A DNA stretch of 17,765 nucleotides from an archaeon (GCA_035387745.1 DAOOON010000009.1:1-17765); one strand, 5' to 3'; positions 1 to 17,765 are shown, numbered from the stretch's first letter. Notes: generated by a model not told the origin, from the letters alone. Program-made: numbers and translations.

Positions 1-57
1 TTTAACAACATATTTTGTAGTCATAATAATAATAGTACCAAAAACAGTATTTAAGTG

Positions 58-69
58 TTTCGGGGGTAG
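58..69. repeat. Left copy of exact 12-bp direct repeat TTTCGGGGGTAG flanking the RhuM-family gene
   Basis: The identical 12-mer occurs at 58-69 and 1178-1189 in the same orientation. It is a G+C-rich word in an AT-rich background. This copy lies 11 nt beyond the stop codon (81-83) of the minus-strand CDS. Confidence 0.6.
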
Positions 70-80
70 CTACTCTTTTT

Positions 81-1118
81 TTATTTCTTTTTCTGAGTGT
101 TTTTAGTAATGTCTTTTGTTTTCTCAAGTAGTTTATCAAAATCAGATTTAAAAAGTCTGTCTTGAACCACTCTATATTTTTCAAATTCCGATTCTGCATG
201 TTGTTTAGCAATCTCTTGAGTAATACTTCCAGCATTTTTTAATAATTCCCTTTCATCAAATTTTAAAAAAGCATCTAGTCTCTTAGACCAATCTTCCATG
301 CTCATAGGTATTTTTCGTTTAGCCCTATCTTCTGCTAAATCAAGATACGCAGACACAATTCTACTTAAAGACTCTAGTTCTTCTTTTTTAAGATAATTTT
401 TAGCAACACTTACATCTGTTTTTATTATTTTTCCAGTAGGTGCATTCTTCCAAGAAGTTAAGCCCATATTTTCTTTTTTAGCATCTGCTCTTTTTATTAT
501 TAACTCAGGAGCAGTATTTTGATGTATTGCAAAATGCAATTTATTTTGAACTTTTGAAAAAAAATCTCTAGTAGTTTTTGCACTTTTATCATAATCTACA
601 CTTGTAGAATAGATGTCTGTAATTTTCTGATAAAAATTTCTTTCACTAAGTCTAATCTCTCTAATTTCATCTAGTAATTCATTAAAATAATTTTTATTAA
701 AAAAAGAGCCATTTTCTAATCTTTTTCTATCCAAGACATATCCTTTTATTGCAAATTGTTTTAGAATCTTTGTAGCCCAGATTCTAAACTGTGTTGCCTT
801 TTTCGAATTAACCCTGTAGCCAACAGAAATAATTGCATCCAGATTATAAAATTTAGTTAAATATTTTTTTCCATCATTAGCAGTATGTTCCAAAATGGAA
901 CTAACTGATTCTTCAACAAGTTCCTGATTTTCAAATATATTTTTAAGATGTTTAGTAATTGCTGGCCTTTGTACTCCAAACAACAAAGCAATTTTATCCT
1001 GAGTAAGCCACACATTTTCATTATGCAAAAATATTTCGATTTTTACATCTCCTGTAGGAGTTGTATAAAATAAAAACTCATTAGAAGAACTATCTTTAAT
1101 AATTTCTTTATTTTTCAT
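81..1118 (-). CDS. RhuM-family protein (virulence protein RhuM-like)
   Basis: The track ORF 81..1133 begins at a TTG (1131-1133). An ATG five codons in (1116-1118), preceded by GTGAT, is the likelier start. The protein carries the conserved RhuM-family core I recognise: VWLTQDKIALLFGVQRPAITKHLKNIFENQEL ... DGKKYLTKFYNLDAIISVGYRVNSKKATQFRIWATKILKQFAIKGYVLD. Confidence 0.85.
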   Translation of the reverse strand: MKNKEIIKDSSSNEFLFYTTPTGDVKIEIFLHNENVWLTQDKIALLFGVQRPAITKHLKNIFENQELVEESVSSILEHTANDGKKYLTKFYNLDAIISVGYRVNSKKATQFRIWATKILKQFAIKGYVLDRKRLENGSFFNKNYFNELLDEIREIRLSERNFYQKITDIYSTSVDYDKSAKTTRDFFSKVQNKLHFAIHQNTAPELIIKRADAKKENMGLTSWKNAPTGKIIKTDVSVAKNYLKKEELESLSRIVSAYLDLAEDRAKRKIPMSMEDWSKRLDAFLKFDERELLKNAGSITQEIAKQHAESEFEKYRVVQDRLFKSDFDKLLEKTKDITKNTQKKK

Positions 1119-1177
1119 ATTTATCACAGGCAATTACATTTAACTATAAATATATTAAATTTAGTACTTTAAAAAAC

Positions 1178-1189
1178 TTTCGGGGGTAG
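1178..1189. repeat. Right copy of exact 12-bp direct repeat TTTCGGGGGTAG
   Basis: Same 12-mer as 58-69. It lies 59 nt upstream of the RhuM ATG (1118), inside the divergent intergenic region shared with the symporter gene. Confidence 0.6.
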
Positions 1190-1258
1190 GTGTCCAATGA
1201 AGTAAAACCTTTTTAAATTCTTTTGTTGTCTGTTTATTTATAAAATGGATTTGATATA

Positions 1259-2623
1259 ATGAATATAATTTTAATAATCGTAATTGTTTATTTTGTGTTA
1301 ATGCTTGGGGTTGCATGGTATTTTTCCAGAAAAGAAAACATTGAAACTTATTTTTTAAATAATAAAAAAACAGGTTTGTGGTTGATGGTTTTCTCAAACG
1401 TAGCAACATTAATTGGGGCGGGCGCCGTAGTTGCAATGGTTTCTGAAGGTTACAATTCAGGTATTTCTTATGGACTAGCATCAATTGTTCTTTCTATTGT
1501 AGGAATGATAATTTTAGCAATATTTGCAAAAAGATTAAGACAATATAGTGAGAATAATAATATTTATTCGATTGCAGATTTTTATGAAAAAAGATTTGGA
1601 CCAAATAATAAAAAGCTTCTAACAATCCTACAACCAATTTTAATGATTATTTGGGTTGCAGTTCAAGTTATTGCAATTTCAGCAATGGCTAGTTTTTTAA
1701 TTGGAATAAATTCCACTCTTGCGATTATTCTTGCGGTTGGGATTACAATAATTTATACAACCCTAGGTGGATTGAAAATAGATATTATCTCTGATTGCAT
1801 ACAATTCTGGATGATTTTAATAATTTTAATTGCAATTGCAATATTTGGATATTTTCAAATTGGGGGATTAAATCAATTAGTACTATCAGTTCCAAAAGGT
1901 CATTTGAATCCATTTGCTTTTGGTGGATTAAGTTGGTTTATTGGAATGGTTTTATTTAGTGGTTTTATGTATTTGGGAAATGGAGCGCATTGGCAAAGAA
2001 TTTTGTCTGCAAAAAATTCAGATGTTGCAAAGAAATCTTATTATTATTCAATACCATTTATGATAATAATAAGCGTAATTATTATTTTTTTAGGATTATT
2101 AGCCGCAGTTATTTTATCTAATATAAACCAAGATCAGGCAATATATTTATTAATGTATAAAACTTTACCGGTATGGATGGTTGGGTTAGGATTTGCAGCA
2201 ATACTTGCAGTAGTAACTTCATCAATTGATAGTTTAATGATTGGAGGGTCTACAATAATTTATAAACAATTTTTTAGTACAAAAGAAAAGAATAATCTTT
2301 TGTACGCAAGATTAATAACTGTTCTTTTTGGAATAATTAGTGGAGTTATTGCTTTTATTATTCCAAGTATAATCAAATTATCTCTTTTTGTTTCATATAT
2401 GGCATTAATGTTCGTACCATCAGTTATTGCAGGTTTCGTTTCTAAGAAAACATCTGGGAAAGCAAGCTTCTATTCTATATTGCTTTCGGTAATTTGTTTA
2501 TCTGGTTTATATTTCTTTACAAGTTACAGCAAATCCAGTTTTATACTTGGGCTACTAATTGCAGTAATTACAATTTTATTTTATGATAAAGTTTTCAAAA
2601 AGGACGCAAATAAAGCTTTTTAA
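1259..2623 (+). CDS. Sodium:solute symporter family (SSF) transporter, substrate unknown
   Basis: 454-aa ORF that is hydrophobic throughout, with roughly 12-13 membrane segments. The N-terminal ETYFLNNKK...SNVATLIGAGAVV...GYNSGIS and mid-protein GGLKIDIISDCIQ regions resemble SSF signature regions. Confidence 0.8.
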   Translation: MNIILIIVIVYFVLMLGVAWYFSRKENIETYFLNNKKTGLWLMVFSNVATLIGAGAVVAMVSEGYNSGISYGLASIVLSIVGMIILAIFAKRLRQYSENNNIYSIADFYEKRFGPNNKKLLTILQPILMIIWVAVQVIAISAMASFLIGINSTLAIILAVGITIIYTTLGGLKIDIISDCIQFWMILIILIAIAIFGYFQIGGLNQLVLSVPKGHLNPFAFGGLSWFIGMVLFSGFMYLGNGAHWQRILSAKNSDVAKKSYYYSIPFMIIISVIIIFLGLLAAVILSNINQDQAIYLLMYKTLPVWMVGLGFAAILAVVTSSIDSLMIGGSTIIYKQFFSTKEKNNLLYARLITVLFGIISGVIAFIIPSIIKLSLFVSYMALMFVPSVIAGFVSKKTSGKASFYSILLSVICLSGLYFFTSYSKSSFILGLLIAVITILFYDKVFKKDANKAF

Positions 2624-2646
2624 ATTCTTTTATTCTTTGTTAATTT

Positions 2647-3471
2647 ATGACTATACAGTTAAAACAATTTACTCCAGGAAAAGGAGCAATCTATTATTTT
2701 TCAGGAACTGGTAATACCGCTTTTGTGGCTTTCGAGTTTCAAGAAAACTATAAAAAAGCAAATGTTTCTGTTGATCTCTTCAAAATAGAAAATACAGATA
2801 TTGTTTCAAGTCAAGGCAAGTATGATTTTCTAATGCTTGGCTTTCCAGTATATGCTTTTTATCCGCCAGATCTAGTTGTTGATTTTGTAAAAAAGTTGCC
2901 AGAAGTAAAAGATAAGCCTGTTATTCTTTTTGCAACAGCAGGAATAACAACAGGTATAAGCTTTAATGTTCTTGAAAATATTCTTAAGAATAAAAACTAC
3001 AACGTTATTTCTAATTTTGCATATATTATGCCAGACAACGCCTATTTTGTTTTTAGAAAAGACACAGACAAAGATGAGCAGATTGAGTTATCTCTAAATA
3101 ACACAATAGGGAAAATCAATCAAGATTTTGATATTCTAATTTCTGGCAAATCTAAGTTTAAAAAAGCAAATGTCTTTTGGTCTTTGTTTGCCCCATTAAC
3201 TAAGTTTTTCTTTTTTAAAATTCTTCAACCAAAGAAAAATCGTTTCGTATGGGACAGAGAAGCCTGTAACTATTGTGGGCTTTGTGCAAAGATTTGCCCA
3301 ACAAAGAACATAACAATAAAGAAAGAGAAAGGCAAAGTAATCTTTGGTAACAACTGCATGTTCTGTACAAGATGTTATCATTTCTGTCCACAAAAGGCAA
3401 TACACAACAAGTCCATAAACAGAACAAAAAAATACAGAAGATATACAAGACTAAAGAATGAAATAATTTGA
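2647..3471 (+). CDS. Flavodoxin-like domain fused to 2x[4Fe-4S] ferredoxin domain (EFR1-family-like)
   Basis: 274 aa. The N-terminus has the flavodoxin-like IYYFSGTGNT motif. The C-terminus has two CxxCxxCxxxCP cluster motifs (CNYCGLCAKICP and CMFCTRCYHFCP). It starts 23 nt after the symporter stop. Confidence 0.75.
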   Translation: MTIQLKQFTPGKGAIYYFSGTGNTAFVAFEFQENYKKANVSVDLFKIENTDIVSSQGKYDFLMLGFPVYAFYPPDLVVDFVKKLPEVKDKPVILFATAGITTGISFNVLENILKNKNYNVISNFAYIMPDNAYFVFRKDTDKDEQIELSLNNTIGKINQDFDILISGKSKFKKANVFWSLFAPLTKFFFFKILQPKKNRFVWDREACNYCGLCAKICPTKNITIKKEKGKVIFGNNCMFCTRCYHFCPQKAIHNKSINRTKKYRRYTRLKNEII

Positions 3472-3481
3472 TGGTGAAAAT

Positions 3482-3940
3482 ATGGAAATAATAAACTACA
3501 GCTATGAAGAAATAGAAAAGCTATGTAAAGGCATTTCTAAAAAAATAGAAAACTCAAAATTTAAAGTAGATTACATCCTTGGAGTTTCTGTTGGTGGTCT
3601 AGTTCCTGCAGTAATCTTTGCGCGCCTTTTAAAAACCAAGAAAATAATGAGTGTTTCTATTTCTTCTTACGAGAAAAAAAAGCAAAAAGAGCTAAAGCTG
3701 TTGATTGCCCCAGACAAATCTCTTCTTAAAGGCAAGAATGTTTTGATTGTCGATGATATCTGCGATTCTGGTAATACCCTTATATTTTTAGAAAATCTTT
3801 TAAAGACATACAAAGTAAAGTGCATAAGGTGTGCAACAATTTTTCTAAACAAAGAGCATCACAAAATTACTCCAGAATATTATGGTAAAGTTGTAACCAA
3901 GTGGATTGATTTTCCCTGGGATAAGTTTGAAAAGGAATAA
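3482..3940 (+). CDS. gpt: Xanthine-guanine phosphoribosyltransferase-like type I PRTase
   Basis: 152 aa with the PRPP-binding loop VLIVDDICDSGNTL. It is collinear with E. coli Gpt as I recall it (GVSVGGLVPA, SISSYEKKKQKELKLL, C-terminal KWIDFPWD) and has the same length. GGTGA lies 4 nt upstream of the ATG. Confidence 0.8.
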   Translation: MEIINYSYEEIEKLCKGISKKIENSKFKVDYILGVSVGGLVPAVIFARLLKTKKIMSVSISSYEKKKQKELKLLIAPDKSLLKGKNVLIVDDICDSGNTLIFLENLLKTYKVKCIRCATIFLNKEHHKITPEYYGKVVTKWIDFPWDKFEKE

Positions 3941-3943
3941 ATA

Positions 3944-6475
3944 ATGTTAAAAAGAAATTATGTCTTGTTATTTCTAATATTTTCAATATTAATCTTTCCA
4001 ACGATTTCTGCAAAGTCTTTTGCAATAACAAATTATGATATCAATTATACTCTTGAGCAATCCGGGATAGTTTCTGTTTCTGAAAAGTTAGATTATAAGT
4101 TGTCTGGCTGTTATAGAGAGCTATTTCTTCAAAGGCCAAATCTAGAAATTCTAAATCCAAGCGGCTATTGCCAAGGCGCAGCTTGCTCCTTTGAATACAA
4201 GCAAACAAACACAGAATCTGGAGACCCCGAATTAATACTAAAGGGCAATTTTTGTGATATAACAGTTACTGCAAATTTTAATTATAATCTCGTTCATCAG
4301 ATTAGGGCTTTAGAAGACGGAACACAATTCTATTATCAAGTTTATCCAGGAAAGACAAGCGTTTCGACAAACACCAAAATTTCAATTTCTTTTCCAGGAG
4401 ATTTAAATCAAACAACGCGGTTTATTCATTCTAGAAACTATCAATCATCGGCAACGGAAAGCAAGTTAACAATTTCAAAATCTGTTGCAGCATATGAGAT
4501 AATTGAAGTAAACATTCTAATGCCAAAGGCCTGGTTTATAGAAGATAATCTTTATCGTTATAAAGATGTAAATTATACACAAGTCCAGATAATACAACAA
4601 GAACAAAATTGGCAAGAGGAATATGATAAATATAATCAAAATCAATCAATAACTTCATCAAGGATGAAATACGCAATTAATAATTACGACATAAATTATA
4701 TTTTAAACACCTCAGGAATTATCGAAGTTTCAGAAAAAATAGATTATACTGTAAACGATTGTTTAACACAATTATCTATTCAAAGACCAAATGATATTAC
4801 GAATCCATCAGGTTATTGTGTTGGTGCAACTTGTAATTTTTCTTATAAAACTAAAAATACATTGTCGGGATATCCCGAGTTAATATTAGATGGAAATTTT
4901 TGTAATATAAATGTTACTGCTTATTTTAATTATAATTTAGAAAAAGAGATATCAGGATTGTTAGATGGCACACAATTACGTTTTGATATATATCGTAATA
5001 AAATGGGGGTGCCTACAAATATTAACATTTCTATGTTTTTCCCTGGAGATGCAAATAAGGTTACAACTTTTTTTTACCCTTCAGATTATCTTGCCAAAAC
5101 AGATGGAAATGTTTTATTGTATGAGCGGGCAGTAAATGAATTTGATACTGTATATCTTCTGGCAGTAATGCCAAAAGAATGGTTTGATCAGAATAACATT
5201 TATTATCAATCTAATTACACTGTTTCTCAAATAATAGAGGCAGAGGAACAAAAATTAAAACTGCAGGAAGAACAAAGATTAAAAATCGAAGAAGCAAGAT
5301 TGAAACAAATAGAAGAACAAAGGTTAATTCTTGAAGAACAAAGATTAAACCAATATAGCAAAGTCAACCAAAATTTTATGCCGGGCATAAAATCACAAGA
5401 ACCAAACACTGATTGGTTATTAAATTTCTTATTGTATAGTGGGATTTTAGTAGTTATATTACTAATTATCTGGTTCATATTTGGAAGAGATTATTCTCCA
5501 GAACAAGTAAATTATCTTGGGATATATGAAAGAGATTTACCGGGCGATGATGATCCATTAAAGGCCCATTATTTAATTACCGGTGAATTTTCAAAAGATT
5601 GGTTTTCTTCTGCGATCTTGTATTTAGTATGGAAAAAACAATATAATCTAGAAAAAAGAAAAGACAATTATTTTTTAATAAGAAATAAATCAATAAAATT
5701 GGGAAATTTACCAAGTTATATAATGAAGATAGATAAATTTCTTAATAAACATTATCCTGAAGGAGAAATCGATTTAGATTTATTAAAAAAAAGATTAAAA
5801 AGTCAATCTCTCTTTTCAGAAGATTATAGACAAAATTATAAAAAAATAATTGCTCAAGGTTATGATTTTACTGTACTATATCAAAAGATATATACAGAAT
5901 ATGACAGTTGGTTTAATAAAAAAAGCAAATTATTTGATCAAAAAGGATATATAATTGCAACATCTATTTTTAGTATATTTATTGTTTTTTCATTCTTTTT
6001 TAATAGCGCAATATTTGTCATGTCTATTATAGTAACAATTCTTGGTTCAGTAATATTATTGTTAATTCCACGCCTTTTTAAATTTAGATTAATATTTGGG
6101 AAATTTTCAAAAGAGGGCAGAATAAAAAATCTTCAATGGACTAATTTCAAAAAGTATATTACTGATTTTTCTTTAATGAGAGCGCACCCTCCACAACATG
6201 TTATTCTTTGGGAAGAATATATGGTTTATGCAACTGCTTTTGGAGTCGCTAAAAAAACCTCTAAAGTTTTAGAAATAGTTATGCCACAAGAAATTAGATC
6301 CAATCAGATGGTTGCCACTTATTCGGGGTTTTCATCTATATCCTCTGATTTCTCAGGAGTTGGTGGTTTTTCTGGTTCAGGGGGTTCTGCTGGTGGTGGC
6401 GGAGGCTTTGGCGGCGGTGGCGGCGGAGGCTTTGGCGGTGGTGGTGGAGGCGGCGGTGGCGCCGGTGCTCGCTAA
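3944..6475 (+). CDS. DUF2207-family membrane protein with tandemly duplicated ectodomain, coiled-coil spacer and poly-Gly tail
   Basis: 843 aa with a signal-peptide-like N-terminus (LLFLIFSILIFPTISAKS). It has two homologous ~190-aa ectodomain copies, an EEQRL repeat and a TM segment (LLYSGILVVILLIIWFIFG). Two further TM segments follow, then the conserved block NLQWTNFKKYITDFS...ILWEEYMVYATAFGVA and a GGGGFGGGG tail typical of DUF2207 proteins. The start is 3 nt after the gpt-like stop, with AAGGA upstream. Confidence 0.85.
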   Translation: MLKRNYVLLFLIFSILIFPTISAKSFAITNYDINYTLEQSGIVSVSEKLDYKLSGCYRELFLQRPNLEILNPSGYCQGAACSFEYKQTNTESGDPELILKGNFCDITVTANFNYNLVHQIRALEDGTQFYYQVYPGKTSVSTNTKISISFPGDLNQTTRFIHSRNYQSSATESKLTISKSVAAYEIIEVNILMPKAWFIEDNLYRYKDVNYTQVQIIQQEQNWQEEYDKYNQNQSITSSRMKYAINNYDINYILNTSGIIEVSEKIDYTVNDCLTQLSIQRPNDITNPSGYCVGATCNFSYKTKNTLSGYPELILDGNFCNINVTAYFNYNLEKEISGLLDGTQLRFDIYRNKMGVPTNINISMFFPGDANKVTTFFYPSDYLAKTDGNVLLYERAVNEFDTVYLLAVMPKEWFDQNNIYYQSNYTVSQIIEAEEQKLKLQEEQRLKIEEARLKQIEEQRLILEEQRLNQYSKVNQNFMPGIKSQEPNTDWLLNFLLYSGILVVILLIIWFIFGRDYSPEQVNYLGIYERDLPGDDDPLKAHYLITGEFSKDWFSSAILYLVWKKQYNLEKRKDNYFLIRNKSIKLGNLPSYIMKIDKFLNKHYPEGEIDLDLLKKRLKSQSLFSEDYRQNYKKIIAQGYDFTVLYQKIYTEYDSWFNKKSKLFDQKGYIIATSIFSIFIVFSFFFNSAIFVMSIIVTILGSVILLLIPRLFKFRLIFGKFSKEGRIKNLQWTNFKKYITDFSLMRAHPPQHVILWEEYMVYATAFGVAKKTSKVLEIVMPQEIRSNQMVATYSGFSSISSDFSGVGGFSGSGGSAGGGGGFGGGGGGGFGGGGGGGGGAGAR
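4019..4606 (+). repeat. DUF2207 ectodomain copy 1 (intragenic tandem duplication)
   Basis: FAITNYDINYTLEQSGIVSVSEKLDY...PSGYCQGAACSFEYK...GNFCDITVTANFNYNL...DGTQ...FPGD aligns collinearly with copy 2, at roughly half identical residues by eye, and all 4 Cys are conserved. Confidence 0.85.
4670..5247 (+). repeat. DUF2207 ectodomain copy 2 (intragenic tandem duplication)
   Basis: YAINNYDINYILNTSGIIEVSEKIDY...PSGYCVGATCNFSYK...GNFCNINVTAYFNYNL...DGTQ...FPGD. The copies differ heavily at synonymous sites, so the duplication is old. Confidence 0.85.
5237..5353 (+). repeat. Heptad-like EEQRL coding repeat (predicted coiled coil) inside the DUF2207 gene
   Basis: The translation is EAEEQKLKLQ EEQRLKI EEARLKQI EEQRLIL EEQRLNQ. 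A 17-nt exact DNA repeat GAAGAACAAAGATTAAA occurs at 5267-5283 and 5333-5349. Confidence 0.8.
6356..6472 (+). repeat. G+C-rich poly-glycine coding tract (C-terminal tail of DUF2207 protein)
   Basis: It encodes GVGGFSGSGGSAGGGGGFGGGGGGGFGGGGGGGGGAGAR. The 17-nt GGCGGAGGCTTTGGCGG occurs at 6398-6414 and 6422-6438 (24-nt period). This is the strongest local G+C spike in the window. Confidence 0.9.
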
Positions 6476-6548
6476 ACCAAATTATTTATAAATCCTTTAT
6501 TCTTATTTATTTCTAAATATATTTATAAAATTAGGAGAAAGAAAAAAC

Positions 6549-8963
6549 ATGGTTTCTAAAGAAAAAAAATTTATAATGTGGTTTGATGAGATTGGAATAG
6601 AGGATATTCCTTATGTTGGAGGTAAGAATGCATCTCTTGGTGAGATGTACCAAAATCTAGGAAAAAAAGGAGTTAAAGTTCCTTTTGGCTTTGCAATCAC
6701 AGCTTATGCTTATAGGTATATTCTTGAGAAATCAGGTCTAAAATCAGAGATTAAGAAAACTCTAAAAGATTTAGATACCCACAACATGGATTCTCTAGCT
6801 GAAAAAGGACACAAAGTTAGACATTTAATAAGACATGCAGATATTCCAAAAGATCTAGAGAAAGAAATCTTTGCAGCTTATGATAAGTTATGTAAAATAG
6901 AAAAAATAAATAATCTAGACGTTGCTGTTCGTTCAAGTGCAACTGCAGAAGATCTTCCTGACGCATCATTTGCTGGACAACAAGAAAGCTATCTTAATAT
7001 TAGAGGAAAAGAGGATTTATTAGAAGCAGTAAGAAAATGCTTTGCTTCTCTTTTTACAAATAGGGCAATATCTTACAGAGAAGACAAGCACTTTGATCAT
7101 TTTAGTATTGCTCTTTCTGTTGTTGTTCAAAGAATGGTTAGAAGTGATTTAGCGTCTTCAGGTATTATGTTTTCAATTGACACAGAAACAGGTTTTAGAG
7201 ATGTTGTAATAATCAATTCAACTTATGGTCTTGGAGAAAACATTGTTCAAGGTGCAGTTAATCCTGATGAGTTTATAATCTTTAAACCAACTTTAAAGCA
7301 AAATAAAAAACCAATAATCTCAAAAGTGCTTGGAGAAAAAGCAATAAGAATGGTTTATGATACACAAGGTAACAAGCCAACCAAAAACCTTTCAGTTGAA
7401 CCAAACGACAGAAACAAGTTTTCAATAACCGATGAACAGGCATTAAAGCTTGCAAAATGGGCTTGCGATATTGAGGATTATTATTCTAAAAAATCAGGAA
7501 AGTTTAAACCGATGGATATGGAATGGGCTCTTGATGGTAAAACAAACGAGTTATTTATTGTTCAAGCAAGGCCAGAAACTGTGCAGTCAAGAAAAGATTT
7601 AAACAGCTACACAACCTACGTCATTAACACAACAGCTAAGCCAGTAGTTGTTGGTAAAAGTGTAGGTCAACAAATCTCAACAGGTAAAGTAAATATTATT
7701 AAAGACGCAAAAGAGATTAATAAATTTAAAAAAGGAGAAATTCTAGTAACAGAAATGACAGACCCTGACTGGGAGCCAATCATGAAGATTGCTTCTGGAA
7801 TAATTACAAACAAAGGTGGAAGAACCTGTCATGCCGCAATAATCTCAAGAGAGCTGGGTATTCCTTGTATTGTAGGGACACTTGATGGGACAACAAAACT
7901 AAAAGCCGGAAAAAACATAACAATGGACTGTTCAAGCGGAGATGCTGGTTTTGTTTATGAAGGCAAAGTTCCATTTACAAAACAAACAGTAGATCTAAAA
8001 GAACTACAAAAAACAAAAACACAATTAATGATGAATGTTGGTAACCCTGAACAAGCTTTCGATTTAAGTTTCTTGCCAAACGAAGGAGTGGGTCTAGCAA
8101 GAGAGGAGTTTATTATCAACTCTTGGATACAGATTCATCCTCTTGCTCTTATCAATTATTCAAAAATAAAAGACGCAGAAACAAAAGAAAAGATTGATGC
8201 TTTAACTGTTGGTTATAAAGACAAGAAACAATTTTTTGTTGATAAACTAGCACAAGGTATTGCAAGAATTGCAGCGGCCTTCTATCCAAAGAAAGTAATT
8301 CTAAGATTATCAGACTTTAAATCAAACGAGTATGCTAACCTTATTGGTGGCAAAGAATATGAACCAGAAGAAAGCAATCCAATGATAGGTTGGAGAGGTG
8401 CTTCAAGATATTACCAAGGAAACTATGTTGCTGGTTTTGCTTTAGAGTGTCAGGCAATTAAAAAAGTTAGAGAAGATTTTGGTTTAACCAATCTAGAATT
8501 AATGGTTCCTTTCTGTAGAACACTTGACGAAGCAAACAAAGTTCTTGCAGAAATGAAAAAGAACGGTCTTGAGAAAGGCAAAAATGGTTTAAAGGTAAAC
8601 TGTATGTGTGAGATTCCATCAAACGTTATTCTTGCAGACAAATTTTTGGAGATCTTTGACGGTTACAGCATTGGAAGTAATGACTTGACACAATTGATTT
8701 TAGGCCTTGATAGAGATTCCGAGTTATTGGGGAATATCTACGACGAAAGAAACGAAGCAGTAAAAAAGATGTTAACAGACGTCATAAAGATAGCAAACAA
8801 GAAAGGCAAATATATTGGTATCTGCGGACAAGCGCCATCTGATTATCCAGAGATGGCAGAATTCCTAGTAAAAGAAGGAATAAAATCCATGAGTCTAAAT
8901 CCAGACACAATTATAAAAACAAGAATGGCAATAGCAAAACTTGAAAAGTCTTTAAAGAAATAA
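6549..8963 (+). CDS. ppsA: Phosphoenolpyruvate synthase (pyruvate, water dikinase)
   Basis: 804 aa. The N-terminus has the ATP-grasp motif WFDEIGIEDIPYVGGKNASLGEM. The phosphohistidine swivel motif GGRTCHAAIISRELGIP places the His codon at 7830-7832. The C-terminus has the PEP-utilising motif SIGSNDLTQLILGLDRDS. AGGAG lies about 10 nt upstream of the ATG. Confidence 0.97.
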   Translation: MVSKEKKFIMWFDEIGIEDIPYVGGKNASLGEMYQNLGKKGVKVPFGFAITAYAYRYILEKSGLKSEIKKTLKDLDTHNMDSLAEKGHKVRHLIRHADIPKDLEKEIFAAYDKLCKIEKINNLDVAVRSSATAEDLPDASFAGQQESYLNIRGKEDLLEAVRKCFASLFTNRAISYREDKHFDHFSIALSVVVQRMVRSDLASSGIMFSIDTETGFRDVVIINSTYGLGENIVQGAVNPDEFIIFKPTLKQNKKPIISKVLGEKAIRMVYDTQGNKPTKNLSVEPNDRNKFSITDEQALKLAKWACDIEDYYSKKSGKFKPMDMEWALDGKTNELFIVQARPETVQSRKDLNSYTTYVINTTAKPVVVGKSVGQQISTGKVNIIKDAKEINKFKKGEILVTEMTDPDWEPIMKIASGIITNKGGRTCHAAIISRELGIPCIVGTLDGTTKLKAGKNITMDCSSGDAGFVYEGKVPFTKQTVDLKELQKTKTQLMMNVGNPEQAFDLSFLPNEGVGLAREEFIINSWIQIHPLALINYSKIKDAETKEKIDALTVGYKDKKQFFVDKLAQGIARIAAAFYPKKVILRLSDFKSNEYANLIGGKEYEPEESNPMIGWRGASRYYQGNYVAGFALECQAIKKVREDFGLTNLELMVPFCRTLDEANKVLAEMKKNGLEKGKNGLKVNCMCEIPSNVILADKFLEIFDGYSIGSNDLTQLILGLDRDSELLGNIYDERNEAVKKMLTDVIKIANKKGKYIGICGQAPSDYPEMAEFLVKEGIKSMSLNPDTIIKTRMAIAKLEKSLKK

Positions 8964-9000
8964 TTTAAATTATTTCTTTTATTTTTTTATTTAGAAAAAT

Positions 9001-9462
9001 ATGAAATCAATACTTTTTGTTTGCACAGGAAACATCTTTAGAAGCATGTCTGCTGAGCTTTTTCTAAAAAAATATCTTCTGGAAAGAAACAAAAAAATAA
9101 AAGTGTCTTCAGCAGGCATTCAAGCAAATCCAGAAGGCATTCATCCAATTGTTAAGGAAGAACTAGACAAGAGAGAAATTGACTATTCAAAACACGTGCA
9201 AAGAAAAGTTACAAAAGAAATTCTTGATTCTTCTGATCTTGTTGTTTCAATGACTTATTTTCATCAGGATTTTTTAAAAGAAAAATTCAATCAAGATTCC
9301 CTTCTTTTTAATGAGCTTTGCTTTGGTAAAAAAGAAGACTTTCTAGATTACCCTGACATTCTAATAGAAACAAACTCAAAAGATAGAGCAGAAGAATATA
9401 TAAGAACAGCAATAAAAGAAATAGAAAAAGGCTGCAAAAGTCTTGCAAAGCAACTGCAATAA
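9001..9462 (+). CDS. Low-molecular-weight protein-tyrosine phosphatase / ArsC-fold Cys phosphatase
   Basis: 153 aa. The N-terminal P-loop LFVCTGNIFRS matches the C-X5-R-(S/T) signature (Cys8, Arg14). Size and layout are typical of LMW-PTPs. Confidence 0.85.
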   Translation: MKSILFVCTGNIFRSMSAELFLKKYLLERNKKIKVSSAGIQANPEGIHPIVKEELDKREIDYSKHVQRKVTKEILDSSDLVVSMTYFHQDFLKEKFNQDSLLFNELCFGKKEDFLDYPDILIETNSKDRAEEYIRTAIKEIEKGCKSLAKQLQ

Positions 9463-9534
9463 TTTCAAACAATTTCTTTATAAACATTAACACTCAATAT
9501 ATATCTAGTTATAATAACAAAAGGTGATTAAAAA

Positions 9535-10092
9535 ATGGCAATAGCACTAATAATAATTCTAGTTATTCTAGGTGTAATTTTGCTAATGGCTTTATTCATG
9601 TACAATAGCCTAGTTGTTATGAGAAACAAGGTAAAAAACGGCTGGAGTCAGATTGATGTTCAGTTAAAGAAAAGATATGATCTTGTTCCAAACCTTGTTG
9701 AAACAGTTAAAGGCTATGCAAAGCATGAAGCAGGCACATTATCAAAGATTACAGAATTAAGAAATCAAGCTATGCAAACAAAGGACATAAAGGCAGCAAT
9801 GAAGACTAACGACCAAATGTCTAAAGCAATCAGCGGTCTAATAAGCGTTGTTGTTGAAAACTATCCTGACCTTAAAGCAAGCCAAAATTTCTTAATGCTT
9901 CAAGAGGAACTTTCAGGTATTGAGAACAAAATAGCATATGCAAGGCAATATTACAACGACACAATAATGGATTACAACAACAAGTTACAGGTCTTTCCAA
10001 ACAGCATCTTTGCAAAAATGTTTAATTTCAAAGAAGAAACTTTCCTAGAAGCGACAGCAGAAGAAAAAAAGAATGTAAAAGTTTCCTTCTAG
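9535..10092 (+). CDS. lemA: LemA family membrane protein
   Basis: 185 aa. A single N-terminal TM segment (IALIIILVILGVILLMALFMY) is followed by the conserved LemA core YNSLVVMRNKVKNGWSQIDVQLKKRYDLVPNLVETVKGYAKHE. GGTGA lies 7 nt upstream of the ATG. Confidence 0.9.
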   Translation: MAIALIIILVILGVILLMALFMYNSLVVMRNKVKNGWSQIDVQLKKRYDLVPNLVETVKGYAKHEAGTLSKITELRNQAMQTKDIKAAMKTNDQMSKAISGLISVVVENYPDLKASQNFLMLQEELSGIENKIAYARQYYNDTIMDYNNKLQVFPNSIFAKMFNFKEETFLEATAEEKKNVKVSF

Positions 10093-10120
10093 TTTCTTCT
10101 TCTATTTTTTTTATTGTTTT
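10093..10120 (+). terminator. T-rich tract downstream of lemA (possible oligo-T type terminator)
   Basis: TTTCTTCTTCTATTTTTTTTATTGTTTT follows the TAG stop directly and includes a T8 run at 10105-10112. I see no convincing G+C-rich hairpin, so this is only plausible if oligo-T termination applies. Confidence 0.25.
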
Positions 10121-10187
10121 CATTTGTAACTTTTTCTAGTAAATAGATAGTATTTAAATTCTTTTTCATTCTTTGTAATTAATGAAA

Positions 10188-10259
10188 GATATATAAATAT
10201 ATATTGCTTTTATTTATATAGGATAAAATATATTTTAAAATATTAAAGAAAGAAAATAA
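10188..10259 (+). promoter_or_regulatory. Putative promoter/leader of the giant ORF (TATA-like elements)
   Basis: GATATATAAATATATATT (10188-10205) and TTTATATA (10213-10220) lie about 40-70 nt upstream of ATG 10260. No clear Shine-Dalgarno motif is present (AAAGAAAGAAAATAAATG). AT-rich background makes such matches weak evidence. Confidence 0.3.
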
Positions 10260-13200
10260 ATGGCAAAAGAAAAAGCAAAACCTAAAGGCTCTAAAGCCAA
10301 AAAAGAAGAAACAGATTTTGAGGATACAGAAATTGATGATTATTCTGAAGTTGATGAAGAGTTCTCAGAAGAAAATATAGGCAAGCAAACAGAGAATAAC
10401 ATCTTTGGCAAAGCCTACAAGTGGTTAGAAACAAAATATTATTCTTTCTCTGATTGGCTAACAAAGAAAGGAATTAATCTTAATAAGGCAAATGATTTCT
10501 TAGAAGAAAAAGGAATTCCTGCCTTTGTGTTTGTTGCAAGTCTTACACTGATTATTTTAGCGGTCCTAATTTTTTTAATAATAAATTTTGCAACAAAGAC
10601 AACAGTTGAATTTTCAATAGTTGATTTTTCTAATAATCCATTATCAGATGTAGATGTTAAAATCTATGATTTAAAAGACAAAACAAAGTTTAATGGAACA
10701 ATAAGTGACGGCCACAAAGCAAGACTTTCTCTTAAGTCAGGAATAAATTACACAATAAATGCCACAAAATCAGGATTTGCAGATTATGAAAAAGATAATT
10801 TATTTACTAGAGGAGAGCCAATAAAAATAAAATTCTCTGAAAATGTAACTCTTGGCAATTTTAAATTATCAGTAACAGATTTAGAAACTAAAAAAGCAAT
10901 TTCTAATTATAGGGCAATTTTAAGTTATGATATTAGTGGAAAACCGCAAGAACAAACAGCAACTCCCGGAAGTGCAAATCAAATAAGTTTTACAGATGTT
11001 CCCTTAGGCAAATCTTTGTCATTAGTTATTGAAGCAGATGGTTATCAAACAGTTTCTAAATCTATAACGGTGTCAAATAATGAAGAAATAATACCGATTG
11101 AATTACAATTTGATCTTGATTCTGCGCAATTAGAAGGACTTGATGCAAGGGGCACAATTGTAGCAGTTTCAGACACTGGAGATGTCTTAGATGATTGTGA
11201 AGTTACAATTTATAATATCTCTGACGAAAAAATAGCAACAGGCATAACTCAACTAGGCAGATTTACATTTACTGAAAAAGTAGGTTCAGTAATAAGATTT
11301 GTTGTAACAAAAGAAGGTTATAAAACATACGACAGTGATGAAGAAAATAAAACTTTCAGATTACTAAGAAGTGAAGACACTTTTACTGCAACATTAAAAA
11401 AAGGCAGTTCTGATTTAAAAGTAATGGTTGTAGAAGATATGGTTGGTCCAGTAAGTGATGCAGATGTTTCTTTATATAATCTAGTAGGGAACTTATTGAC
11501 AGAAAAAACAACCTTGCTTGATGGAGAAGTTATATTTTCTGGTCTTGATAAAAACAAAGATTATATTGTAACAGCATGTAAAGAAGATTATCTTTGCTCT
11601 CAATATTTTGTAAATATAGATAATGGTAATGATTTAGAGGCAAAGCTTGTTAAGTTGGGTTCTGCAGAAACTTACAAATTATCAATATATGTTTATGATG
11701 GTGCAAACGCCCCACTTTCAACAGCAAATGTTTTAGTTTATAAATTATTAAATGGAAAATATGTGCCAATCGGTTTTGGGCCATTACAAGTTGATTTAAC
11801 AGGCTACACATCTGTCTTTACACAAAAGGCAGAAACATATAAAGTTGTAGGCATTGCCGGGGATTCAAATGCTTCTCAAGAAATCACAATTGATCAGTTT
11901 AAAGATAACAAAGTAATATTGATAATAAATGATGCATCAAAAGAAGTAACCTTACAATTAAAAGACATTTATGGCAACCCAGTAATTGATGGTTATGTAA
12001 TAGTTAAATCAAAAACCGGAGAAATTCTTTACGAAGGTTATATCGATGCAGAAAATCCTGCTAAATTTTCAACAAAAGGCTACAAAGATTTGATTGTAGA
12101 ATATCTGGATGAAGAAGGCAATACCACGGTTGCTTCTGCAGTAGTGGGATCTGGAGAAGATTTAGTTGTAAGCTTAAAACCAATGATTGAGGATTTTAAT
12201 CCAATAATTTCTTTCTTAGAAATAAGAGATTTACAAAACAATTCTACAAGTATATTAAGTAAAGATAAAGATTATTATTTAGTGTTTGATTTACAATTGC
12301 CAGTAGATGTGAAAAAATGTGGAGTTCATTTTAGAGCAGGAAAAGATTCAGAAAATGATTCTGAAAATATGGATTATGGTATAACTGGATTTAAAGCAGA
12401 TACAACTAGCTTTAAATATTCCACAACATATAATGAAGGGCAGCAATCAATTGATTTTGATAATGTTGGTTCTCCAAATGAATTAAATAAATGGTTAGAA
12501 TTGTATTGGCCAGATGTGTCATTAACAAATAAACAAATAATGTTAAAAGTTAAAGCTACAGAAATTGGGGATTTGCTTCTAAGATATAGAGCGTGGTGTG
12601 AAGATAGCGAAGGTAAAATCTATAGAGATCCAGAAGATACAACATTAGGAACTGCCAGAAACAATTCTTCAAAACAAAGCCTATATGCAGAAACAAAAGA
12701 ACAAGTATTTAAAGTTTTTGAAACTCCTGCAGAATGTTCAGACAATCTGTGTGTAGAATATAAATTTTTAGATAAAGGCGGTTTTGATTATTCTAATGAA
12801 ACTTTTTTTGGAACAGTTGATGAAATGTATTTATTAGAATTAAATTACTATAGTCCAAAATCCGGAGAATTAACAATTGATACTGAAACAGATGCAAGTC
12901 ACCCAATTATTGGTTTAATAAATTATCAAGACACAGATTTGTTTCCAAGTTCAGAACAGGATTCTCAAGAAACAAAATTAAGTTCTATGGCTGTTTCTTT
13001 ACAATCGGGGATTTATAGAAAACAATATTTATTATTTAATGCAAAAAATATAGGTGTAACTTATATAGATATAAAATCAACCTTTAATTCTAATGTTACA
13101 GAAAAAAGATTAACCTTTGAAATAAAGAATAAAAGAAATTTAGAAGTAAATGTTTCAGAGTTATTACCATATAACACACCAATAACAATAGAAGTAAAAG

Positions 13201-16200
13201 ATGCAGATAACAAAAGCCCAATCAACAACGCACTTGTAAAATTAGAAGACGAATTTGGAGATCTTATTTCAAGTACAAAAAAAGCAAAGGCAGGAAAATA
13301 TATAATTAATCAAAACTTTTCTAGTTCAAAACCAAATTTAGAAGTTATGGCGCCTGGTTATGCACCATACACTCAGCAATTAATGATTGCAGATACTGGT
13401 TTAATTTCAGGTCCTGATAGTATTTCTATAAACTTTGGTAATGAAATTAGTCAAGAAACAGAAATAATAACTTTAGTAAATAAAGGAAATGCAAAGATTA
13501 CGGATTTGACATATCAAATTACACCAATTGATGAGGTTGCAGAATTAACTATAGAGACTCAATTGCCAGTAACACTTAATCCAGCAAGCCCTTCAGAAAT
13601 AGAAGTGACTTCAGTAATTGATCCAAAACTAAAATTTAAAACTGCAAAATATGTTTTAACAATATTTGGTTTTGTTGGCAACAAACAAGTTGCAAAAGAT
13701 ATTGAGATTGAAATTTATAAGGGGCAAGTACAAGAAAATTGTTTAGATATAAAACCTCTTGCAATTTATAGTTATGTAGGCATTAGTGAGGGTTCTGAAA
13801 ATGAGATAACTGCAACGTTAGTTAACAATTGTAAAAAAGCAATTACAGTTACTCCAGAACTATTAAAAGCAAAAGGCACAGTAATTAAGAAAGATGAAAA
13901 TTTAGAAATTGTTCTTCCATCAGTAACAATAGAACCAAATGAAGAAATAACAGATTACACAATAACTATAAAAAACAACAAGGCTCGAAAGACTACAAAA
14001 AGCTATATTTTTGAGATTGCTTGGAGAAATGCGTATTATGCTTTACCAAATACAAAATTAAATGTTGACTTAGTTGATTATTCTAAGACCATAAAGATTA
14101 TTCCACCAGTTTCAATTGTATCAATGAGTCAATTTAATGAAGAGATAGTTGCTTCAAATAAAACGGTTTTTTCAATAACAAATACCGGCAAATACCCCTT
14201 AAAGGACATACAAATATCAAGGTTGGAAGAAAAATATGTTTCTAATATTCAAGATAAGATTGAACCAATAACTTTTGAAGAAATAAAACCTGGCCAAACA
14301 AAACAAGTTAGTATTATTTATGAAGGCAAAGTGAGCAATGCAACAAGAGCGACACTTTTCTATAAAGTGACTGCAATTTCTCCTGGTTCAAAGGATCCAA
14401 TAGATGCAAAATTTACTGTAGATTTTAGAATTTCTTCAGCAAGTTGTTTAAAAATAGATCAAAAAAAGATTGCGTTCTATACTAGAATTGGAGAAGAAAA
14501 AATCAAGTTAATTAATATAACAAATCAATGTGCAGAGCCAATAGCATATATAGATTATGATATAAATCCTAATAGGGCACCTAATGATTTTACTTTGGCA
14601 TTTGGCGAAGGCACAGGTGTTGCTTTAGTTCCTGCAACCCCAATACCATTTATAGGTATTGGTCAAACTGTTCCTTTCTATTTGAAAGTAAAACCAACCA
14701 GATATTTTACTCCTAGAACGGAGAATAGATTTACAATAATAGGAATTCCAGTAAATAACACCGCATTAAGTATGGTGACTTCTGAAATTATTTGGATTTC
14801 AACAGAAGTAGAAGCACCTGATGAAGACACTGTAGAAGATTTAGAGAGAATAGAAGAAAATATTTCAGTAAAAATTTGTGATTCAGATGAAAAAATGGAT
14901 GTTGCAATGCCTAAGATTGTTACAGATTGTAAAGAAGATGGTTATTGTGATGCAGAGGGTGCAGCTGAATTAATATTAGAAAAAATTCAAGAACTACATA
15001 ATGTTGTCATAGATGTTTCAAAACAATTAAATAATGAACTTGCACAAACAAATTGTTCTATGGCTACATCACAGCAAAATGGCTGTGTAATTTCTGATTT
15101 ATTAAAGCCAGACCAGTTAAAGTTATTTAAGAACATTCCAATCTATCTACAAAACGATTCACTATCTCAAAGAACCTTAGAAATTGTTTTGGGCAACACT
15201 AAAGAGGCAACAAAATATCCAACCATTAAAAATTATGCAATAAGAGAAAACGTAGGTTCAACTTCTGGTGGTTTACAGATGATTGGAAACATCATACATG
15301 TAGACAATAAAATGCAGGGTTGTGGAAGATATAAAATAACAATAGATGGGAGAATTGCAACAAAGGATCAAAAAACCCTGGCTCCAGAGAAAGCGTATTT
15401 CTTTGTAACTATAGATTATAATAAAACAGGCCCTTGTGCAAAAAGTATAGAAAATGTAAGAATGTATTTACCAAAAGATACAACGCATTTTAAAAAATCA
15501 AATATGGGCGACACCTGGCTAACAATGATTAGTGGCGATGAAAACATTGGCAAAACGATTGCAAAACAAGCATTCGATAGCGATGAAAGATTCCAATTAA
15601 GGACAGACAACATTAAAAAGTTTAGTCAATTAGATGTTTCAATTGGCACAATTACAGAAAATGAAAATGCAATTGCAAAATTGTATTTTAATAATACAAC
15701 AACGGCAACCAGTCCTCAGCCAGAAAAGGTTAATTTAGTTGTAAATGATTATTATACAATAAATAAAGAAGGAGAAGAATCAAAATATTCAGAAGAATTT
15801 GTAAAGCAAGTTTCTGAAAATGTAAAAGACATAATTAATGGAACTCCTGCAGACATATGTATTTCACAAGATAAAAACTATATGTTAATTTTATCTTTTG
15901 AAGCCGCAGAATATGGAGCTTTATCTTTAAAAGCGCAAAATGATAAATTACAATTAACACCTTTAGAAAAATGTGTTGTTCTTACTGCACAATCAGCAGT
16001 AGCTGAGAAAATAACTGTTAAGTATGAAGATATTTTAGGCGTAAGAACTAAATTTAATTATTCAGGACAAGACTATACAGATAAATTGTCGCTAGTTCTT
16101 GAAAAAGACAAGCCAACAGATTTTAATGTTTGTTTCTTAGGAGATATTGGGCAAGTAGTTAGCTGGTCTGATCAGAATGTAAAAATAATTGCTGAGAGCG

Positions 16201-17765: not shown

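What the first reader, a model, noticed from the sequence alone, without database searches (positions are those of the whole stretch)
10260..17765. Unlisted giant ORF: >2,502-codon membrane-anchored surface protein running off the window
Seen directly: TAA at 10257-10259, ATG at 10260, then 2,502 sense codons to the final base with no stop. In DNA this AT-rich, a non-coding frame hits a stop every few dozen codons at most, so this is coding. It covers 42% of the window, yet the ORF track shows only two short antisense ORFs here. Architecture read from my translation, in order: an 85-aa charged cytoplasmic head; one TM anchor; six tandem beta-sandwich repeats; about 320 aa of non-repeat sequence; a seventh repeat; four Ig-like repeats; about 575 aa of Cys-containing non-repeat sequence; a second hydrophobic Gly-zipper cluster; an unrecognised C-terminal region; and a coiled coil still open at 17765. 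Inference: this is a cell-surface contact or adhesion machine. Giant ORFs of this style recur in small-genome episymbiont lineages (DPANN, CPR) and are largely uncharacterised. I recognise no catalytic or named adhesin family in most of it.
Basis: partly seen in the sequence, partly recalled or inferred. Interest (0 to 1): 0.9.

Follow-up and report, generated by a model that had tools for sequence, protein, structure and literature searches.

The report
Giant wall-targeting surface protein, DPANN archaeon
This is a real 3,066-residue membrane-anchored surface protein of a tiny DPANN archaeon, cut short only by the contig end; in a minority of its relatives the far end carries enzymes that cut bacterial cell walls, which hints that these archaea attach to or attack bacteria.

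Summary
Window 10260-17765 is one open frame of 2,502 codons. The other five frames have 97-270 stops each.

The window is a whole contig (ENA ERZ761564 NODE_3623). A second assembly that differs by 3 nt carries the gene to its stop at 3,066 aa.

The protein belongs to an uncharacterised family of about 150 clusters in 1.84 billion proteins. Named members are DPANN archaea: Iainarchaeota/Diapherotrites and Micrarchaeota. The parts, in order:
- a conserved cytoplasmic 'KGIP' motif and one strong TM helix
- about 14 beta-sandwich domains
- a family-specific Cys-rich alpha/beta head with no PDB match
- a weakly hydrophobic small-residue helix cluster
- a species-level hypervariable segment and a long coiled coil
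- an exchangeable C-terminal tip

In at least 14 of 129 relatives the tip is a canonical murein hydrolase (NlpC/P60, SLT, Amidase_3, glucosaminidase or GDSL). In this gene's clade it is an unrecognised Cys/His domain that aligns weakly with NlpC/P60.

The gene heads a conserved module that continues with a pilin-like protein and further KGIP-anchored giants.

Best reading: a long-reach device for contacting and breaching bacterial cell walls. Large murein-hydrolase proteins in DPANN are already reported, so I class this as a new variant of a known kind.

The parts
10213..10220 (+). TTTATATA, a TATA-box-like motif 40-47 nt upstream of the ATG, inside a 167-nt AT-rich intergenic spacer
   Evidence: Read directly from the sequence. 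This is a motif match in 27% GC DNA. It is compatible with an archaeal promoter but is not evidence for one.
10260..17765 (+). First 2,502 codons of a 3,066-codon gene ('giant 1'), truncated by the contig end
   Evidence: No stop in frame. The near-identical locus L020 carries the full gene at L020:10726-19926. There are 22 homologues and 153 family clusters.
10260..10394 (+). aa 1-45: Lys/Glu/Asp-rich N-terminal extension, presumably cytoplasmic
   Evidence: Sequence composition. It is conserved (77-91% identity over aa 1-100) in six of the seven orthologs at 58-79% overall identity (P0002-P0007), with no aligned match in P0008. It is absent from distant family members, which start near the KGIP module.
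10395..10517 (+). aa 46-86: conserved juxtamembrane 'KGIP' module (..YxxLExKYYxFxDxLxxKGIxLxKxxDFLEEKGIP)
   Evidence: Nearly invariant residues Y53, E57, L67, K70, G71, K84, G85, I86 and P87 across 21 family members. The same module heads the co-located giants 2 and 3. No Pfam or NCBIfam model covers it.
10518..10592 (+). aa 87-111: the single strong transmembrane helix (PAFVFVASLTLIILAVLIFLIINFA), the membrane anchor
   Evidence: Kyte-Doolittle 19-residue maximum of 3.25, the only segment above 1.6 in the whole 3,066-aa protein.
10593..12176 (+). aa 112-639: about six tandem CarboxypepD_reg-like beta-sandwich domains, the proximal stalk
   Evidence: Iterated profile search finds units at 112-195, 200-281, 299-368, 386-461 and 562-639. 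There are weak Pfam bMG3, PEGA and NOMO1-like hits. The unit at about aa 470-555 is inferred from spacing only.
12177..13172 (+). aa 640-971: strongly conserved all-beta region of two to three tandem sandwich domains
   Evidence: AlphaFold2 model mb4b4744ea633, pLDDT 88.7, contains only beta strands. Foldseek finds tandem Ig-like adhesin and stalk domains (AgI/II C-domains, PrgB, CFA/I pilins, integrin legs) at E down to 6e-9, but TM is only about 0.3. There is no sequence match in the PDB. Invariant residues include R692, G694, D732, R777, R789, P791, D793, C826 and C831.
13173..13409 (+). aa 972-1050: CarboxypepD_reg domain (PF13620)
   Evidence: Pfam 64.9 bits for the protein against a cut-off of 32.3; best stretch aa 975-1042.
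13422..14834 (+). aa 1055-1525: four Ig-like units in an A-B-A-B pattern, the distal stalk
   Evidence: aa 1055-1164 and 1298-1399 match each other in an iterated search. Invariant Asn/Cys positions recur in the pattern N1074..C1161 | N1189, C1191 | N1308..C1396 | N1422, C1424. There is a weak DUF7507 hit. The B units are inferred.
14847..16289 (+). aa 1530-2010: family-specific Cys-rich alpha/beta 'head' with an embedded beta-sandwich
   Evidence: Model mc2f24ebaa9d0: residues 1-480 are confident, mostly pLDDT 80-95. Foldseek against PDB and BFVD matches only the beta-sandwich part of about 140 aa (TMq 0.15 or less). There is no PDB sequence match. An exhaustive HMMER search finds this region only in this family and, in the longer (near full-length) proteins, at the same position in the protein. 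Invariant residues include C1540, C1557, Y1562-C1563-D1564, G1687-C1688-G1689 and C1726.
16521..16967 (+). aa 2088-2236: cluster of weakly hydrophobic helices rich in small residues (GxxxG/AxxxG-type), then a Gly/Ala/Ser-rich stretch
   Evidence: Kyte-Doolittle 19-residue maxima of 1.0-1.35, and several small-xxx-small motifs. AlphaFold predicts 4-5 helices at low confidence. Conserved Cys motifs, such as 'CGLGCGIP', are in the alignment. In the distant member P0014 two segments exceed 1.6.
16968..17669 (+). aa 2237-2470: the part of the species-level hypervariable segment (aa ~2200-2700) that lies between the hydrophobic cluster and the coiled coil, with no recognisable domain
   Evidence: Over aa 2201-2700, identity to the six orthologs that are 72-76% identical overall (P0002-P0007 excluding none but P0007 at 60%) falls mostly to 20-48% per 100-aa window, with a low of 6% in one window of P0006. 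It recovers to about 50-75% after aa 2700 in most of them. No Pfam, NCBIfam or PHROG hit.
17670..17765 (+). aa 2471-2502: start of a coiled-coil or amphipathic-helix region that continues off the window to about aa 2745
   Evidence: Hydrophobicity power at a 3.5-residue period far exceeds shuffles for aa 2470-2805 of the full-length ortholog. The continuation is read in P0001 and L020.

Best explanation
The ORF is the first 82% of a 3,066-aa type II membrane protein of a DPANN archaeon, most likely Iainarchaeota/Diapherotrites or close to it.

Shown:
- The gene is real and complete in a sister assembly.
- The protein has one N-terminal TM anchor, preceded by a conserved cytoplasmic 'KGIP' motif.
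- About 14 beta-sandwich domains follow the anchor.
- Beyond them lies a family-specific Cys-rich head.
- The family has an exchangeable C-terminal tip. In at least 14 of 129 relatives the tip is one or several canonical murein hydrolases: NlpC/P60, SLT, Amidase_3, glucosaminidase or GDSL esterase.
- The gene is the first of a conserved module: giant 1, a 470-600-aa protein with a type-IV-pilin-like N-terminus, a second KGIP-anchored giant, and often a third.

Inferred mechanism:
- The beta-sandwich chain forms a stalk that would be tens of nanometres long if extended. It holds the distal end away from the archaeal cell.
- The head binds a partner's surface.
- The terminal enzyme cuts peptidoglycan locally. 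In this gene that enzyme would be a divergent Cys/His domain, probably NlpC/P60-like, at aa ~2882-3066, outside the window.
- The weakly hydrophobic helix cluster plus the long coiled coil may engage the partner's membrane.
- Archaea have no murein, so the producer needs no immunity protein.

The target is therefore most likely a bacterium. It could be a host, prey or a competitor; the data do not distinguish these.
For: - Real, complete gene.
- Lineage.
- Single strong TM helix and conserved KGIP module.
- Beta-sandwich stalk.
- Family-specific head with invariant cysteines, with no PDB or BFVD match beyond a sandwich subdomain.
- One position-fixed family of 153 clusters among 1.84 billion representatives.
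- Canonical murein hydrolases above Pfam gathering scores at the C-terminus of family members:
  - P0009 and P0011, NlpC/P60, 82-83 bits.
  - P0018, SLT 47.9 bits and GDSL 49.2 bits.
  - The Iainarchaeum ortholog in L009: NlpC/P60 28.5, Amidase_3 72.8 and glucosaminidase 41.1 bits.
  - P0038 and P0125, SLT.
  - These tails also hit phage tail-lysin and endolysin PHROGs.
  - Count across 129 tails.
- The tip is a swap site. P0005 carries a canonical-type NlpC/P60 where its 72%-identical relatives carry the A4 domain, and P0011 carries both.
- The window clade's tip (A4) has invariant Cys2926 and His3002 and a Gln/His at 3019. These align in register with the family's NlpC/P60 Cys, His and His motifs (hhalign local probability 62%, P 7.5e-5).
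- Conserved gene module in 10 of 11 loci, down to 23-25% identity.
- Chromosomal context is conserved, and there are no relatives on viral contigs.
- Literature precedent for large murein-hydrolase proteins in DPANN read as attachment to or attack on bacteria: PMC8204110, PMC9723730, PMC10936187.
Against: - Only about 11% of family tails carry a recognisable murein hydrolase. Most end in other unassigned domains, so lysis may be an accessory function and not the core one.
- The terminal domain of this gene's own clade has no Pfam, NCBIfam, PHROG, PDB or phage match. Its similarity to NlpC/P60 is weak, and its fold was not modelled.
- Everything inside the window is generic stalk or unknown fold.
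- The hydrophobic cluster is below TM thresholds and was modelled with low confidence.
- There is no expression, localisation or partner-organism data.
- Iainarchaeota have been proposed to be free-living (as cited in PMC10936187).
- The pilin-like N-terminus of the neighbouring protein fails the curated model cut-offs.
Confidence: 0.55

Rival explanations
1. It is a structural envelope component or a generic long adhesin (for S-layer support, cell-cell or cell-mineral attachment, or biofilm). It has no wall-degrading role in this organism. The hydrolase tips of some relatives are late accessory additions, and the Cys/His tip here is a binding or inactive domain.
For: About 85-90% of family tails show no recognised hydrolase. 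The window clade's tip has no family assignment. All in-window domains are beta-sandwiches of the kind found in adhesins and S-layer-type proteins. Three co-encoded giants share one anchor, which could build a coat.
Against: At least six different murein-specific enzyme types have been recruited independently to the same terminus in an organism group that has no murein. This is hard to explain without a bacterial wall as the target. In the A4 tip the Cys and His are invariant and the third position is Gln or His across 32-75% identity, as expected of an active site. S-layer proteins are not usually N-terminally TM-anchored proteins of 3,000 aa with a coiled-coil tail.
Confidence: 0.27
2. The hydrolase-type tip acts on the archaeon's own wall polymer (a murein- or pseudomurein-like sacculus) for growth or division, and the giant protein is a wall-spanning scaffold.
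For: The enzyme classes involved (NlpC/P60, amidase, SLT) are autolysins in bacteria. Pseudomurein peptidases are also Cys/His enzymes (my own knowledge).
Against: No wall-synthesis genes are seen in the about 17-29 kb of context examined. Amidase_3, GH73 glucosaminidase and SLT act on MurNAc-containing murein, which archaea are not known to make (PMC8204110). An enzyme held at the end of a stalk of about 2,000 aa is poorly placed to act on its own wall.
Confidence: 0.05
3. It is a gene of a virus or mobile element: a tape-measure or tail-lysin-like protein, or a conjugation wall-breaching protein, sitting in an integrated element.
For: The distal layout (hydrophobic small-residue helices, long coiled coil, C-terminal lysin) resembles phage tape-measure and tail-lysin proteins. 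Relatives' tips hit phage tail-lysin PHROGs. A RhuM-family gene lies 9 kb upstream.
Against: The same housekeeping neighbourhood (flavodoxin/Fe-S protein, PRTase, PEP synthase, LMW phosphatase, LemA) flanks orthologs at 48-98% identity. No relative is found in 2.9 million IMG/VR contigs or in 50,697 phage genomes for the tip. The tail of this gene hits no PHROG. No capsid, terminase, integrase or VirB4/VirD4-type gene is in any locus examined.
Confidence: 0.03
4. It is an assembly chimera or a pseudogene, and the long frame is not a functional gene.
For: The contig ends inside the gene, and coverage or read-level data were not available to me.
Against: An independent assembly from another sample is identical but for 3 nt and closes the gene. 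Orthologs from more than 100 other assemblies are collinear over the whole length. Codon-position GC bias and the 92:62 ratio of synonymous to non-synonymous codon differences (a crude count, not normalised for the number of sites) are as expected of a gene under purifying selection.
Confidence: 0.01

Closest known systems
[quoted passage not shown] 2021, PMC8204110; also noted in PMC9723730 and PMC10936187)
   Same: DPANN origin, a length of about 3,000 aa, predicted extracellular location, and bacterial-type peptidoglycan hydrolase domains. These were read as attachment to or attack on bacterial walls. Some members of the present family carry the same SLT domain.
   Different: Those proteins were reported from Pacearchaeota and Woesearchaeota and are defined by the SLT domain. 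This family is labelled Iainarchaeum, Diapherotrites or Micrarchaeota. It is defined by a stalk plus a Cys-rich head, and its tip is exchangeable among at least six enzyme types or absent. This gene itself has no SLT. Whether the two families are homologous could not be tested here.
Phage tape-measure proteins and tail-associated lysins (for example T5 Pb2-type; my own knowledge)
   Same: The order of elements in the distal third: hydrophobic helices rich in small residues, a long coiled coil, and a C-terminal cell-wall hydrolase. Relatives' tips match phage tail-lysin PHROGs.
   Different: It is not encoded in a virus. It is anchored to the producer's membrane by an N-terminal TM helix behind a beta-sandwich stalk of about 2,000 aa. 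The coiled-coil and hydrophobic parts have no PHROG match.
Gram-positive fibrillar adhesins with tandem Ig-like stalks (AgI/II family AspA/SspB/SpaP C-domains; PrgB)
   Same: Foldseek's best matches for aa 636-975 are these tandem Ig-like adhesin domains (E down to 6e-9). Both follow the general 'stalk plus distal functional region' logic.
   Different: TM-scores are only about 0.3, identity is about 10%, there is no LPXTG sorting signal, the anchor is at the N-terminus, and isopeptide bonds were not tested. The similarity is at the level of a generic fold.
SPEARE proteins of Nanohaloarchaeota (PMC6642349) and the giant membrane proteins of the CPR predator Vampirococcus lugosii (PMC8080830)
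   Same: They are giant surface proteins of ultra-small episymbionts or predators, proposed to mediate host recognition and breaching. Vampirococcus combines giant membrane proteins, type IV pili and murein hydrolases.
   Different: No serine-protease or restriction-endonuclease domain is found here. In Vampirococcus the hydrolases are separate proteins. No sequence relationship was found.
Polymorphic toxin / contact-dependent inhibition proteins (my own knowledge)
   Same: A conserved long N-terminal delivery part with a variable, exchangeable C-terminal effector.
   Different: The effectors are wall hydrolases and not nucleases or pore formers. No adjacent immunity gene is present, and none would be needed in an organism without murein. 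The secretion and anchoring mode is different.

Membership tests
CarboxypepD_reg-like beta-sandwich repeat proteins (Pfam PF13620) | Match to the PF13620 profile above the gathering score | tested here: met
   64.9 bits against a cut-off of 32.3; best stretch aa 975-1042. Five further units were found by iterated search. This names a fold and not a function.
NlpC/P60 cysteine peptidases (Pfam PF00877), for the C-terminal tip of this gene (aa ~2882-3066, outside the window) | Match to the PF00877 profile above the gathering score | tested here: not met
   No hit in P0001 (98% ortholog) or in any of the 9 tip sequences. The feature is met in family members P0009, P0011, P0005, P0026 and the L009 ortholog.
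NlpC/P60 cysteine peptidases, for the C-terminal tip of this gene | Catalytic Cys then His then a third polar residue, in that order and within the conserved motifs | tested here: inconclusive
   Cys2926 and His3002 are invariant, and position 3019 is Gln or His. hhalign places them on the Cys, His and His of the family's own NlpC/P60 domains. The local probability is 62% with P 7.5e-5, but the 3-sequence profile gave only 5.5% and the global alignment 12%.
NlpC/P60 cysteine peptidases, for the C-terminal tip of this gene | Papain-like alpha+beta fold | not tested
A PDB profile search found nothing.
DPANN large murein-lytic-transglycosylase proteins (fam00969, PMC8204110) | SLT / GH23 lytic transglycosylase domain | tested here: not met
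   No SLT hit in this gene or its 98% ortholog. SLT is present in other family members: P0018, P0038 and P0125 by Pfam, and P0084, P0100, P0119 and P0126 by local profile.
DPANN large murein-lytic-transglycosylase proteins (fam00969, PMC8204110) | Sequence homology to fam00969 members | not testable with these tools
   The fam00969 sequences were not at hand.
Phage tape-measure / tail-lysin proteins | Match to a phage tail protein family, and location in a viral genome | tested here: not met
   The tail of this gene has no significant PHROG hit (best E 0.017, unknown function). There is no relative in IMG/VR and no tblastn hit of the tip in phage genomes.
Type IV pilin / class III signal-peptide proteins, for the conserved downstream neighbour (not in the window) | N-terminal [KR]-[GA] | hydrophobic helix recognised by curated pilin models | tested here: inconclusive
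   The motif 'KKGFTLFTALISLLLVS' or an equivalent is present in 9 of the 10 loci with a downstream partner protein, and in a variant form (..SAFNLFTAL..) in the tenth, L016. There is no Pfam hit, and NCBIfam gives only sub-threshold ComGF/ComGE hits (18.7 bits against a cut-off of 80).
SPEARE proteins (Nanohaloarchaeota) | Serine protease, adhesion and restriction-endonuclease domains in one giant protein | tested here: not met
   No protease or endonuclease domain was found by Pfam or NCBIfam.

The most novel reading that the evidence does not exclude
The conserved module (giant 1 with its exchangeable wall-cutting tip, a large pilin-like protein, and one or two further giants sharing the same KGIP membrane anchor) encodes a dedicated cross-domain attachment and penetration organelle. 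With it, Iainarchaeota-type DPANN archaea would tether to bacteria, open the murein layer, and insert the hydrophobic-helix/coiled-coil segment into the bacterial membrane to gain access to the cytoplasm. The KGIP motif would be a new sorting or assembly signal for this apparatus. The Cys-rich head and the hypervariable segment would set partner specificity.
Probability: 0.2. Interest if true: 0.85.

Novelty: new variant of a known kind. Interest (0 to 1): 0.62.

Why it matters
For most DPANN lineages nobody knows who the partner is or how contact is made. Iainarchaeota/Diapherotrites have even been proposed to be free-living.

This family offers several leads:
- It is a giant anchored protein whose far end has repeatedly picked up enzymes that cut only bacterial murein. 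That is a genomic pointer to bacterial partners or prey.
- It gives concrete reagents: the tip domains for activity assays, and the head domain for pull-downs or labelling.
- It defines a conserved gene module and a shared N-terminal anchor motif. Both can be used to find the rest of the apparatus in other genomes.
- The Cys-rich head has no detectable relative in the PDB, so it is a candidate new fold for structure determination.

Tried and rejected
- Searches on the in-window unknown regions gave nothing beyond generic beta-sandwiches. These were Pfam, NCBIfam, PDB sequence profiles and Foldseek against PDB and BFVD.
- A thioester or isopeptide adhesin reading of the invariant 'YCD' motif was considered and dropped. 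The partner Gln ('YLQND') is not conserved in distant members (by inspection of the sequences), and no TED or isopeptide family hit appeared.
- Diversity-generating retroelement targeting of the hypervariable segment was considered. There is no reverse transcriptase in any locus. Between the 98%-identical strains the differences fall elsewhere, at aa 1-250 and 900-1300, so it was dropped.
- The tape-measure or viral origin idea was tested and rejected.
- A profile search with the KGIP N-terminal module returned only 11 short fragments and was uninformative.
- The common C-terminal domain of most other family members (A5) was tested as a degenerate SLT. hhalign aligns its 'PEALLVT..KSgLG' motif with the SLT 'ES' motif, with Lys in place of the catalytic Glu, but at 16% probability only. 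I keep it as a lead, not a result.
- The bacterial sigma-70 promoter scan was not run, because the organism is an archaeon.
- Two literature searches for a description of this exact family found none. The library is not exhaustive.
Full report

Yes. Translating window 10260-17765 gives 2,502 sense codons and no stop. A TAA sits immediately upstream, and the start is an ATG.

In the same stretch the other five frames hold 97-270 stops, and their longest open run is 108 codons. Composition-preserving shuffles reach 128 codons at most. GC by codon position is 0.43/0.35/0.17, a strong coding signature in 30% GC DNA.

The ORF lister omits it only because it does not list ORFs that run off an end of the source.

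The window turns out to be a whole contig, ENA ERZ761564 NODE_3623_length_17765. The gene is therefore truncated by the assembly. An independent JGI assembly (3300010355, Ga0116242_10002173, 37.8 kb; locus L020) differs from the window at 3 of 17,765 positions. There the gene continues to a TAA after 3,066 codons. A 98%-identical ortholog (P0001, GCA_964645375.1) is also 3,066 aa. Against it, 92 codons differ synonymously and 62 non-synonymously.

**2. Whose gene is it?**

The upstream genes are ordinary chromosomal genes:
- a RhuM-family protein
- a sodium:solute symporter
- a flavodoxin/4Fe-4S protein
- a phosphoribosyltransferase
- a DUF2207 membrane protein
- PEP synthase
- a low-molecular-weight phosphatase
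- LemA

Most of this order (all but the symporter, and with a shorter protein in place of DUF2207) flanks an ortholog that is only 48% identical, on a 440-kb contig.

Named relatives of the giant protein are 'Candidatus Iainarchaeum', 'Candidatus Diapherotrites' and 'Micrarchaeota' MAGs. The PEP synthase is 89% identical to proteins labelled 'Diapherotrites archaeon' and 'Pacearchaeota archaeon', and about 70% identical to 'ainarchaeum sp.'. The organism is a DPANN archaeon, most likely in or near Iainarchaeota. NCBI labels for such MAGs are loose, so I do not go further than that.

**3. Anatomy**

Residue numbers refer to the full protein. The window holds aa 1-2502.

*(a) aa 1-45.* A Lys/Glu-rich extension found only in the closer relatives.

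*(b) aa 46-86.* A conserved juxtamembrane module ending in 'FLEEKGIP', nearly invariant across 21 members. No Pfam or NCBIfam model covers it.

*(c) aa 87-111.* The only strong TM helix in the protein, with a hydropathy maximum of 3.25. The distal domains carry conserved cysteines, and no second clear TM segment exists. The simplest topology is therefore N-terminus inside and everything else outside. This is an inference.

*(d) aa 112-639.* About six CarboxypepD_reg-like beta-sandwiches.

It is the best-conserved part of the stalk and folds, at pLDDT 88.7, as two to three tandem all-beta domains. The Foldseek neighbours are tandem Ig-like adhesin and stalk domains: AgI/II C-domains, PrgB, CFA/I pilins, integrin legs and transglutaminase barrels. 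TM-scores are only about 0.3. It is more stalk, not an enzyme.

*(f) aa 972-1050.* The one Pfam-significant CarboxypepD_reg domain.

*(g) aa 1055-1525.* Four Ig-like units in an A-B-A-B pattern.

*(h) aa 1530-2010.* A Cys-rich mixed alpha/beta region with an embedded sandwich, modelled mostly at pLDDT 80-95.
- PDB and BFVD fold searches match only the sandwich of about 140 aa (TMq 0.15 or less).
- A PDB profile search finds nothing.
- This was a multi-domain query against two libraries only, so 'new fold' is a possibility and not a result.
- An exhaustive HMMER search of 1.84 billion cluster representatives finds this region in only 153 proteins. In the longer proteins (mostly 2,400-3,400 aa) it sits at the same position, about aa 1500-2150; about a third of the hits are shorter, apparently fragmentary, proteins. 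It is the signature of one orthologous family and is not a mobile domain.

*(i) aa 2088-2236.* Four to five helices rich in Gly/Ala/Ser-xxx-Gly/Ala/Ser motifs, with conserved Cys motifs. Hydropathy peaks at only 1.35, so they are amphipathic or membrane-active candidates and not classical TM helices.

*(j) aa ~2200-2700.* This segment is hypervariable between species. Identity to the closest orthologs (60-76% identical overall) falls mostly to 20-48% per 100-aa window, with single windows as low as 6%, and recovers after aa 2700 in most of them. It holds an unassignable segment (aa 2237-2470) and the start of a helical region with strong heptad periodicity that runs to about aa 2745.

*(k) Beyond the window.* A second weakly hydrophobic segment (aa 2748-2773), a short region with a conserved 'WYKVTV' motif that looks like a small beta domain (inferred from sequence only), and a C-terminal domain of about 185 aa.

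**4. The informative part: an exchangeable tip**

The C-terminus differs among family members.

By Pfam, above gathering scores:
- P0009 and P0011 end in NlpC/P60 (82-83 bits).
- P0005 carries a canonical-type NlpC/P60 at the place where its 72%-identical relatives carry another domain.
- P0018 has SLT plus a GDSL/SGNH esterase.
- The Iainarchaeum ortholog in L009 has NlpC/P60, Amidase_3 (72.8 bits) and glucosaminidase (41.1 bits) in a row.
- P0026 has NlpC/P60, P0038 has SLT, and P0125 has DUF2272 plus SLT.

These tails also match phage tail-lysin and endolysin PHROGs.

With local profiles seeded from these instances, at least 14 of 129 family tails carry such modules. That is a lower bound, but it is still a minority. 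At least 23 end in another unassigned domain, A5. The rest are unassigned.

The clade of the window gene (10 clusters) ends in a domain I call A4. It has no Pfam, NCBIfam, PHROG, PDB or phage match. It does have invariant Cys2926 and His3002 and a Gln/His at 3019. Profile-profile alignment places these on the Cys, His and His of the family's own NlpC/P60 domains. The local probability is 62% with P 7.5e-5, and weaker with a smaller profile. P0011 carries A4 followed by a canonical NlpC/P60.

I read A4 as a probable divergent papain-fold peptidase. The fold was not modelled, so this stays inconclusive.

**5. A conserved gene module**

In 10 of 11 loci with enough downstream sequence, including Iainarchaeum and Micrarchaeota loci whose giant 1 is only 23-25% identical, the gene order is conserved:
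- Giant 1.
- A 470-600-aa protein. In nine loci its N-terminus reads like a class III (type IV pilin-type) signal, for example 'MNKKGFTLFTALISLLLVS'; in L016 it is a variant (..SAFNLFTAL..).
- A second giant (1,745 to 3,046 aa where complete) that starts with the same KGIP module and TM helix.
- Where the sequence continues, sometimes a third giant (seen in L001, L002 and L009).

Giant 1 and giant 2 are paralogous over aa 53-965, at about 22% identity. Giant 2 lacks the Cys-rich head. The pilin-like partners are orthologous over their first 330 aa or so.

Curated pilin models do not reach threshold on the partner. There is no Pfam hit, and NCBIfam ComGF scores 18.7 bits against a cut-off of 80. 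'Pilin-like' is therefore a motif-level statement. No pilus ATPase or platform gene lies next to the module in the loci examined.

**6. How it most likely works**

*Shown:* a membrane-anchored protein with about 14 beta-sandwich domains, a family-specific distal head, and a terminus that recurrently hosts murein-specific hydrolases. It occurs in organisms that lack murein and sits in a conserved module with a pilin-like protein and paralogous giants.

*Inferred:*
- The sandwich chain is a stalk. At the usual 3-4 nm per domain it would span tens of nanometres if extended.
- The head, and perhaps the hypervariable segment, bind a partner's surface.
- The tip cuts peptidoglycan locally.
- The small-residue helices and the coiled coil may engage the partner's membrane. 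The order 'hydrophobic helices, coiled coil, lysin' is that of phage tape-measure and tail-lysin proteins.
- Self-immunity is free, because the producer has no murein.

The partner is thus most likely a bacterium. Whether it is a host, prey or a competitor cannot be told from sequence. I put 0.55 on this reading as a whole. I put about 0.95 on 'real, complete, N-terminally anchored extracellular stalk protein', and about 0.4 on 'the A4 tip of this very gene is an active murein peptidase'.

**7. Rivals**

- *A purely structural or adhesive role (0.27).* This is the main alternative, because most family tails show no recognised hydrolase and this gene's tip is unassigned. Against it stands the independent recruitment of at least six murein-specific enzyme types to one terminus.
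- *Action on the archaeon's own wall (0.05).* The enzymes' substrate is not known from archaea, and the enzyme would sit at the end of a long stalk.
- *Viral or mobile origin (0.03).* Conserved chromosomal synteny and the absence of relatives from IMG/VR and phage genomes argue against it.
- *Artefact or pseudogene (0.01).* The second assembly and more than 100 collinear orthologs argue against it.

**8. Comparison with what is known**

[quoted passage not shown] They were read as attachment to or degradation of bacterial walls (PMC8204110, which credits earlier notes by Rinke 2013 and Castelle 2015; also PMC9723730 and PMC10936187). The kind is therefore known, though uncharacterised experimentally.

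As far as my two literature searches show, the following are not described:
- this family's definition by a stalk plus a Cys-rich head
- the exchangeable tip spanning NlpC/P60, SLT, Amidase_3, glucosaminidase, GDSL and unassigned domains
- the shared KGIP anchor
- the conserved module with a pilin-like gene and paralogous giants
- its presence in Iainarchaeota-type genomes, a lineage that has been proposed to be free-living (as cited in PMC10936187)

I could not test whether it is homologous to fam00969. Other analogues work similarly but are not relatives: Gram-positive fibrillar adhesins, phage tape-measure and tail lysins, SPEARE proteins, the giant proteins of the CPR predator Vampirococcus (PMC8080830), and polymorphic toxins.

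**9. Verdict**

The gene is a member of an uncharacterised DPANN giant-protein family.

The most telling evidence lies outside the window and in relatives, and the functional link for this particular gene rests on a weak alignment.

I rate it a new variant of a known kind, with interest 0.62.

Noticed in passing
L001:10093-20043; L002:19354-29291; also L005, L009, L010, L011, L013, L015, L016 (downstream of the window's gene, off the contig): There is a conserved module after the giant gene. First comes a 470-600-aa protein with a type-IV-pilin-like N-terminus. Then comes a second giant (about 1,750-3,050 aa). Where the sequence continues, there is sometimes a third giant (seen in L001, L002 and L009). 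Each giant starts with the same 'KGIP' motif plus a TM helix. The module is seen in 10 of 11 loci, down to 23-25% identity of giant 1.
   Followed up: partly
window 10395-10592 (aa 46-111) and the N-termini of giants 2 and 3 in L001, L002 and L009: The juxtamembrane motif (YYxLExKYYxFxDxLxxKGIxLxKxxDxLEEKGIP followed by a TM helix) is shared by paralogous giants and has no Pfam or NCBIfam model. A DNA pattern for it hit 100 places in GTDB representative genomes, and only 17 of those were giant-1 relatives. It may be a sorting or assembly signal. A profile search for it returned only short fragments.
   Followed up: partly
window 3944-6475 (+): This DUF2207 membrane protein is 843 aa and has two copies of the DUF2207 N-terminal domain. 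The copies begin '..ITNYDINYTLEQSGIVSVSEKLDY..' and '..INNYDINYILNTSGIIEVSEKIDY..'. It ends in a run of about 50 residues that is almost all Gly. The protein at the same position in L002 and L005 is only 593-613 aa and begins with the same motif (L002's has no Pfam hit on record), so an internal duplication in this lineage is likely.
   Followed up: no
window 10260-17765 compared with L001:843-8348: The 172 nt differences from the 98% ortholog are not spread evenly. Nearly all fall in codons 1-250 and 800-1300, and long stretches between are identical. This is a mosaic pattern suggestive of recombination between strains.
   Followed up: no
homologues of window 6549-8963 (PEP synthase): P0168, P0186, P0195, P0206, P0222, P0224: Several close relatives of the PEP synthase are about 1,203-1,238 aa and carry intein domains (PF14890 in all six, plus the homing-endonuclease domain PF14528 in five). 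The window's copy (804 aa) is intein-free.
   Followed up: no
C-termini of P0019, P0030, P0037, P0062 and at least 19 other family members (alignment A5): Many other family members end in a domain of about 170 aa with the motif 'PEALLVTvaIwKSgLG ... GC ... CAA'. It has no Pfam or PDB match. It aligns weakly (hhalign 16%) with the N-terminal SLT motif, with Lys where SLT has the catalytic Glu. It could be a degenerate or binding-only lysozyme-like domain.
   Followed up: partly
window 81-1133 (-): A RhuM-family gene (357.7 bits) sits at the edge of the contig. RhuM genes are often linked to islands or prophages. Here it is syntenic in the 48%-identical locus L002, which argues against a recent insertion.
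   Followed up: no
window 1161-1484 (-) and 5227-5478 (-): These two short antisense ORFs overlap the symporter and DUF2207 genes. They look like chance open frames in AT-rich DNA, and no further evidence was sought.
   Followed up: no
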